In this document: in pieces, positions 1-64,000 of the stretch
How the letters are laid out: each line of letters begins with the position of its first letter
How positions within the stretch are numbered: the stretch's first letter is position 1
Source: a virus
Length of the DNA: 64,000 bases
Strand: one strand, 5' to 3'
Virus record (IMG/VR): IMGVR_UViG_3300029787_000002
Span: 1-64,000 of that record
Program-made: the position numbers and the translations under genes
The notes under the pieces: generated by a model
The model's input: only the letters and a program-made list of their open reading frames with translations
Databases searched by the model: none
Told to the model about the DNA's origin: nothing

Positions 1-1479
1 ATATCACAGGGTGCTATTACAGGTATTAATATTACCGACCCAGGTGAAGGATATACTTCTGTACCAAATATTATCTTCACTAAACTTGTAAATCTTAAGC
101 GTAAGACTAGAGCAAGACAAGCATTTAACTCTAGTGCAATTTACCTTACTGGTCTTATCAAAGATGTTACTGCAAATGATACAAACATATATGTTGACTC
201 AACAGATGCATATCCTGGATCTGGTCAAATCATTGTCAACAAAGAGACTATTGCATATACTAGTAAAACTGCAGGTAGATTTACTGGTCTAACTCGTGGT
301 GTAAACTTCAACTACGATCAGAGAGTTGTATTAGATACTATTCAGAACTTACCTAATGGAACTTCTAACTATAAGTTCAACGTTGGTGATAGAGTTATAC
401 GTCGTGTTGAGAATGCTAATAATAAAATTGCAAAAGTATATGATTTCGACGCTGCTACTAGAGAACTTCTAGTTACATTTGAAGTTGATGAACTAGCATT
501 TATTGATGGTGGTAGACCTTCGACTGAGGATGCTATTGTACAGTTTGATGCAGGTGTTGCAGCATCTTCTGGTGCAGGTATTTTACCACACGTCGTTATT
601 GATTCTGTAGGAAATAGTATTCCTACATTTACAGTTCCTCTCGGAACATTAACTGATAAAGACTTCCAAGATGATGATGAGAATGCAGGAGCAGGTGATG
701 GTATTCCTGACCTGGTGAATACTTCTACTGACTATGCTAATCAAATTAGTCTTGATGGTGGTATATTCAGTTCACTTTATGGTATTGAGGAGACTCAAGG
801 TGGTACTAACACAACTCTATTCCAAGTTGGTGACAGTATTAAGGATGCTGACATTCCATTCAAGTACGCAACTGTCGTTGAGGCAGGTGGACTTGCTGAC
901 GGTGTAGCACACCCTTCTGTCCTAAATATCACATTAGATGTTGCAAGTGGTAATGCACAAAACTTCCAGACTAATGAAGTTGTAACTGGTGCTATTTCTG
1001 GCGTTAGAGCAACTGTTGTTTCTTGGAATTCTACAACTGGAGTTTTACAAGTCAACAATGTTATACCCTTTAATACTGGAAATGTTAACATCGGTATCGC
1101 AGGATTACTTTATGAGTTCTCTCAAAATAGCAGTATAGTTGACTTTATCATTGCAAATCCTGGAACTAACTATACTGGAGTGCCAACAATAGCAATCGAG
1201 AACACAGGTGATATACAGGCAACTGGTACTGTAGTTATGACGACTGCAGCAGACCAAGTTGCATCTATTACTATCAGTAATGGAGGGTATGGAATCCCTC
1301 AAACTGTAGATGGCACCTACAATCTACACCCAACAGTCACATTCTCAAATGCGAGTGGTGACACTACAGGAGCGAACGCTGCAGCACAAGCAGTATTAGG
1401 TGGTGAAGTTCTTAATGGTAATGGCGGTGCCTCTTATAGAATTAAGAGTATCGATTATCTTACAACTGTTCGCTCGTAA
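1..1479 (+). CDS. C-terminal part of large baseplate wedge protein (gp7-like), truncated by window start
   Basis: Frame 1 reads open from base 1 (ISQGAITGINITDPGEGYTSVP...) to TAA 1479; ITNPGxGY-type repeats typical of cyanophage baseplate proteins; directly upstream of gp8. Confidence 0.65.
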   Translation: MSQGAITGINITDPGEGYTSVPNIIFTKLVNLKRKTRARQAFNSSAIYLTGLIKDVTANDTNIYVDSTDAYPGSGQIIVNKETIAYTSKTAGRFTGLTRGVNFNYDQRVVLDTIQNLPNGTSNYKFNVGDRVIRRVENANNKIAKVYDFDAATRELLVTFEVDELAFIDGGRPSTEDAIVQFDAGVAASSGAGILPHVVIDSVGNSIPTFTVPLGTLTDKDFQDDDENAGAGDGIPDLVNTSTDYANQISLDGGIFSSLYGIEETQGGTNTTLFQVGDSIKDADIPFKYATVVEAGGLADGVAHPSVLNITLDVASGNAQNFQTNEVVTGAISGVRATVVSWNSTTGVLQVNNVIPFNTGNVNIGIAGLLYEFSQNSSIVDFIIANPGTNYTGVPTIAIENTGDIQATGTVVMTTAADQVASITISNGGYGIPQTVDGTYNLHPTVTFSNASGDTTGANAAAQAVLGGEVLNGNGGASYRIKSIDYLTTVRS

Positions 1480-1484
1480 CTACG

Positions 1485-1491
1485 ATAAATA
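1485..1491 (+). promoter_or_regulatory. T4-type late promoter (ATAAATA)
   Basis: Intergenic ATAAATA about 25 nt before gp8 ATG; GAGG SD follows. Confidence 0.55.
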
Positions 1492-1517
1492 AACAAGAGG
1501 ACAAATAGTATCCGCAA

Positions 1518-3050
1518 ATGGCAGCCCTATTAACTGATCAGTTTAGAATATTTTCTGCGAAAAAGTTCATCAAGGCACTTGAAGGTCCCGACGCGACTCA
1601 AAGTGACGATGTAGCAGGTACGACGAGAGATCGTTTGTATCTGTTTATTGGAAGACCGCAACCCTGGGATAATGAGAACTCACCGCCTCAGGCAGTGGAC
1701 TCTTTCTCAGAGTTTTCTGGTTCTTATGACGACATGGTATCAATGAAACGTGTCCTCGCTTCAGATACCGTTCAAGTTTGTCGTAGAATCGACTGGGTTT
1801 CTCCAGAACAAACTACTGGTGGATTGGGTTTTACTTATGACATGTATCGTCATGACTATTCCCCAAGTAAGACTGCTGCTTCAGGTGCTACTAAACTCTA
1901 TGATTCTGATTTTTACGTTGTAAACTCTCAGTATCAAGTATACAAGTGTATCTACAATGGTACATCACCCTCTGATCCAAATGGCAAACCTTCTACTGTC
2001 GAGCCTACTGGGACTAGCACTAGCATCATCACTACTGGCGACGGGTATCGTTGGAAGTATATGTACACTATTCCAGTTGCAAGCGTACTTAAGTTTTTCT
2101 CAAACGACTACATGCCCGTCTTCACCAACGCAGCGGTTCAAACCAATGCAGTCGCAGGTGAAGTCGATACTGTTGTTATCAACGCTGCAGGGTCTGGTTA
2201 CAACAATGGTACTTACGACAACGTAGCGATCAACGGTGACGGAACTGGTGGTCGTGTTTCAATCGTTGTTGACGGTGGTAAAGTTATCTCTGCTACTGTT
2301 ACATCTGGTGGTACTGGATATACATTCGGTAAAATCAGTATTGATAATATCACTGGTATCGGTACTGGTACTGGTGGACAGGTTGACGTTATCTTGCCTC
2401 CTCCTGGTGGGCATGGTGATACTGCTGTTACTGAAATCGGTGCCTTTAGGGTAATGATTAATGCCAAACTCTCATATGATGAGGGTGCGGGTGACTTCCC
2501 TGTCGATAACGACTATCGTCGTATCGGTTTGATTACAAACCCACTTAAATATGGTACATCTGAACTTATCTCTGACTTGACGATCTCTGCTGCTAAAGCA
2601 GTTATCTTCTCTCCTACATTCCAAGGTAACTATGTTCCTGATGAAATTGTTACACAAACACGAGTTGTTGGTGGAACCAACGTTACTGCTCGTGGTAGAG
2701 TAATTTCTTGGAATCCCACAACTAAACTTCTGAAGTATTATCAGAACGCAGTTGATGGTATCTTCCCAGAAGTTACAGGTACACAGAATGAGTTTGACGG
2801 TTCTAACGTTATCAGTGGTGCAACCTCTGGTGCTGCAGGACAACCCGACGTCAATTTCCCTGCTGTTCCAAACTCATCTTCTAGAACTATCAACAATACA
2901 GAATATGATCTGGGTATGAAGTTCAACAACGGTTATGCAAAACCCGAAGTTGCTTCAAACACTGGTCAGGTTGTGTACATAGATAATAGGAGATCAATCA
3001 GTCGTGCTAACGACCAAGTAGAAGACATCAAAATCGTAATCGAGTTCTAA
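1518..3050 (+). CDS. gp8: baseplate wedge subunit gp8
   Basis: YLFIGRPQPW, VYKCIYN, DGYRWKYMYTI, YIDNR..RANDQVEDIKIVIEF motifs. Confidence 0.9.
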   Translation: MAALLTDQFRIFSAKKFIKALEGPDATQSDDVAGTTRDRLYLFIGRPQPWDNENSPPQAVDSFSEFSGSYDDMVSMKRVLASDTVQVCRRIDWVSPEQTTGGLGFTYDMYRHDYSPSKTAASGATKLYDSDFYVVNSQYQVYKCIYNGTSPSDPNGKPSTVEPTGTSTSIITTGDGYRWKYMYTIPVASVLKFFSNDYMPVFTNAAVQTNAVAGEVDTVVINAAGSGYNNGTYDNVAINGDGTGGRVSIVVDGGKVISATVTSGGTGYTFGKISIDNITGIGTGTGGQVDVILPPPGGHGDTAVTEIGAFRVMINAKLSYDEGAGDFPVDNDYRRIGLITNPLKYGTSELISDLTISAAKAVIFSPTFQGNYVPDEIVTQTRVVGGTNVTARGRVISWNPTTKLLKYYQNAVDGIFPEVTGTQNEFDGSNVISGATSGAAGQPDVNFPAVPNSSSRTINNTEYDLGMKFNNGYAKPEVASNTGQVVYIDNRRSISRANDQVEDIKIVIEF

Positions 3051-6000
3051 TGGCACAAAACACCAATCTAAACGTCACTCCATACTACGACGATTTCGAT
3101 AAGAGTAAGAACTTTTATCGAGTGCTATTTCGTCCTGGGTTCCCTATCCAAGCACGAGAACTTACTACCATGCAGAGTATTCTGCAGAATCAGGTAGAGA
3201 ACGTCGGATCGCATCTATTTAAAGATGGATCGATGGTCATTCCTGGTCAAGTAGGTTATGATCTAAATGTCGAAGCTATCCAGTTACAAGAATCATTCTT
3301 GGGTGCTGATGTCGAAAACTATCGTACTCAGTTGAATGGCAAGATCATCTCTGGTCTTACATCTGGTGTAAAAGCAAAAGTATTATTTAGTATTTCTGCT
3401 TCAGATTCCACAAAAGGATATATCACACTCTACGTTAAGTATATCGAATCTGGTGGCACACAGAATACACAACAAACATTCTCAAATAACGAGCAGTTAG
3501 TTACTGACACTGAGATCACTTTCGGTACAACTTTGATTGAAGTTGGATCGCCATTTGCTCAGTTGTTACCTACTGCTGCACTACAGAAAGGTTCCGTAGC
3601 ATATATTCAAGAAGGTGTTTACTTCATCAGAGGATTCTTCGTTGATGTAGCATACCAGTACTTACTATTAGATCAGTATGGAAGTAACCCCTCCTATCGT
3701 ATCGGACTTGATATTCAAGAATCCATTATTACTCCAGAGGATGACCTTAGTCTCAATGATAACGCTGCTGGAACAAGTAACTATGCTGCTCCTGGTTCTC
3801 ATAGATTTAGAATCTCTACAAGATTAGTTAAGAAACTACTCACAGACGATGCTGATAAGGACTTCCTAGAACTATTAAGAATCAACAATAGTAAAGTTGA
3901 AAAACTTGTTGATAGAAGTGCATATGATGAACTAGAAAGATCCATGGCAACCAGAACTTTTGAAGAGTCTGGTGACTATGTTGTTAAAGATTTTAAAATC
4001 ACTGCTAGAGAAAACCTTGATGATGGTTTTAACAACGGTGTATATGAAACAGGTTCTACAACTGCTCAGGGTAATACCACTGCAGAAAGAATGTATGCTG
4101 TTGAGTTCGGACCTGGAACTGCATATGTTAGAGGATATAGAGTTAAGACTCTATCACCAACCTATGTTGACTTAGATAAACCCAGAGATACTGCAGCATC
4201 ACAGAATACTATTATCCCATTTGAGATGGGTAATAACATTATTGTGAATAATGTTTATGGTTTCCCTAACTCCACAGGTTCATCTCTTGGTAATGCATAT
4301 CAAACTATTGAATTAAGAGATACTTTCTCTTCAACTCCTGGAAACGGTGCAGGTCAAATTATTGGTTTTGCAAGACTTGCTTGTATGGAGCATACCTCTG
4401 ATGGTGATGACACTACTTTCGGTAATGCTGATGACACTTACAACGTCAACATCTTTGATGTTCAGATGTTTAATGTTCTTGAGTTAGCATCTGCTGTAAC
4501 TATTCAAGCAGGTTCTGTACTGATCGGTGCAACCTCTGGTGCAAGAGCATATCTTGTAGATGGTGTTTCTGCTACAGATCATATTAGTTGCTATCAAGTT
4601 GAGGGTGCTTTCACTGTTGGTGAAATGATCGTAGTTGATGGTTTAAACGTTGATACTGTTGAAGTTTCTCATACTTATGCATTCTCTGATACTAGACAGA
4701 TTGTATCTAGAGATGAAAGTACAAATGCTGTAGAGTTTACTTCAGATATTATCTTAGATGATCTTCAGGTTGTTCAAGGTACTACATTCACTTATGATGC
4801 TACAGGTTCTGCTGAAAAAATCACTGGTCAATCTTCTAACTTTGCGTTAGATCTTAAACCTGGTGACAGAATCTTCTTTAATGGAACTCAGTATGTTGAT
4901 GTTGATAAGATCAACCCAACCTCATTAACTGGTTCTCAAATTTCAACTATCTTTGACTATCAAGCACAGACAGTTAATGTAACTCCTGGACCTGGTGGTG
5001 CTGCTCCTTCTGCAGGAACTTACTCTGCCTTACTCAGACAACGTTCTAGGTTGAACAATGTTCAGAATGCAGATCTCTTAAGTGAGATGCCTAAGAAGTA
5101 CATCAAGAGTATTTCTGATGAATCAATGATTGTCAGAAGAACTTTCGATGCTCAAACAGTTGCTTCTAACTCTATCTCCATTACTCTTCCTGAGAATGAA
5201 CAGTTCCAAGCAATCTCCGATGCCAATTATACCCTTACTGTACTTGCAGGTACAAACAGCACTCACCCTGTCGGTGATCAAATCACTATCAACACTGTCA
5301 GTTCTGGTACTATTGGTTATACCACGTTCACCTCTTCTGATAGAACAACTATTCAGATTGATAACTTAACTAACATTACTTCGATTAAAGTTACTGCAAC
5401 TATCTCGAAGAACGTTACTCAAAGAAAAACAAAATCTGGTCAGCAGATGTTTGTTATTAAAACCATTAAGACAATTGAAAATCTTGACAAGCAAAATTAT
5501 AATCTAACTTATTCAAACCTTTACGGTACTAGAATTCAAGATAGGGATCTTTCTCTTGGTCTTGTAGATGCTTACAGATTACATGCTGTATATGAATCTA
5601 ACGATGACAATGATCCTGTTCTTCCTTCTGTAACTCTGGTTGAACCAACTTTCTTTGCTACAGGAACTATCGTTACTGGTAGAACTTCTAAAGCAAGAGC
5701 AAAGGTAGTTGCATTTAGTTCTGGAACTCTAAAACTAAGTCTTGTTTATCTCAGCGGTCAATTACAGTCGGGTGAAACCATTGATGGTTTTGACAGTGCA
5801 GGTACTGCTATTAATGCGATTATCAATGATAGTGTTGGATCTGTTATTGAAGGATCAAAAGTTATCACTGATAATTACTTCTTAGAAGTAGCACAAACTG
5901 GTTTCATCTATGATGTTTCTAGAGTTACTCGTAAGAAAGGTGTTGCAACTCCAATCAGAAAACTTCTGATGGTTATTGACTACTATACACATTCTGCAAC

Positions 6001-9000
6001 TGGTGATTACTTCGGTGGTCAATCATATCTTGACACAACATATGGTGATATTCCATTCTTTGAGACTAGGTTCCTCTCAGATTACTTAGACTTTAGACCA
6101 GGATGTAAGAATCTTTACAGTGGTACTGGTACAGTTGCATCTCCTGCCTTTGTTAACTGCTCAACATTTGACTTTAAGTCAAGAGTGTTTAATGTATCTG
6201 GATCTCCGAATGCTACTATCTTCGACGTTCCTAAAATTAACAGCGACTTCCGTGCAGACTTTGACTGGTATCTACCTAGAATTGATAAAGCATTCTTAAC
6301 ACCTGCAGGTGAGTTCCAAGTTATTAAAGGTAAGTCTTCTGAGTTACCTCAAGAACCTGATAATCTGAAGGATGGTATGCTATTAGCAACCATCTCTCAT
6401 AAACCATACGGTTTTGATCCTGAGTCTGACATTGTTATCACTAGATCGGATAACAGACGTTATACCATGCGTGACATCGGTGGTATTGAACGTAGATTAG
6501 ATCAAGTTGAATACTATACTTCACTCAACATGCTTGAGTCTGATACTTTCAACACTAAGATTATTGACTCTGATGGTAAAGATAGACTTAAGAATGGATT
6601 TATTGTAGACGATTTCTCAGATCATAGTAAGTCTGAAACTTCTCATGAAGATTTCAATGCTGCATTAGACTTTGCAGGTGGTCAGTGCCATCCTTCACAC
6701 TATACAACTAACATTCCTTTACAGGTTAATACAACCTTATCTCAAAACTATCAGCAGACTGGACCGATTATCACTCGACCATATAGTGAGTTGACAATCA
6801 TTAATCAACCATATGCTTCTAGAGTTGAGAACATCAACCCATTCAACGTATTCACTTACATTGGACGTATTGATTTAACTCCTGCATCTGACGACTGGTT
6901 AGATACACAAAGATTGCCAGCAAGAGTCACTCAAATTGAAGGTGATTTTGAATCTGTATCATCTGAAATGAGAGTTGACCAAAATGGTTTTGCTCCTATT
7001 CAGTGGAACGCATGGAGAGATCAGTGGACTACAAATAGAACTATTGGATCTAGAGTTACTAGAAACTCCTTCTGGTTAGAGATGGACGTTGGTAGATCTC
7101 CTAGACCTGATGTATGGGCTGGTCGTGGTATGCGTCGTATTAATAGAACGACATCTTTCCTTGCCACTACTAGACAAACTAGATCTGGTATTAGATCCAG
7201 AGTTATTCCTAGAATTGACAGACAATCTCTTGGTGATAGCGTCATTTCTTCTACTTCTATTCCTTGGATTAGATCCAGAAACGTTAAGGTTAACGTTGAA
7301 AGACTGAAACCCAGAACTCGTTTCTATTCATTCTTCGATGGTAAGAAGGTATCTGATTACTTCACTCCTAAGTTGATTGAACTTATTAAGAACCCTTCTA
7401 CTGATGCTCGTACAAACTCTACACCTTTCATTCCTGGTGAGACTGTAAGAGGACAAAGTAGTGGTTGTGTTTTAAAAGTTGCAAACCCTGATGATCTATA
7501 TGTAAACAACCCATATGATGATACTGCGATGGCAACATCATATGCTTCTACTACTGCATACTTGAACATTGATACTGATGCACTAGCATCTAACGCTGTT
7601 GGTGAGTTCTATGGTAATGTGCAAGTTGGTGAAGTATTAGTTGCTAACTCTGGTGCTAGAGCAATTGTTAAAGATCGTCGTCTTGTTTCAGACCGTTTTG
7701 GTAAGTTCCAAGCATCATTCTTTATTCCACCTCCATCTTTAGATACTAATCCACGTTGGGCAACTGGTACAAGATCCATTAGACTTTCTACTTCTGATAC
7801 TGATTCACGTCTTGCAGGTGCAGTTGCATCTTCTGCTGAAGCAGAATACGAAGCAAGTGGTACATTGAACAGAGTTCGTGAGAACGTTCTTGCTGTTAGA
7901 AATGCTGAAGTTGTTCGTGACACTGTTAACCAGACTAGAAACTTCAATACAATCAGAACTGAGACTAGGCAGATTGGTTGGTATGACCCTCTTGCTCAGT
8001 CATTTATTTCTGATGAAGAAGGTGGTGTGTTTATTACATCTGTCGAAGTATACTTCTTTAAGAAAGACACAAATATTCCTGTATCCATGCAGATTAGAAC
8101 CATGGAAAATGGATACCCTACCACAAGTATCCTACCTTTCTCTGACGTAACCTTAGAACCAAGTGTTGTTCAGTTATCTGAAACTGCTGCTGTTGCAACT
8201 AAGTTTACCTTTAAGGCACCTGTCTATATTCCACAGTCGATCGAACATTGTTTCGTTCTTCTTTCTGACTCTAACGAGTATCAGATCTGGATCTCTAGAA
8301 TGGGTGAGATTGATATTACTGGTGACAGAACTATTTCTGAGCAACCATATGCAGGTGTGCTGTTCAAATCACAGAACGCATCTACATGGACTGCTGACCA
8401 GTATGAAGACTTGAAGTTCAAAGTCAATAGAGCAGAGTTTGATACTACTTCATTATCTACTGTTACTCTTAATAATGCTCCTCTTGATATTGGTAACGGT
8501 GGTAAGTTAAGGTTACAACCAGATCCAATCCAGACATTCATTCCTGAGATTGATCTTGTTCTTAACTCTACTTCACTTCCATATACTATTGGTGCTAGAA
8601 TCTATCAGAAGACTACACTTGCTCAAGGTACTATTGCCAAGAGAACTGTAACATCTGGTGGAGTTGTCTTGACAATCAAAGACATCACAGGAACGTTTGC
8701 TGCAGGATCTAACACTGGTGGTGTTATTACAAACAGAATCGTATCTTCTAAAACAACAGCAACTCTCATAGTTACTGGTGCATCTGGTGACTTTACTGTT
8801 GGTGAGACAATTACAGGTAACTCTGCTACTGCTCCTACTGCTGAAGTTGTAACTTGGACTACAGGTACAAACACTCTTGAATTGAAGTTTATTTCCACAG
8901 ACTTTATTACTTCACCTGCTGAAACTATCACTGGTGGAACATCTACTGTTACTGCAACTGTTTCATCCGTAACTTATTCTGGTGACTCTGTTGAAGCATC

Positions 9001-10279
9001 AGCAATTAGTGACGCTTATCCTACTGCAACTCCAACGTACTCTACTTCCCAAAGAAAAGTTCGTATTGCACATAGCAATCACTCCATGTATTCTGCATCA
9101 AATAACGTTATCATTTCTGATGTTAAATCAGAAGTGTCTCCTACTTACTTGACTGCTGCTATCTCAGCAACTGATACATCTCTGAATGTTAATGATGCTT
9201 CTGCATTCCATACAGTCATTAATGGTGCAAATGTCGGTAGTACTAATAAAGGATATGTAAGAATCATTAGTAATGCAGGAACTGAGGTTGTTTCATACAC
9301 TGGTATCTCAAGTGACTTCCAAACAATCACTGTAAGTGAAAGAGGACTTGATGGTACAACTGCAGTATCTCACATTGATGAGTCTGTAGTTGAGTGTTAT
9401 AACCTTGATGGTATTCCTCTGATTGAAATCAATAAGACTCATCAGGGTATTCTTAATCCAACTCTTGATACTTACGAGATCTCCACAAGTTCTATTGCTA
9501 GACTTGGTATTAGATCTGGTGGTCCACTTGCGATTGCTACACAGAACGTTCAGTATGACATCTTGGTTCCACAAGTTGAGAGAATGTTATTACCTGAAAC
9601 AGGAATTACTGCAAGAATTAATGGCATTAGTGGTACATCTATCAATGATGGTACTACTAGATTACAAGAATCGTTCTCTAATGATGGCGTATTCTCTGAT
9701 ATCATCTTGAGTGAGGATAATACATTAGGTTCTCCTCAACTTATATGTTCTGCTATTAACGAATCTAGTGAACTTGCAGGTGCTAAGTCATTCAGATTGG
9801 ATCTGACAATGACTAGTGGTAAGTCAAATGTATCGCCTTTAATTGATACAGACAGAATGTCAATGACTACTGTTATGAACAGGATTAATAATCCTGCTAA
9901 TCCTAACACTGCTAAGTTAAGTGTTGGTGATTCACATGATGCAGTATACATTACTCGTGCTGCTGACCTTATTAATCCATCAGGTGCAATCAAGGTTCTG
10001 TTCACAGGTTATCGCCCTGCAAACACTTTCATAAAGGTGCTATATAGAGTACGTCCAACTGGTTCTACCGATCACATCACGACATTTGGTTTCGAGTTCT
10101 TCCCTGATGCACAGGCACAAATTCCTGCTACTACAGAGAAAACTATCTTTAAAGAGTACGAATACGAAGTGTCTGGTTTAGCATTTGATCAATATCAAAT
10201 CAAGATTGTGTTCACATCACCGAATCAGTCTTTAACTCCTGTTATCCAAGACTTCCGAGCAATTTCTCTCGCTGTATAA
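3050..10279 (+). CDS. large virion/baseplate structural protein (VrlC-like, DUF4815-type), 2409 aa
   Basis: N-term NLNVTPYYDDFD..KNFYRVLFRPG..QARELT; RYTMRDIG..RLDQVEYYTSL; KNGFIVDDF; DPLAQSF; GVLFKSQNASTW. Confidence 0.8.
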   Translation: MAQNTNLNVTPYYDDFDKSKNFYRVLFRPGFPIQARELTTMQSILQNQVENVGSHLFKDGSMVIPGQVGYDLNVEAIQLQESFLGADVENYRTQLNGKIISGLTSGVKAKVLFSISASDSTKGYITLYVKYIESGGTQNTQQTFSNNEQLVTDTEITFGTTLIEVGSPFAQLLPTAALQKGSVAYIQEGVYFIRGFFVDVAYQYLLLDQYGSNPSYRIGLDIQESIITPEDDLSLNDNAAGTSNYAAPGSHRFRISTRLVKKLLTDDADKDFLELLRINNSKVEKLVDRSAYDELERSMATRTFEESGDYVVKDFKITARENLDDGFNNGVYETGSTTAQGNTTAERMYAVEFGPGTAYVRGYRVKTLSPTYVDLDKPRDTAASQNTIIPFEMGNNIIVNNVYGFPNSTGSSLGNAYQTIELRDTFSSTPGNGAGQIIGFARLACMEHTSDGDDTTFGNADDTYNVNIFDVQMFNVLELASAVTIQAGSVLIGATSGARAYLVDGVSATDHISCYQVEGAFTVGEMIVVDGLNVDTVEVSHTYAFSDTRQIVSRDESTNAVEFTSDIILDDLQVVQGTTFTYDATGSAEKITGQSSNFALDLKPGDRIFFNGTQYVDVDKINPTSLTGSQISTIFDYQAQTVNVTPGPGGAAPSAGTYSALLRQRSRLNNVQNADLLSEMPKKYIKSISDESMIVRRTFDAQTVASNSISITLPENEQFQAISDANYTLTVLAGTNSTHPVGDQITINTVSSGTIGYTTFTSSDRTTIQIDNLTNITSIKVTATISKNVTQRKTKSGQQMFVIKTIKTIENLDKQNYNLTYSNLYGTRIQDRDLSLGLVDAYRLHAVYESNDDNDPVLPSVTLVEPTFFATGTIVTGRTSKARAKVVAFSSGTLKLSLVYLSGQLQSGETIDGFDSAGTAINAIINDSVGSVIEGSKVITDNYFLEVAQTGFIYDVSRVTRKKGVATPIRKLLMVIDYYTHSATGDYFGGQSYLDTTYGDIPFFETRFLSDYLDFRPGCKNLYSGTGTVASPAFVNCSTFDFKSRVFNVSGSPNATIFDVPKINSDFRADFDWYLPRIDKAFLTPAGEFQVIKGKSSELPQEPDNLKDGMLLATISHKPYGFDPESDIVITRSDNRRYTMRDIGGIERRLDQVEYYTSLNMLESDTFNTKIIDSDGKDRLKNGFIVDDFSDHSKSETSHEDFNAALDFAGGQCHPSHYTTNIPLQVNTTLSQNYQQTGPIITRPYSELTIINQPYASRVENINPFNVFTYIGRIDLTPASDDWLDTQRLPARVTQIEGDFESVSSEMRVDQNGFAPIQWNAWRDQWTTNRTIGSRVTRNSFWLEMDVGRSPRPDVWAGRGMRRINRTTSFLATTRQTRSGIRSRVIPRIDRQSLGDSVISSTSIPWIRSRNVKVNVERLKPRTRFYSFFDGKKVSDYFTPKLIELIKNPSTDARTNSTPFIPGETVRGQSSGCVLKVANPDDLYVNNPYDDTAMATSYASTTAYLNIDTDALASNAVGEFYGNVQVGEVLVANSGARAIVKDRRLVSDRFGKFQASFFIPPPSLDTNPRWATGTRSIRLSTSDTDSRLAGAVASSAEAEYEASGTLNRVRENVLAVRNAEVVRDTVNQTRNFNTIRTETRQIGWYDPLAQSFISDEEGGVFITSVEVYFFKKDTNIPVSMQIRTMENGYPTTSILPFSDVTLEPSVVQLSETAAVATKFTFKAPVYIPQSIEHCFVLLSDSNEYQIWISRMGEIDITGDRTISEQPYAGVLFKSQNASTWTADQYEDLKFKVNRAEFDTTSLSTVTLNNAPLDIGNGGKLRLQPDPIQTFIPEIDLVLNSTSLPYTIGARIYQKTTLAQGTIAKRTVTSGGVVLTIKDITGTFAAGSNTGGVITNRIVSSKTTATLIVTGASGDFTVGETITGNSATAPTAEVVTWTTGTNTLELKFISTDFITSPAETITGGTSTVTATVSSVTYSGDSVEASAISDAYPTATPTYSTSQRKVRIAHSNHSMYSASNNVIISDVKSEVSPTYLTAAISATDTSLNVNDASAFHTVINGANVGSTNKGYVRIISNAGTEVVSYTGISSDFQTITVSERGLDGTTAVSHIDESVVECYNLDGIPLIEINKTHQGILNPTLDTYEISTSSIARLGIRSGGPLAIATQNVQYDILVPQVERMLLPETGITARINGISGTSINDGTTRLQESFSNDGVFSDIILSEDNTLGSPQLICSAINESSELAGAKSFRLDLTMTSGKSNVSPLIDTDRMSMTTVMNRINNPANPNTAKLSVGDSHDAVYITRAADLINPSGAIKVLFTGYRPANTFIKVLYRVRPTGSTDHITTFGFEFFPDAQAQIPATTEKTIFKEYEYEVSGLAFDQYQIKIVFTSPNQSLTPVIQDFRAISLAV

Positions 10280-10503
10280 TGTATCAACCTGTAAAAGGAC
10301 ATGATAATTGGTTTAGGGACTCCTCATCGGGGTTCTTTAACTGTGCTGATGAAGATACTTACACAAAGTATATGAAGGCATATGCAGCAGAGGCGAAAAC
10401 GAAAGCGGATTTTAACACTTTACAAAATGAAGTTTCTGAGTTAAAATCGGATATGAGTGAGATTAAATCACTTCTACTAACGTTAGTCCAAAAATCTGAT
10501 TAA
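10279..10503 (+). CDS. small coiled-coil hypothetical protein
   Basis: Translationally coupled (TAATG); heptad C-terminus. Confidence 0.7.
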   Translation: MYQPVKGHDNWFRDSSSGFFNCADEDTYTKYMKAYAAEAKTKADFNTLQNEVSELKSDMSEIKSLLLTLVQKSD

Positions 10504-10506
10504 ATT

Positions 10507-10737
10507 ATGACAACATCAGCACCTGTTGAAAAGGTTTCTCAAGACGAGATGCTTAAACAGTTCAAAGAACAATACGCAGGATTTATTAAAGAGAACCAAG
10601 AACTCTCTGCAAAAATCAAACAGAATGAAGTCCAAGCACTGAAACTTCAGGGGGCAATCGAGACCCTTGAATACTACAGTGTAGGAGACGAACCTGAAAC
10701 AATGTCACATCCTCCTGACCCAGAAACGGAAGAATAA
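10507..10737 (+). CDS. small coiled-coil protein, possible fibre assembly factor
   Basis: 76-aa ORF before terminator and fibre gene. Confidence 0.6.
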   Translation: MTTSAPVEKVSQDEMLKQFKEQYAGFIKENQELSAKIKQNEVQALKLQGAIETLEYYSVGDEPETMSHPPDPETEE

Positions 10738-10741
10738 TGAC

Positions 10742-10766
10742 AGGGGGTTCATAGGAACCCCTTTTT
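10742..10766 (+). terminator. rho-independent terminator
   Basis: GGGGTTC-ATAG-GAACCCC followed by T-run. Confidence 0.8.
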
Positions 10767-10772
10767 ACTAGC

Positions 10773-10779
10773 ATAAATA
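10773..10779 (+). promoter_or_regulatory. late promoter (ATAAATA)
   Basis: Directly after terminator, upstream of fibre gene. Confidence 0.6.
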
Positions 10780-10817
10780 ACTTGGAAGCATAAACCGTAT
10801 AGAGTTGTCCTAACAAA

Positions 10818-13800
10818 ATGGCAAATAGAATTCAGTTAAGAAGAGGGGGTGCCCAAGAATGGGCAAACTCAAACCCAACCCTTGCTCAAGGTGAACTTGG
10901 CATTGAACTTGACACTGGTCGTTTTAAGATTGGTGATGGAGTTACTGCGTGGAACACTCTTCGGTACGAACGACCTGTCGAATCGACGTCTAATACTGCA
11001 AACACTCTTGTTCAGCGTGATGCTGATGGTAACTTCGCTGCAGGTACGGTAACTGCAACTCTTATTGGTAACTCTTCTACTGCTGCACGTCTTGCTTCAA
11101 CTAGACAAATTCAACTCTCTGGTGACGTACAAGCATCTGGTGTATTTGACGGTTCACAAAACCTTAACTTAACGTCTTCTATCAGTCTGATTTCTACATT
11201 ACCACATTATGATGGTACTGATACTGCTACAGGAACTTATACAAAAGTAACTATTGATGCTAAAGGTAGAGTTACAAATGCTACAAACCCAACAACTCTT
11301 GCAGATTATAACTTAAACGGAACTGTAGAAGGATCTTCTGCTCAACCGTATGACTTAGACCTTGTTGCTGTTGCAGGTCTTACCACTACAGGTTTGATTT
11401 CTAGAACTTCTGGTGGTGCAATGTCAACCAGAACTATTACAGGTACAGCAGGTAGAATCTCTATCAACGATGGTGGTGGTATCAATGGGAACCCCACAAT
11501 CGATATTATTACAACAGCAGTTGTCCCAGGAGATTATAATACTGAATCTTTAACATCTGTCTCAGGTGTGGGATCCAACTCAGAACCATTCGGTACTCAA
11601 ACTGTAAACGCTACGAAATTTACAGTGGACGACAGAGGTCGTCTAACTAGTGCTACGAATGTACCAATCGCTACTGCGACTGAAGGTAGTAAGTACAATA
11701 ACTATGCTGCAGGTACTACTTACGTTAGATATGATATCATTCAGAATGCCTCTAAGGTATACCAAGCAATCACTGGTATTGCTGCAGGTTCAGGTGCTCC
11801 TACTCATACTAGTGGTGATTCAGGCGGGTGGAGATATCTCGCTGCCGAGGCGACTGAACAGAAGGGACTTGCGTCCTTTGCACAGGAAGACTTTGACGTC
11901 GATGCCAATGGGCACGTTACAATCGCTGCAGTAGGTGTAGATAATAATCAATTACAAAACAATAGAATCGGTTTTGCTGATGGCAATACCGTAGAAAATT
12001 TTGAACTAGATCAAGAACTTACAGCAACATCTGGTTACAGAGGATTTAACTATCTAAATTATGTTAAGGTTAATGATACTAGTGGTAACCTACTGTTTGG
12101 CGCAAATAATACGGGGGACAGCGGAGCTGGCGAAGTTGATATCAATGTCCGTACCGTTATATCTGATCCTGACATTCTTCTTGATGGAGCAACTGCTCAA
12201 CAAATTGATAAGACTGGGGATGGAAACCTCAATATTGAACTGACACAGAATACTTCTTCTGCTAGAAACTTAACTATTGCTTCTACTAATGCAGGATCTG
12301 GTACAAGTACATTAACTGTTACTGCAGAAGATGTTGTTGACATCGATGCATCTGCTGCTACTGGTAAAGTACACGTTGAAGATTCAAGATTCCAAGATAA
12401 TTATATTGCAACTTCTAATGCTACCATGCACCTCGATCCAGGTGATGATAGAGCAATCACTGGATTAGTCAGAGTTCATGGAGATTTACAAGTAGATGGA
12501 ACAACTACAACAGTTAATTCAACGGTTACGACAGTTGATGATCCCATCATTACTCTCGGTGGTGACACTGCTCCTGCTAGTGATGACAATAAAGATCGTG
12601 GAGTTGAGTTCAGATATTTCGACTCTCAGGCAAGATTGGGATTCTTTGGTTACGATGATTCGTACACAGATCTCGGAGGACACGTCGGAGGATTCTCATT
12701 CCTCCACGACGCCACTAATACCTCAGAGGTCTTTAGCGGGACAGCGAGTGGTCTAGTTGCAGGTAACTTAAAACTTACAACAAATACAAACTCAACATCC
12801 AACACTACTGGAGACTTGGTAGTTGCAGGTGGTGCAGGTATTGGAGACGATGTTAATATTGGTGGATTACTAGATGTTGACGGGACATTCAGGGCAAACA
12901 GTACATCTAGATTTGATGATAATATTGTATTCCAAGGTGCTTCTAAAACACTACAAATTAATAATGGATCTGGAACTACAAAGATTGAGTTCCAATCTAC
13001 AACTGGTAACGCATCTATTGGCGGTGTAACTGATGTTACAGGTAACTTCAACGTTAACACTAACAAGTTCAATGTTGTTGCTGCTTCTGGTAATACTACA
13101 GTTGCAGGTACACTGGGTGTTACAAGTATTGCAACCTTCTCTAATAATATTGATGCAAACGGTGACGTTGCAATATCAGGTAACATTCACTCAGAAAGCA
13201 CAAATGATATTACTGCTGCCAAGAACGGAACATCTGGTGCTTGGGAGATCCAATCAAATGATTATGGTTCATTAAGAGTTGATGGTGGTGCATACGTTGC
13301 AGGTTCTGCTCTGATCGATGGTACGTTACACGTTAACGGTCCTCTTGAGATTAAGGATAGTGCGACAGAGACTGAATCTAGATTGAACTGGTTGAGAGTT
13401 AGATACAGAGGTCGTTTCGGTGATACTTATCAGGCATCTCCTTCCTACGCATCTCATAACTTCTCCACCTTAAAAGCACACGGTGGTGCAGGTATTATGA
13501 AATCCCTGTACGTTGGTGCTACAGGGTCAGGAGAGAAGTTCTCAGTTGGTAAAAAAGAAAATAGTGATACTGAGAAGTTTAGCGTTATTGGTGCAAGTGG
13601 TAACACAACTATTCAAGGTACATTACTTGTTGAAGATAATGTAAACTTCAATGGCACTCTCGATGTTGATGCTGATTTTGCAGTTAGAAACGGAACGACT
13701 GATAAGTTCTTTGTTGATAACGTAACTGGTAATACTAACATTGAAGGTACACTGACTGCTGATGGTCACACAGAATTAAATAGTACTCTTAACGTTGATA

Positions 13801-16800
13801 ACAATACAACACTTGGTGGTACACTTGTAGTTACAAGCACATCTGAGTTCAACGGAACCGTAGATGTTGATGCAAACTTTGCAGTCAGATCAGGTTCAAC
13901 TGATAAGATGACTGTTGCATCTTCCACAGGTAACATTGCAACTGATGGTACACTAACAGTTCAAGGTGAAACACAGATCATTGACTCTTTAATTGTCAAT
14001 GCATCTAATGAAAACTTCAAGATTCAAAATGGATCTGCAGTTGATAAGTTCACAGTTGATACTGATAACGGTAACACTGTTATTGCAGGTGAAACAACGA
14101 TTGGTGGTGCTACTCAAATTAATAATACTGTTGGTATTACTAATGTCACTTCAATTACTAGAAACACTCAGCAAACTCTGACTGGAAGTTATGCTGCTGA
14201 TGGTGCATTCCGTTTAACTGGTGGTGCAGGTATCGGTAAGAACCTTGCTATCGGTGAAGGATTAAGAGTCTATGGTGGAACAGAATTAACAGGTGCACTT
14301 GACCTTAATAGTAGTGCTGATATCTCTGGAGGATTAGTAACTCATGATAACGTAACGGTTACAGCAGATAATAAGTTCTTTAAAGTTCAGAACGGTTCTG
14401 GTGTAGACAAGTTTACTGTTGATACAGACAATGGTGATGTAGTTTCTCAAGGTCAACTAACTGTTGCAGGTGATACCGCATTACAATCTGATCTTGTTGT
14501 TACTGGAAACCTCACCGTTAACGGTACAACTTCTACTATTAACAGCACTGTTACTACAATCGATGATCCTATCATCACTGTTGGTGGCGACACTGCACCT
14601 GCATCTAACGATGGTAAAGATCGTGGTGTTGAATTCCGTTACTTTGATGGTTCTGCTAAACTCGGTTTCTTCGGTTTTGACAGATCCTCCTCAGAATTCG
14701 CACTCTTAACTAGTGCAAGTAACTCTTCTGAAGTATTCAGTGGTACTGACGGTGCATTAAGAATTGGTTCTATTCATGTTACAGGTGCAGGTACATCTGT
14801 TGACATTGATAATAACTTAAATGTTGATGGTACAGCAACAGTAGATGGTCAGATTATCTCTCAGGTATCATCTGGTCCTGCTCTTGTCATTCCTACAACT
14901 GACAAAATTAATAATCTTAACGCAGACTTACTCGATGGTATGACAACTGCGACTGCTGCAACAGTCTCTACAGTTGTAAATCGTGACTCATCTGGTGACT
15001 TTGCTGCTAATCAAATCACTGCTGCTAGTGCTACAGGATCTGGTGCAGGTTTCTTAGGTAACGCATCTACTGCTGATGCATGGAAGACTGCTAGAACATT
15101 CACCCTTAATGGTGTTGTTCAAGGTTCTGTATCTGTAGATGGTAGTGCTGCTCCAACAATCACAACAACATTCGTTGATGCTGATAGCACTGGTCTTGCT
15201 GCTATGTCTGGAACTGGTTATGTCGTAAGGACAGGAACTGGAACCTATGCACAGAGAACACTTGCTGTTACAGCATCCTCTGGTATTACACTTACTAATG
15301 CCGATGGTGTTGCAGGTAACACTACAATTAACGTTGCTTCTGCATCTACCAACTCTTCTAACAACCTTGTAATCAGAGACGCATCTGGTAACTTTGCTGC
15401 AGGAACTATCACTGCAAACCTTACTGGACAAGTTTCAGATATCTCAAACCATGATACTGGAGATCTAACAGAAGGATCTAATCTATATTACACTGACGAA
15501 AGAGTTGACGATAGAGTCAATGCTCTTATTACAGCAAGCACTGGTATTACTAAAGTTTATGATGACACTGCTAATACATATACACTCTCGGTCACTCAGT
15601 CCGATATCAATACTGATACAATAACTGAAGGATCAAGCAATCTCTTTACTACTGCTGCAAGAACTAGAACTCACTTTACATACGGAACTGGTATTACTCA
15701 TAGTTCTGGAACTCTATCAGTAACTCAAGCAGATATCGATACAGACAATGTAACTGAAGGATCAAGCAACCTGTTCACCACTGCTGCTCGGTCAAGGACA
15801 CACTTTACCTACGGAACAGGTATCGAATTGTCTGGTAGTGGTGAACTTTCTGTCACTCAAGCAGATATCAACACTGCTAATATCACTGAAGGATCTAATC
15901 TCTTCTATACTAATGCTAGGTTCGATACCCAATTAGCAACTAAGACTACTGCGAATCTTACTGAAGGATCTAACCTTTACTATACAAATGCTCGTGCTGA
16001 TGCAAGAGTTAACTTACAGACTGGTGCAAACTTAGACCTATCTAGTAAGTCTACTACTAACCTTTCAGAAGGAACTAATCAATATTATACAGAAGCAAAA
16101 GTTCAAACAAAACTTGACAGTGCATTTGAACAACTAAGAGCAATGTTAAACAACCTTGCTACATCAACTACACTTACACTAGGACTTAGTGGAGATCCAA
16201 CACCTGGTGCAGTTGTTACAACAGGAGTCAGTGTTGGTGGTGGCGGGGGATTCACAGGAGCAACAGGAGTCGCAACTTCTGGTGGAACTGGATCTAGTTT
16301 GACTGTTAATACTACAGTTGATTCTGATGGAAACATTACTGCTGCTGCAGTAAACGCAGGTGGTTCTGGATATCTAATCTCAGACACCGTTACAATCACC
16401 AATGCTAATGCAGGTAAGGTTCTTACATTAAACTTAGCAACATTATCTGGTGGAACAGGTTACACATCTGCAACTGGAGTCGCAGTTACTGGAGGATCTG
16501 GTTCTTCTATGACTGCTGACATTACAGCATCTGGTGGTGCTATTACTAACGTAACAGTTAATAATGGTGGAACTGATTTTGCTGCAGGTGAAACCATAAC
16601 TATTGTTAATGCTAATGCTTCTGGAATTAAGACTGTAGGTAACTTTGGTGCAACTGATGCAGCAAGAACTCCTGGCACTTATACCTTAGGCACATCTGAT
16701 TATTCTACTCAAGCATCTGGTGCTAGCGCAACATTTACCGTTGTGATTGGCACTGGTGGAACTGTTGATTCTGTTACCGTCACAGATGATGGATCTGGAT

Positions 16801-17129
16801 TCATTGTCAATGAGACTGTCACAGTTGCTGATGCACAACTTGGTGGTGGTGGCGGTGCTGCTCTCACCTTTGATGCTACAGCAATTCATGGTAATGGTGC
16901 AACAGTTAATATTGCTACCGTTGCAACTAATGCAACATTAACTCTTACTGACATCACAACGATGGAAGTTGGAGCAACAGTTACTGGAGCAACCTCTGGT
17001 ACTACTGGAGTTATAACCGCTATCGGTTCTACCTCAGTAACACTTGATAATGTTGACGGATTCTACAAAAAAGGAGAAGTCGTCAGTGCTAATGATGTTA
17101 CTACTTTGACAATATCCTCATTCAGTTAA
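10818..17129 (+). CDS. tail fibre / fibre-like structural protein, 2103 aa
   Basis: N-term RIQLRRG...NPTLAQGELGIELDTGRFKIGDG..W (Mtd-N-like fibre anchor); G/T/S/N-rich beta repeats; TEGSNLYYT repeats. Confidence 0.8.
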   Translation: MANRIQLRRGGAQEWANSNPTLAQGELGIELDTGRFKIGDGVTAWNTLRYERPVESTSNTANTLVQRDADGNFAAGTVTATLIGNSSTAARLASTRQIQLSGDVQASGVFDGSQNLNLTSSISLISTLPHYDGTDTATGTYTKVTIDAKGRVTNATNPTTLADYNLNGTVEGSSAQPYDLDLVAVAGLTTTGLISRTSGGAMSTRTITGTAGRISINDGGGINGNPTIDIITTAVVPGDYNTESLTSVSGVGSNSEPFGTQTVNATKFTVDDRGRLTSATNVPIATATEGSKYNNYAAGTTYVRYDIIQNASKVYQAITGIAAGSGAPTHTSGDSGGWRYLAAEATEQKGLASFAQEDFDVDANGHVTIAAVGVDNNQLQNNRIGFADGNTVENFELDQELTATSGYRGFNYLNYVKVNDTSGNLLFGANNTGDSGAGEVDINVRTVISDPDILLDGATAQQIDKTGDGNLNIELTQNTSSARNLTIASTNAGSGTSTLTVTAEDVVDIDASAATGKVHVEDSRFQDNYIATSNATMHLDPGDDRAITGLVRVHGDLQVDGTTTTVNSTVTTVDDPIITLGGDTAPASDDNKDRGVEFRYFDSQARLGFFGYDDSYTDLGGHVGGFSFLHDATNTSEVFSGTASGLVAGNLKLTTNTNSTSNTTGDLVVAGGAGIGDDVNIGGLLDVDGTFRANSTSRFDDNIVFQGASKTLQINNGSGTTKIEFQSTTGNASIGGVTDVTGNFNVNTNKFNVVAASGNTTVAGTLGVTSIATFSNNIDANGDVAISGNIHSESTNDITAAKNGTSGAWEIQSNDYGSLRVDGGAYVAGSALIDGTLHVNGPLEIKDSATETESRLNWLRVRYRGRFGDTYQASPSYASHNFSTLKAHGGAGIMKSLYVGATGSGEKFSVGKKENSDTEKFSVIGASGNTTIQGTLLVEDNVNFNGTLDVDADFAVRNGTTDKFFVDNVTGNTNIEGTLTADGHTELNSTLNVDNNTTLGGTLVVTSTSEFNGTVDVDANFAVRSGSTDKMTVASSTGNIATDGTLTVQGETQIIDSLIVNASNENFKIQNGSAVDKFTVDTDNGNTVIAGETTIGGATQINNTVGITNVTSITRNTQQTLTGSYAADGAFRLTGGAGIGKNLAIGEGLRVYGGTELTGALDLNSSADISGGLVTHDNVTVTADNKFFKVQNGSGVDKFTVDTDNGDVVSQGQLTVAGDTALQSDLVVTGNLTVNGTTSTINSTVTTIDDPIITVGGDTAPASNDGKDRGVEFRYFDGSAKLGFFGFDRSSSEFALLTSASNSSEVFSGTDGALRIGSIHVTGAGTSVDIDNNLNVDGTATVDGQIISQVSSGPALVIPTTDKINNLNADLLDGMTTATAATVSTVVNRDSSGDFAANQITAASATGSGAGFLGNASTADAWKTARTFTLNGVVQGSVSVDGSAAPTITTTFVDADSTGLAAMSGTGYVVRTGTGTYAQRTLAVTASSGITLTNADGVAGNTTINVASASTNSSNNLVIRDASGNFAAGTITANLTGQVSDISNHDTGDLTEGSNLYYTDERVDDRVNALITASTGITKVYDDTANTYTLSVTQSDINTDTITEGSSNLFTTAARTRTHFTYGTGITHSSGTLSVTQADIDTDNVTEGSSNLFTTAARSRTHFTYGTGIELSGSGELSVTQADINTANITEGSNLFYTNARFDTQLATKTTANLTEGSNLYYTNARADARVNLQTGANLDLSSKSTTNLSEGTNQYYTEAKVQTKLDSAFEQLRAMLNNLATSTTLTLGLSGDPTPGAVVTTGVSVGGGGGFTGATGVATSGGTGSSLTVNTTVDSDGNITAAAVNAGGSGYLISDTVTITNANAGKVLTLNLATLSGGTGYTSATGVAVTGGSGSSMTADITASGGAITNVTVNNGGTDFAAGETITIVNANASGIKTVGNFGATDAARTPGTYTLGTSDYSTQASGASATFTVVIGTGGTVDSVTVTDDGSGFIVNETVTVADAQLGGGGGAALTFDATAIHGNGATVNIATVATNATLTLTDITTMEVGATVTGATSGTTGVITAIGSTSVTLDNVDGFYKKGEVVSANDVTTLTISSFS
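15450..16100 (+). repeat. six intragenic T-x-N-L-T-E-G-S-N-L-(Y/F)-(Y/T)-T peptide repeats, including a ~43-codon tandem duplication
   Basis: DLTEGSNLYYT, TITEGSSNLFT, NVTEGSSNLFT, NITEGSNLFYT, NLTEGSNLYYT, NLSEGTNQYYT. Confidence 0.85.
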
Positions 17130-17135
17130 TAAAAA

Positions 17136-17942
17136 ATGTCTGCTACTAGACCCGCAAGTAAAACCGAATTAAAGAACTATGCTCTTCGTAGATTAGGATA
17201 TCCTACGATAGACATCAACGTTGCGACTGAACAACTTGATGATCTAATCGAAGAAGCAATTGATTATTACCAAGAGTATCACTACAATGGTAGTTATAAA
17301 ACCTTTATGAAAATTGAGGTTACTGATGCGATTAAGACTGCAGCACAAGGAAATACACAAGCAGGTTCTTCGGCATGGTATGAGCAAGATAATTATGTCG
17401 ATCTACCACCTGGAACTTTAGGAGTGAACCATGTATATTCTCAGATCGGTGCATCAAGTATCGTTCCTGGAAATATCTTTAACATTAAGTATCAAATCTT
17501 TTTGAATGACATCTATGCTATGACGCATGGTCACATTCTACATTACTTCTTAACTTCACAGTATCTTGAAACTCTTGACTGGGTAACTAACTCACAAAGA
17601 GATCGTAGAGTAAGATTTAATGAACATCAAGGTAGATTATATCTTGATATGGATTGGGGAGACATGACAGCAGGTGACTTCTTATTAGTTGAATGCAGTC
17701 TCAGACAAGATCCAGTTACATTCACAAGCATGTTTAATGACAACTGGTTGAAGGATTATGTGGAAGCATTATTCCAACAGCAGTGGGGAAGAAACCTAAG
17801 TAAGTATGATGGTATTCAAATGCTAGGCGGTGTCACCTTAAATGGTAGACAGATCTTAGATGATGCAAGTAAGTTCAAGACAGATCTTGAAGAAACACTT
17901 CGTACAACTTATGAACTTCCACCTTTAGACTTGGTAGGGTAA
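17136..17942 (+). CDS. gp13: neck protein gp13
   Basis: LKNYALRRLG.P.IDINV..EQ; QQWGRNLSKY..QMLGGVTLNG. Confidence 0.9.
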   Translation: MSATRPASKTELKNYALRRLGYPTIDINVATEQLDDLIEEAIDYYQEYHYNGSYKTFMKIEVTDAIKTAAQGNTQAGSSAWYEQDNYVDLPPGTLGVNHVYSQIGASSIVPGNIFNIKYQIFLNDIYAMTHGHILHYFLTSQYLETLDWVTNSQRDRRVRFNEHQGRLYLDMDWGDMTAGDFLLVECSLRQDPVTFTSMFNDNWLKDYVEALFQQQWGRNLSKYDGIQMLGGVTLNGRQILDDASKFKTDLEETLRTTYELPPLDLVG

Positions 17943-17948
17943 ACCGTA

Positions 17949-18875
17949 ATGGCAATTTCCAACACTCCCGCACAGGATTATGTACAATCAGACTATAGCA
18001 ACAGTGCAAGACTAAACATCAATGGTTCTGCTCAAGAGCAAAAGTTTATCGAAAACCTTATTGTAGAAACTATTGAGATTTATGGGCAAAACATTTACTA
18101 TGTTCCGAGAACGCTTGTCAACCGCGATTCGGTCTTTGGAGAAGACTCGGATTCAAAATTTGAAAGCGCGAAACCTATTAGAGCATACGTCAATAATGTT
18201 GAAGGATGGGAAGGACAAGGTGAGTTACTTAGCAAATTTGGAATCCGTATCGAAGACAAGACAACTTTTATATTCTCCCGTGAAAAATTTAAAACTGCTG
18301 TGGACGACAGTACGGTCCTTAACGTCGAAGGACGACCGAACGAAGGGGACTTAATTTGGTTTCCAGTAACTAAACACCTATTCTCAATCCAGTTTGTAGA
18401 AGCAGAAAAACCTTTCTATCAATTAGGAAAAGGATATGTTTGGGAATGTCAGTGTGAACTCTTCGAGTACAGCGACGAGGAAATCAATACTGGTATTGCA
18501 GATCTCGATGCTGTAGAAACTGCATTCGCAAATGCGATTACAGTTGGTCTTGTAGCAGGAGGTTCTGGTACATTTACAGCAGGTGAGACTATCACTGGTG
18601 GAACATCAAATGTAACTGCAGAGGTTAAGTCCTTTGATGCTGCTACTAGGACATTAATCGTAATCAACAGATCAGGCACCTTCCAGGTCCCTGAGACGGT
18701 CACTGGTGGCACTTCTAGTGCATCTTGGACAACTGCTACATATAATACGATTCAAAATGTCAACTCAGAGTTCGACCAGAACAACGACTTTGAGACTTTA
18801 GATAATGACATCATCGACTTTACCGAATCAAATCCATTTGGTTCAGTCGGATCAACAACTGATACTACAATCTAA
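17949..18875 (+). CDS. gp14: neck protein gp14
   Basis: E.IEIYG...YYVPR; LSKFG; RPNEGDLIWFP; PFYQLGK; CELFEYS.E. Confidence 0.9.
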   Translation: MAISNTPAQDYVQSDYSNSARLNINGSAQEQKFIENLIVETIEIYGQNIYYVPRTLVNRDSVFGEDSDSKFESAKPIRAYVNNVEGWEGQGELLSKFGIRIEDKTTFIFSREKFKTAVDDSTVLNVEGRPNEGDLIWFPVTKHLFSIQFVEAEKPFYQLGKGYVWECQCELFEYSDEEINTGIADLDAVETAFANAITVGLVAGGSGTFTAGETITGGTSNVTAEVKSFDAATRTLIVINRSGTFQVPETVTGGTSSASWTTATYNTIQNVNSEFDQNNDFETLDNDIIDFTESNPFGSVGSTTDTTI

Positions 18876-19906
18876 TGTTAGGAAATTATTCATACCACGA
18901 AATATTCAGAAAGACTATTGTTGCGTTTGGTACGCTATTCAACAATATCGAACTTCGTCGTCAAGATGAAGTGATGAAGGTGCCTTTGGCATATGGACCA
19001 AAAGATAAGTTCTTAGCACGTCTAGACCAAGTACCCGATCCTACAAACAAACGGGTGTCAATTACTCTACCCCGTATTGGTTTTGAGATCACTGGTATCA
19101 CCTACGATTCTTCTAGAAAGGTAGCACCAACACAGAAAATTAAAATTGCAAGTACAGCATCAAAGAATAAAAATACTTTTATGCCTGTCCCATATAATAT
19201 TGGGTTTGAATTAGCAATCATCTCTAAGAATCAGGAAGATGGATTGCAAATTATCGAACAAATTCTACCAGTATTTCAACCTCATTATAATCTTGCAGTT
19301 AAGTTACTGCCCGAAATGAGTGAGATCAGAGATATCCCTGTTGTGTTAAACGATATTGATTATGAAGATTCATATGAGGGAGACTTCTCTACCCGTAGAG
19401 CAATCATTTATACTTTACAATTTACTGCAAAGACATACTTATACGGACCTGTTACATCAGCATCGACTATCAAAAAGTCCACTCTCGAATACTATTCAAG
19501 TACCGATACAACAAAAGCACCAAGAGAGGTACGTTACCAAGCAACACCTATATCCTTACAGGATAGAGATGGAGTTGTTGCTACTACTCTTTCTTCTGCT
19601 ACAGATACAAATGATAATCTAATAGCAGTTGCTGATGCTAGTGGTATCGCTAAGTTCGATCACATCTATGTTGATACTGAACTTATGAGAGTTAGCAAGA
19701 AAGATGGTAACAATCTCACAGTAATTAGAGCACATGAAGGAACTGCTGCTGCAGCACACACTTCTGGTTCTAGTGTATTCTTAGTCAATACAGCAGATGC
19801 GGATCTCCTAGATAGTGACGACGACTTTGGTTTCGGTGAAATGAAATCTGAGTTTACAGATAATAAGAAACGAAACTTCGTAAGTGGTAATGATGAGGCA
19901 ATTTAA
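18875..19906 (+). CDS. gp15: tail sheath stabilizer/completion protein gp15
   Basis: IVAFGTLFNNI; KVPLAYGPK; LPRIGFE; QIIEQILP.FQP. Confidence 0.9.
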   Translation: MLGNYSYHEIFRKTIVAFGTLFNNIELRRQDEVMKVPLAYGPKDKFLARLDQVPDPTNKRVSITLPRIGFEITGITYDSSRKVAPTQKIKIASTASKNKNTFMPVPYNIGFELAIISKNQEDGLQIIEQILPVFQPHYNLAVKLLPEMSEIRDIPVVLNDIDYEDSYEGDFSTRRAIIYTLQFTAKTYLYGPVTSASTIKKSTLEYYSSTDTTKAPREVRYQATPISLQDRDGVVATTLSSATDTNDNLIAVADASGIAKFDHIYVDTELMRVSKKDGNNLTVIRAHEGTAAAAHTSGSSVFLVNTADADLLDSDDDFGFGEMKSEFTDNKKRNFVSGNDEAI

Positions 19907-20334
19907 TGGCAGATCCCTTCAGTGGTTTGAATGAAACGTTCGGAGCAGAACCCTCTGAACTACAGAAACATGTAGAAAATGTAAAACCAACTCTTAAGAA
20001 AACAGATTCTCAAGATGTAAAGCAGGACTATGAAATTAGTCGCGCTCAACTACATAATCTTGTAATGAAAGGACAGGAGGCAGTAGATGGAATACTTGAT
20101 GTGGCACGAGCGTCAGATCATCCTCGTGCTTATGAGGTGGCAGGGCAACTCATCAAGAATGTGGGAGATGTAGCAGACAAGTTAATTGATCTTCAGAAAA
20201 AGATGAAAGAACTTGATGCTGATGAAACTAAGATTACACATAATACTACTAATGCTTTGTTCGTTGGTAGCACTGCTGAGTTACAGAAAATGTTAAAGCA
20301 GCAAAAAGAGATAAATAAAAAGGACACGAAATAA
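19906..20334 (+). CDS. gp16: terminase small subunit gp16
   Basis: DYE.SR..L; HPRAYEVAGQLIK; NALFVGSTAELQK. Confidence 0.9.
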   Translation: MADPFSGLNETFGAEPSELQKHVENVKPTLKKTDSQDVKQDYEISRAQLHNLVMKGQEAVDGILDVARASDHPRAYEVAGQLIKNVGDVADKLIDLQKKMKELDADETKITHNTTNALFVGSTAELQKMLKQQKEINKKDTK

Positions 20335-20346
20335 CACGACACGACA

Positions 20347-20886
20347 ATGCCTGTATTAAAAGTATTAAGTACTAACGCTATCTCTGGATCAGCAACAGAA
20401 TATCAAGTAGTACAAACAGGATATTATAGAGTGCTTGCAACAGCAGCAGCATCTACAGTATCATTTAACGGTGGACCTGCTATCACACTGGTACAGAATG
20501 AAGCAATCCTCCTTAAGTCAGGAGCAAAACCTGGTCAAGCAAGAATTACTAAAGCAGTAGATGATAGTACTGCTGATTATCAACTTGGAGTTAACCTTGG
20601 TGAGATGACAAATACTCATCCATTCTCTGTTGATGATTTCATCGCTGTAGAAGATGATGGAACATCTCCTGCAATCAACTCAAACTTCCTATCTGCAGGA
20701 ACAGTAGGTAAGAAAGTTACTGCTGTAACTCCTAATAGCATTAGTACTGATGTTGATTCATCTAGTGCGCCTGCTGATTACAGTTTTGCATACTCTGGTA
20801 AGCAAGCAATAGTCAAGCGTGCAGTTGGAATCACTGCAGGTTCTGGCGCAATCATCGTTGAGGAAATCCAAGTAGTCGGAGGTTAA
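20347..20886 (+). CDS. hypothetical (probable virion) protein
   Basis: 179-aa beta-rich ORF after ATAAATA at 20311. Confidence 0.7.
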   Translation: MPVLKVLSTNAISGSATEYQVVQTGYYRVLATAAASTVSFNGGPAITLVQNEAILLKSGAKPGQARITKAVDDSTADYQLGVNLGEMTNTHPFSVDDFIAVEDDGTSPAINSNFLSAGTVGKKVTAVTPNSISTDVDSSSAPADYSFAYSGKQAIVKRAVGITAGSGAIIVEEIQVVGG

Positions 20887-20887
20887 C

Positions 20888-21553
20888 GTGGCAACGGTTA
20901 ATCAAGAGGCAGAACGTATTGTTCGTGGGATGAAAAAGAACCAACATAGGTTCAAAAAACTCTACGGAAAACGTGACAAAGAAGTAATGTACGCAACTGC
21001 AAACAAACTTGCACAAAAAGAACAATTGAAAGTTATGTATTACAAAGATTTTATTAACATTGTAGAAGGCAATCCCACTACTAGAATGCTAACCAAGTCT
21101 AAGACAAAACAGACTGGAAACATTTCTGCTGACAGAGGAACCGATGAAAAGAAAAACAGAGAGAGTAGAAAAGGACTTGAGAAAGACCTTAAAAAGAAAG
21201 GCATCGGTTACAAAAAGGGTGTCGGTGAGTATAAATATTCCTCAGGCGAAGGCACAGGACGTGAGGTTTCATACCAAACAAGTCCTGGCAAAGGAATGTC
21301 GAAGCGTCGTTTCGGCAAAGTCATGCGTCGTCTCGGTAGAAAGCATGGTCAGGAATCTGTAATCACTAAAGATAAGGACAAACCTGCAAGACTGCATGAT
21401 ACTGAATCTAAGAAGGGTAAAGAATATAAGTCTTTCGCTTTAGGTAAATCAAAGGCAGGAAAGAATCCTTCTGGTCAAGGAGAAACTTCTGGAACTAAAG
21501 TTAGAAGTGGAAAACTTGGAAAAACTAACAAACCTGCAATGCATTATAACTAA
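20888..21553 (+). CDS. highly basic hypothetical protein, putative internal head protein
   Basis: K/R-rich; FKKLYG..EVMYATA.K module; YKDFINIVE/G putative cleavage site. Confidence 0.65.
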   Translation: MATVNQEAERIVRGMKKNQHRFKKLYGKRDKEVMYATANKLAQKEQLKVMYYKDFINIVEGNPTTRMLTKSKTKQTGNISADRGTDEKKNRESRKGLEKDLKKKGIGYKKGVGEYKYSSGEGTGREVSYQTSPGKGMSKRRFGKVMRRLGRKHGQESVITKDKDKPARLHDTESKKGKEYKSFALGKSKAGKNPSGQGETSGTKVRSGKLGKTNKPAMHYN

Positions 21554-21555
21554 TC

Positions 21556-22815
21556 ATGAAATGTGCACCTGCCACTAAAGGAGAAAAAAGATACTGCAGA
21601 CTATGCAGTAAAAAAGAAACACGCAATCAGTGTGCCTATGGTGGTAGGATGTGGGATAGATACGCAGTAAAAGATGCAACTAAAGAAGAAACAGAAGCAG
21701 CAGCAGAAGAATCAGGTATCACCAATGGGTCTTCTGAAGGTGGTGAAGGAGGCATGTCTGAACACTGGATCGACAAGTTCGAGAAAGGGATTCTCGAAGC
21801 GAACAAAAGTGGTGATAGTTCTCTGCGTGACTGGTTTTCTAAGAGTCGCTCTAGTGATGGGAAGCCTGGTTGGGTTCAACTCGGTGGTAAATACGCAGGT
21901 AAACCCTGTGCCAAACAACCTGGACAGACCACAAAACCAAAGTGCGGTTCCAGTAAAATGAAAAAGAACCTAAATAAAGATGAAGAAGACTCAGCGTTTC
22001 GTCGTAAACAAAAACAAGATCCTAACCCAAATAGAAAAGGAAAAGCGATTAACGTGAAAACAGAATCTACACAAATACACGAAGGCGAAAAGGATGCCTG
22101 TTACACTAAAGTAAAATCTCGTTATTCAGTTTGGCCAAGTGCTTATGCAAGCGGTGCACTTGTCAAATGCCGAAAAGTTGGTGCAAAGAATTGGGGAAAC
22201 AAGAGTAAGAAAGAAGAGTTTGAAGGACTTAAATCTTTCTCTGAGTTTCAATCAGAATGTTGGAAGACACACAAAAAAGTTGGTATGAAAATGAAAGGTG
22301 GTAAGTTAGTACCTGACTGTCGCCCTAAGAATGAAGCAAAAGAATATACAGGACCAGATAAAGAAGATAGAAAAGTTATCAAGAAATCAGATAACAAAGA
22401 TTTTGCTTCTAAATTAGCAGACTATGAAAAGAACATGGATCCTAAGAAGCGTCAAGCACTTAAGGATAAAGCGACTAAGGGTATGAAGTTTACCCATGAA
22501 GGAACATCTTTAAAACTTTTCGGTAAAACATACAACCGCTGCGTAAAAAAAGAGGAGACATCTAATGTCGAAGAAGGAGCAGCATGGACAAAAAAATCAG
22601 GAAAGAACTCCGAAGGAGGACTTAACGAAAAAGGACGAAAGTCTTACGAAAAGGAAAATCCAGGATCTGACCTTAAAGCACCAAGCAAAAAGGTTGGAAA
22701 TCCCAGGAGGGCATCCTTCTGCGCTAGAATGAAAGGCATGAGAAAGAGACAGAAACCATCTAATAACACAGGTGATGATAGACTATCTAAGTCACTGCGT
22801 GCTTGGAATTGTTAA
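21556..22815 (+). CDS. modular basic protein, putative gp21-processed internal polyprotein
   Basis: Cys-containing basic modules separated by acidic linkers ending in x-x-E. Confidence 0.7.
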   Translation: MKCAPATKGEKRYCRLCSKKETRNQCAYGGRMWDRYAVKDATKEETEAAAEESGITNGSSEGGEGGMSEHWIDKFEKGILEANKSGDSSLRDWFSKSRSSDGKPGWVQLGGKYAGKPCAKQPGQTTKPKCGSSKMKKNLNKDEEDSAFRRKQKQDPNPNRKGKAINVKTESTQIHEGEKDACYTKVKSRYSVWPSAYASGALVKCRKVGAKNWGNKSKKEEFEGLKSFSEFQSECWKTHKKVGMKMKGGKLVPDCRPKNEAKEYTGPDKEDRKVIKKSDNKDFASKLADYEKNMDPKKRQALKDKATKGMKFTHEGTSLKLFGKTYNRCVKKEETSNVEEGAAWTKKSGKNSEGGLNEKGRKSYEKENPGSDLKAPSKKVGNPRRASFCARMKGMRKRQKPSNNTGDDRLSKSLRAWNC

Positions 22816-22973
22816 TGGGATTACCAGACAAGACTCAAAAAATCTTTGACAAGGTAGTTTCCTGGGATAGGAATCTCGCAAAGAAATTACAAAACAAGTT
22901 TAACTTGACAGATTACCAGATGCTTTGTATAGCATTTGCTAAAGGTTTGCTCATAGGGGCAATTCTGCTATAA
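22815..22973 (+). CDS. 52-aa protein with C-terminal hydrophobic segment (not in ORF track)
   Basis: TAATG coupling; MGLPDKTQKIFDKVVSWDRNLAKKLQNKFNLTDYQMLCIAFAKGLLIGAILL. Confidence 0.7.
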   Translation: MGLPDKTQKIFDKVVSWDRNLAKKLQNKFNLTDYQMLCIAFAKGLLIGAILL

Positions 22974-23008
22974 ACGATAAATAATACTACAACAACGCAT
23001 ATCAAATT

Positions 23009-23254
23009 ATGGACTCTTTTACTGCACAGGAGTGTCCCCACTGTAATGCCAAATGGATGGGTGGACAACTCTTTTGGTCAACTGGGAAAGAAGGATGCCC
23101 TCATGATCTAGCAGGACTAGTATGCAATGATCATGGTGATGAAAGATGTATCAACCCATGCAAAGGTTCTACAAGCGGACAGACATGGGAATTTCGTCGT
23201 GGAATGATTGCAGGATTGATGCAAGAACATGACAGGAAATCCGAACTTGACTGA
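23009..23254 (+). CDS. Cys-rich hypothetical protein
   Basis: CPHC...CPHDLAGLVC...CINPC; ATAAATA at 22977. Confidence 0.7.
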   Translation: MDSFTAQECPHCNAKWMGGQLFWSTGKEGCPHDLAGLVCNDHGDERCINPCKGSTSGQTWEFRRGMIAGLMQEHDRKSELD

Positions 23255-23306
23255 GTAATAATACTCTGTTACAATTATACATAGTTACACCATTATATGC
23301 TAAACT

Positions 23307-23399
23307 ATGGAAAGACATACAGTCGTCTCAGCAGCAATTTTATTTGGTATTATTGGAACTGTCATGGTTACTCTAGTCCCACTAGCGTATACGACGTAA
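23307..23399 (+). CDS. 30-aa single-TM microprotein (not in ORF track)
   Basis: MERHTVVSAAILFGIIGTVMVTLVPLAYTT fills an intergenic gap. Confidence 0.4.
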   Translation: MERHTVVSAAILFGIIGTVMVTLVPLAYTT

Positions 23400-23422
23400 C
23401 TTTAAAATAAAACTATTTTACT

Positions 23423-23662
23423 ATGAAAATCAGACCTAAAGAAACTGAAAACCCAGAACAGTTACTGGCACGTTTCGATAAACGTATCCAACAACTGACT
23501 GCAAGAAAGGATGAATTGCAAGGGTGGTTTGATGAGTATGTCAAACTTGAAAAGGACTTGCAGAGACTGCAGGGATCTGTAGATGCTGTTACCTATATTT
23601 CTACTGGTGCTTTGCCAGGAGATGGTAACCATACTGGTATGCAAGACCACAAACCAAAATAA
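23423..23662 (+). CDS. coiled-coil hypothetical protein
   Basis: 79-aa ORF with heptad pattern. Confidence 0.7.
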   Translation: MKIRPKETENPEQLLARFDKRIQQLTARKDELQGWFDEYVKLEKDLQRLQGSVDAVTYISTGALPGDGNHTGMQDHKPK

Positions 23663-23687
23663 ATAATACACTATATCAAGGAGAGTT

Positions 23688-23861
23688 ATGCACCACTACA
23701 CAGTAGGTTGGCATGACAACCAACAGCATCAATTTGAAATTTGTGAGTATGCCGAAGATGCTTTCAATGCTTTAAGACAAGCAAAGGAAGACATCCCATC
23801 TTTTAAAAATAGTCACATGGCAGAATATTGCATCAAAGAGGATGATATTAAAACCCCTTGA
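23688..23861 (+). CDS. 57-aa hypothetical protein (not in ORF track)
   Basis: AAGGAG SD, ATAAATA at 23659; MHHYTVGWHDNQQHQFEICEYAEDAF...YCIKEDDIKTP. Confidence 0.75.
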   Translation: MHHYTVGWHDNQQHQFEICEYAEDAFNALRQAKEDIPSFKNSHMAEYCIKEDDIKTP

Positions 23862-24048
23862 GCATCAAAGTGATCCCGTTTGGTCCGTAATTATTATGCT
23901 TATCATACTCCTCATTGGGGTATCTTGGTACATCTACTATATACTAAGCATGTCCTTTAAGGAGTTACAGAACGATGGGAGCAATGATACCCCCAAGCAG
24001 GAAGAGTTGTTACAACTTCCGAGTGACGGAGATAAACCGTGTTCTTGA
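23842..24048 (+). CDS. small single-TM membrane protein
   Basis: DPVWSVIIMLIILLIGVSWYIYYIL. Confidence 0.6.
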   Translation: MILKPLEHQSDPVWSVIIMLIILLIGVSWYIYYILSMSFKELQNDGSNDTPKQEELLQLPSDGDKPCS

Positions 24049-24433
24049 CGGTGATACTATTGACGTCACCATTGATCTTGGGTTTGACTTATACAAGAAA
24101 GAAAGAGTTAGAATTGCAGGAGTTGATACACCTGAAAAAAGGACACGAGATCTCGAAGAAAAAGCGTTGGGTATCGACGCAACTAACTGGCTTAAGGAGA
24201 AACTTGAGGGGGCAATAGAAGGAGACGAAGAACTTTCAATTAGAACAGAACTTAAAGGAGGTGTCGGTAAATATGGCAGACTCCTAGGATGGTTATATAT
24301 TGGTGATGCACAAATGTCTCTCAATGAGGCAATGATTGATGAAGGTTATGCTTGGGAGTATGATGGTGGCACAAAACAAAAGAACTTTGATGACCTTAGG
24401 GAAATTAGAAGACAGAGAGGGACTATGCTCTGA
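23975..24433 (+). CDS. thermonuclease (SNase-like) family nuclease
   Basis: RVLDGDTID, RVRIAGVDTPE, GKYGRLLG, LNEAMIDEGYA. Confidence 0.9.
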   Translation: MGAMIPPSRKSCYNFRVTEINRVLDGDTIDVTIDLGFDLYKKERVRIAGVDTPEKRTRDLEEKALGIDATNWLKEKLEGAIEGDEELSIRTELKGGVGKYGRLLGWLYIGDAQMSLNEAMIDEGYAWEYDGGTKQKNFDDLREIRRQRGTML

Positions 24434-25094
24434 TCTAGATATTCTTATTAGAGCAGCAACTATAGGTCTACCTGATTGTAATGAAGAGTTTGCCACTGAA
24501 TACTCAGAGGTTCATAGAGATGGTGTCTCCATTTACAATCGTATGTGGAATTGTAGAGGACTGAGAAGAATACATTTAGAAAGAGCAATCACACCTAAAG
24601 TAGAGATACTTCATGCAGTCTTTTGGCCAGATCCAAACTTCAATCTACCTATCTTCGGATGTGATATTGTAAGTGCAGGTGGTAATATAACTGCTGCTAT
24701 TGTAGATATCTCTCCTGTTCGTGGCACAGAAGATATGTACGAGGAGATTGCTAAGGCAAGTAATCGCTATAAATTTAGTAATGTCAGGCATTTACCAGAA
24801 TGGGGAGATGTGTTTTCACCCTACTGTAAGTTCCAAAGATTGAAGACAAGTGATGATAGATACAACTTTTATGCCTGCTGTAAAGAATACATACAGATAT
24901 ACACTCAAATGGTTCGGGAATCTGATGGAGACTTTGAATGGATTGATATCATGAAACGATATGATGATCAAGCATACTATGTTAGTCAACAAAGAAAGAA
25001 TACCAAAACTAAAGCAGTGTTAAGTCAATGGTTTGATGATGTTTGGGCGGACACCTATATAGAGCAGGTACTATTTGATAACCCAAAGTTATGA
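24390..25094 (+). CDS. pcyA: phycocyanobilin:ferredoxin oxidoreductase
   Basis: LRRIHLE, LHAVFWPDP.FNLPIFGCDIV, AAIVDISP, LPEWG.VFSP, Q..N.KT..VL, W...YI..VLFD; catalytic Glu/His/Asp present; ATG 24390 overlaps nuclease gene. Confidence 0.88.
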   Translation: MTLGKLEDREGLCSDLDILIRAATIGLPDCNEEFATEYSEVHRDGVSIYNRMWNCRGLRRIHLERAITPKVEILHAVFWPDPNFNLPIFGCDIVSAGGNITAAIVDISPVRGTEDMYEEIAKASNRYKFSNVRHLPEWGDVFSPYCKFQRLKTSDDRYNFYACCKEYIQIYTQMVRESDGDFEWIDIMKRYDDQAYYVSQQRKNTKTKAVLSQWFDDVWADTYIEQVLFDNPKL

Positions 25095-25306
25095 GAGAGC
25101 AGTTAATTCGTGCACTTATTGCCCATGCACAAGGAGACATCCAAAAGCATAAAGCAAATGTGGAAGTATACCTTACTCATCCAGTAGGTATTGGTGAGCA
25201 CTCTAACATCGTTGAAGCAATCGAACAAGAACTTGACATGATTGCTAAGTATCAAGACCAGATTGACGTTATTAACAAATACTTTAACAAAAAATCCGAT
25301 CAATGA
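25091..25306 (+). CDS. conserved phage hypothetical protein
   Basis: ANVEVYL..PVGIGEHS.I.E motif; ATGA coupling. Confidence 0.8.
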   Translation: MREQLIRALIAHAQGDIQKHKANVEVYLTHPVGIGEHSNIVEAIEQELDMIAKYQDQIDVINKYFNKKSDQ

Positions 25307-25527
25307 TAGACGACCATCCAGATTTCGATGAGATAGATGATCATGATTATCATCTAAAACTATATCATCAAGATCTTAGACTACTACACAGTTGTGTAGA
25401 ACACTCTCTTAAGACTTGGCCAGGCGGTGACGCTAGAGAGCAAGAAGCAATGTTTGTGATGCGAGATATTTTATATAAAGGTTTATTGGAACACCAATAC
25501 CATCAATTGAGTGTAGAAGAAGACTAA
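25303..25527 (+). CDS. hypothetical protein
   Basis: Coupled on both sides; WPGGDAREQE. Confidence 0.7.
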   Translation: MIDDHPDFDEIDDHDYHLKLYHQDLRLLHSCVEHSLKTWPGGDAREQEAMFVMRDILYKGLLEHQYHQLSVEED

Positions 25528-27179
25528 TGGCAGTTAAACAGGAAATCTACTTAGGTAATCCTAATCTAAAAAAGGCAAACGTTTCTACGAACTTTACGAA
25601 GAAACAGATTGCTGAGTATTTGAAGTGCGCTCAAGATCCTGTTCATTTCATTAGAAAATATATCAAGATTGTTTCTCTTGATGAGGGTGTCATACCATTT
25701 ACAATGTATGACTTCCAAGAAGACATGGTAACTAAGTTCCATGAGAACAGATTTAATATTGCCAAACTTCCAAGACAGTCTGGTAAATCTACAATCGTTA
25801 CAGCATATCTACTATGGTATGTACTATTCAATGACAACGTAAATGTCGCAATCCTCGCAAACAAGGCAGCAACTGCAAGAGAGATGTTGGGACGCTTACA
25901 GTTATCTTACGAGAATCTTCCTAAATGGTTGCAACAAGGTATACTGGGGTGGAACAAAGGATCCCTCGAACTGGAGAACGGTAGTAAGATTTTGGCTGCA
26001 AGTACTAGTGCTTCTGCTGTTCGCGGTATGTCCTTTAACGTTATTTTTCTGGACGAATTCGCGTTTGTTCCGAATCATATTGCTGACCAGTTTTTCAGTT
26101 CTGTCTATCCTACTATATCTTCTGGTAAGTCCACAAAGGTTATTATCATTTCTACCCCTCACGGGATGAACATGTTCTACAAGTTGTGGCATGATGCGGA
26201 ACGTGGGCAGAATGAATATCTACCAACAGAAGTCCATTGGTCACAAGTTCCAGGCAGAGATGAAGTCTGGAAAGAACAAACAATCAAGAACACATCAGAA
26301 GCACAGTTTAAAGTTGAGTTTGAATGTGAATTCCTGGGCTCTGTTGATACATTAATCAGTCCTAGTAAACTCAGGACTATGGCATACCATGATCCGATTA
26401 AGGAGAATAGAGGTCTCGCACTGTTTGAATCTGTGCAAGAAGATCATGATTACATACTAACTGTTGACGTGTCTCGTGGTGTAGGACATGATTACTCAGC
26501 ATTCGCAGTATTTGATACCTCACAAATGCCATACAAAATGGTTGCTAGATATAAGAACAACGAGATCAAACCTATCGTCTTACCAAATGTTGTGGTGGAC
26601 GTAGCAAAGAATTTTAACAATGCATACATCCTATGTGAAGTAAATGATATTGGTGGACAGGTTGCGGATATTATTCAGTATGATCTGGAGTATGAGAATC
26701 TACTGATGGCATCGATGCGTGGTAGAGCAGGACAACAATTAGGTCAAGGGTTCTCTGGTAAGAAGACTCAACTAGGTATCAAGATGTCAAGTGCTACAAA
26801 GCAAGTTGGATGTTCTAACCTTAAAGCATTAATTGAAGATGATAAATTAACGATTCCAGACTACGATACTATTGCAGAACTAACTACCTTTATCGCAAAA
26901 GGTTCATCATTCCAAGCGGAAGATGGGTGTAACGATGACCTAGCAATGTGTCTGGTTATATTCTCATGGATGGCAACACAACCATACTTCAAAGAGATGC
27001 ATGATAATGATGTGCGTGCGCGGATCTATGAAGATCAACGAGACGCAATCGAACAAGATATGGCACCTTTTGGGTTCGTTTCCGATGGTATGGATGATGA
27101 GTACTTCGCAGACGCTCAGGGCGATGTCTGGAAAGTCGCGGAATATGGAGATAAATCATACATGTGGGACTATAGGTAG
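25527..27179 (+). CDS. gp17: terminase large subunit gp17
   Basis: Walker A PRQSGKS, Walker B IFLDEFAF, ISTPHG, DVSRG, NDDLAM. Confidence 0.97.
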   Translation: MAVKQEIYLGNPNLKKANVSTNFTKKQIAEYLKCAQDPVHFIRKYIKIVSLDEGVIPFTMYDFQEDMVTKFHENRFNIAKLPRQSGKSTIVTAYLLWYVLFNDNVNVAILANKAATAREMLGRLQLSYENLPKWLQQGILGWNKGSLELENGSKILAASTSASAVRGMSFNVIFLDEFAFVPNHIADQFFSSVYPTISSGKSTKVIIISTPHGMNMFYKLWHDAERGQNEYLPTEVHWSQVPGRDEVWKEQTIKNTSEAQFKVEFECEFLGSVDTLISPSKLRTMAYHDPIKENRGLALFESVQEDHDYILTVDVSRGVGHDYSAFAVFDTSQMPYKMVARYKNNEIKPIVLPNVVVDVAKNFNNAYILCEVNDIGGQVADIIQYDLEYENLLMASMRGRAGQQLGQGFSGKKTQLGIKMSSATKQVGCSNLKALIEDDKLTIPDYDTIAELTTFIAKGSSFQAEDGCNDDLAMCLVIFSWMATQPYFKEMHDNDVRARIYEDQRDAIEQDMAPFGFVSDGMDDEYFADAQGDVWKVAEYGDKSYMWDYR

Positions 27180-27190
27180 CATTTCATTTT

Positions 27191-27198
27191 TATAAATA
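27191..27198 (+). promoter_or_regulatory. late promoter TATAAATA
   Basis: Perfect T4 late consensus upstream of gp18. Confidence 0.8.
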
Positions 27199-27244
27199 AT
27201 CCTAGACAACAAGTGCAGGGCACTAAATCTAGGAGTTTTAAACA

Positions 27245-29500
27245 ATGGCAGCTAATCAATCCTCACCTGGAGTCGTAGTCCAGGAAAGAGATCTGACAAC
27301 TATTACAACATTATCCACCGCGAACGTTGGTGTGATTGCAGCACCTTTTGAGTTGGGTCCTGTCGAATCAGTGTTGGAAATCGGTTCGGAAAGAGAACTT
27401 GTAGCACAGTTTGGTGAACCAAATGACTATAACTACGAGTACTGGTACACTGCAGCACAATTTTTATCATACGGTGGAGTTCTTAAAACCATCCGTGCTG
27501 ACAGCGATACTTTGAAGAATGCTGTTGATACAGGCACTGCACCAAAGATTAAGAATTTACAAGACTACGAGACAACATACGAGACTGCAAGTAACAACTG
27601 GAATTGGGCAGCGAGAACTCCTGGTACTAAAGGAAACTCAATCGGTATCTTTATGACAGACTCTGGTGCTGACCAGATCGCTGTTGTTCCTGCTCCTGGA
27701 TCAGGTAACGATCATGAGTTCGTTTCTGGTGAAGCACTTAGCGTTTCTGCTACTGGTGCAGCAGGTAAAGTTTTCAAATATAGCATCGTTCTTACAGTTG
27801 GATCTATTGTAGGTACATTCGTTCCTGGAACAACAACTTCAATCAGTATTTCTGGTTCTGCACAAACAGTTAATGTACTTGCATACGATGCAGGCAACAA
27901 AAAGATTGAAATCGGTCTTCCTTCTGGTGGTGTTACTGGTATCATTGCTGATGGTCAGACTATTACTCAGGGTTCTAACACTGCAGTAATCGAAACTTCT
28001 GGTATCGAAAGACGTGTTTATATCGCAAAAGACAAAAGTTCAGTAGACTTTGCTGCTGCTGATAGTATCGCTGATACTAACTCTACTGCTGTTGCAGTCA
28101 CTTTAGTAAGAGTTGAGTATGATGAGCGTGAGTATCTTCCAGGTCAGAAATGGGTTGAAGTTGCTCCTAGACCTGGAACTTCTTCTTTCACTAGTGCAAA
28201 CGGTGGATTCAGAGATGAAATTCACATCTTGGTAACTGACGTTGATGGTAAGATCACTGGTAACGCAGGTACTGTTCTTGAGAGATACATCGCTGTTTCT
28301 AAAGCATCTGATGGTAAGTCTTCTCTTGGAGAGACCAATTACTACGTTGAAGTTATTAAGCAGAAATCTGCTTACATCTTCTGGGGTGAGCACGAAACTA
28401 CACTGTTTGCTGCTACTGCTTCTGCTTCTGCAGGTAACTGGGGACAAAGTGCTGCTTCAAGACAGTTCAACTTACTTCGCTCAACTGTAGGTACTGTAGA
28501 TTATCCTGCAGGTACGGTTACTCTTGGATCTGATGAAAACGCCACTTTCTACTATCGCCTCGGAAGCGGTGCTGACTATGCACTTTCTGGTGGTGAGTAT
28601 ACTATTACTTCTGCTGGTCTTGCAACTGCATATGGATTGGTGGATGACCCAGAATCACAAGTCATCGACTTCATCTTAGCAGGTCCTTCTGGCGCAACTG
28701 ATTCTGCTGCTGTCTCTAAGGTTGCTTCTCTAGTCACTATTATTGAAGAAAGAAGAGACTGTATGCTATTCGTTTCTCCTCGTAGAGCAAACGTGATTGG
28801 CGTCAGTAGCGCAGCAACTCAAACTGCTAATATCATTAACTTCTTTGATCAACTACCTAGTTCTTCTTACATGGTATTTGACTCTGGTTATAAGTACATT
28901 TACGATAAGTACAACGACGTATACAGATACGTTCCTTGTAACGGTGACGTTGCAGGTCTTTGCTTACAAACAACTGAAGTTGCAGAACCATGGTTCTCAC
29001 CTGCAGGTTTCGCTCGTGGTCAAGTTAGAAATGCTATCAAACTTGCATTCACTCCTAACAAGACTCAGCGTGACAGACTTTACTCTGCAAGAGTTAACCC
29101 AATCGTTTCCTTCCCAGGTCAGGGTATCGTTCTTTACGGTGACAAGACCGCACAGGCATTTGCTTCTGCATTCGATAGAATCAATGTTAGACGTCTCTTC
29201 CTCACTATTGAGAGAGTTATCTCTGGTGCTGCTAAGTCACAACTCTTTGAACAGAACGATGAGCAACAAAGAGGACTCTTCCTCAACATTGTTGAACCAT
29301 ACTTGAGAGATGTTCAAGGTCGTCGTGGTGTAACTGACTTCTTAGTTAAGTGTGACAGCGAGAACAACCCACCTGAGTCTGTTGACAGAGGTGAGTTCAA
29401 CGCTGAAATCTTTGTGAAACCAACAAGGACTATCAACTACATTACTCTGACTTTCGTTGCTACTAGAACTGGAGTTTCTTTCCAAGAAGTCGCAAGTTAA
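27245..29500 (+). CDS. gp18: tail sheath protein gp18
   Basis: SPGVVVQERDLT; PWFSPAG; AFDRINVRRLF; KPTRTINYITL. Confidence 0.97.
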   Translation: MAANQSSPGVVVQERDLTTITTLSTANVGVIAAPFELGPVESVLEIGSERELVAQFGEPNDYNYEYWYTAAQFLSYGGVLKTIRADSDTLKNAVDTGTAPKIKNLQDYETTYETASNNWNWAARTPGTKGNSIGIFMTDSGADQIAVVPAPGSGNDHEFVSGEALSVSATGAAGKVFKYSIVLTVGSIVGTFVPGTTTSISISGSAQTVNVLAYDAGNKKIEIGLPSGGVTGIIADGQTITQGSNTAVIETSGIERRVYIAKDKSSVDFAAADSIADTNSTAVAVTLVRVEYDEREYLPGQKWVEVAPRPGTSSFTSANGGFRDEIHILVTDVDGKITGNAGTVLERYIAVSKASDGKSSLGETNYYVEVIKQKSAYIFWGEHETTLFAATASASAGNWGQSAASRQFNLLRSTVGTVDYPAGTVTLGSDENATFYYRLGSGADYALSGGEYTITSAGLATAYGLVDDPESQVIDFILAGPSGATDSAAVSKVASLVTIIEERRDCMLFVSPRRANVIGVSSAATQTANIINFFDQLPSSSYMVFDSGYKYIYDKYNDVYRYVPCNGDVAGLCLQTTEVAEPWFSPAGFARGQVRNAIKLAFTPNKTQRDRLYSARVNPIVSFPGQGIVLYGDKTAQAFASAFDRINVRRLFLTIERVISGAAKSQLFEQNDEQQRGLFLNIVEPYLRDVQGRRGVTDFLVKCDSENNPPESVDRGEFNAEIFVKPTRTINYITLTFVATRTGVSFQEVAS

Positions 29501-29571
29501 GTTTAAATAAAAACCTCTGAAAAAACGCTTTGTTCTAAATAATAGGACAAAGCGTTTTATATTAACCTACC

Positions 29572-30177
29572 ATGGCAGGAATTCAATCATTTAAATCTAG
29601 AGTCAGCGGTGATTTTTCTAGACCTAACCTGTTCAAATGCGTCATTGACTTCCCATCGGTAGTCGCAGGAGGACAAGAGGCAGCAAAACTCGGTGAGTTT
29701 ACCGTAAGAGCAGCGAACTTACCCGCAACACAGTTGGGTATTGTCGAAGTTCCTTACAGAGGTCGCGTACTCAAGATTGCAGGTGACCGTACATTTGAAC
29801 CTTGGACCATCACCATCATGAACGATAAGGACTTCGTTCTTCGTAACGCATTTGAGAGTTGGGCACAGGGTGTTCAAGAGTATACTCAAAACGTTACTAC
29901 TGCAGGATCAGACGTTGGATCCTATTTCAAGGACATGAGAGTTATTCAGTATGATAGGTTTGGTGATCTAAAAGATTCAGCAGATGCAGAGGCAGATCCT
30001 AAGGTTCTTGCAGAGTATCGTTTCTATGATACTTTCCCAACTAACGTTGCTGCAATCGATCTTGATTACGGAAGCAATGACGCTATCTCCGAGTTTACCG
30101 TAGAACTTCAAGTCCAGTACTGGAAACCAGTTTACAAGGGTGAGAAGACTGAGGGTGGTAGACAGACTAGAAAATAA
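29572..30177 (+). CDS. gp19: tail tube protein gp19
   Basis: RPNLF; VPYRGR.LKIAGDRTFEPWTIT; EFTVEL..QYW. Confidence 0.95.
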   Translation: MAGIQSFKSRVSGDFSRPNLFKCVIDFPSVVAGGQEAAKLGEFTVRAANLPATQLGIVEVPYRGRVLKIAGDRTFEPWTITIMNDKDFVLRNAFESWAQGVQEYTQNVTTAGSDVGSYFKDMRVIQYDRFGDLKDSADAEADPKVLAEYRFYDTFPTNVAAIDLDYGSNDAISEFTVELQVQYWKPVYKGEKTEGGRQTRK

Positions 30178-30228
30178 GGTTTTAGAAAGTTCCTAAATAA
30201 TACAGGAACAACAATACTATAGTATAAA

Positions 30229-31821
30229 ATGTCTCAACTCTTCGGATTTTCACTCCAGAGAGCAAAGAAGGTTCCTAAGGGACCTTCTTTTGTTCAGAAG
30301 GATAGTATGGATGGTACGCAACCGATTGTCGGTGGCGGTCACTATGGATACTCTGTTGATTTTGATGGGACTATTCGTAATGAATATGAACTTATCTCTC
30401 GTTATCGTGAGATGGTTCTCCAACCAGAATGTGACAGCGCAGTAGATGATGTCGTTAACGAAACCATCTGCGGTAACTTTGATGATGTACCAGTTGAGGT
30501 TGAACTAAGCAACCTTAAGCAATCAGAAAAGATTAAGAAGTTAATAAGAGAGGAGTTCGATGAGATTCTCCGTCTTCTAGACTTTGATAATAGATCTTAT
30601 GAGATCTTCCGTCGTTGGTATGTTGACGGTAGATTATTCTATCATAAGGTCATTGACCCTAAGAATCCTCGTAGCGGACTTACAGAATTAAGGTATATCG
30701 ACCCTCGTAAGATTCGTAAAATAACTGAATTTGAATCGAAAGATCCAAGTGCAGTTCGTAGTGCCGACCTTAACACTCAACTTACACAACAGTCCCATAC
30801 TTACTATCTCTATAATCCTAAAGGATTAAGGAATACAACGAATCAAGGCATGAAAATTGCACCTGATTCAATCACTTATTGTCATTCTGGTATCCAGGAT
30901 CTCAATAAAAATATGGTGCTATCGCACCTACACAAAGCGATCAAGGCAGTTAACCAACTGCGTATGATCGAAGACTCTTTGGTTATCTACCGTTTGAGTA
31001 GAGCACCAGAACGTCGTATCTTCTATATTGATGTTGGTAACTTACCTAAGAACAAAGCGGAGCAATACCTTCGTGAAGTTATGGGTAGGTACCGTAACAA
31101 GTTAGTGTACGATGCAAACACTGGTGAGATCAAGGACGACAAGAAGTTCATGTCCATGATGGAAGACTTCTGGTTACCCAGAAGAGAAGGTGGAAGAGGA
31201 ACTGAGATCACTACTCTCCCAGGTGGACAAAACCTTGGAGAACTAGAAGACGTTAAGTACTTCCAGAAGAAACTTTATAAGGCACTAAACGTTCCTAACT
31301 CTAGATTAGAGTCAGAAGCGACATTTAATATTGGTCGTGCTGCTGAAATCACAAGAGATGAAGTTAAATTCCAGAAGTTCATTGCACGTCTCCGCAAGAG
31401 ATTTAGTGAACTATTCCATGATCTTTTAAAAACTCAACTCATTCTAAAGGGAATTATTTCCATTGAAGAATGGGAAACAATGAAGGAGCATATCCAATAC
31501 GATTATATTGCTGATAACTACTTTACAGAACTCAAGGAGATTGAGATCCGTAATGAGAGAATGAATCAAGTTAACGTAATGGATCCTTATGTTGGTAAAT
31601 ACTTCTCAGTGGAGTACTTACGAACACAAGTCCTCAAACAAACAGTACAGGAACAAAAGGAAATTGACAAACAGATTAAATCTGAACTTGAGTCTGGTGT
31701 TATACCTGATCCTGCAGCGGAAATGGATCCATCTATGGATCCTAATGCTGCCCCAGAAGAACAACAACAGGACGAACTTCCGCAAGTAGATCCAAGTGAT
31801 GCTCGCAGAGGAGAGTTCTAA
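30229..31821 (+). CDS. gp20: portal protein gp20
   Basis: WYVDGR; IYRLSRAPERRIFYIDVGN; EDFWLPRREGGRGTEI. Confidence 0.97.
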   Translation: MSQLFGFSLQRAKKVPKGPSFVQKDSMDGTQPIVGGGHYGYSVDFDGTIRNEYELISRYREMVLQPECDSAVDDVVNETICGNFDDVPVEVELSNLKQSEKIKKLIREEFDEILRLLDFDNRSYEIFRRWYVDGRLFYHKVIDPKNPRSGLTELRYIDPRKIRKITEFESKDPSAVRSADLNTQLTQQSHTYYLYNPKGLRNTTNQGMKIAPDSITYCHSGIQDLNKNMVLSHLHKAIKAVNQLRMIEDSLVIYRLSRAPERRIFYIDVGNLPKNKAEQYLREVMGRYRNKLVYDANTGEIKDDKKFMSMMEDFWLPRREGGRGTEITTLPGGQNLGELEDVKYFQKKLYKALNVPNSRLESEATFNIGRAAEITRDEVKFQKFIARLRKRFSELFHDLLKTQLILKGIISIEEWETMKEHIQYDYIADNYFTELKEIEIRNERMNQVNVMDPYVGKYFSVEYLRTQVLKQTVQEQKEIDKQIKSELESGVIPDPAAEMDPSMDPNAAPEEQQQDELPQVDPSDARRGEF

Positions 31822-31850
31822 GTTGCTAAATAAATACAGTAGGAGTTATT

Positions 31851-32165
31851 ATGCCTAGCGAAATCGCACAAACCATTGTCAACCAAATCTTTGGTGACGA
31901 AAAAGCGAAAGCAGTTGATTCGGTAAACGATGCCTTATCTGCTGCTGCATACGATGCAGTTCAACAACGTAAAGTTGATTTTGCAAAGAGTATGGGTTTT
32001 GAACTTGATGATACTGCACAGGATGCTGCGGATAAAATTTCCGATGAACTTCCTGATAATGCAGAAGAAATCCCAGAACCTACACAAGGAAACGTCGAAA
32101 CCCCTGAGGTAACAGACGAAACACAACCCGAAACTGAGGAAGAATCCGATGAGACTAATAGCTGA
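31851..32165 (+). CDS. acidic prohead core protein (gp67/68-like position)
   Basis: Between gp20 and gp21; acidic; CTAAATA and AGGAG upstream. Confidence 0.65.
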   Translation: MPSEIAQTIVNQIFGDEKAKAVDSVNDALSAAAYDAVQQRKVDFAKSMGFELDDTAQDAADKISDELPDNAEEIPEPTQGNVETPEVTDETQPETEEESDETNS

Positions 32166-32793
32166 AGAAATTAACCAAGTCGACTTTCTTTGCGAAGAGA
32201 AAGAAGGCAAGAAGAATTACTTCATTGAAGGTGTCTTTTTGCAAGCGGAACTAAAAAACCGCAACAACAGAATGTACCCTCTCAAGACTCTTACTAAAGA
32301 AGTCGCTAAATATGATGAGAACTACATTCAAAAAGGGCGTGCCCTTGGAGAACTAGGTCATCCTGATGGTCCATCTATCAACCTAGATAGGGTATCACAT
32401 AAAATTCTCTCATTGAGAGAAGATGGAAACAACTTCATCGGAAAGGCGAAGTTACTTGACACCCCTATGGGAAAAGTCGCCAAGTCACTGCTAGACGAAG
32501 GCGTAAAACTCGGTGTTTCATCGAGAGGCATGGGATCTATCCGCAAGGAAGATAACTGCAACGTTGTTATGGACGACTTCATGTTAGCAACTGCTGCTGA
32601 TATCGTCGCTGATCCTTCAGCACCCGACGCATTTGTCGATGGTATTATGGAAGGAAAGGAGTGGGTTTGGGATAATGGAATCCTAAAAGAGTCTGCTGTT
32701 GCTCAATTAAAAACAGAAATCGATCATGCAACCCTTTTAAATCTACAAGAACGCAAAGTTTCCGCGTTTGAGTCATTTCTAAAGAGTTTGTGA
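32149..32793 (+). CDS. gp21: prohead protease gp21
   Basis: ALGELGHP; LGVSSRGMGS; DIVADPSAPDAFV. Confidence 0.95.
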   Translation: MRLIAEEINQVDFLCEEKEGKKNYFIEGVFLQAELKNRNNRMYPLKTLTKEVAKYDENYIQKGRALGELGHPDGPSINLDRVSHKILSLREDGNNFIGKAKLLDTPMGKVAKSLLDEGVKLGVSSRGMGSIRKEDNCNVVMDDFMLATAADIVADPSAPDAFVDGIMEGKEWVWDNGILKESAVAQLKTEIDHATLLNLQERKVSAFESFLKSL

Positions 32794-32795
32794 TT

Positions 32796-32803
32796 TATAA
32801 ATA
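32796..32803 (+). promoter_or_regulatory. late promoter TATAAATA
   Basis: Perfect consensus upstream of gp22. Confidence 0.8.
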
Positions 32804-32841
32804 AATACAGACAACGCTAAAGCATAACGGAGTTTAAACAA

Positions 32842-33873
32842 ATGGCTGAGACCCTCGAAAAAAATCTTGATAACATGGATGAAGTGACCGAAGGTGCTAC
32901 CCAATCCAAAACAGCGGTTAACGACAAGGCAAAACCTGGTGACCCTATCGATACATCGAAAGGTGGTGCATCTAAGGTAATTGACGTTAACACTGATTCA
33001 GAAGAAGGCGCAAAAGGAACTAAGAACGCAGGTAAATCTGCAGCAGCACCAGTAGGTAAAGCACCTGTTCCGAGCACGAAACCTTCTGACGCATCCGCAA
33101 AAATGGAGGAAACCGAAGATGGCGAAGAAACAATCGCTGAAACCAAGTACGACTTTACTCAAGATGTTGACGCTCTTGTCGCTGGTGAAGAACTCTCAGA
33201 AGAGTTCAGAAACAGGGCAGTAACGATCTTCGAGGCAGTTGTAACTGAAAAGGTTAATGCTGAAGTTAAAGCGTTGCAAGAGGCATTTGAAGAGTCTCTG
33301 ACTGAAGAAGTCGAAAAAATCAAAACAGAATTGGCCGAGAAGGTTGATGACTACTTATCTTATGCTGCTGAGAACTGGATGAAAGAGAATAATCTCCAGA
33401 TCGAGCACGGTATTAAGAGTGAGATGAGTGAATCATTCTTCAATGGTCTAAAAAGTCTTTTCTTAGAGCACAACTTTAGTGTGCCTGAGGAAAAATTCAA
33501 TCTACTTGACGGTATGGTTGGAGAGCTTGATGATATGGAAAAGAAACTCAACGAAACAGTCGACACTAATGTTGCTTTAAACAAGCGCATCGGTGAGTTT
33601 ATTAAAATGGAAATCGTGAACGAGAGTGCTGTTGGTCTAGCAGAAACCCAAAAGGAGAAGTTAGCATCATTAGCAGAGGGTGTTGAGTTTGAGAATGAAG
33701 AAGATTTTCGTAAGAAGATCGAAACTATCAAGGAATCATACTTCACTAGGAAGGCTGAGATCGCAGAATCTGCGAAGGAACCCACCGAAGAAGCATCAGC
33801 ACCTTTGGTAGAATCAACAACAAGTGGCACAATGTCGAAGTACGTTGATGCAATCGCTCGTTGGTCCAAATAA
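32842..33873 (+). CDS. gp22: prohead core scaffold gp22
   Basis: LSEEF...A.TIFEA; KVDDYLSY..E.W; IKESYF. Confidence 0.92.
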   Translation: MAETLEKNLDNMDEVTEGATQSKTAVNDKAKPGDPIDTSKGGASKVIDVNTDSEEGAKGTKNAGKSAAAPVGKAPVPSTKPSDASAKMEETEDGEETIAETKYDFTQDVDALVAGEELSEEFRNRAVTIFEAVVTEKVNAEVKALQEAFEESLTEEVEKIKTELAEKVDDYLSYAAENWMKENNLQIEHGIKSEMSESFFNGLKSLFLEHNFSVPEEKFNLLDGMVGELDDMEKKLNETVDTNVALNKRIGEFIKMEIVNESAVGLAETQKEKLASLAEGVEFENEEDFRKKIETIKESYFTRKAEIAESAKEPTEEASAPLVESTTSGTMSKYVDAIARWSK

Positions 33874-33904
33874 TTTAAACTACTTACTCTATTAGAAAAA
33901 ACTA

Positions 33905-35284
33905 ATGACAGTTCAAAAACTACAAGAGAAGTGGGCACCCGTTCTTAATCACGACGCTCTCCCAGAGATCGGTGACTCTTATAAGAAAGGCGTAGTCGCA
34001 CAACTCTTAGAAAACCAAGAAAAAGCACAAATCGAAGAAGGTCAAATCCTTTCTGAGACTTTACAAACTACTGGTTATACTGGTGGCAGTACCGCTACAG
34101 GTCCTGTTGCAGGTTTCGACCCAGTACTTATCTCATTGATCCGTAGATCAATGCCTTCTCTAATCGCTTACGACATCGCAGGCGTTCAACCAATGACAGG
34201 TCCTACTGGACTTATCTTTGCGATGAGAACTAACTACGGTGCAGAAAGAGATCCTAACGCATCTGGTTACGATGAAGCATTCTTCAACGAACCAAACGCA
34301 GGTTTCTCTGGTGGTGCAGGCGGTTCTTACGATCCTGGCGCATCTGGTTCTGCAAACAACGACGCTGAAGGCAACAACCCTGCTGTTCTTAACGACGGTT
34401 CTCCTGGAACTTACGAACAGACTGGTGATGCTGCAGGCATGTCAACTGCTACATCTGAAGCATTAGACGACAGTGCATCTAACACTGCGTTCAGAGAGAT
34501 GGGTTTCTCCATCGAGAAGGTGACTGTTACTGCTAAGGCAAGAGCTTTAAAGGCAGAGTACAGCATCGAACTTGCTCAAGACTTGAAAGCAATTCACGGT
34601 CTTGATGCCGAGCAAGAACTTAGCAATATTCTCTCTACTGAGATTCTTGCTGAGATCAACAGAGAAGTTGTTCGTACTATCTTTACGAACGCTGTTGCAG
34701 GTGCACAGAACAACACTTCTACTGCAGGTATCTTCGACCTTGACGTTGACTCTAATGGTCGTTGGTCAGTTGAGAAGTTCAAAGGACTTCTTTTCCAGAT
34801 CGAAAGAGATGCTAACGCTATCGGTCAGCAAACTCGTCGCGGGAAGGGCAACATCTTGATCTGCTCTGCAGACGTTGCTTCTGCTCTAGGTATGGCAGGC
34901 GTTCTTGATTACGCTCCAGGTTTACAAGGTAACAACGCACTTACAGGTGTAGACGATACTTCTTCTACTCTCGTTGGTACTCTTAACGGACGCATCAAGG
35001 TTTACGTTGATCCTTACTCTGCTAACGTTGCTGACAAGCACTTCTACGTTGCAGGATACAAAGGTACTTCACCTTACGACGCAGGACTATTCTACTGTCC
35101 TTACGTTCCGTTACAGCAAGTTAGAGCAATCAACCCTAACACCTTCCAACCAAAAATTGGTTTCAAGACTCGTTACGGTATGGTTTCTAACCCATTCTCT
35201 GGCGGACTTACTCAAGGTTCTGGTGCACTTACTGCTAACGCTAACAAGTACTACAGAAGAGTACAGGTTGCAAACCTTATGTAA
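33905..35284 (+). CDS. gp23: major capsid protein gp23
   Basis: GVQPMTGPTGLIFAMR; ELAQDLKAIHGLDAE; YCPYVPL; PKIGFKTRYG. Confidence 0.98.
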   Translation: MTVQKLQEKWAPVLNHDALPEIGDSYKKGVVAQLLENQEKAQIEEGQILSETLQTTGYTGGSTATGPVAGFDPVLISLIRRSMPSLIAYDIAGVQPMTGPTGLIFAMRTNYGAERDPNASGYDEAFFNEPNAGFSGGAGGSYDPGASGSANNDAEGNNPAVLNDGSPGTYEQTGDAAGMSTATSEALDDSASNTAFREMGFSIEKVTVTAKARALKAEYSIELAQDLKAIHGLDAEQELSNILSTEILAEINREVVRTIFTNAVAGAQNNTSTAGIFDLDVDSNGRWSVEKFKGLLFQIERDANAIGQQTRRGKGNILICSADVASALGMAGVLDYAPGLQGNNALTGVDDTSSTLVGTLNGRIKVYVDPYSANVADKHFYVAGYKGTSPYDAGLFYCPYVPLQQVRAINPNTFQPKIGFKTRYGMVSNPFSGGLTQGSGALTANANKYYRRVQVANLM

Positions 35285-35307
35285 TAGGCAATATTGCTTA
35301 TCTTTTG

Positions 35308-35334
35308 AGAGGGTGCTTGACACCCTCTTTTTTT
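35308..35334 (+). terminator. gp23 terminator whose loop and T-run double as a sigma70 promoter
   Basis: AGAGGGTG-CTTGA-CACCCTCT plus T-run. Confidence 0.85.
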
Positions 35335-35344
35335 ATGCTATAAT
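35317..35344 (+). promoter_or_regulatory. sigma70-type early promoter
   Basis: TTGACA-N16-TATAAT with TG extension. Confidence 0.8.
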
Positions 35345-35349
35345 TTAAG

Positions 35350-35535
35350 AGTAACGACGGTTACGTCGGGAGTGACTGAATAAACTTACTGGCATATAGC
35401 TAGTTAAGGTGATGAGACACAGGTGGTGCTGCTACGAAAGTAGAATCGATTTACCAATCGGGTCTCAGGCAAGAATGTTTTTACTCTGTAGTAATGCCCA
35501 TTCTTTGTTGGTATACAGGATTCCAACCTCCCTCT
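35350..35535 (+). ncRNA. manA RNA: manA-family structured RNA
   Basis: Non-coding; GGGAG...CUCCC closing stem; GGUGGUGCUGC, CUAC-GAAA-GUAG, CUCAGGC, CUGUAG.AAUGCCC, GUUGG..CCAAC blocks recalled from manA motif RNAs of cyanophages. Confidence 0.72.
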
Positions 35536-35555
35536 ATATTATAAATAAAATTAAT

Positions 35556-35579
35556 AGGACTCATTAGCAGTCCTTTTTT
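35556..35579 (+). terminator. terminator after ncRNA
   Basis: AGGACT-CATTAGC-AGTCCT plus T-run. Confidence 0.6.
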
Positions 35580-35599
35580 AATACCTTAAATTTTAATAC

Positions 35600-35899
35600 A
35601 TGTTATCTACCGCTTATCGCCTTCGACTAGAAGGCATATGTAAATCTATCGCAGCAGGAACGGAAGTAAGTATAGACGATATGATATGGGCACAGAAACT
35701 AGCAAAATCAAATACGTCCGCAAGAGGTATGCTGAGTACAGCAAGACGTATGAATACGAATCCAGACGATTCTTTTCTTAACGGTCTGAATATTGGTGAC
35801 CCCGATTCAGGCAACCACCGTAGGGGTTTCTTTAATCCAGAAGAAGTAGTAGACTGGTTTCATCAAGAACGTTCAGATGATTGGAGACAACGCGACTAA
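35600..35899 (+). CDS. conserved picocyanobacterial/cyanophage hypothetical protein
   Basis: MLSTAYRLRLE.IC..I..G.EVS..DMIWA.KL; DDWRQRD. Confidence 0.75.
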   Translation: MLSTAYRLRLEGICKSIAAGTEVSIDDMIWAQKLAKSNTSARGMLSTARRMNTNPDDSFLNGLNIGDPDSGNHRRGFFNPEEVVDWFHQERSDDWRQRD

Positions 35900-36102
35900 T
35901 GAACACACAAGCAATGTCAGCACAACTTGGTGCTATTGATTTATCGGACATAGAAGCACAAAGAGATGCTATTCCACCTATGAAAGTAAACGAAATGAAT
36001 CTTTTATCTGATGCATTGAGGGTTGAACTTAAACAACTTATTAATGAAGTTCTAGACGAGAGGCAACGAGAAAGACCATTTGGAGGACTTGGGGGTAAGT
36101 AA
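35899..36102 (+). CDS. hypothetical protein
   Basis: TAATG coupling; LKQLINEVLDER. Confidence 0.65.
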   Translation: MNTQAMSAQLGAIDLSDIEAQRDAIPPMKVNEMNLLSDALRVELKQLINEVLDERQRERPFGGLGGK

Positions 36103-36308
36103 TGTTAGCAACGATCCTACTATTCAGTTGCATTCCATTTGTAACTGCCACTCTATGGTTTGGTACTAGGGGAGGATACTATGATACTGATGACTATGAT
36201 GGACATGGTACAGCACACAAAGTACTCTTAGATGATGAACCAAAAGTATACTGGTCAAGTGAAGCATTAGATCAGTTAGAAATGCTCCAGAAGAAAGAGA
36301 CTAAATAA
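36102..36308 (+). CDS. small membrane protein
   Basis: N-terminal TM then FGTRGGYYDTDDYDGHGTAH. Confidence 0.7.
   Translation: MLATILLFSCIPFVTATLWFGTRGGYYDTDDYDGHGTAHKVLLDDEPKVYWSSEALDQLEMLQKKETK
36265..36308 (+). repeat. 44-bp direct repeat, copy 1
   Basis: CATTAGATCAGTTAGAAATGCTCCAGAAGAAAGAGACTAAATAA. Confidence 0.95.
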
Positions 36309-36320
36309 AAAAAGAGATCG

Positions 36321-36599
36321 TCAAGATTGTACTTCTGGTGCTCTAAACTGCTGTGCATTAAAAGATTGAATTTCTGGATCAGTAATAATTTCCATAGAAA
36401 GAGGATTTCTTTTTTTGCCCCTTACGTTTGCAATTGCACATTTAAAATTATCAAGAACTTCATCAAATACATTATAAGTTTCTGCTGCAAATTTAAACTC
36501 ACCTCTTTCTCTTCCTGCTTGAAGAGTTTCTATCGCTTTGATAGATGTAACAAGATCCTTTATTTTCACGGATGCTCTTTGTGCTTTTTTGTTGGCCAT
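36321..36599 (-). CDS. 92-aa hypothetical protein in inverted cassette
   Basis: Only plausible ORF between the repeats; has its own minus-strand sigma70 promoter. Confidence 0.7.
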   Translation of the reverse strand: MANKKAQRASVKIKDLVTSIKAIETLQAGRERGEFKFAAETYNVFDEVLDNFKCAIANVRGKKRNPLSMEIITDPEIQSFNAQQFRAPEVQS

Positions 36600-36622
36600 A
36601 ATAAAATTTAATTAGTACTAGT

Positions 36623-36657
36623 ATCTTAACATAAAAAAAAGGAATGTCAAGCATTCC
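36623..36657 (-). promoter_or_regulatory. stem-loop sigma70 promoter
   Basis: Minus strand GGAATG-CTTGA-CATTCC-T8-ATGT-TAAGAT = TTGACA-N16-TAAGAT. Confidence 0.7.
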
Positions 36658-36682
36658 TATAAAATTGATTTCATAATATACT

Positions 36683-36726
36683 CATTAGATCAGTTAGAAA
36701 TGCTCCAGAAGAAAGATACTAAATAA
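36683..36726 (+). repeat. 44-bp direct repeat, copy 2 (43/44 identical)
   Basis: CATTAGATCAGTTAGAAATGCTCCAGAAGAAAGATACTAAATAA. Confidence 0.95.
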
Positions 36727-36745
36727 TAAAAGAGAATGACTTATT

Positions 36746-37336
36746 ATGATCACTGACATCAGATATGATGGGTTCATCGGTATATTCGATACCGAATACA
36801 ATACCCAACCCTTGATTGATTATTGGGAATACCAAAACAAAGTGGGATCTACATTTAAACGTAAAGGTTTATTTGGTAGAGAACGCAAAGCACATGCTCG
36901 TAAAGATACATGTCTTGCCACTGAAGACTTTATGTTGGATCACAACTGCGGTTATCAGTGGATGCGGGAATATAATGAAGTTACTGGTAGATGCCTTGAA
37001 GAATACATTGATCAGTTTGAACATCTTCTACATTATAGATATCAACAAGTATATCTGAATGTACAAAAGACTTTACCACAGCAAGGATATCATAGTTGGC
37101 ATTCAGAAGATGGTTCTTTAGGATGTAATCGTCGGATCCTTGCCACTATGATGTATCTTAATGATATTGCTGAAGGTGGTGAAACTGAATTTTTATATCA
37201 GTCTTTGAGGTATAAACCCAAACGAGGTCAGTTTCTTATCTGGCCAGCAGGTTTTACTCATGTACACAGAGGCAATCCTCCTTTGTCTGGTGAGAAATAC
37301 ATTTCTACATCATGGTTAGAAAATATAAACGCATAA
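36746..37336 (+). CDS. 2OG-Fe(II) oxygenase
   Basis: GYHSWHSE, MYLND..EGGETEF, WPAGFTHVHRG, KYI. Confidence 0.9.
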   Translation: MITDIRYDGFIGIFDTEYNTQPLIDYWEYQNKVGSTFKRKGLFGRERKAHARKDTCLATEDFMLDHNCGYQWMREYNEVTGRCLEEYIDQFEHLLHYRYQQVYLNVQKTLPQQGYHSWHSEDGSLGCNRRILATMMYLNDIAEGGETEFLYQSLRYKPKRGQFLIWPAGFTHVHRGNPPLSGEKYISTSWLENINA

Positions 37337-37337
37337 C

Positions 37338-37898
37338 ATGTCTGCACAAAACTGGTATCAAGAACAATTAACGAACAAGAACTTTCTATCTCCAATTGGA
37401 TTTGTATTCCTTTTGGAGAAAGCAAAGAAGGTTTCGTTTTTATGTCAGCGAGCAAGTATCCCAGAACTTAATGTTGGTGACATCCAAGTACCTACTAGAG
37501 GATTAGTCCGTGTTCCTATCGAAGGTAACATTGAATATGGAGACTTAACTCTAGAGTTTATCGTTGATGAAGATCTAAGAAATTATATGGAGATTCATAA
37601 CTGGTTGCGTGCATTAGGTACTCCTGATAATTACGGAGAAAGAACTTCATGGATGCAGGCAAACAGTGATAGAACATTTAATGACAGAGGATCTAAAGTA
37701 TCTGATGGCACATTACAAGTATTGAACAATAATAATATCGCAAACTTTGATGTAGTGTTTGAAGAGATGTTTCCAGTCAGTCTATCAACTCTGGACTTCA
37801 ACGTTACGAATACAGATACAGATTATCTTACAGCAAGTGTTACTTTTAAGTATCTTCTTTACGAGATCAGAAATACTAACCAACGTACTAGACGATGA
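37338..37898 (+). CDS. gp3: tail tube terminator / completion protein gp3
   Basis: NFLSPIGF; CQ.ASIP; L.LEFIVDEDL.NY.EI.NW; FP.SLS. Confidence 0.85.
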   Translation: MSAQNWYQEQLTNKNFLSPIGFVFLLEKAKKVSFLCQRASIPELNVGDIQVPTRGLVRVPIEGNIEYGDLTLEFIVDEDLRNYMEIHNWLRALGTPDNYGERTSWMQANSDRTFNDRGSKVSDGTLQVLNNNNIANFDVVFEEMFPVSLSTLDFNVTNTDTDYLTASVTFKYLLYEIRNTNQRTRR

Positions 37899-38272
37899 AG
37901 TTCGAGTTTGAACATCATTGGGGTGGAAATGACAATTGGTATACTAAATCTAAGCGATGGGCAAAGAAACAAAACCCATCCATGTCCCTCATTGCATCAA
38001 TTTTTATAGAATGGTTGCATAAATGGTGGATTGATGGTAAAATACAAATGGTCCTTGACGACGTTGATCGCCAAGTTGACCTGATACATTCCCAATGGGA
38101 GGCAAATGACACAGAACTCACCCCACACACAGTGGAGACAGGAGTATTTGGAGATGAAGGATGGTCTATCTCAATCACAAATCCGATTGTTGAAAGAAGG
38201 ACCGAACCAACTGTCTCAGGCATGGTTACTCCAAGCGATGCACAACGACTACAACAAGATGAAGGGGATTAA
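37895..38272 (+). CDS. hypothetical protein
   Basis: ATGA coupling to gp3; Trp-rich N-half. Confidence 0.6.
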   Translation: MKFEFEHHWGGNDNWYTKSKRWAKKQNPSMSLIASIFIEWLHKWWIDGKIQMVLDDVDRQVDLIHSQWEANDTELTPHTVETGVFGDEGWSISITNPIVERRTEPTVSGMVTPSDAQRLQQDEGD

Positions 38273-38351
38273 AGAACCTCCTAGTAAAGAAAGTGGTGTC
38301 CAGACATCAATGAAAGAATGGTTTCAAAACAATAAAGAGCAAGGAACATAA
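38106..38351 (+). CDS. hypothetical protein overlapping previous ORF
   Basis: GGAGG upstream; TAATG coupling to uvsY. Confidence 0.65.
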   Translation: MTQNSPHTQWRQEYLEMKDGLSQSQIRLLKEGPNQLSQAWLLQAMHNDYNKMKGIKEPPSKESGVQTSMKEWFQNNKEQGT

Positions 38352-38779
38352 TGAATCTGGAAAAACTGCAGGAACTGTGGAAGACAGATTGTCAGATCGA
38401 TACTGATTTGTATTGTGAAGAGTCAATCAAGATTCCACAGTTGCATCAAAGGTATTTGGAATTTTATAATACATACTCTCTTATGAAGAAGGAGAAAGAG
38501 GGTACGTTAAATGCATTAAAGAAAGATAAATGGTTATACTATAAAGGAAAAGCATCATCTCAAATCTACAAAGAGATGCCATTTGATTTAAAACTTACTA
38601 CTAAAGAAGAGATTTGGATGTTCATCGATGCAGATGAAGAGATCCGCAAGTTACGTTATAAGATTGATTATATCGATCAAGTATTATATTTCTTGGAAAA
38701 TGTTCTGAAGCAAATCAATACCAGAAATTTTCAAATTAAGAATGCTATTGAATGGACTAAGTGGAAAGAAGGTTCTTAA
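38351..38779 (+). CDS. uvsY: recombination mediator UvsY
   Basis: IP.LH..YL; YYKGKA; R.FQIKNAIEW. Confidence 0.9.
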   Translation: MNLEKLQELWKTDCQIDTDLYCEESIKIPQLHQRYLEFYNTYSLMKKEKEGTLNALKKDKWLYYKGKASSQIYKEMPFDLKLTTKEEIWMFIDADEEIRKLRYKIDYIDQVLYFLENVLKQINTRNFQIKNAIEWTKWKEGS

Positions 38780-38812
38780 TACTCTGATACATAGTGTAGT
38801 GACTTGAACACT

Positions 38813-40285
38813 ATGTCAATGGATCTTAAGATCAAGAAGAAGAATGAAGTCTATCTTAAGGTTCAAGCAGAACCTCATATAAATTACGAGTTATCGGATT
38901 TCTTTACCTTTGAGGTTGAGTCTGCAAAGTTTATGCAGAAGCAAAGAAGGTGGAAAGGATGGGATGGAAAGATAAGATTATTCTCTCCTGCTACAGGGGA
39001 GATCTATTGTGGTCTCTATGATTATTTGGTTGACTACGCAAAGAAAAAGGGATACGAGTATGAGACGGAGACCGATGAGAATTTTGGTCATCCTGAAGAT
39101 GTGAATAAGTTTGTGACTCCTGAGGCAGTTGCAGGTTATATGAAATCGTTGAATCTTCCTGTAAAGGTACGCGACTACCAATATCAAGCAGTATACGAAT
39201 GCCTGAGATACAACAGACGACTCCTATTGTCGCCAACTGCCAGTGGGAAATCCTTGATGATTTATTCATTGGTTAGGTATCATGAAAAATTAGACAGAAG
39301 AATTCTTATCGTAGTTCCTACGACGTCTCTTGTTGAGCAAATGTACAAAGACTTTGAATCCTATGGATGGAAAGCGTCTGACTATTGCCACAAAATATAC
39401 GCGGGGCAAGAAAAATACACGAACCATGAAGTAGTAATCACCACTTGGCAGAGTATTTACAAGGAACCTAGTCAATGGTTTAGCAAATTTGATGTCGTGA
39501 TCGGTGACGAGGCGCACCAATTCAAAGCTAAATCTCTTACTTCTCTTATGGGTAAGTTGCATAACTGTAAGTATAGGTATGGATTTACAGGGACACTTGA
39601 TGGTGCAAATGTAAATCAGTTGACTCTAGAAGGATTGTTTGGTAGATGTACACAAGTAACAAGAACTAATGAGTTAATGAAGCAAGGATATATTGCAAAA
39701 CTAAAAGTTAAAATTGTATTATTGAAGCACGAAGAACAACTCTTCGAGGGATATCAGGATGAGATGAGTTATCTTGTAGAGCATGAAGGACGAAATAGAT
39801 TCATTCGTAACCTTGCTACAGATCTAAAAGGGAACACATTGATCCTCTTTAACTATGTAGAGCGTCATGGGGAACCTTTGTTTAACTTGATAAATAGTCA
39901 TGTGGAACGTCCAGTACATTTCGTGCACGGTGGTGTAGATGTTGAAGATCGAGAAGTGATTCGACAACTTACTGAAGTGTCTGACGATGCTATCATCATT
40001 GCCAGTTACGGAACGTTCTCTACAGGGATTAATATCAAAAACTTGCATAATGTAATTTTTGCTTCTCCTTCAAAATCAAGAGTCAGGAACTTACAGTCCA
40101 TTGGGCGAGTATTAAGGAAAGGAGAAAACAAATCACAAGCGACTTTGTATGATATTGCGGATGATATTTCTACTGATCGTGGAAATAACTATACTTTAAA
40201 TCATCTATTAGAACGAGTGAAAGTATACAATGAAGAAAAATTTAATTATGAAATTATAGACGTAAAACTAAAAGCCTATGATTAA
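38813..40285 (+). CDS. uvsW: UvsW helicase
   Basis: RDYQ, SPTASGKS, GDEAH, TGT, STGINI, QSIGR.LR. Confidence 0.95.
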   Translation: MSMDLKIKKKNEVYLKVQAEPHINYELSDFFTFEVESAKFMQKQRRWKGWDGKIRLFSPATGEIYCGLYDYLVDYAKKKGYEYETETDENFGHPEDVNKFVTPEAVAGYMKSLNLPVKVRDYQYQAVYECLRYNRRLLLSPTASGKSLMIYSLVRYHEKLDRRILIVVPTTSLVEQMYKDFESYGWKASDYCHKIYAGQEKYTNHEVVITTWQSIYKEPSQWFSKFDVVIGDEAHQFKAKSLTSLMGKLHNCKYRYGFTGTLDGANVNQLTLEGLFGRCTQVTRTNELMKQGYIAKLKVKIVLLKHEEQLFEGYQDEMSYLVEHEGRNRFIRNLATDLKGNTLILFNYVERHGEPLFNLINSHVERPVHFVHGGVDVEDREVIRQLTEVSDDAIIIASYGTFSTGINIKNLHNVIFASPSKSRVRNLQSIGRVLRKGENKSQATLYDIADDISTDRGNNYTLNHLLERVKVYNEEKFNYEIIDVKLKAYD

Positions 40286-40721
40286 CCATGTAAAACACGA
40301 CGAAGATTTCTTTGGTATTTTTAAAATGACCAATGGAGAGGAAGTACTATCTCGCGCTGTCATCACAGTCGATCAAAATGAATCACTTATCTTTTTACAA
40401 GATCCAGTAATGGTTCATGTAATGACAAAACCTATGAGTGAAACCAAGATGGTGCGTGGAGTTGGATTTGTCAAATGGCAACAACTCTCCGATGAGGAAT
40501 TCTTTGTAGTGAAAGAAAAAGATGTAGTATGCATCGCCACCATGAGCAGAGAGGTTCAACTTTTGTATGAAGGTTACCTCATGACTGAAAATGGAGTCAA
40601 ACCAACGTCGTTCAAGGCAGGGTACCACATCAAACCAGATAAATCTATCGGATACGTTGGTAACACTGATGACTATAGAAAAAAATTAGAAGATATATTT
40701 AAAGCTACTGATAACCCTTGA
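40278..40721 (+). CDS. conserved T4-like cyanophage hypothetical protein (Sm-like fold suspected)
   Basis: KMTNGEEVLS...L.DP...W pattern; typical position before gp55. Confidence 0.65.
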   Translation: MINHVKHDEDFFGIFKMTNGEEVLSRAVITVDQNESLIFLQDPVMVHVMTKPMSETKMVRGVGFVKWQQLSDEEFFVVKEKDVVCIATMSREVQLLYEGYLMTENGVKPTSFKAGYHIKPDKSIGYVGNTDDYRKKLEDIFKATDNP

Positions 40722-40735
40722 ACCCTTACAGTGTT

Positions 40736-40764
40736 ATTGTACTCGGAATTGACATCCTTGTCAA
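40736..40764 (-). promoter_or_regulatory. antisense sigma70 promoter
   Basis: Minus strand TTGACA-N17-TACAAT. Confidence 0.6.
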
Positions 40765-40776
40765 GTATGCTATAAT
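40749..40776 (+). promoter_or_regulatory. sigma70 promoter for gp55 operon
   Basis: TTGACA-N16-TATAAT with TG extension. Confidence 0.8.
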
Positions 40777-40797
40777 AACAACAGCACTTAAACACAC

Positions 40798-41271
40798 ATG
40801 AAGCGAGTCGCCAAGAAAAAACAACACTACGTTGATAACAAAAAGTTCCTAGATGCAATCGTCGAATACAAACGACGTGTTGATGTTGCTAAAGAAAAGG
40901 GACTGGATAAACCTCGTGTCAACGATTATATTGGCGGTTGCTTTCTTAAGATAGCAAATCATCTGTCATTCCGTCCTAACTTTATCAACTATATGTACAA
41001 GGACGATATGATTTGTGATGGTATTGAAAATTGTATTCAATATATCGACAACTTTAATCCTGAAAAATCCAAGAACCCTTTTGCATACTTCACACAGATC
41101 GTATACTACGCATTCCTGAGAAGGATTGCTAAAGAGAAACGGCAGATGGACATCAAAGATAAGATCATTGACAAGTATGGATACTCGGATGTATTCACAG
41201 TTGACGGATCAGCAACAACCGACTATAATAGTATCAAGTCTAATATCCAAGTTAAGACTCGTCGTCAATGA
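40798..41271 (+). CDS. gp55: late sigma factor gp55
   Basis: HYVDNK.FL; PNFINY; DMI.DG.ENC; NPFAYFTQI.YYAFLRRI.KEK. Confidence 0.95.
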   Translation: MKRVAKKKQHYVDNKKFLDAIVEYKRRVDVAKEKGLDKPRVNDYIGGCFLKIANHLSFRPNFINYMYKDDMICDGIENCIQYIDNFNPEKSKNPFAYFTQIVYYAFLRRIAKEKRQMDIKDKIIDKYGYSDVFTVDGSATTDYNSIKSNIQVKTRRQ

Positions 41272-41278
41272 TTTCATT

Positions 41279-42310
41279 ATGAAAATACTCCTGATAACTG
41301 ATCAGCATTTCGGTGTCAGAGGAGACAATCAACACTTTATCAATCACTATAAAAAGTTTTATGGTAAGGTGGTGATTCCTTTTATCAAAGCATCGGGTAT
41401 TAAAGATATTATTTGTCTAGGAGATACGTTTGATAAACGTAGATCTATCAATTTTATGTCTCTGGACGAGGCAAAGAAAATGTGGTTTGATCCTATTGAC
41501 CAACTAGGATGTAGGATGACTATGCTTGTTGGTAATCATGACATTTACTACAAGAATACTTTGCGGGTGAATGCTGCAACTCAAATCTTAGGTGACTATG
41601 ATTTTAAAGTTGTTGAACAACCAACTGAACTGGAGTATGACGGTCTGAAGATCCTCATGCTTCCATGGATTTGTGATGACAATCGCGATGAAGTCTTTAA
41701 TATTGTAGCATCAACTGATGCGAAAGTATGTATGGGTCACTTAGAACTGAATGGTTTTGAGGCACACCCAGGACATGTCATGGAAAGTGGCATGGATAAA
41801 ACTTTGTTTGATAAGTTCAAACGTGTGTTCACTGGACACTATCATCAGAAATCTACTAAAGGTAATATCAGTTACCTAGGCAACCCTTATCAACTATATT
41901 GGAATGACTACGGATGCAAAAGGGGGTTTCACGTTTTTGATACGGATACTCTTAAGACTACTTTTTATAGGAATCCCTTTGACACTTTTCATAAATTGTA
42001 TTATAATAATGGAGTTAGTATCCCAGAGTCGGCAGAACTCGAAGGAGGTTTTGTAAAACTAATCGTTGAAGAAAAAGGCGATTACCAAAAGTTTGATTAC
42101 ACAGTCAAACAACTACAAAACATCGGTCTTGGAGATCTTAAGATTGTCGAAGACCTTAGTGCTGAACTAGAGTGTTCGGATACTACCCTTGAAACAGAGG
42201 ACACTATGACGTTACTCGAATCATACATAGATGAGATAGAACTAAAAGTCAATAAGACTAATATCAAATCTGTAATGAGATCTTTATACGTCGAAGCGTC
42301 TGAACTTTAA
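41279..42310 (+). CDS. gp47: recombination nuclease gp47 (Mre11/SbcD-like)
   Basis: TDQHFG, LGDTFD, GNHD, GHLE, GHYH. Confidence 0.95.
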   Translation: MKILLITDQHFGVRGDNQHFINHYKKFYGKVVIPFIKASGIKDIICLGDTFDKRRSINFMSLDEAKKMWFDPIDQLGCRMTMLVGNHDIYYKNTLRVNAATQILGDYDFKVVEQPTELEYDGLKILMLPWICDDNRDEVFNIVASTDAKVCMGHLELNGFEAHPGHVMESGMDKTLFDKFKRVFTGHYHQKSTKGNISYLGNPYQLYWNDYGCKRGFHVFDTDTLKTTFYRNPFDTFHKLYYNNGVSIPESAELEGGFVKLIVEEKGDYQKFDYTVKQLQNIGLGDLKIVEDLSAELECSDTTLETEDTMTLLESYIDEIELKVNKTNIKSVMRSLYVEASEL

Positions 42311-42567
42311 TGTTTGTTTTAACCGAAGTTGGTACTGGTGGTGTCTATGCTTGCACTAATAAGGAAAAGCAGAAAACTGTAACTGTCTTTGAAAACGAAG
42401 ACGATGCTGAACGGTATGCTATTCTATTAGAAGCAACTGATTACCACAAAGAACTTGAACTCATGGAAGTTGATCCTGATATCATTGCCATGAACTGTGT
42501 TAACTACAACTATAAGTTTACAATCATTAAATCTAACGAACTGATCGTACCTATTATTAAAGAATGA
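42310..42567 (+). CDS. hypothetical protein (DUF3110-like)
   Basis: FE.EDDAERYA.LLEA. Confidence 0.65.
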   Translation: MFVLTEVGTGGVYACTNKEKQKTVTVFENEDDAERYAILLEATDYHKELELMEVDPDIIAMNCVNYNYKFTIIKSNELIVPIIKE

Positions 42568-44285
42568 TTACCTTTGAAACACTTCGTTGGAAGAACTTTC
42601 TTTCGACAGGTGACCAATGGACCGAAATCGATTTAGATGGAAGTCCTTCTACATTAATCGTGGGCAGTAATGGCAGTGGGAAATCGACTATGCTCGATGC
42701 CCTTTGTTTTGCTTTGTTCAACAAACCCTTTAGACAGATTACTAGGGGACAACTAGTAAACAGTATCAATGAAAAGGGACTCAAAGTAGAGGTGACATTC
42801 TCTATTGGTAAGGATGATTATAGAGTATTCAGGGGTGCAAAACCTAACGTCTTTGAACTGTACAGGAATAATAAACTAGTTGATCAAGATGCTGCAGCAA
42901 AAGATACGCAGAAATATCTTGAGCAATCAGTTCTTAAACTTAACTATAAGTCTTTCACACAAGTTGTCATCTTAGGTTCATCAACCTTTGTACCTTTTAT
43001 GCAACTCAAAGGACCTCATAGGAGAGAAGTTATTGAAGATCTACTGGACATCAAGATCTTTTCACAAATGAATCTGTTGCTTAGGGATAGAGTCCGAGCA
43101 ACCATGGCATCAAGCAAAGAATGTGATCACCTGTTGACTGTAGCAGAACAACAAGTATCATCACAACAGAAATTATTAGATAACTTGACCGAGATCAATA
43201 AGTCTCGTCAGGATGAAAGAGAAAAAAAGATCAAAGACAATCGAGTAATGATTGAAGGTCTTGAAAAAGAAAGAGAAACTAAAAAGAAAGAACTATCTGA
43301 ACTCGAAGTTAAGTTAGTTGATGTTGAAGATAAGAGAAGTTCAATGTCAGATCTTAAAAGCGACAAAGCAGATATCACTGCAGAACTAAAATTGGCAAGG
43401 AAAGATATTAAGTTCTTGGAATCTCATGAAGAGTGTCCTACATGCAATCAACTTATTGAAAATGATTTTAGGCAGGCAAGAGTTGGTGTTCTACAAGGCA
43501 AATCTAAAATACAATTAAAGGAACTAGATAAAATTAAGAATGGTATTGATGATCTATTCAGGTCTATTGCTGAAGCAGATGATATGTCTATGCAATGCCA
43601 TGAAAAGAGAAGTGAAATTAGTCAAAGTGAACGTGATATTGTAAGAGTTGAAATGGAAACTCTTAAGATTCAGGATGAGTTGTTTAATCTGAGAGAGAAT
43701 CGTCCATCTATTGATAAGGAAGAGAAAGAACTTAAGGTCTTGCAGAAAGAACTTGCAGAAACTCAAGAAGGGTGTGCAAAAATTAGTAAGAAACTGGATG
43801 AGTTCCAAGTTGTATCACATTTATTGCGTGATGGGGGCATCAAAAGTCAAATCATTAAGAAGTATGTGCCAGTTTTTAACAAACTAATTAATAAATACCT
43901 TAACAACATGGACTTCTTTGTTAATTTTACTCTTGATGAAGAGTTTAACGAGACATTGAAGAGCAGATTTAGGGATGAGTTTACATATTCTTCTTTCTCA
44001 GAAGGTGAAAAGCAGAAGATTGATCTAGCACTACTGTTTACATGGAGAGAAGTTGCTAGAATGAAAAATAGTGTAGCAACTAATCTATTGATTCTTGATG
44101 AAGTATTCGATTCTTCTCTTGATGCAGGTGCAACTAACGAGTTACTTCAAATTTTGAGAGCACTAGGACATTCAACTAACCTATTTGTCATCTCACATAA
44201 AGGTGAGATCTTAGTTGATAAGTTTCTAAGGACTTTAAAGTTTGAAAAGATTAATGATTTCAGTAAAATGTCGGATGATTCCTAA
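42564..44285 (+). CDS. gp46: recombination ATPase gp46 (Rad50/SbcC-like)
   Basis: GSNGSGKST, CPTC hook, FSEGEK, LILDE, ISH. Confidence 0.95.
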   Translation: MITFETLRWKNFLSTGDQWTEIDLDGSPSTLIVGSNGSGKSTMLDALCFALFNKPFRQITRGQLVNSINEKGLKVEVTFSIGKDDYRVFRGAKPNVFELYRNNKLVDQDAAAKDTQKYLEQSVLKLNYKSFTQVVILGSSTFVPFMQLKGPHRREVIEDLLDIKIFSQMNLLLRDRVRATMASSKECDHLLTVAEQQVSSQQKLLDNLTEINKSRQDEREKKIKDNRVMIEGLEKERETKKKELSELEVKLVDVEDKRSSMSDLKSDKADITAELKLARKDIKFLESHEECPTCNQLIENDFRQARVGVLQGKSKIQLKELDKIKNGIDDLFRSIAEADDMSMQCHEKRSEISQSERDIVRVEMETLKIQDELFNLRENRPSIDKEEKELKVLQKELAETQEGCAKISKKLDEFQVVSHLLRDGGIKSQIIKKYVPVFNKLINKYLNNMDFFVNFTLDEEFNETLKSRFRDEFTYSSFSEGEKQKIDLALLFTWREVARMKNSVATNLLILDEVFDSSLDAGATNELLQILRALGHSTNLFVISHKGEILVDKFLRTLKFEKINDFSKMSDDS

Positions 44286-44425
44286 TGGTATGTAAAGTAA
44301 CACTGTATAAAGCAGGAACTGTATTCACTGAAGAAGTGATTGCTATTGATTACGAAGATGCGAAGAAAGTAGCACTTGCAAGAAACCCTGGTGCACAGGT
44401 GATGAGTGTAACTTCGGTCATGTGA
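44285..44425 (+). CDS. 46-aa hypothetical protein (not in ORF track)
   Basis: TAATG coupling; MVCKVTLYKAGTVFTEEVIAIDYEDAKKVALARNPGAQVMSVTSVM. Confidence 0.75.
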   Translation: MVCKVTLYKAGTVFTEEVIAIDYEDAKKVALARNPGAQVMSVTSVM

Positions 44426-44478
44426 CAGTTGAATAAGTGGCACAACAAGTGGCACATGCTTGATCAGTCTGCTATAAT
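44422..44478 (+). promoter_or_regulatory. early promoter with upstream palindromic box
   Basis: GTGACAGTT-GAAT-AAGTGGCAC then TGCTATAAT; AAGGAG SD downstream. Confidence 0.75.
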
Positions 44479-44499
44479 AGGTATATACAAAGGAGATAC

Positions 44500-46686
44500 A
44501 TGATCAATCCAGAAGTCAAAGGCACACTCGCAAAACTACTCGCAACTGAGAACCTTACTGTAGAGCACCGTAAAGTGACTACAGCATATTTTGATGTTGA
44601 GAAGCGTGTTCTTTGTCTGCCTATCTGGAAGACTGCATCTAACACTGTCTATGACCTTCTAGTTGGTCATGAGGTTGGACATGCTCTATACACTCCTAAC
44701 CAAGGTCTTGATGGTGTCAACAAAGGTTTCGTAAATGTTCTTGAGGACATTCGTATCGAGAAGATGATGAAGGTGACCTACCCTGGTCTTCGTAAATCTT
44801 TCTTCCAAGGATATACTGAACTATGGAAAGATGATTTCTTTGGTGTGAATGAAGAAGATATCACCAAACTTCCTTTCATCGATCGTATCAATCTTTTCTA
44901 CAAAGGCAATCCTGAGATTCAGTTCACAGAAGAGGAGCAAGTGTATGTAGATCGTGCTGCTAATACTAAAACATTTGATGATGTTCTACAACTTGCAGAA
45001 GATCTATTCGGTCGTGCAGAAGATATTGAAGATAACAAAATGGACATGCCTCTACCATCACCAGAAGCATCACCAGAAATGGGTGGACAAGGTGAAGGTG
45101 AAGTAACTCCTCAATCATCACAGAATGAACCAACCCAAGAAGGAGATGGTGCAGACCAATCTGCAGAATCTCAACCAAGTCAGTCTGACTCAGACGGTTA
45201 TGGTAATGAGAATGCAGTGATCACTACTAATGGTGTAAACTCATTTGGTCAGGAAGAGTATGATGAGACTGAAAGTATCACTCAAGAAGCATTCAATCAA
45301 GCACTAGAGACTCTTATCGATGACAATGCTAAAGAGTGGGTTTATCTAAGTCTTCCAACTGTAGATCTTAGTGAGGTTGTTATTGGTCACAAAGAAGTTC
45401 AAGAAGATCTTAACAAGCACTATATCTTGGCAGAGCGTCCAGAACTAGAGGGTTCTTATTCTAATCGCACTGAAAAAGAAGCAGGCGAGTACAAACAATA
45501 TGTTGGTGAGCAGGTACAGTTAATGCGTAACGGTTACGAATCATACAAAAAGAATGCAGCAAAATCTGTTAACTATCTTGTAAAGCAGTTCGAGATGAAA
45601 AAGTCTGCTGATGATTACAAGCGTCAGTCTACTTCTCGCACTGGTGTTATCGATACCAACTCACTGTACAAGTACAAGTTGACTGATGACATCTTCAAGA
45701 AGATCACAGTTGTTCCTGATGGTAAGAATCATGGTCTTGTAATGCACATTGACTGGTCTGGTTCTATGTCTAATATCCTTTTGGATACATTGAAGCAAAC
45801 TTACAATCTTGTTTGGTTCTGCAGAAAAGCAGGTATCCCATTCAGAGTTCTTGCATTCCAAGATTCATATCACCACTCTCGTGAAGAAAACCATGGCAAA
45901 CAGGGTGATCTAAACATTCATCAGTCTTTCAAACTTCTTGAGTTCTTCAACTCAAAGCAGAACAAACAGTCTCTTGACAAGTCTATGTTCTTGGTCTGGT
46001 GTCAGGTATGGTCCATGGGTGGATACAATGTTCAGGCACATAGCAAGTATGGTCTTGGCGGTACTCCACTTGCTGAAGCAGTTCTTTGCACTCGTCAAAT
46101 TGTTGACCAGATGAAGAGAGAAGAGAACATTCAAAAAGTAAATGTTGTTTGTCTTACTGATGGTGAAGCAAATCCAATGGCATTCAATGAGTGGTATGAA
46201 CCAGGTTCTGAGCACTACGAACCATACATGAAGAGATCTTCTCTTTGTCATCAAATGGGTAAGGTATTTTACCTTCGTGACCCTAAGACTGGTTTCACTA
46301 AGAAGATCAGCAACAGTCCTTACACTACAACTAAGGAGATTGTAGGTTTCCACAGAGAGATTACTGATTACAACTGGATTGGTATTCGTATCTGCAGTAA
46401 GAGTGAACTCGGTCGTGCAGTTCGTAACAACGTGGACACTGTACCTGCTGACATGGACAAGAAGTGGAAGAAGGAAAAGTTCTTCTCTATCTCAAAGCAA
46501 GCAGGATTCTCTGAGTCTTTCTACATCCCTGATAGAAATCTTGGTGCTGAATCTGAAGATCTTGCGGTTTCTCAAAAAGGTGAAGTTGCTACCAAGGCAG
46601 AACTACAACGTGCATTCAAAAAGCACATGGGTTCTAAGATGGGTAACAAGACTATCTTGAACAAGTTCATCGAACAGATCGCGTGA
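44500..46686 (+). CDS. HExxH metallopeptidase-like plus vWA (CobT-like) protein
   Basis: HEVGH, LED.RIE, acidic linker, DWSGSM MIDAS, GGTPL, LTDGE. Confidence 0.85.
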   Translation: MINPEVKGTLAKLLATENLTVEHRKVTTAYFDVEKRVLCLPIWKTASNTVYDLLVGHEVGHALYTPNQGLDGVNKGFVNVLEDIRIEKMMKVTYPGLRKSFFQGYTELWKDDFFGVNEEDITKLPFIDRINLFYKGNPEIQFTEEEQVYVDRAANTKTFDDVLQLAEDLFGRAEDIEDNKMDMPLPSPEASPEMGGQGEGEVTPQSSQNEPTQEGDGADQSAESQPSQSDSDGYGNENAVITTNGVNSFGQEEYDETESITQEAFNQALETLIDDNAKEWVYLSLPTVDLSEVVIGHKEVQEDLNKHYILAERPELEGSYSNRTEKEAGEYKQYVGEQVQLMRNGYESYKKNAAKSVNYLVKQFEMKKSADDYKRQSTSRTGVIDTNSLYKYKLTDDIFKKITVVPDGKNHGLVMHIDWSGSMSNILLDTLKQTYNLVWFCRKAGIPFRVLAFQDSYHHSREENHGKQGDLNIHQSFKLLEFFNSKQNKQSLDKSMFLVWCQVWSMGGYNVQAHSKYGLGGTPLAEAVLCTRQIVDQMKREENIQKVNVVCLTDGEANPMAFNEWYEPGSEHYEPYMKRSSLCHQMGKVFYLRDPKTGFTKKISNSPYTTTKEIVGFHREITDYNWIGIRICSKSELGRAVRNNVDTVPADMDKKWKKEKFFSISKQAGFSESFYIPDRNLGAESEDLAVSQKGEVATKAELQRAFKKHMGSKMGNKTILNKFIEQIA

Positions 46687-46740
46687 CACTTGAATAAGTG
46701 GCACACACCCATTGCACACAGCAGTTGTACCTGCTATAAT
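46683..46740 (+). promoter_or_regulatory. early promoter with same palindromic box
   Basis: GTGACACTT-GAAT-AAGTGGCAC; TTGCAC-N17-TATAAT. Confidence 0.8.
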
Positions 46741-46774
46741 AAGTACATAACAAACAAACAATCCTTTTAATACA

Positions 46775-47845
46775 ATGACTTTCGCTCCAAACCCAGTTAC
46801 TACTGAACAACTCGTTGACTATCTTACCAATAAGGTTGGTACTGATGTTGGTTGTTCTGATATTCGTTCTGCTGCGAAGGTCCTCAAAGTTGGATATGAG
46901 ACTGCTTGCAGGAGACTCAAAGAATACAAGACAGGTATCGGTAAATGGAATCTTACTACTCAAGAGATCGAAAAAATTTACGAAGCACCTGCTGCACAAC
47001 CTGCAGTAGAACCAACCTACATCCCTGATAAAGATGCTTCCTATGTCCAGTTTGGTACTTACACACCGATTAAAAAGATTATCAAGTCTAAACTCTTTTA
47101 TCCTGCATTCATTACAGGTCTTTCTGGCAACGGTAAAACAATGTCCGTTGAGCAAGTTTGTGCAGACCTTGGTCGCGAATTGATTCGTGTAAACATTACT
47201 ATTGAGACTGATGAAGACGATCTTATTGGCGGTTTCCGTCTTGTTGATGGGTCAACTGTTTGGCATAACGGACCTGTCATCGAAGCACTCGAAAGGGGTG
47301 CAGTCCTGCTACTCGACGAGATTGACCTTGCTAGTAACAAGATCCTCTGCCTACAATCCGTTCTTGAAGGGAAGGGTGTGTATCTGAAGAAGATCGGTAA
47401 GTATGTTCGTCCTGCTAAAGGATTCACAGTTATCGCTACTGCTAACACAAAAGGTAAGGGCAGTGATGATGGTAGGTTCGTCGGTACTAATGTATTGAAT
47501 GAAGCATTCCTTGAGCGTTTCCCTATCACTATCGAGCAAGAGTATCCTTCTTCTGCTATCGAGACTAAGATTCTTGTTGCTAATGGATGTGATAAAAACT
47601 TTACTGAGAATCTTGTCAAGTGGGCAGGTGTTATCCGTAAGACATTCTATGATGGTGGTGTTGATGAAGTTATCACTACTCGTAGACTTGTGCACATTGC
47701 TAAGGCATACTCCATCTTCGGTGATCGTCTTCAAGCAGTTACTCATTGTGTGAACCGTTTCGACAATGACACTAAGCAATCATTCCTTGACCTTTATACA
47801 AAGGTTGACGCAGGAGAAGAAACAGAGTATAATGAAGAGGACTAA
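46775..47845 (+). CDS. cobS: CobS/MoxR-like AAA+ ATPase
   Basis: GLSGNGKT, DLIGG, LLLDEID, ATANTKG, NEAFLERF, TRRL. Confidence 0.85.
   Translation: MTFAPNPVTTEQLVDYLTNKVGTDVGCSDIRSAAKVLKVGYETACRRLKEYKTGIGKWNLTTQEIEKIYEAPAAQPAVEPTYIPDKDASYVQFGTYTPIKKIIKSKLFYPAFITGLSGNGKTMSVEQVCADLGRELIRVNITIETDEDDLIGGFRLVDGSTVWHNGPVIEALERGAVLLLDEIDLASNKILCLQSVLEGKGVYLKKIGKYVRPAKGFTVIATANTKGKGSDDGRFVGTNVLNEAFLERFPITIEQEYPSSAIETKILVANGCDKNFTENLVKWAGVIRKTFYDGGVDEVITTRRLVHIAKAYSIFGDRLQAVTHCVNRFDNDTKQSFLDLYTKVDAGEETEYNEED
47805..47833 (+). promoter_or_regulatory. sigma70 promoter inside cobS 3' end driving the clamp operon
   Basis: TTGACG-N17-TATAAT. Confidence 0.65.
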
Positions 47846-47860
47846 ATCCTCTTCTATATT

Positions 47861-48142
47861 ATGAAGTATCAAGAAGATACGATACTTGAAGAACTACGAT
47901 CATACATCAGTTCGACGTATGGTCAACATTACTCTTCAGGTAATGACAGTATTCAGACTCTCGATTTGATTCAAGCATGTGGGGACGCTGAGGCATTCTG
48001 TCGTAGTAATATTCTTAAGTACGCTTCACGGTATGACAAAAAGGGATCTGCACAAATGGATCTCTTGAAGGTCATGCACTACGCTGTACTCCTTTACCAT
48101 TTTAATCAAAAAGACAAAGAAATCGAAACCTATCCTCAATGA
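47861..48142 (+). CDS. DUF3310-like protein
   Basis: HYS...Q..D.I....AFC.SNILKY..RY.KKG...DL.K. Confidence 0.75.
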   Translation: MKYQEDTILEELRSYISSTYGQHYSSGNDSIQTLDLIQACGDAEAFCRSNILKYASRYDKKGSAQMDLLKVMHYAVLLYHFNQKDKEIETYPQ

Positions 48143-48798
48143 CAGTAATCACTCCCCAAACAATTGAAGTCCTTAAAAACTTTTGTGCGATCAACAAATC
48201 AATCGTTATCAAACCAGGTAATACGATTTCTACTCTGAGCATTAACAAGAACATTCTTGCTATTGCTGAAGTTCAAGAACAGTTTGAATCTGAGATCAGC
48301 ATTTATGATTTGGGTCTTTTTGTTAACGGTCTCTCTCTTTTTGATCAACCAAAGATTGACACCAATAGCAAAAGTTTCGTAGTCGTTAGTGATGAAGTTG
48401 GTCGCTCTAAGACACGGTTCTTCTATGCTGATCCTGAAATCATTACTCAGGCACCTGAGGAAGAGATCAAACTTCCTGACATGGATGTTCACTTTCACCT
48501 AGATTCTGAAACCCATAAGCAACTCAATAAGGCAGCAGCAATCTATCAACTCCCAGACCTTTGTTTGTTTGGTGATGGTGAGGAGATGAATCTCTGTGTT
48601 ACTGACAAGAAGAACGAAACTTCTAATAACTTCTCAGTTAAGGTTGGAAACACAGATCAAACATTCTGTTATTGCTTCCGAGTTGAGAACTTGAAACTTC
48701 TTGCAGGTGCATATGATGTATCTGTTAGTAGTAAAAACGTTGCCAAATTCCAAGGAACTGGCATCAAGTACTATATCGCACTTGAACCTAATGAATGA
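48139..48798 (+). CDS. gp45: sliding clamp gp45
   Basis: T..VLKNF..IN.SI; IYDL..F; ENLKL; YYIALE. Confidence 0.92.
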   Translation: MTVITPQTIEVLKNFCAINKSIVIKPGNTISTLSINKNILAIAEVQEQFESEISIYDLGLFVNGLSLFDQPKIDTNSKSFVVVSDEVGRSKTRFFYADPEIITQAPEEEIKLPDMDVHFHLDSETHKQLNKAAAIYQLPDLCLFGDGEEMNLCVTDKKNETSNNFSVKVGNTDQTFCYCFRVENLKLLAGAYDVSVSSKNVAKFQGTGIKYYIALEPNE

Positions 48799-49735
48799 TG
48801 ATTTTCTCTGGGTTGAGAAATACCGTCCTAAAATTATTGACGAGTGTATTCTACCCCAGAATGTGAAAGACACCTTCACTAACTTTGTAGAGCAGGGGGA
48901 GATTCCTAATCTTCTTCTCTCTGGCACAGCAGGTGTAGGTAAGACAACTATTGCGAAAGCACTTTGTAATGAACTAGGAGCAGACTCTTATGTCATCAAT
49001 GGATCTGATGAAGGTCGATTCTTGGACACTGTACGCAATCAGGCAAAATCCTTTGCTGCTACTGTGTCTCTTACTTCTTCTAGCAAGCACAAGATTCTTA
49101 TCATTGATGAAGCAGACAATACGACACCCGACGTACAACTACTCCTTAGGGCATCGATCGAAGAGTTTCAAAAGAACTGTCGTTTTATCTTTACCTGTAA
49201 CTTCAAGAACAAGATAATCGAACCCCTGCATAGTCGAACAACTGTTATCGACTTCAATGCTCGTGGTAAGATCAAACAAGAACTTGCTGCATCATTCTTT
49301 GAAAGATGTCGTGACATTCTTACTTCCGAGAAGGTTTCATTCTCCGACAAAGTTGTTGCTGAGGTTGTACAAAAATACTACCCAGACTTCCGACGTACTC
49401 TCAATGAACTTCAAAGGTATGCTTCATCAGGAAGTATTGACACTGGTATCCTAGCAATCCTAGGTGATGCCAAGATCGATACTCTTGTTGGTGCTATGAA
49501 AACCAAGAAGTTTAATGATGTAAAGAAATGGGTACAACAGAATCTAGATTCAGATCCTGCTGCTATCCTAAGACAGATCTACGATAATCTATCATCTATT
49601 ATGGATGGTCCTAGCACTGCAGCAGCAGTTCTAATTATTGCAGACTATCAATACAAATCTGCATTCGTAGCAGATCAAGAAATTAATCTGTTAGCATGTC
49701 TAACTCAACTTATGATGGAGTGTAATTTTAACTAA
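48791..49735 (+). CDS. gp44: clamp loader large subunit gp44
   Basis: LWVEKYRP, GTAGVGKTT, IIDEAD, PLHSR, PDFRR. Confidence 0.95.
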   Translation: MNDDFLWVEKYRPKIIDECILPQNVKDTFTNFVEQGEIPNLLLSGTAGVGKTTIAKALCNELGADSYVINGSDEGRFLDTVRNQAKSFAATVSLTSSSKHKILIIDEADNTTPDVQLLLRASIEEFQKNCRFIFTCNFKNKIIEPLHSRTTVIDFNARGKIKQELAASFFERCRDILTSEKVSFSDKVVAEVVQKYYPDFRRTLNELQRYASSGSIDTGILAILGDAKIDTLVGAMKTKKFNDVKKWVQQNLDSDPAAILRQIYDNLSSIMDGPSTAAAVLIIADYQYKSAFVADQEINLLACLTQLMMECNFN

Positions 49736-49974
49736 TGGGACCAGGAGAAATGCTCGCTATACGCGACCTAATCGCATCATGCCCACCAGTGTATACCCTA
49801 CCTGGAACTTGGACTAAGTGTAATGCAATCATCCCACATTACAATGCAGATCCAAACATTACTCTTGCTATCAGTGTAGGAGTTATCGTAGCACTTTTTA
49901 CCTTCTATGGTGTCTACCGAGGATTTTTTGCAAACGAAGGACTAGACGACCCATTTGACGATCATGACGACTAA
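49735..49974 (+). CDS. psbN: PsbN-like membrane protein with N-terminal extension
   Basis: DP..TLAISV...L.T.YGVY..F....L.DPFDDHDD matches the PsbN single TM plus DP(F/W)xxHxD C-terminus. Confidence 0.7.
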   Translation: MGPGEMLAIRDLIASCPPVYTLPGTWTKCNAIIPHYNADPNITLAISVGVIVALFTFYGVYRGFFANEGLDDPFDDHDD

Positions 49975-50221
49975 ACGAGACAAAGTACGACATCAAGTGA
50001 AAAGTAGATTCTACTATCTGTTCTGGGGCACTGCTACTGTTGCAGTTGTTGCAGGACAAGTTTATGTTGGAGCAGGTTACAGAATGTATTCAAGGAGTTT
50101 GAATAGGTTATTCAATTCTATTGATGCTGTTATTATTCCTCAACCAAAACCCAGAGGATACTATGCACCTTTAGTTCCACCACCTCCTACTGGAGATCCT
50201 GGTTACATTGAATGGTTGTAA
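49964..50221 (+). CDS. small membrane protein
   Basis: SRFYYLFWGTATVAVVAGQVYVG TM segment. Confidence 0.65.
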   Translation: MTTKRDKVRHQVKSRFYYLFWGTATVAVVAGQVYVGAGYRMYSRSLNRLFNSIDAVIIPQPKPRGYYAPLVPPPPTGDPGYIEWL

Positions 50222-51057
50222 TGACTGTAGCAACATCTTTAAAAACACCTCTTAGATATCCTGGTGGAAAATCTCGTGCTGTTAAAAAGATGGCACCATA
50301 CTTTCCTAATCTAAGTGAGTACACAGAGTATCGCGAACCATTCTTGGGTGGTGGTTCTGTTGCATTGTACGTTACACAACAATACCCTAACATTAGTATT
50401 TGGGTTAATGATTTGTATGAACCATTATATACATTTTGGAAACAGTTGCAGATCTCTGGAGACAAACTAACTAATGAACTCAAACAACTCAAATCAAGAT
50501 ACTCCGATCAGCAATCAGCACGAGGAATCTTCATTGAAGCACGAGAATACCTCAACCGAGAACTCTCTGACAGTGAACCCTTTTATCGTGCCATTAGTTT
50601 TTATGTTGTTAACAAGTGCTCTTTTTCTGGTCTCTCTGAGTCCTCATCCTTTTCTTCCCAAGCGTCCGACCAAAACTTTTCAATGCGAGGAATCGAAAAA
50701 CTCCCTTTCTATTCCCAACTCATCCAAAAGTGGCACATCACTAACTTGTCGTATGAGAAATTGATGACGGATGATGATACTGTATTCTTGTATCTGGATC
50801 CTCCATACTCTATCAAAGACAACCTGTATGGTAAGAAGGGTAGAATGCATAGTGGATTCTCTCATGAAACATTCCATAAAACTTGTGACAAGTATAAGGT
50901 AGATCAAATGATCTCTTACAACTCAGACAATCTAATCAAAGAACGTTTCCAAGGTTGGAAGGCACAAGAATACGATCACACATATACAATGAGATCGGTA
51001 GGTGATTACATGAAGGATCAAGAAAAAAGAAAAGAACTAATCCTATTAAATTATTAA
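50221..51057 (+). CDS. dam: DNA adenine methyltransferase (D12/Dam class)
   Basis: LRYPGGKS, EPFLGGGSV, WVND, YLDPPY. Confidence 0.92.
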   Translation: MTVATSLKTPLRYPGGKSRAVKKMAPYFPNLSEYTEYREPFLGGGSVALYVTQQYPNISIWVNDLYEPLYTFWKQLQISGDKLTNELKQLKSRYSDQQSARGIFIEAREYLNRELSDSEPFYRAISFYVVNKCSFSGLSESSSFSSQASDQNFSMRGIEKLPFYSQLIQKWHITNLSYEKLMTDDDTVFLYLDPPYSIKDNLYGKKGRMHSGFSHETFHKTCDKYKVDQMISYNSDNLIKERFQGWKAQEYDHTYTMRSVGDYMKDQEKRKELILLNY

Positions 51058-51058
51058 A

Positions 51059-51721
51059 ATGAACAAAGCACCATACAATCGAAGATCTATACACAAAGAT
51101 GTTTCACACCTACCTTTAGACCAGATTCAATATGCTATCACCCCTCCACTCTTGGAAGAGGAAATAGAACATTGCCGAAGGTCTGATGAGAAGAACCTTA
51201 CCAACTACGCAGGAAAAGTATGCGAAGATTTGGTAAAGTCTTACTGTGCAGAGAACAGATGGAATGTAGCAGAACCTGAGATTGATATGGGAATTGACTT
51301 GCTTATCAATAGAAGTAATAGGTGGGACAAAGTTCAAGTTAAGAAAGTTGTTTTCTGGGAAACTGACTATGGATTGATGACACAGAAGTTTCAGTTTCAA
51401 TCAGGTGGTATATCAAAGGATGTAAGATTACGTCATCGTCAATCAAGTCCTGATGACTTTGATTCATTCATTCATGTATTGTCAACTCCATATCGCCAAC
51501 TTATATTTGAGACTCCCGTAGATCAAATCCCTTTGAAAAAGGATGGTACTTTTATACAATCAAGAGGGACAGTTATTACTCAGAATTATAAGAAAGCACC
51601 GAAGGGGTATGTTGATTGGGGACAAAATATGGTAAGATGTTTATACCATCCTAAATTGTTTCTAACCTTCCCTGAGTTCTGGAACACAAGAGATAGCAAT
51701 CTTTCAACTTTATTATCATGA
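51059..51721 (+). CDS. putative PD-(D/E)XK endonuclease
   Basis: G...E..V...EP.IDMGIDLLI...KVQVKK catalytic-like pattern. Confidence 0.55.
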   Translation: MNKAPYNRRSIHKDVSHLPLDQIQYAITPPLLEEEIEHCRRSDEKNLTNYAGKVCEDLVKSYCAENRWNVAEPEIDMGIDLLINRSNRWDKVQVKKVVFWETDYGLMTQKFQFQSGGISKDVRLRHRQSSPDDFDSFIHVLSTPYRQLIFETPVDQIPLKKDGTFIQSRGTVITQNYKKAPKGYVDWGQNMVRCLYHPKLFLTFPEFWNTRDSNLSTLLS

Positions 51722-52122
51722 AATACGATGACAGATATCCTCTAAAGGATTATCTAAACTCTATCAATCTCAACAAAGAGGACTTGATGGACGGTGAAGA
51801 TCCTACATGGGAAAAGAAGTACCCTGCTTTCATTATTAATAAATGCATGTCTCATCATATGGACACAGTTCTATATGCTAACGAGATGAATATGTATCCA
51901 AACTTACCTAATCGTATGCAGTATGATTTTTTTATACATATAGTACGACCCCGAAAGAGATTCTCTCCTTGGGGAAAGAAGGAAAAGGTGAATGATCTTG
52001 AACTTGTCAAGGAATACTATGGTTATAGTAATGAAAAGGCAAAACAAGCATTGCGTATCCTATCTCCTAATCATCTAGACTACATTAAAGACAAACTGAA
52101 CAAAGGGGGTAAGAAAAGATGA
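51718..52122 (+). CDS. gp62: clamp loader small subunit gp62
   Basis: LKDYLNSIN; ANEMN; RKRFSPW; VKEYYGYS.EKA. Confidence 0.92.
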   Translation: MKYDDRYPLKDYLNSINLNKEDLMDGEDPTWEKKYPAFIINKCMSHHMDTVLYANEMNMYPNLPNRMQYDFFIHIVRPRKRFSPWGKKEKVNDLELVKEYYGYSNEKAKQALRILSPNHLDYIKDKLNKGGKKR

Positions 52123-52541
52123 GTGAAGGTAATGAAGTCCAATGGACTAAAGAGAATATGATTGAAGTGAACCTCAAGGAACCTGACGATTTCTTGAAAG
52201 TTCGCGAAACACTTACCCGTATTGGAGTTGCCTCCCGTAAGGAAAAGAAACTGTATCAGTCCTGCCACATTCTACATAAAAAAGGACAATACTATATCGT
52301 ACATTTTAAAGAACTATTTGCATTAGACGGAAAGAAAGCAAACTTATCAGACAACGATGTACAAAGACGAAACAGAATAATCAAACTATTATCTGATTGG
52401 GGTCTAGTCGAGATTGTAAAGGAAGACAGCATTAAAGGTGTAGCACCACTAAGTCAAATCAAAGTTATTGCATACAAAGAAAAGGGGGACTGGACACTAG
52501 AGTCTAAATACAATATCGGAAAGAAACGCACTACAGAATGA
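52119..52541 (+). CDS. regA: translational repressor RegA
   Basis: DDFLKVRETLTRIG; LYQSCHILHK.G.YYIVHFKELF. Confidence 0.96.
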   Translation: MSEGNEVQWTKENMIEVNLKEPDDFLKVRETLTRIGVASRKEKKLYQSCHILHKKGQYYIVHFKELFALDGKKANLSDNDVQRRNRIIKLLSDWGLVEIVKEDSIKGVAPLSQIKVIAYKEKGDWTLESKYNIGKKRTTE

Positions 52542-53188
52542 GCGACTTTAATTATCATGTCCAGTGGTTTAAAAGTCCTGGATACCTACTAGCAGAGGTT
52601 CCCCCTGCAGTAGTTGAAGAATTACAGCATAGCATCAACACAGTCTCTAAGACCCCTGAGACGGACGCTAGAGGCATTCTGAGAGGGCATATAGAAGAAG
52701 AGTGGACTTTACCCCTATCTAAGGAGATAAGTGGGTTCACTCGCTGCCTTTCATACGAATATATCAAGCAGTTTGGTTTCCAACCTGCTATGGGTGTAGC
52801 AGAGACGATGAGAGAAATCAATGAGTGTGACTTTAAACTACAAAGACTTTGGGTAAACTTTCAAAGTAAATACGACTTCAACCCTCTGCATATACACAGT
52901 GGGTTATTTTCGTTTGTGATTTGGGTACAAGTTCCATACGACCTAGAAGAAGAGAGAAGGAGATATAAGACAAATGGAAATGAGACTGCAGCATTCATGT
53001 TCCAGTACAACACAGCACTAGGTGGACTAGATACAGAATACCTTTACATAGATAAAACTTGGGAATGGAAGATAGCATTCTTCCCTGCACGCCTTAATCA
53101 CGGTGTTAATCCGTTTTATACTACAGATGATCACCGCATCTCAATAAGTGGAAATCTTTATGTTATAGATAATAATACAATAGAATAA
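52538..53188 (+). CDS. putative 2OG-Fe(II) oxygenase
   Basis: WVNFQ...FNPLHIH.G.FSFV; FFPA.L.H.V.P; RISISGN. Confidence 0.8.
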   Translation: MSDFNYHVQWFKSPGYLLAEVPPAVVEELQHSINTVSKTPETDARGILRGHIEEEWTLPLSKEISGFTRCLSYEYIKQFGFQPAMGVAETMREINECDFKLQRLWVNFQSKYDFNPLHIHSGLFSFVIWVQVPYDLEEERRRYKTNGNETAAFMFQYNTALGGLDTEYLYIDKTWEWKIAFFPARLNHGVNPFYTTDDHRISISGNLYVIDNNTIE

Positions 53189-53193
53189 TTATC

Positions 53194-53607
53194 ATGGCAG
53201 ATGCAGTTAAAAAAGAAGACCCTAAGAAGGGTATCTTAGGTAAACTTAAAGAAGCAGCAGAGGATAAAGAGGAGCAACTTGCTATCCTTTCTACCTTTGT
53301 GCGACTTGGAATTTTGATTTGGTCTGGTGGAATCTTAACATTAGCGTATGTTGATCTACCACCTGCATTGAAAATTCCTAAACAGGACATGGATCCAACT
53401 TTCATAGCTTCGGTCTTCACAGGAGTCGTAGCTACCTTCGGTGTCCAAGCGGGAGGTAAGAAAAAGAATGGTGATGGTGGTGGTAGTGCAAACATATCTA
53501 AAAAAGATATGGAGTTTCTTATCGCTAAGGCATCAGAGACTGCTCCTGCTCAAACTATAAGGATCGAACAAGGTCCTGTAAAAATTGTCCCTTCTGATAC
53601 TAAGTAA
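53194..53607 (+). CDS. two-TM membrane protein
   Basis: VRLGILIWSGGILTLAYV and DPTFIASVFTGVVATFGV. Confidence 0.75.
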   Translation: MADAVKKEDPKKGILGKLKEAAEDKEEQLAILSTFVRLGILIWSGGILTLAYVDLPPALKIPKQDMDPTFIASVFTGVVATFGVQAGGKKKNGDGGGSANISKKDMEFLIAKASETAPAQTIRIEQGPVKIVPSDTK

Positions 53608-53612
53608 TCATC

Positions 53613-53849
53613 ATGCAAAAAATTATTAACGTTCTTGCCCTCGCATCATTCACTGTTTCTATTTCCGCTGTTGGTGGTGCTGTGTATGTGTATACACAGA
53701 AAGATGCCATCATCGAAGATCTAAAAGAGAAAGCGTTAGGTTCTTTAGGTGCAGGAATCTCTTCAGCACTCCCTAATGTAGTCGAAGGTATCATGCCTGA
53801 GACAACAGGACCTGCTATCCCAGATGTTAAATTGCCTTCAATGCCATGA
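53613..53849 (+). CDS. small N-terminally anchored membrane protein
   Basis: IINVLALASFTVSISAVGGAVYVY; Pro-rich tail. Confidence 0.7.
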   Translation: MQKIINVLALASFTVSISAVGGAVYVYTQKDAIIEDLKEKALGSLGAGISSALPNVVEGIMPETTGPAIPDVKLPSMP

Positions 53850-54460
53850 ACACTAAATGGATATCAATCGGTATAATCGGTAGTTTGTTTGCTGCTTCTC
53901 ATATCGGTATGATTGGTATGCTTGCAACTAGAAATGGTTCCAAACTACCTGAGTTAAACATGCCTGTAGGACCTTATACTTCTTATGTTGCTACTGCAGA
54001 CGAAGATGGGTATAAGATCAGTTACAGTGCCAATGATCCTAAGACGATGCACATCACTAAGGACATTGTGAAACCTTCTGGGTTTCTCGGATTCGGGAAA
54101 ACCAAGACACAAGTTGTTGAAGAGTATGTCATGGACGGATCAACCAATCAAGGTGGACCTGTATCTAATGCTCGCTCATGGCAAGATGGTAGTGCAGGAG
54201 GTAAATCAGGAATCTCAAAAAAGTCTGTCGCGTGTATCGAGGCGGTCGGTGGTGGCAAGCAAACGGGACGTCTTGTCGGTACTAGTGTAGGTGCTGCTGT
54301 TGCTCCTGCTGTCACTGGAATCCCATTTGTTGGTTGGTTAGCAGCAGGTTGGATTGCTATGTTCGGTGGAGAACAAGGTTCAGAGATAGGTGGTAATATG
54401 GTTAATGATCTTAATGATGCATGTGAGGTAACTGAAGATGTCGGAGATACCAACGATTAG
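53846..54460 (+). CDS. membrane protein with C-terminal glycine zipper
   Basis: N-term TM; GRLVGTSVGAA...IPFVGWLAAG...GSEIGG flanked by two Cys. Confidence 0.75.
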   Translation: MNTKWISIGIIGSLFAASHIGMIGMLATRNGSKLPELNMPVGPYTSYVATADEDGYKISYSANDPKTMHITKDIVKPSGFLGFGKTKTQVVEEYVMDGSTNQGGPVSNARSWQDGSAGGKSGISKKSVACIEAVGGGKQTGRLVGTSVGAAVAPAVTGIPFVGWLAAGWIAMFGGEQGSEIGGNMVNDLNDACEVTEDVGDTND

Positions 54461-55220
54461 GATTGACGGTGGTTCAATTAGAACCATCAATATCCGAAAC
54501 AATTTCATCAGTGATATACCGAAATGGTTAACATCGGATCCCCCTATGGCGATTCCGATATATCCTCCTGTCACTCAACAGATTGGTGTACCCATCATTG
54601 ACATTCCTGGATGTGTTGAGGCACATGAAAGTAGTGATAAGAATGATAATATTGTAGGTGACGATCCTAAAGGTGCGAAGATATTTTGTGATGCAGGTTT
54701 ACCTTCATTCAATCCTATTGATTACTCACCAGAACAGTTACAGTATGAAATGCAGGCACCAGTTCCACCTGTAGCACCTCCTCCAGATGATGTAGAAACT
54801 GATACTGATATACCTCCAGTCAAACCTCCACCTACTGAGTGCCCTGGACCTAATCAACCTAGAGTTGGTGACCTAACAGCAAGTGGAGATGAAAGAGTTA
54901 TTGGTCACGAACTAAGTGAAGATGGTAAAATCTGTGTAATATTATATGAAGATACAACTGCAGTTGAAAAATTTCTACCAACTGCAAATCAAGTTAGCAC
55001 TACTGCATCAATTGCTGTAGTAGCTACCGCTGCTGCTGCAGCAACACCATTATTATTGAGAGTTGTTAAACCTATAGTCAAGCAAATTATTAAAAAGGTT
55101 CAAAAGTTACTAGGTAAAGAACCTCGTCAACCTACTAGAATTGAAGTTAAGGCAAACGCGATCCGTCAAAAGAGAGGGTTACCTCCTTTAAAAGTGAAGC
55201 ATCCGAAGAAACCTCGTTAG
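54438..55220 (+). CDS. Pro/acidic-rich protein with C-terminal TM and basic tail
   Basis: Four Cys; ASIAVVATAAAAATPLLL then K/R-rich tail. Confidence 0.75.
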   Translation: MSEIPTIRIDGGSIRTINIRNNFISDIPKWLTSDPPMAIPIYPPVTQQIGVPIIDIPGCVEAHESSDKNDNIVGDDPKGAKIFCDAGLPSFNPIDYSPEQLQYEMQAPVPPVAPPPDDVETDTDIPPVKPPPTECPGPNQPRVGDLTASGDERVIGHELSEDGKICVILYEDTTAVEKFLPTANQVSTTASIAVVATAAAAATPLLLRVVKPIVKQIIKKVQKLLGKEPRQPTRIEVKANAIRQKRGLPPLKVKHPKKPR

Positions 55221-56016
55221 GTGTAATCTTATGAACGTGGGGTTTAATAGTATTAACACCTTGTACTACCACGTCAGCACACACAGAATAATAAGGTGAC
55301 TTTGGATGGAAGGATATACCCTCTTTCATTAATGAACCGCAATTTTTCAATCTCGCGATCTCAAAATCCAAGCGTTTATTAGCATTCATCTGATTCATCA
55401 ATGCGATGTTTGATGCTGCTGCTTCTTTACATAGTTTCTGCAGTTTCTTATCCATGGGGTTAGACCATGTAGCAGACACACCTATACTTAAATTATAATT
55501 ATCTTTCTGTCCTGTTCTTGTTGGAACAAAATATAAAATCTCTCCTGGATTATCGGGCACTCCATTATCATCTGCGTCTAACATATTGTAGACTGGAGAA
55601 TCCCAGTATTGTTCGTTTGGTTTTTGTGCTGATGCACTACCTGTAATGTATGGCGTGACATTCATAGTCGGTCCTTGACATTGAATGCCATTACCATAAG
55701 TGTTAGTTATATATGGACCTTGTAAAACCTGAATAGCTTGATTGGTCACTGAGCCTGAACTATTCGCAACGGGAGCAGCAGTTGCACTTACACCACCAAC
55801 AGTCTCTGCGTTAACAGAAGGCATAAACCCAGTCATAGCAAGGGATGTTGCTACTGGGAGAAGATACTTGTGGTATCTGTTACGCTTGTAACCTCGGTAG
55901 TCCTCTGGATTACCGTGTGATTTGAAAGACCTGGGGATTGATAGGTCTCTGTGAACTGAAACGCTGCCCCTGGTGTTGTCTGTGTGAACGTTGGTTTCGT
56001 TCCTATTCCTGTCCAT
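55147..56016 (-). CDS. exported beta-strand/Cys protein (possible outer-membrane oligomer)
   Basis: AAGGAG before ATG 56016; hydrophobic/signal segment ending VNA-E; NYNLSIGVSATWSNP strand; four Cys. Confidence 0.7.
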   Translation of the reverse strand: MDRNRNETNVHTDNTRGSVSVHRDLSIPRSFKSHGNPEDYRGYKRNRYHKYLLPVATSLAMTGFMPSVNAETVGGVSATAAPVANSSGSVTNQAIQVLQGPYITNTYGNGIQCQGPTMNVTPYITGSASAQKPNEQYWDSPVYNMLDADDNGVPDNPGEILYFVPTRTGQKDNYNLSIGVSATWSNPMDKKLQKLCKEAAASNIALMNQMNANKRLDFEIARLKNCGSLMKEGISFHPKSPYYSVCADVVVQGVNTIKPHVHKITPNEVSSDASLLKEVTLSFDGSRLP

Positions 56017-56303
56017 GTCGAAGTCACTCCTTCAATAATTACGTTTGATTTCTCAGTGGTAGGGGATAGATTACCACTTGCAGATACGCCTGAACCAGTT
56101 ACCGAAAATTGATACCCAGTATTGTAGTCCATCGAATTGATGGTTTCTGTCACTTTTGATGTCGTTTCCGTGTGAGAAGTCATTGATCCCTGTTGGAAAT
56201 TTGGCACCACGGGGACAGCAATCGCAGGCGTAGTACTTACCAAAGTAATAACCGCACCTAGGACATATGTCCTCCTTGCTAATATATATGAAAGGTTCTG
56301 CAT
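55851..56303 (-). CDS. exported Thr-rich beta protein
   Basis: Signal peptide ending AIA-VPVVPNF; GGAG SD. Confidence 0.75.
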   Translation of the reverse strand: MQNLSYILARRTYVLGAVITLVSTTPAIAVPVVPNFQQGSMTSHTETTSKVTETINSMDYNTGYQFSVTGSGVSASGNLSPTTEKSNVIIEGVTSTWTGIGTKPTFTQTTPGAAFQFTETYQSPGLSNHTVIQRTTEVTSVTDTTSIFSQ

Positions 56304-56325
56304 GGTAATCTTTCTCCACTAAACT

Positions 56326-56874
56326 TTAGTCAAAGACAGAGATTTCACTAACAAATTGACCAGTAGTTGTAGTACCTGCTAGACCTGTACCTGTTAGAGT
56401 AACAGCGTGTCCGTTGGTAACAGTACCTGGTGCATTAGCAGACGCTGATACACTACCTGCAGTGTAGTGAACTTGATTACCAAACGTTGCTTCATCAGCA
56501 CCTGATCCTCCAACATCACCTTGTGTGAATGACTGACTGAAATTGAATGATCCTGAACATGCTAGGTCACTTCCTGAACTTGATCCTGTGCATCCATTTT
56601 GAACACCAGTAATTGCTCCAACTGTTCCAACACCCGTAGTAGCACTATAGGAGTTAATGCCAATACCACCATCTACAGCACTACCACCTGTTGGTGTATG
56701 TGTTGTGACTACATTCGTACCAGAGATTGAGAAAGCATTACCAACTCTATTGTAAGATTTGTACCCTGCTTCCACCGTATGTTGTAAACTAGACTGATGT
56801 TTACTAACTATTCCACCCGCATGAGCAGGAATTCCTGCCATGAGTAACATAACCAGAGGTAAAATTTTCTTCAT
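56326..56874 (-). CDS. exported Gly/Ser/Thr-rich beta protein
   Basis: Sec signal MKKILPLVMLLMAGIPAHA. Confidence 0.8.
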   Translation of the reverse strand: MKKILPLVMLLMAGIPAHAGGIVSKHQSSLQHTVEAGYKSYNRVGNAFSISGTNVVTTHTPTGGSAVDGGIGINSYSATTGVGTVGAITGVQNGCTGSSSGSDLACSGSFNFSQSFTQGDVGGSGADEATFGNQVHYTAGSVSASANAPGTVTNGHAVTLTGTGLAGTTTTGQFVSEISVFD

Positions 56875-56979
56875 TTTTACTCATGATTGAGATCTACCAC
56901 TATATAGGTTAGGTATTTCCTACAAAAGGGTTCGGACTGTACACTATCAGTTAGGGACTGGAATGTAGTTAAATATAAC

Positions 56980-57026
56980 TGTGATGCTTCGGGTCACACA
57001 TTCACACTCGCTTAATAAGGAGCACT
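56980..57026 (+). promoter_or_regulatory. two-hairpin 5' UTR, ROSE-like RNA thermometer candidate
   Basis: cUUCGg hairpin, then CUCGCUU-AAU-AAGGAG pairing the SD with a bulged G. Confidence 0.55.
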
Positions 57027-57476
57027 ATGACAAACTTACAAAAATGGTCCTCGAAGGACGTTAATGCAATTTTTGATGCAGCAAACCGCTACAGTGTAGG
57101 ACTAGATGATTTGTTCTACAGACTGCATTCATACGGAGCAGGATCTCCAGGTGGAGCATACCCTCCATACAATATCGTCAAAGAATCAAATGTTAAATGG
57201 CGTATTGAACTAGCACTAGCAGGATGGAAGAAAGAAGATATTGAAGTTACTACTGAATCTAACATTATGATTGTCAAATCAAAATGCCAAGAAGAAGCAC
57301 CAGATCAAGAACAATATCTACACAAAGGTGTGGCAGGTAGATCTTTCACACGAGGGTTCAACTTATCCGACGATGTAGAGATCGGTGAAGTTGCGTTTAA
57401 TAATGGTTTGCTAACAATCGAGTTAAAGAAAGTTATACCTGAACATCAAAAACTCAAGTCATACACTATCTCTTGA
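57027..57476 (+). CDS. hsp20: small heat shock protein
   Basis: YPPYNI, IELALAG, YLHKG...RSF.R.F.L, NGLLTIEL...PE. Confidence 0.95.
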   Translation: MTNLQKWSSKDVNAIFDAANRYSVGLDDLFYRLHSYGAGSPGGAYPPYNIVKESNVKWRIELALAGWKKEDIEVTTESNIMIVKSKCQEEAPDQEQYLHKGVAGRSFTRGFNLSDDVEIGEVAFNNGLLTIELKKVIPEHQKLKSYTIS

Positions 57477-57480
57477 AAAC

Positions 57481-57499
57481 CTTAAACTGACCTTTACCC
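57481..57499 (+). promoter_or_regulatory. Pho box
   Basis: CTTAAACT-gac-CTTTACCC with 11-bp period upstream of pstS unit. Confidence 0.55.
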
Positions 57500-57577
57500 A
57501 AAACTATGGGCAACTGTGCTATATTACATAGGTGTTCTGATATACCAGAATACCTTGTAAATTTACACAAAAAACAA

Positions 57578-57937
57578 ATGAAAGCATTCGCAGTTGCCCT
57601 GCTCGGTTTGGCGATCTCCGCCCCCGTCATGGCAGGTCCATACGTTGAGTCCAAACACGAGTTCAAAGGGACTGATGAAGACTACAGTAAGGCAGTCCAC
57701 CAAGGACGTGTCGGTTATTCAACCAAGTCAGGTCGTTTCTCTCCATATATTGAAGGTGGTTTTGGTGTTTCCGTTCCTGAGAGTGGGGATAATGAAACAT
57801 TCAAAGTTATTGAAGTTGGTAGTAAAGTAAAGATCACTGACAAGTTCGGTGCTTATGGTAAGTGGGAGAACAAATTCCAAGATAGCGATGACACTCGCGA
57901 TTGGAAGTTTGAAGTTGGCACCAAGTACAAATTCTAA
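57578..57937 (+). CDS. small outer-membrane beta-barrel-like protein associated with pstS
   Basis: Signal peptide ..APVMA-GPYVE; alternating strands; C-terminal GTKYKF. Confidence 0.75.
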   Translation: MKAFAVALLGLAISAPVMAGPYVESKHEFKGTDEDYSKAVHQGRVGYSTKSGRFSPYIEGGFGVSVPESGDNETFKVIEVGSKVKITDKFGAYGKWENKFQDSDDTRDWKFEVGTKYKF

Positions 57938-57948
57938 GGGATTGACCA

Positions 57949-58950
57949 ATGAAACGTTCACTCGCTTTAATCGCAGCAGGTTTGACTGCTGCTCTCGCTA
58001 TTCCTACAGGAGCAAACGCTTTCTGGTGGGGTGGAGAAGAAAAGAAAGAAGAATTTAGAATCAATGGTGCAGGTGCATCATTCCCTGCCATGTTGTATGC
58101 CAACTGGTTTAATTCATTCTCAAAAGAAACTGGTAACAAAGTCAACTACCAAGCAGTTGGTAGTGGTGCAGGTGTTCGTCAGTTTATTGCTAAGACAGTG
58201 GACTTCGGTGCCTCTGATGGTGCTGTAAAGGACAGTAAGCAACCTGCTGAAGGTATGGTTCACATTCCTATGACTGGTGGTGCTATTGTTCCTGCTTATA
58301 ATAATCCTGGTTGTGATCTGAAGATGACACAACTGGAACTTGCTGATGTCTTCCTTGGTAAGATTGCTGATTGGTCTTACTTCGGTTGTGAGGGTGGTGT
58401 TATTAAAACTGTTCATCGTTCTGATGGATCTGGTACTACTAAGGGTTTCACTAACTCTTTGTCAGCATTCTCTCCTGAGTGGAAGAAGACTGTAGGCACA
58501 GGTAAGTCAGTAAAATGGCCAGTTGGTATTGGTGGTAAAGGTAACAGTGGTGTTGCTGCTTCTATCAAACTTACACCTGGTGCTATTGGTTATGTTAACT
58601 ATGGTTATGTGCAAAATGAGGAAGCACTTGAGCAACCTGCACTTCAAAACAAGGCAGGTAACTTTGTGAAGGCATCTGCTGAGACTGCTTCTGCAGGTCT
58701 TGGTAAGATTATTCTTGATGATCAACTTCGTGGTGCTGATGCTAACCCTGCAGGTGATAACTCATACCCAATCGTTTCTTTGACTTGGATTCTTGCATAC
58801 CCTGAGTATGATAAGAATGAAGCAGTGAAGGAAACTCTTCGTTATGCACTGACTCCTACTCAACAGCAGAAGGCAGACAGTCTTGGTTATGTTCCTCTTC
58901 CTGAGGAGTTGAGATTGAAGGCACTTGAGGCAGTAGAAAGTCTCAAATAA
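57949..58950 (+). CDS. pstS: phosphate ABC transporter substrate-binding protein
   Basis: GAGASFP, NYQAVGSGAG, DFGASD, HRSDGSGTT, GNSGV, YPI. Confidence 0.96.
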   Translation: MKRSLALIAAGLTAALAIPTGANAFWWGGEEKKEEFRINGAGASFPAMLYANWFNSFSKETGNKVNYQAVGSGAGVRQFIAKTVDFGASDGAVKDSKQPAEGMVHIPMTGGAIVPAYNNPGCDLKMTQLELADVFLGKIADWSYFGCEGGVIKTVHRSDGSGTTKGFTNSLSAFSPEWKKTVGTGKSVKWPVGIGGKGNSGVAASIKLTPGAIGYVNYGYVQNEEALEQPALQNKAGNFVKASAETASAGLGKIILDDQLRGADANPAGDNSYPIVSLTWILAYPEYDKNEAVKETLRYALTPTQQQKADSLGYVPLPEELRLKALEAVESLK

Positions 58951-58978
58951 TCTGCATACATAATAATGAAACTAAACG

Positions 58979-59004
58979 GAGACCTTTCGCAGGTCTCTTT
59001 TTTT
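58979..59004 (+). terminator. rho-independent terminator
   Basis: GAGACCT-TTCGC-AGGTCTC plus T7. Confidence 0.85.
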
Positions 59005-59005
59005 A

Positions 59006-59236
59006 ATGAATATCTATTTGAATTTAAAACCAAATAATTACGATGGAGAATCGGATCTCCTAACATTAGACTTGCCAAAGGATCATTTAGATGATATAAT
59101 GCGTTATGTGAGACCAATTGCTGATAACACTAAGCAAGCAGATCACCAGGTCCTAAAGGATCTGATCAAAGAGTGTATGTTAACTATTTCACAAAGGAAC
59201 TATGAGCGTAAGAATCGTAAGAACAAAAAGCGGTGA
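59006..59236 (+). CDS. hypothetical protein
   Basis: 76-aa ORF. Confidence 0.6.
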   Translation: MNIYLNLKPNNYDGESDLLTLDLPKDHLDDIMRYVRPIADNTKQADHQVLKDLIKECMLTISQRNYERKNRKNKKR

Positions 59237-59618
59237 AGATGTCATCTCTGACCTGTTCGAGGTAACTACTAAAGAGGACCCTGAGAAAGCAGTAGCATTT
59301 CAACTACGTTATCCTTATAATGTTTGGTTGGAGAATCGTGAGGAACCTGAGTTGCTTACGGAAGTTGAGGGTGAAGAACGTCTCAACAAAAACTCAAATC
59401 CCAATATTCGCTTTGAACCTTGGGCACCTTTATCAAAGGATAGAAGTATTATGTTGAAACTTGATGAAGTTGTCAGCGCATACGAAACCTATCCTGAGGT
59501 AGAGGAAAAATACAACAAAATCGTGGAGGCAGAAAGTGGAAGAGGAAATGCTGCAACAGGAGTTACGTTTGATCCTCCTGAAGGATCGTCCCCAGTATCT
59601 CTTGGGCAAAATAACTGA
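59202..59618 (+). CDS. hypothetical protein (Sm-like pattern)
   Basis: AAGGA SD; KSGEDVIS...PY...PWAPLS. Confidence 0.7.
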   Translation: MSVRIVRTKSGEDVISDLFEVTTKEDPEKAVAFQLRYPYNVWLENREEPELLTEVEGEERLNKNSNPNIRFEPWAPLSKDRSIMLKLDEVVSAYETYPEVEEKYNKIVEAESGRGNAATGVTFDPPEGSSPVSLGQNN

Positions 59619-59793
59619 ACTAGATGAAGAACCTAGCATCTTAATTGAAAAATGCTTTGAGGTCGTTGGTGATGAGGAAATCATACCCTTCCCCAAGTAC
59701 ACAGATCAACGAGATTTGTTCTTGACATCTGAGCAAATCTTTACTATACTGGAACCGAGTTCCAAACTTGTAGAGATCTACAACAATACATGA
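59548..59793 (+). CDS. hypothetical protein
   Basis: GAGG SD; ATGA coupling to gp43. Confidence 0.65.
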   Translation: MLQQELRLILLKDRPQYLLGKITELDEEPSILIEKCFEVVGDEEIIPFPKYTDQRDLFLTSEQIFTILEPSSKLVEIYNNT

Positions 59794-62294
59794 GTTCATT
59801 CTATACAAACATTCAACTCGCAGGAGACACGATCCTTTATCGGGGATATGAGAACGGAGAACCCGTTCAATTTCGTACACAGTTTTCTCCTACATTGTAT
59901 GTTCTATCTAAGAATGCAACCGAAGAATACAAGACCCTTGATGGTCGCCCTGTAGCACCTATGCAGTTTCAGACTGCAAGGGAAGCAAGGGAATTTATCA
60001 AGACCTATGATGGGGTCGAAAGTTTTGAGGTGCATGGTTATGAAAGATTCGTATATCAGTATATCCGTCGTGAGTTTCCTGACGGTGTAGACTATGATAT
60101 CAAAAAAATCAAAATGTTTGCATTGGACATTGAGGTTCAATGTGACAATGGTTTCCCCTCAGTAGAGGAAGCAGCAGAAGAAATGCTATCAATCACCATC
60201 AAAGACATGGTGACAAAACAGTATTACACTTGGGCGATGCGTGAGTTTGATCCCCCTGAAGGAGTCAAGGCAAAGTTTTTCTGGACAGAAAATGAAATGC
60301 TTACTGACTTTATTACTTGGTGGGCACAGAACACTCCTGACATCTTGACAGGATGGAACGTCAATCTTTATGACGTCCCATACATTGCTCGTCGTGTAAA
60401 TAGAGTATTAGGTTCAAAGTGGACAAAATCATTGTCACCTTGGAATCGTGCAAACGAAAGGGAAGTTTATGTCCAAGGACGGAAGAACTATGCTTATGAC
60501 CTTAGTGGGATCAATATTCTTGACTATCTTGATCTTTATCGTAAGTTTACTTATAGTAACCAAGAGTCCTATCGACTCGACCATATCGCTTTCGTTGAGT
60601 TAGGACAACGTAAGGTTGACCATAGTGAGTATGAAAACTTCAAAGACTTCTATACAAAAGATTGGCAGAAGTTTATGGAGTACAACATCCAAGACGTTGA
60701 GTTGATCGACAGACTGGAAGACAAGATGAAGTTGCTTGAACTAGCAATCACTATGTCATATGATGCCAAGGCAAACTTTGAGGATGTATATTCTCAGGTT
60801 CGCATGTGGGATACTATCATCTATAACTATCTTACAGATCGAAAGGTCGTGGTGCCACCTCGAAAAGGTGCAGCAAGGAAGAACGAAAAGTATGCAGGTG
60901 CTTATGTTAAAGAACCGAAGACTGGATGCTATGATTGGGTGGTCAGTTTTGACCTTAATAGTCTGTATCCTCACCTTATTATGCAGTACAATATTTCCCC
61001 AGAGACCCTCGTCGAACAACGTCATCCAAAGGTTACAGTTGATCGAATCCTTAAAGAGGAACTAACTTTCGAGAAAGACTATTGTGTCTGTGCCAACGGT
61101 GCTCAATACCGTAAAGACGTCCATGGGTTCTTACCCGAAATCATGCAGAAGATCTATGATGAACGTACCATTTACAAGAAAAGGATGCTACAAGCAAAGC
61201 AGCATCTTGAACATGCCAAGACACCTGCAGAGACCTTGGCACTACAAAAAGATATATCAAAGTTCAACAACATCCAAATGGCAAGAAAGATCCAACTCAA
61301 CTCTGCCTATGGTGCCATTGGAAACCAATACTTCAGATACTACAATCTGGCAAATGCTGAGGCGATTACTCTCTCTGGGCAAGTAAGTATTCGATGGATT
61401 GAAAACAAAATGAACGAGTACCTCAACAAGGTACTCAAAACTGATGGAGATGATTATGTTATTGCTTCTGATACTGATTCTATCTACCTTAATCTTGGTC
61501 CTCTGGTCCAAGGTGTATTCAAGGGCGGAGAAACGGATGTTAAGAGGGTCGTTACTTTCCTTAACAAGGTGTGTGAGGTGGAATTTGAAAAATATATTTC
61601 GGATTCTTACCAAACGCTCGCCACATATGTCAACGCTTACGAGCAGAAAATGATTATGAAGCGTGAGAACATTGCTGAAAAGGGTCTATGGACTGCTAAG
61701 AAGCGATACATTCTCAACGTATGGGACAGTGAGGGTGTTCGTTATGAAACACCTAAACTTAAGATCATGGGTCTGGAGGCAGTTAAGTCTTCTACTCCTA
61801 TGGCATGTCGTGAGGCGATTCGTAAATGCTTTACCATTATCATGAATGAAGGTGAAGCAGAAGCACAGAAGTTTATCAAAGACTTCAAGACTGAGTTCTG
61901 TTCATTGCCAGTTGAAGACATCTCATTCCCAAGGGGATGCAACGGAATAAATAAGTGGGCGAACCCGACCACTATCTACAGCAAAGGCACACCCATTCAT
62001 GTTCGTGGTGCTTTGTTGTACAACTTTTACAACAAGAAAAACAAATTGACTCACAAGTATCCTCTGATACAAGATGGTGAAAAGGTCAAGTTTGTGTACA
62101 TGAAGACTCCAAACAAGATCAATGAAAACGTGATCAGTTACCTAAACACTTTCCCCAAAGAGTTTGGTCTTAACAATCATGTGGACTATGATCTACAGTT
62201 CTCTAAGTCTTTCCTTGAACCTGTAAAGGTTATCTTGGACACTATCGGGTGGAAACATGAAAAAGTAGCATCATTGGAGTTTTTATTTGCATGA
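59790..62294 (+). CDS. gp43: family B DNA polymerase gp43
   Basis: DIEV, GWN, YNIQD exonuclease motifs; SFDLNSLYP, KIQLNSAYG, SDTDS, KKRY. Confidence 0.97.
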   Translation: MSSFYTNIQLAGDTILYRGYENGEPVQFRTQFSPTLYVLSKNATEEYKTLDGRPVAPMQFQTAREAREFIKTYDGVESFEVHGYERFVYQYIRREFPDGVDYDIKKIKMFALDIEVQCDNGFPSVEEAAEEMLSITIKDMVTKQYYTWAMREFDPPEGVKAKFFWTENEMLTDFITWWAQNTPDILTGWNVNLYDVPYIARRVNRVLGSKWTKSLSPWNRANEREVYVQGRKNYAYDLSGINILDYLDLYRKFTYSNQESYRLDHIAFVELGQRKVDHSEYENFKDFYTKDWQKFMEYNIQDVELIDRLEDKMKLLELAITMSYDAKANFEDVYSQVRMWDTIIYNYLTDRKVVVPPRKGAARKNEKYAGAYVKEPKTGCYDWVVSFDLNSLYPHLIMQYNISPETLVEQRHPKVTVDRILKEELTFEKDYCVCANGAQYRKDVHGFLPEIMQKIYDERTIYKKRMLQAKQHLEHAKTPAETLALQKDISKFNNIQMARKIQLNSAYGAIGNQYFRYYNLANAEAITLSGQVSIRWIENKMNEYLNKVLKTDGDDYVIASDTDSIYLNLGPLVQGVFKGGETDVKRVVTFLNKVCEVEFEKYISDSYQTLATYVNAYEQKMIMKRENIAEKGLWTAKKRYILNVWDSEGVRYETPKLKIMGLEAVKSSTPMACREAIRKCFTIIMNEGEAEAQKFIKDFKTEFCSLPVEDISFPRGCNGINKWANPTTIYSKGTPIHVRGALLYNFYNKKNKLTHKYPLIQDGEKVKFVYMKTPNKINENVISYLNTFPKEFGLNNHVDYDLQFSKSFLEPVKVILDTIGWKHEKVASLEFLFA

Positions 62295-62443
62295 CAACTA
62301 AATATGTGGTATCATATCAAAAAGCATTTGGTATCCCAGATAAGAGAGAGCAATCTTTCGAGGAAGAATCAGAAGCAAAATGGTTTGAGCGTGCCATGAA
62401 ACGTTCTAATTTTATTACAACTATGACGGAGGTCAAAGAGTGA
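62291..62443 (+). CDS. 50-aa hypothetical protein (not in ORF track)
   Basis: ATGA and GTGA couplings; [14 protein letters not shown]...TEVKE. Confidence 0.7.
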
Positions 62444-63447
62444 ACTCATTTCTAAAGGATGTATCAAGTGAAATTGATAATGATTATGCCAGTCTTGTCT
62501 CCGATGGAGTTTCAGCAGGAGATACTAGCAATTTCATTGACACTGGTAGTTATATCTTTAATGCTCTCGTTAGCGGAAGCATCTATGGGGGTGTACCAGG
62601 GAATAAGATCACTGCTATTGCGGGTGAGTCTTCCACTGGCAAAACTTTCTTTTGCCTTGGCATTGTTCAACATTTTCTTGAGTCTAACCCAGATGCAGGA
62701 GTGATCTACTTTGAGTCTGAGTCTGCTATTTCTAAGCAGATGATTGAAGATAGGGGTATTGATTCTACTCGTATGATGATTGTACCTGTAACTACAGTAC
62801 AAGAGTTTCGACATCAATCAATCAAGATCATTGACAAGTATATGGGACTTGATGATAAGAAACCTATGATGTTTGTTCTTGATTCTCTTGGTATGTTATC
62901 TACTTCTAAAGAAGTAACTGACAGTGAGGAAGGTAAAGAAACTCGTGACATGACAAGAGCACAAGTTGTTAAGTCTATCTTCCGAGTTTTGACTCTTAAG
63001 TTGGGTAAAGCAAATGTTCCTATGTTAGTTACTAACCATACCTATGATGTTGTAGGTGCCTACATTCCTACTAAAGAAATGGGTGGTGGAAGTGGACTTA
63101 AGTATGCATCTTCAAGTATCATCTTTCTCTCTAAGAAAAAAGAAAAGGATGGTAAAGAAGTAGTTGGTAATATTATCAAATGTAAGAATGCTAAATCACG
63201 TTTAACCAAGGAGAACTCGCAAGTTGAAACACGTCTTTATTACGACCGTGGACTGGACAGGTATTACGGACTACTGGAGTTGGGTGAGAAGTATGGAGTC
63301 TTCCAACGGAAGGGGAATCGCGTTGTTGTTGGGGAATCTTCCGTTTATCCTTCTGCTATTCTTGCCAATCCTGAGAAATATTTCACCGAAGAAATAATGA
63401 ACAAACTAGATGAAGCAGCAGCAAAAGAGTTTAGGTATGGCAACTAA
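62440..63447 (+). CDS. uvsX: RecA-like recombinase UvsX
   Basis: [28 protein letters not shown]. Confidence 0.95.
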
Positions 63448-64000
63448 TTTAAAAGACTATGTTAGAACGTATGATCAATTGGTTGACGCTGATCTTTGTC
63501 AGAGGATACTTGAAGCGTTTGGAAAATCCAACGGTGAGTATATTGATCGAGAGCAGCGACCTTCCTTCACGGAACTGAATCTAACAAATAGACTCAGAGC
63601 AAAAGATCCTTTATGGTCTGATATTCATGTCAAACTAGAGGATGCTTTTATTGATGCTACACAAATGTATATGGAAGAACTGGATTTAGGTCCAGACTTT
63701 CCATCAAAGTATTGCTTTGAAGAATTACGATTAAAATATTATCAAAACAATGGGCATGACCAGTTCAAGAACCATGTCGATGTACAAGACTACAACAGCG
63801 CACGTCGTTTCCTTGTTTGTTTCTTGTACCTAAACAGTGTCGGGATGGGAGGTCAAACACATTTTCCAAAGTTGGACTGTACAATTGAACCGAAGTGTGG
63901 TAGGATACTATTGTTCCCATCTACTTGGCAGTACAGACATGCGGGTCTACCCCCTGAGTCCAACAACAAGTACATCGTTGGCACCTATTTGCACTATCTC
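63437..64000 (+). CDS. 2OG-Fe(II) oxygenase, runs to window end
   Basis: MATNLKDY...HVD...RRFL..FLYLN..GGQT.F...LFP..W.Y.H.G.PP...[10 protein letters not shown]. Confidence 0.85.

Follow-up and report, generated by a model that had tools for sequence, protein, structure and literature searches.

The stretch of viral DNA considered here (64,000 nucleotides, hereafter the window) comes from a T4-like cyanophage and carries, between a 2OG-Fe(II) oxygenase gene and hsp20, seven genes (g1 to g7) whose products are all membrane or exported proteins. The question raised by this locus is whether these genes form a functional unit and, if so, what such a unit does to the envelope of the infected cell.

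Identity of the cassette and its inner-membrane arm

All seven ORFs of an initial annotation were confirmed together with their coordinates, and all seven proteins match conserved phage families (PHROG E-values from 2.5e-28 to 1.8e-136), so that g1 to g7 are real genes and chance ORFs are excluded. The cluster is not a new find: it is the mobile cyanophage envelope cassette gp161-gp167 of phage Syn9, a set of genes for hypothetical proteins that Sullivan et al. published as a cassette in 2010 (PMC3037559). The gene set of that study (T4-GC218, 219, 234, 235 and 237 with a 'plasmid stability' gene) is the same as that of the window, and the coordinates of our matches in P-SSM4 and P-HM2 coincide with the rows for the cassette clusters in its table. 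According to these authors, the cassette is carried by 15 of 16 cyanomyoviruses, S-PM2 being the exception from which it is missing as a whole, and its genome position differs between cyanomyoviruses; the clustering of the genes was proposed to be functional in cause and the 'plasmid stability' gene was suggested as the mobiliser (PMC3037559). The cassette genes carry no virion-protein mark in the gene-cluster table of that study (PMC3037559), in agreement with the earlier proposal that the products are not virion components. The 2010 account covers T4-like phages only, without topology, structure, paralogy, partners or timing; new here are the linkage across lineages, the paralogy and predicted pairing of g6 and g7, the fold of g6, the features of g5 and some hints on timing. 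We found no experiment on any cassette member in the literature.

The claim that every gene from the oxygenase to hsp20 encodes a membrane or exported protein was borne out by hydropathy and, for the g5 family, by its distant relatives; hydropathy likewise reproduced the topologies first described for the four plus-strand genes. g1 (53194-53607, plus strand; 137 aa, Syn9 gp161 type, T4-GC218) belongs to DUF6450 (Pfam PF20048, E 6.8e-36; phrog_2714) and encodes an inner-membrane protein with two TM segments (29-47 and 66-88) and charged N- and C-terminal tails. g2 (53613-53849, plus strand; 78 aa, gp162 type, T4-GC414, phrog_568 E 2.5e-28) has a single N-terminal TM segment (4-22) and is the gene annotated 'plasmid stability', a name for which we found no experimental basis; whereas Sullivan et al. 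saw in it a mobiliser, here it is a plain one-TM member of the cassette. g3 (53846-54460, plus strand; 204 aa, gp163 type, T4-GC219, phrog_605 E 1.2e-69) consists of an N-terminal TM segment, a soluble part with two Cys and a Gly-zipper-like hydrophobic C-terminal segment. g4 (54438-55220, plus strand; 260 aa, gp164 type, T4-GC234, phrog_570 E 6.9e-87), convergent with g5, is rich in Pro (13.8%) and has four Cys, a TM segment at the C-terminal end and, behind it, a basic tail; in its alignment (A5), C59, C84, C135 and C166 are invariant and the TM segment and Lys-rich tail are conserved. These features strongly indicate that g1, g2 and g4, joined by g3 in T4-like phages, are small inner-membrane proteins.

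The exported proteins g5, g6 and g7

As initially remarked, minus-strand genes are rare: g5, g6 and g7 are the only plausible ones among the large ORFs of the window. g7 (56326-56874, minus strand; 182 aa, T4-GC237, phrog_564 E 2e-44) is an exported Gly/Ser/Thr-rich protein and g6 (55851-56303, minus strand; 150 aa, gp166 type, T4-GC236) an exported DUF6322 protein (Pfam PF19847, E 3e-41). By hydropathy, both begin with signal-like segments with AxA-type sites, the predicted cut falling after AIA in g6 (alignments A2 and A4) and after AHA in g7, and the families of all three minus-strand proteins have retained classical signal peptides with AxA sites. g5 (55147-56016, minus strand; 289 aa, gp165 type, T4-GC235, phrog_848 E 1.8e-136), the family of which comprises 457 clusters at 50% identity, has its start codon inside g6, and selection acts on both this codon and the open frame. 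The protein has a basic leader, some 50 aa long and overprinted on g6, which is followed by a signal-like segment with a VNA/E site and by a mature domain that contains a PHxH motif and four Cys, all invariant (alignment A1); it is probably disulfide-braced. In the window this segment is weaker by hydropathy than those of g6 and g7; distant relatives of g5 have a classical signal peptide right at their start, and the g5 family is therefore exported. Together, these data strongly indicate that g7, g6 and g5 are exported by a Sec-type route. The AF2 model (pLDDT 73) of g5, which had initially been likened to oligomeric outer-membrane channels, combines beta hairpins (mature-protein strands at 34-115) with a 42-residue helix (120-161) and matched neither a solved fold in the PDB nor a known channel in the fold search.

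An hhalign comparison of alignments A2 and A3 identifies g6 and g7 as paralogues (probability 96.3%, E 1.7e-9), and the atlas features of g7 also lead to DUF6322 clusters. The AF2 model of g6 (pLDDT 82.7) shows a small beta domain carried by a ribbon whose two strands, each about 24 residues long, are the N- and C-terminal ones (9-32 and 96-120); this bears out the description of two beta-rich minus-strand proteins with long terminal strands. A plausible complex, also anticipated, was predicted for g6 with g7: the median score was 0.63 against 0.00 for the best control, with one of the three runs at 0.00 and a run agreement given as at least 0% (partner pLDDT at least 50). The score mark is reached by 58 of 80 solved complexes and by 2 of 110 mismatched pairs, counts that hold only roughly here because our alignments were self-built. 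In the predicted complex, the C-terminal strand of g6 would pair edge to edge with the N-terminal strand of g7.

Paralogous Thr/Ser/Gly-rich secreted subunits predicted to pair strand to strand could also be the major and minor subunits of a secreted surface fibre or adhesin, like curli or spore appendages, with g5 as the export pore. Marine pelagimyophages do carry CsgG/CsgF (PMC9004378), and the weak fold matches of g6, mostly to long-hairpin pore and tube formers (Z at most 4.4), extend to rows for spore appendages and ENA fibres. These last (Z 2.0-2.4), however, are within noise, Pfam revealed neither CsgG nor an usher, a sortase or another known export pore, g5 resembles no known channel, and amyloid repeats are absent, as is any lipobox throughout the window; we consider a fibre very improbable. 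A C-terminal aromatic OMP signal was found in neither g6 nor g7.

Linkage across phages and hosts

In about 200 contigs from three distant lineages (clades A, B and C), six of the seven genes stay linked despite rearrangements, as the initial annotation had expected of co-occurring genes. Counting full-flank loci only, g1, g2, g4, g6 and g7 accompany g5 in 13-14 of 14 loci in clade A, 25 of 25 in clade B and 13 of 13 in clade C, g4 being present in every one (14/14, 25/25 and 13/13), and the proteins of the six families share 30-45% identity between lineages. g2 adjoins g4 in all three clades, while g1, still linked, leaves the g4 arm in clades B and C and takes first place in the g7-g6-g5 operon, with a 4-nt overlap; in clade B, g1-g7-g6-g5 are all joined by 4-nt overlaps. 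g3, by contrast, occurs in all 14 clade A loci and in none of clades B and C, thus in the T4-like clade only, so that the "seven-gene" unit was too large for the conserved core. The tail-to-tail overlap of g4 and g5 (55147-55220) is real in the window, where it measures 74 nt, but is not conserved across clades: it spans 53-83 nt in clade B and is missing from most of clade C, and seven clade A loci have g4 in inverted orientation.

It could be argued that the locus is a hot spot of unrelated small membrane-protein morons, or of minor virion components, with no common function, since the position of the cassette varies among cyanomyoviruses (PMC3037559) and g3 comes and goes. Six families found together in these proportions of complete loci at 30-45% identity, translational coupling, predicted g6-g7 binding, cleavable signal peptides and no structural mark in virion proteomes all weigh against this view, to which we give very little credence.

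The carriers include T4-like myoviruses, S-TIM5, cultured T7-like podoviruses and contigs with PolA or prim-pol. A complete cassette is found in a T7-like uvMED Oinezvirus with RNA polymerase, one form in the 38.8-kb phage MED4-117, which has tail fiber J and exonuclease VIII, and a reduced one (g4-like, g6, g5 and a TM plus coiled-coil protein) in the T7-like podovirus S-TIP37. These data strongly indicate that phages of marine picocyanobacteria which are unrelated to each other inherit the cassette genes together, as one unit. The proposed search for synteny in host islands also gave a positive result: low-GC chromosomal islands of three freshwater picocyanobacterial MAGs contain intact g7-g6-g5.

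Outside the seven genes, a Phage_OMP (DUF680) gene beside hsp20 (57506-57937, plus strand; Pfam PF24653, E 1.1e-38) encodes a half-barrel protein of the outer membrane that carries a signal peptide and an aromatic residue at its C terminus. It adjoins the cassette in 25 of 25 clade B full-flank loci and in uvMED AP013546, in the Sullivan table it has no entry in the very genome column where the cassette genes have none, and it is a steadier companion of the cassette than g3. Since the cassette is followed by hsp20, Phage_OMP and pstS both in the window and in P-RSM1, and a preprint places Phage_OMP in phosphate-acquisition contexts (10.64898/2026.10.24.761521), cassette, half-barrel and PstS might form a trans-envelope solute conduit, for instance for phosphate uptake during infection. 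This appears highly unlikely to us: the cassette has no pstS in its vicinity in the podovirus, in MED4-117 or in clade C, many cassette-bearing cyanomyoviruses lack pstS (Sullivan table rows 235 and 243), and late timing (see below) is a poor match for nutrient acquisition.

The main rival to a role in lysis is superinfection exclusion or receptor masking, in which the exported proteins and Phage_OMP would remodel the host's periplasm and outer membrane during infection, keep other cyanophages or the phage's own released progeny from adsorbing or injecting, and confer resistance on hosts that capture the exported trio. Mobility of the cassette, with the host as sole common feature of its carriers, the intact copies in low-GC islands of picocyanobacterial chromosomes and its position next to tail-fibre genes in MED4-117, uvMED and S-TIP37 all speak for it. 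Coliphage cor, llp and lom likewise adjoin tail-fibre genes. The cassette is moreover dispensable, being absent from S-PM2 (PMC3037559), and receptor interference by phage OMP has been proposed in a 2026 preprint (10.64898/2026.10.24.761521). On the other side, no PADLOC model matched and few hosts carry a copy (2 of 301 genomes of the family). We regard exclusion as rather unlikely, also in view of the timing.

Timing, a possible role in lysis and likeness to known systems

The divergent control region between g7 and hsp20 (56875-57026) contains CCTATATAG about 26 nt before the g7 start, whereas related loci carry TATAAATA or CTAAATA, the T4-type late promoter core, 25-45 nt before g7. ATAAATA was not found within 53-57 kb of the window, and the presence of CCTATATAG in place of the canonical late motif counts against late expression and lysis, as does the position of g1-g4 directly after replication genes, with no gap and with possible co-transcription. 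The orthologues g165 and g163 are periodically transcribed in Pacific field data, where they are listed between g8 and g21-g23, the row order being assumed to follow peak time (PMC7238727, Table S1). In S-TIP37, the reduced cassette is flanked by the tail-fibre genes and the gene for the small terminase subunit. In T7, this slot holds the holin 17.5 and the spanins 18.5/18.7. Taken together, the promoters of late type found in relatives, the transcripts from the field and the position of the S-TIP37 cassette in the T7 lysis-gene slot suggest that the cassette is expressed late. Known exclusion systems consist of one or two proteins expressed early; six linked genes with late-type promoters contrast with these.

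Our tentative preference, held at somewhat short of even confidence, is for a putative envelope complex that helps to breach the host envelope at lysis. Repeated g6-g7 pairing would produce a periplasmic hetero-oligomeric beta sheet, ring or tube, which g5, translationally coupled to g6, would join; g1, g2 and g4 would anchor or control this assembly from the inner membrane, and the Phage_OMP half-barrel may be its outer-membrane partner. At the end of infection, the assembly would target the peptidoglycan and outer-membrane layers, as a lysis accessory working like a holin/spanin set with unrelated parts. We count in favour of this role the S-TIP37 slot, the genes that flank g1 in clade B (a membrane-anchored Peptidase_C39_2-like protein, in 67 of 80 loci, and a TM plus coiled-coil protein), the late-type promoters of related loci, the periodic field transcripts and the lack of a virion mark, as well as our searches of the window's 99% complete genome, which detected no PF00959 lysozyme or other recognised lysis gene. 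Counted against it, neither a type II TM plus coiled-coil protein nor an endolysin is present in the window, and intact g7-g6-g5 in host chromosomes fit a harmless or protective role better than a lysis effector. Sites after tail-fibre genes also hold receptor-blocking or moron genes such as lambda lom and phi80 cor, a further point against lysis. As S-PM2 is lytic without the whole cassette (PMC3037559), the latter cannot be the universal lysis machinery of cyanophages.

Compared with the lysis cassettes of phages of Gram-negative hosts (lambda S/R/Rz/Rz1, T7 gp17.5 and gp18.5/18.7), the cassette shares small, holin-sized TM proteins (g1, which has two TM segments as well as charged tails, and g2, which has one TM segment), a Pro-rich, Cys-containing periplasm-spanning protein (g4), overlapping or embedded genes (g5 inside g6, as Rz1 inside Rz), late-type promoters and, in a T7-like cyanophage, the same genome slot. 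It differs in being unrelated in sequence and fold and dispensable in S-PM2, in the C-terminal rather than N-terminal anchor of g4, in the window's lack of an endolysin or lipoprotein signal and in its core of three soluble exported proteins, which have no counterpart there.

Solved structures with any resemblance to the g6 model are limited to two-component and long-stem beta-barrel pore formers (leukocidins, lysenin, aerolysin, anthrax PA, iota Ib) and the beta tubes of phage collars and tail knobs (phi29, P68, Andhra). They share with it a small domain and a very long beta hairpin, which in those proteins links adjacent subunits into a barrel; the predicted side-by-side pairing of two paralogous subunits (g6 and g7) recalls leukocidins. 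The match is weak (best Foldseek E 2.2e-3; best VIA-align Z 4.4, rmsd 5.6 A over 52 residues), the g6 ribbon comes from the two chain termini instead of an internal hairpin, its faces are polar (Thr/Ser) and an amphipathic membrane tip is not evident, so that we claim likeness and not homology. The CsgG/CsgF curli pore genes of pelagimyophages and phage Melnitz, for which a role in lysis timing was proposed from context, are likewise envelope genes of marine T4-like phages (PMC9004378), with different hosts and proteins and no Pfam or fold similarity to the cassette. The exclusion and receptor-masking proteins T4 Imm/Sp, T5 Llp and lambda Lom, a group that includes an OMP, are encoded by one or two genes, expressed early or in lysogens, and are unrelated in sequence; like the cassette products, they are small inner-membrane, periplasmic or outer-membrane phage proteins, and they act on the envelope of the infected cell, as the cassette products may do.

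Identity and gene content of the cassette

The window comes from a T4-like cyanomyovirus genome of 172.9 kb, estimated to be 99% complete. Its nearest isolate is Prochlorococcus phage P-RSM1 (82.5% nucleotide identity across 91% of the region), which has the identical seven-gene order between 2OG-Fe(II) oxygenase and hsp20 genes and in which these genes are annotated as hypothetical, with the exception of one named "plasmid stability". We call the seven genes (53194-56874) g1 to g7; g1 (53194-53607), g2 (53613-53849), g3 (53846-54460) and g4 (54438-55220) lie on the plus strand, and g5 (55147-56016), g6 (55851-56303) and g7 (56326-56874) on the minus strand. The initial annotation described them as a convergent cluster of membrane or exported proteins, and this observation was confirmed by an ORF check, a Kyte-Doolittle scan and searches of PHROGs and Pfam. 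According to the Kyte-Doolittle scan, g1 has two transmembrane (TM) segments, g2 a single N-terminal one, g3 an N-terminal TM segment and a Gly-rich hydrophobic C-terminal segment, g4 (13.8% Pro, four Cys) a TM segment near its C-terminus with a Lys/Arg tail behind it, and g6 and g7 signal-like N-terminal segments.

All seven proteins match conserved phage families (PHROGs, E 2.5e-28 to 1.8e-136). In Pfam, g1 corresponds to DUF6450 (PF20048; 122.4 bits against a gathering cut-off of 25, residues 23-90) and g6 to DUF6322 (PF19847; 140.4 bits against 30.6); nothing was found for g2, g3, g4, g5 and g7 in Pfam (E up to 10), NCBIfam or PADLOC, and a literature search returned no paper mentioning either DUF6322 or DUF6450. 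By megablast, g5-g7 match positions 139958-141352 of P-SSM4 and g1-g2 match positions 164662-165059 of P-HM2, which coincide with rows T4-GC235-237 and 218/414 in the table of Sullivan et al. (2010, PMC3037559). On orthology and gene order, we assign the seven genes to the cyanomyovirus cassette T4-GC218/414/219/234/235/236/237 of that study; the corresponding Syn9 genes are named gp161 to about gp167. Sullivan et al. found the cassette in every cyanomyovirus studied but S-PM2, at a variable position in the genome, and proposed a functional reason for the clustering of its genes (PMC3037559).

The gene after hsp20 encodes a Phage_OMP half-barrel (PF24653, former DUF680; 57506-57937, plus strand), and the genome of the window carries a second Phage_OMP gene outside the window, at 89979-90347 of the whole genome. 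In the Sullivan table the DUF680 row and the cassette rows are blank for one and the same genome, whose column we take to be that of S-PM2, named as cassette-free in the text of that paper. Rows 218, 219 and 234-237 bear no structural mark in this table, unlike rows 344, 346 and 399-403, and the cassette proteins are absent from the inspected portion of Table S8. Together with the signal peptides conserved in g5, g6 and g7, the missing structural marks support the earlier view that the cassette products are not ordinary virion components.

Linkage across phage types and in host islands

The g5 family is very large by itself, with thousands of members in ocean metagenomes: of 8000 candidates scored, 7962 proved to be related, and these fall into 457 clusters at 50% identity. 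Taking three divergent g5 types (clades A, B and C) as starting points, we gathered about 200 viral contigs and labelled their ORFs by iterated profiles built from the proteins of the window. The T4-like clade A has the order of the window, with g7-g6-g5 opposite g4, g3, g2 and g1, and clades B and C have g1-g7-g6-g5 opposite g4 and g2, followed in clade B by Phage_OMP. Among the 14 clade A loci with full flanks, g3, g4, g6 and g7 were each found in 14 and g1 and g2 in 13, with no Phage_OMP within the flanks used. All 25 such loci of clade B contain g1, g2, g4, g6, g7 and Phage_OMP, and all 13 of clade C contain g1, g2, g4, g6 and g7; g3 is absent from both clades, and Phage_OMP from clade C. 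The set holds together despite g1 switching arms and the inversion of g4 in seven clade A loci, so that the co-occurrence anticipated for the cluster is borne out in three clades; that the genes have no common function is the less likely explanation of such linkage.

The cassette is carried by phages of unrelated types. It occurs in nearly all T4-like cyanophages sequenced. Clade B and C contigs carry prim-pol/helicase or family A DNA polymerase genes, and their loci gave no megablast match to isolates. The best isolate-like match of clade B is AP013546, a complete 42-kb uvMED genome of the Autographiviridae (Oinezvirus) that encodes a T7-type RNA polymerase and the whole cassette set. The cassette is also present in the 38.8-kb Prochlorococcus phage MED4-117 (tail fiber J, exonuclease VIII), and relatives of g5 were found in S-TIM5 and in the cultured T7-like cyanopodoviruses S-TIP37, P-GSP1, S-RIP2, SS120-1, P-SSP3 and P-SSP10. 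A g5 relative was detected in about 440 of 50,697 phage records, every one of them cyanophage or marine. Three unrelated contexts have a 2OG-Fe(II) oxygenase gene (PF13759) next to or within the cassette: the T4-like phage of the window (52538-53188), a clade C contig (L183:7793-8347) and the T7-like podovirus S-TIP37 (gp43, L221:3857-4600). This enzyme could modify the Pro-rich g4, or its position could be a coincidence, as cyanophages have several such genes.

Outside phages, g7-g6-g5 were found in three freshwater picocyanobacterial MAGs, at low-GC ends (0.52-0.61) of chromosomal contigs otherwise of about 0.70 GC. In two of these contigs (L214:1-4500 and L215:1-4500) the homologues lie beside housekeeping genes with a GC near 0.70, and in at least one MAG (L215) a Pro-rich C-anchored protein occupies the place of g4. 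Only 2 of 301 sampled genomes of that picocyanobacterial family contain a g5 relative, and the host copies look like sporadic island capture of the exported trio. The intact copies in host islands, the lack of the cassette in S-PM2 and its location near tail-fibre genes would all suit superinfection exclusion or receptor masking, which we regard as the main alternative to a role in lysis, though the less likely of the two.

Export, overprinting and predicted pairing

Cleavage sites were recognised in g7 (AHA|G), g6 (AIA|V) and g5 (VNA|E), and the signal peptides of g5, g6, g7 and Phage_OMP have no lipobox Cys, either within them or directly behind them. The C-termini of g6 (...FSQ) and g7 (...VFD, or ...TI-K in relatives) do not correspond to the C-terminal aromatic beta signal of BAM substrates; the neighbouring Phage_OMP ends in ...YKF. 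Because they have neither this signal nor a lipobox, g6 and g7 are placed in the periplasm and not in the outer membrane. In the alignment of g4, four Cys are invariant and the TM segment is conserved, with a Lys-rich tail behind it, and the 190-residue N-terminal domain of g4 has no signal peptide; by the positive-inside rule, the tail is predicted to be cytoplasmic and the Cys-bearing Pro-rich domain periplasmic. Look-alikes of g4 in the Atlas were viral hypothetical proteins only.

Distant relatives of g5 start with a textbook signal peptide and an AxA site; four Cys of the mature domain are invariant, and a PHxH motif is also present there. Near the g5 signal segment, neither the window nor clades A and C have a start codon. 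All 34 clade A loci and 69 of the 70 clade C loci instead have an ATG lying 166-178 nt within g6; the clade B arrangement is an ATGA overlap at the g6 stop (79 of 80 loci). This conserved internal ATG, followed by an open frame, indicates that g5 has a basic leader of about 50 aa overprinted on g6: in the window (55851-56016), about 55 g5 codons overlie the C-terminal half of DUF6322, which is conserved, and the leader that they give precedes the signal peptide. The start codon is formed by the codon preceding the invariant Trp of g6. In clades A and C this codon reads ACA in 86 of 87 unique sequences, but in clade B only 7 of 75 sequences have an A at its end. All 77 unique overlaps keep the alternative frame open, against 1.5% (clade C) to 9% (clade A) of synonymous shuffles. 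Judged from these alignments, selection maintains the g5 start codon, and the overlap is a clean example of overprinting; the leader might serve translational coupling or delay export. A programmed frameshift from g6 to g5 was dropped as an explanation, since the ATG inside g6 is conserved at the very position required.

The AF2 model of mature g5 (pLDDT 73, pTM 0.42) consists of beta hairpins followed by a 42-residue helix. With Foldseek, nothing in the PDB reached E 1e-3; VIA-align aligned the long helix alone (Z no higher than 5.1), and BFVD returned only cyanophage relatives. An MCE-like (MlaD/PqiB) fold, which the beta domain and long helix had prompted us to consider, was set aside because neither search returned it. 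We also rejected a LAS-type (HxH) metallopeptidase reading of the PHxH motif, there being no conserved upstream His-Asp pair and the region being poorly modelled.

Profile comparison relates g6 to g7 (hhalign probability 96.3%, E 1.7e-9), as do Atlas features that link g7 to DUF6322, and the two are, at the level of sequence profiles, paralogues. There is no direct match of g7 to the PF19847 model. The precomputed annotation of the contig look-up assigns g7-type proteins (L040:1866-2354 and other members of the g7 alignment) to PF19847 (DUF6322); a fresh hmmscan of these proteins against Pfam-A gave no hit that reached E 0.01, and the paralogy is therefore based on hhalign and not on Pfam. In the AF2 model of mature g6 (pLDDT 82.7), the strands at the chain ends (9-32 and 96-120) form a long ribbon bearing a small beta domain. 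All look-alikes in the PDB are weak (lysenin, Z 4.4 over 52 residues; PA, Z 3.5; iota Ib, Z 3.2; best Foldseek E 2e-3) and are long-hairpin subunits of oligomeric barrels or tubes, the phi29 collar among them; the modelled likeness would reflect a common arrangement and is no evidence of homology. The Atlas search with g6 returned its own family alone.

A plausible complex among the cluster proteins, as the initial annotation had foreseen, was predicted for g6 and g7, with a median score of 0.63 (one of three runs gave 0.00) against 0.00 for the best control, a partner pLDDT of at least 50 and a run agreement reported as at least 0%. Of 80 solved complexes, 58 attain a score of 0.63, as do 2 of 110 mismatched pairs; these counts are only a rough calibration because the g6-g7 prediction was run on alignments built in this analysis. 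The prediction supports binding, the modelled interface being strand to strand between g6 residues 85-92 and g7 residues 46-53, and such a pairing could be repeated round a ring or along a sheet. Given their linkage, export signals, paralogy and predicted pairing, the cassette products probably form a shared envelope complex, for which a role as an uptake conduit or as a surface fibre is less likely.

Expression context, possible function and comparison with known systems

Several clade A relatives have TATAAATA or CTAAATA, the T4-type late promoter core, 25-45 nt upstream of the g7 start codon, where the window has CCTATATAG. The arrangement GTACAG(N)CCGAAC...TTTTGTAGGAAATACC...CCTATATAG upstream of g7 (56875-57026) is kept in the closest relatives (L002, L008 and L035), and other relatives have the canonical TATAAATA in place of CCTATATAG. 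There is no ATAAATA between 53 and 57 kb of the window, and a scan for sigma-70 promoters and terminators gave a number of sites not above that of shuffled sequence. The orthologues g165 and g163 are periodically expressed in a Pacific metatranscriptome, where they are placed between g8 and g21-g23 in a list that we assume to be ordered by peak time (PMC7238727).

S-TIP37 has a reduced set between the tail fibres and the small terminase subunit, in which a short g4-like protein is accompanied by a single DUF6322 gene, by g5 (its leader again overprinted) and by a TM and coiled-coil protein. In T7, this slot is occupied by the holin and spanin genes. In clade B, g1 is flanked by a membrane-anchored papain-like peptidase (Peptidase_C39_2; L082:4632-5351, with an N-terminal hydrophobic anchor, in 67 of 80 loci) and by a TM and coiled-coil protein; the latter, of 84 aa, adjoins the cassette both in clade B (L082:5550-5804) and in S-TIP37 (L221:6446-6700). 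These neighbours are candidate endolysin and spanin or holin-like partners. A lysis accessory that would act like a holin/spanin set is favoured by the late-type promoters, by the slot that holds the lysis genes in T7 and by the neighbouring peptidase and coiled-coil proteins; we hold this reading possible but short of an even chance.

In the most specific form of this lysis reading, a two-subunit periplasmic beta tube or ring of g6 and g7 would have the disulfide-braced g5 as its cap or regulator and the small inner-membrane proteins as its tether, and would open the peptidoglycan and outer-membrane layers in place of spanins. That the cassette is such an undescribed envelope machine, a spanin substitute exchanged among picocyanobacterial phages of every morphotype, is doubtful as a whole; if true, the long-missing lysis genes of marine cyanophages would be identified. 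We know of no marine cyanophage with an identified holin or spanin, and our searches found none in the genome of the window. Conserved, exported, probably late and common to myo-, podo- and sipho-type cyanophages, the protein set of the cassette is at present the strongest candidate for acting on the host envelope, be it in lysis or in exclusion. S-TIP37 is amenable to engineering, and since this cultured phage has a reduced cassette, the question of function is directly testable.

By the tests run here, the cassette could be assigned to no known lysis, curli, pore-forming-toxin or defence family. With respect to curli and type VIII secretion, none of the seven proteins matches CsgG (PF03783) in Pfam (E up to 10) or has a lipobox, and the g6 model is a ribbon with a domain and not a beta solenoid. 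In the beta-barrel pore-forming toxins (aerolysin, lysenin and PA families) the pore module has an amphipathic membrane-spanning hairpin; g6 weakly matches lysenin, PA and iota Ib, and an amphipathic tip is not evident in its sequence. The o-spanin of two-component systems requires a lipobox Cys, which the cassette proteins do not have. The Rz/Rz1 i-spanin has an N-terminal TM anchor and a periplasmic coiled coil, whereas g4 is Pro-rich, with a C-terminal TM segment and no coiled coil; i-spanin-like TM and coiled-coil proteins flank the cassette in clade B and S-TIP37, but not in the window. No endolysin gene is adjacent to the cassette in the window, and neither a PF00959 lysozyme nor a PF13529/C39-like peptidase was found in the window's own genome. 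A likeness that is not diagnostic is seen with holins, whose size and topology are matched by g1, with two TM segments and charged tails, and by g2, with one TM segment.
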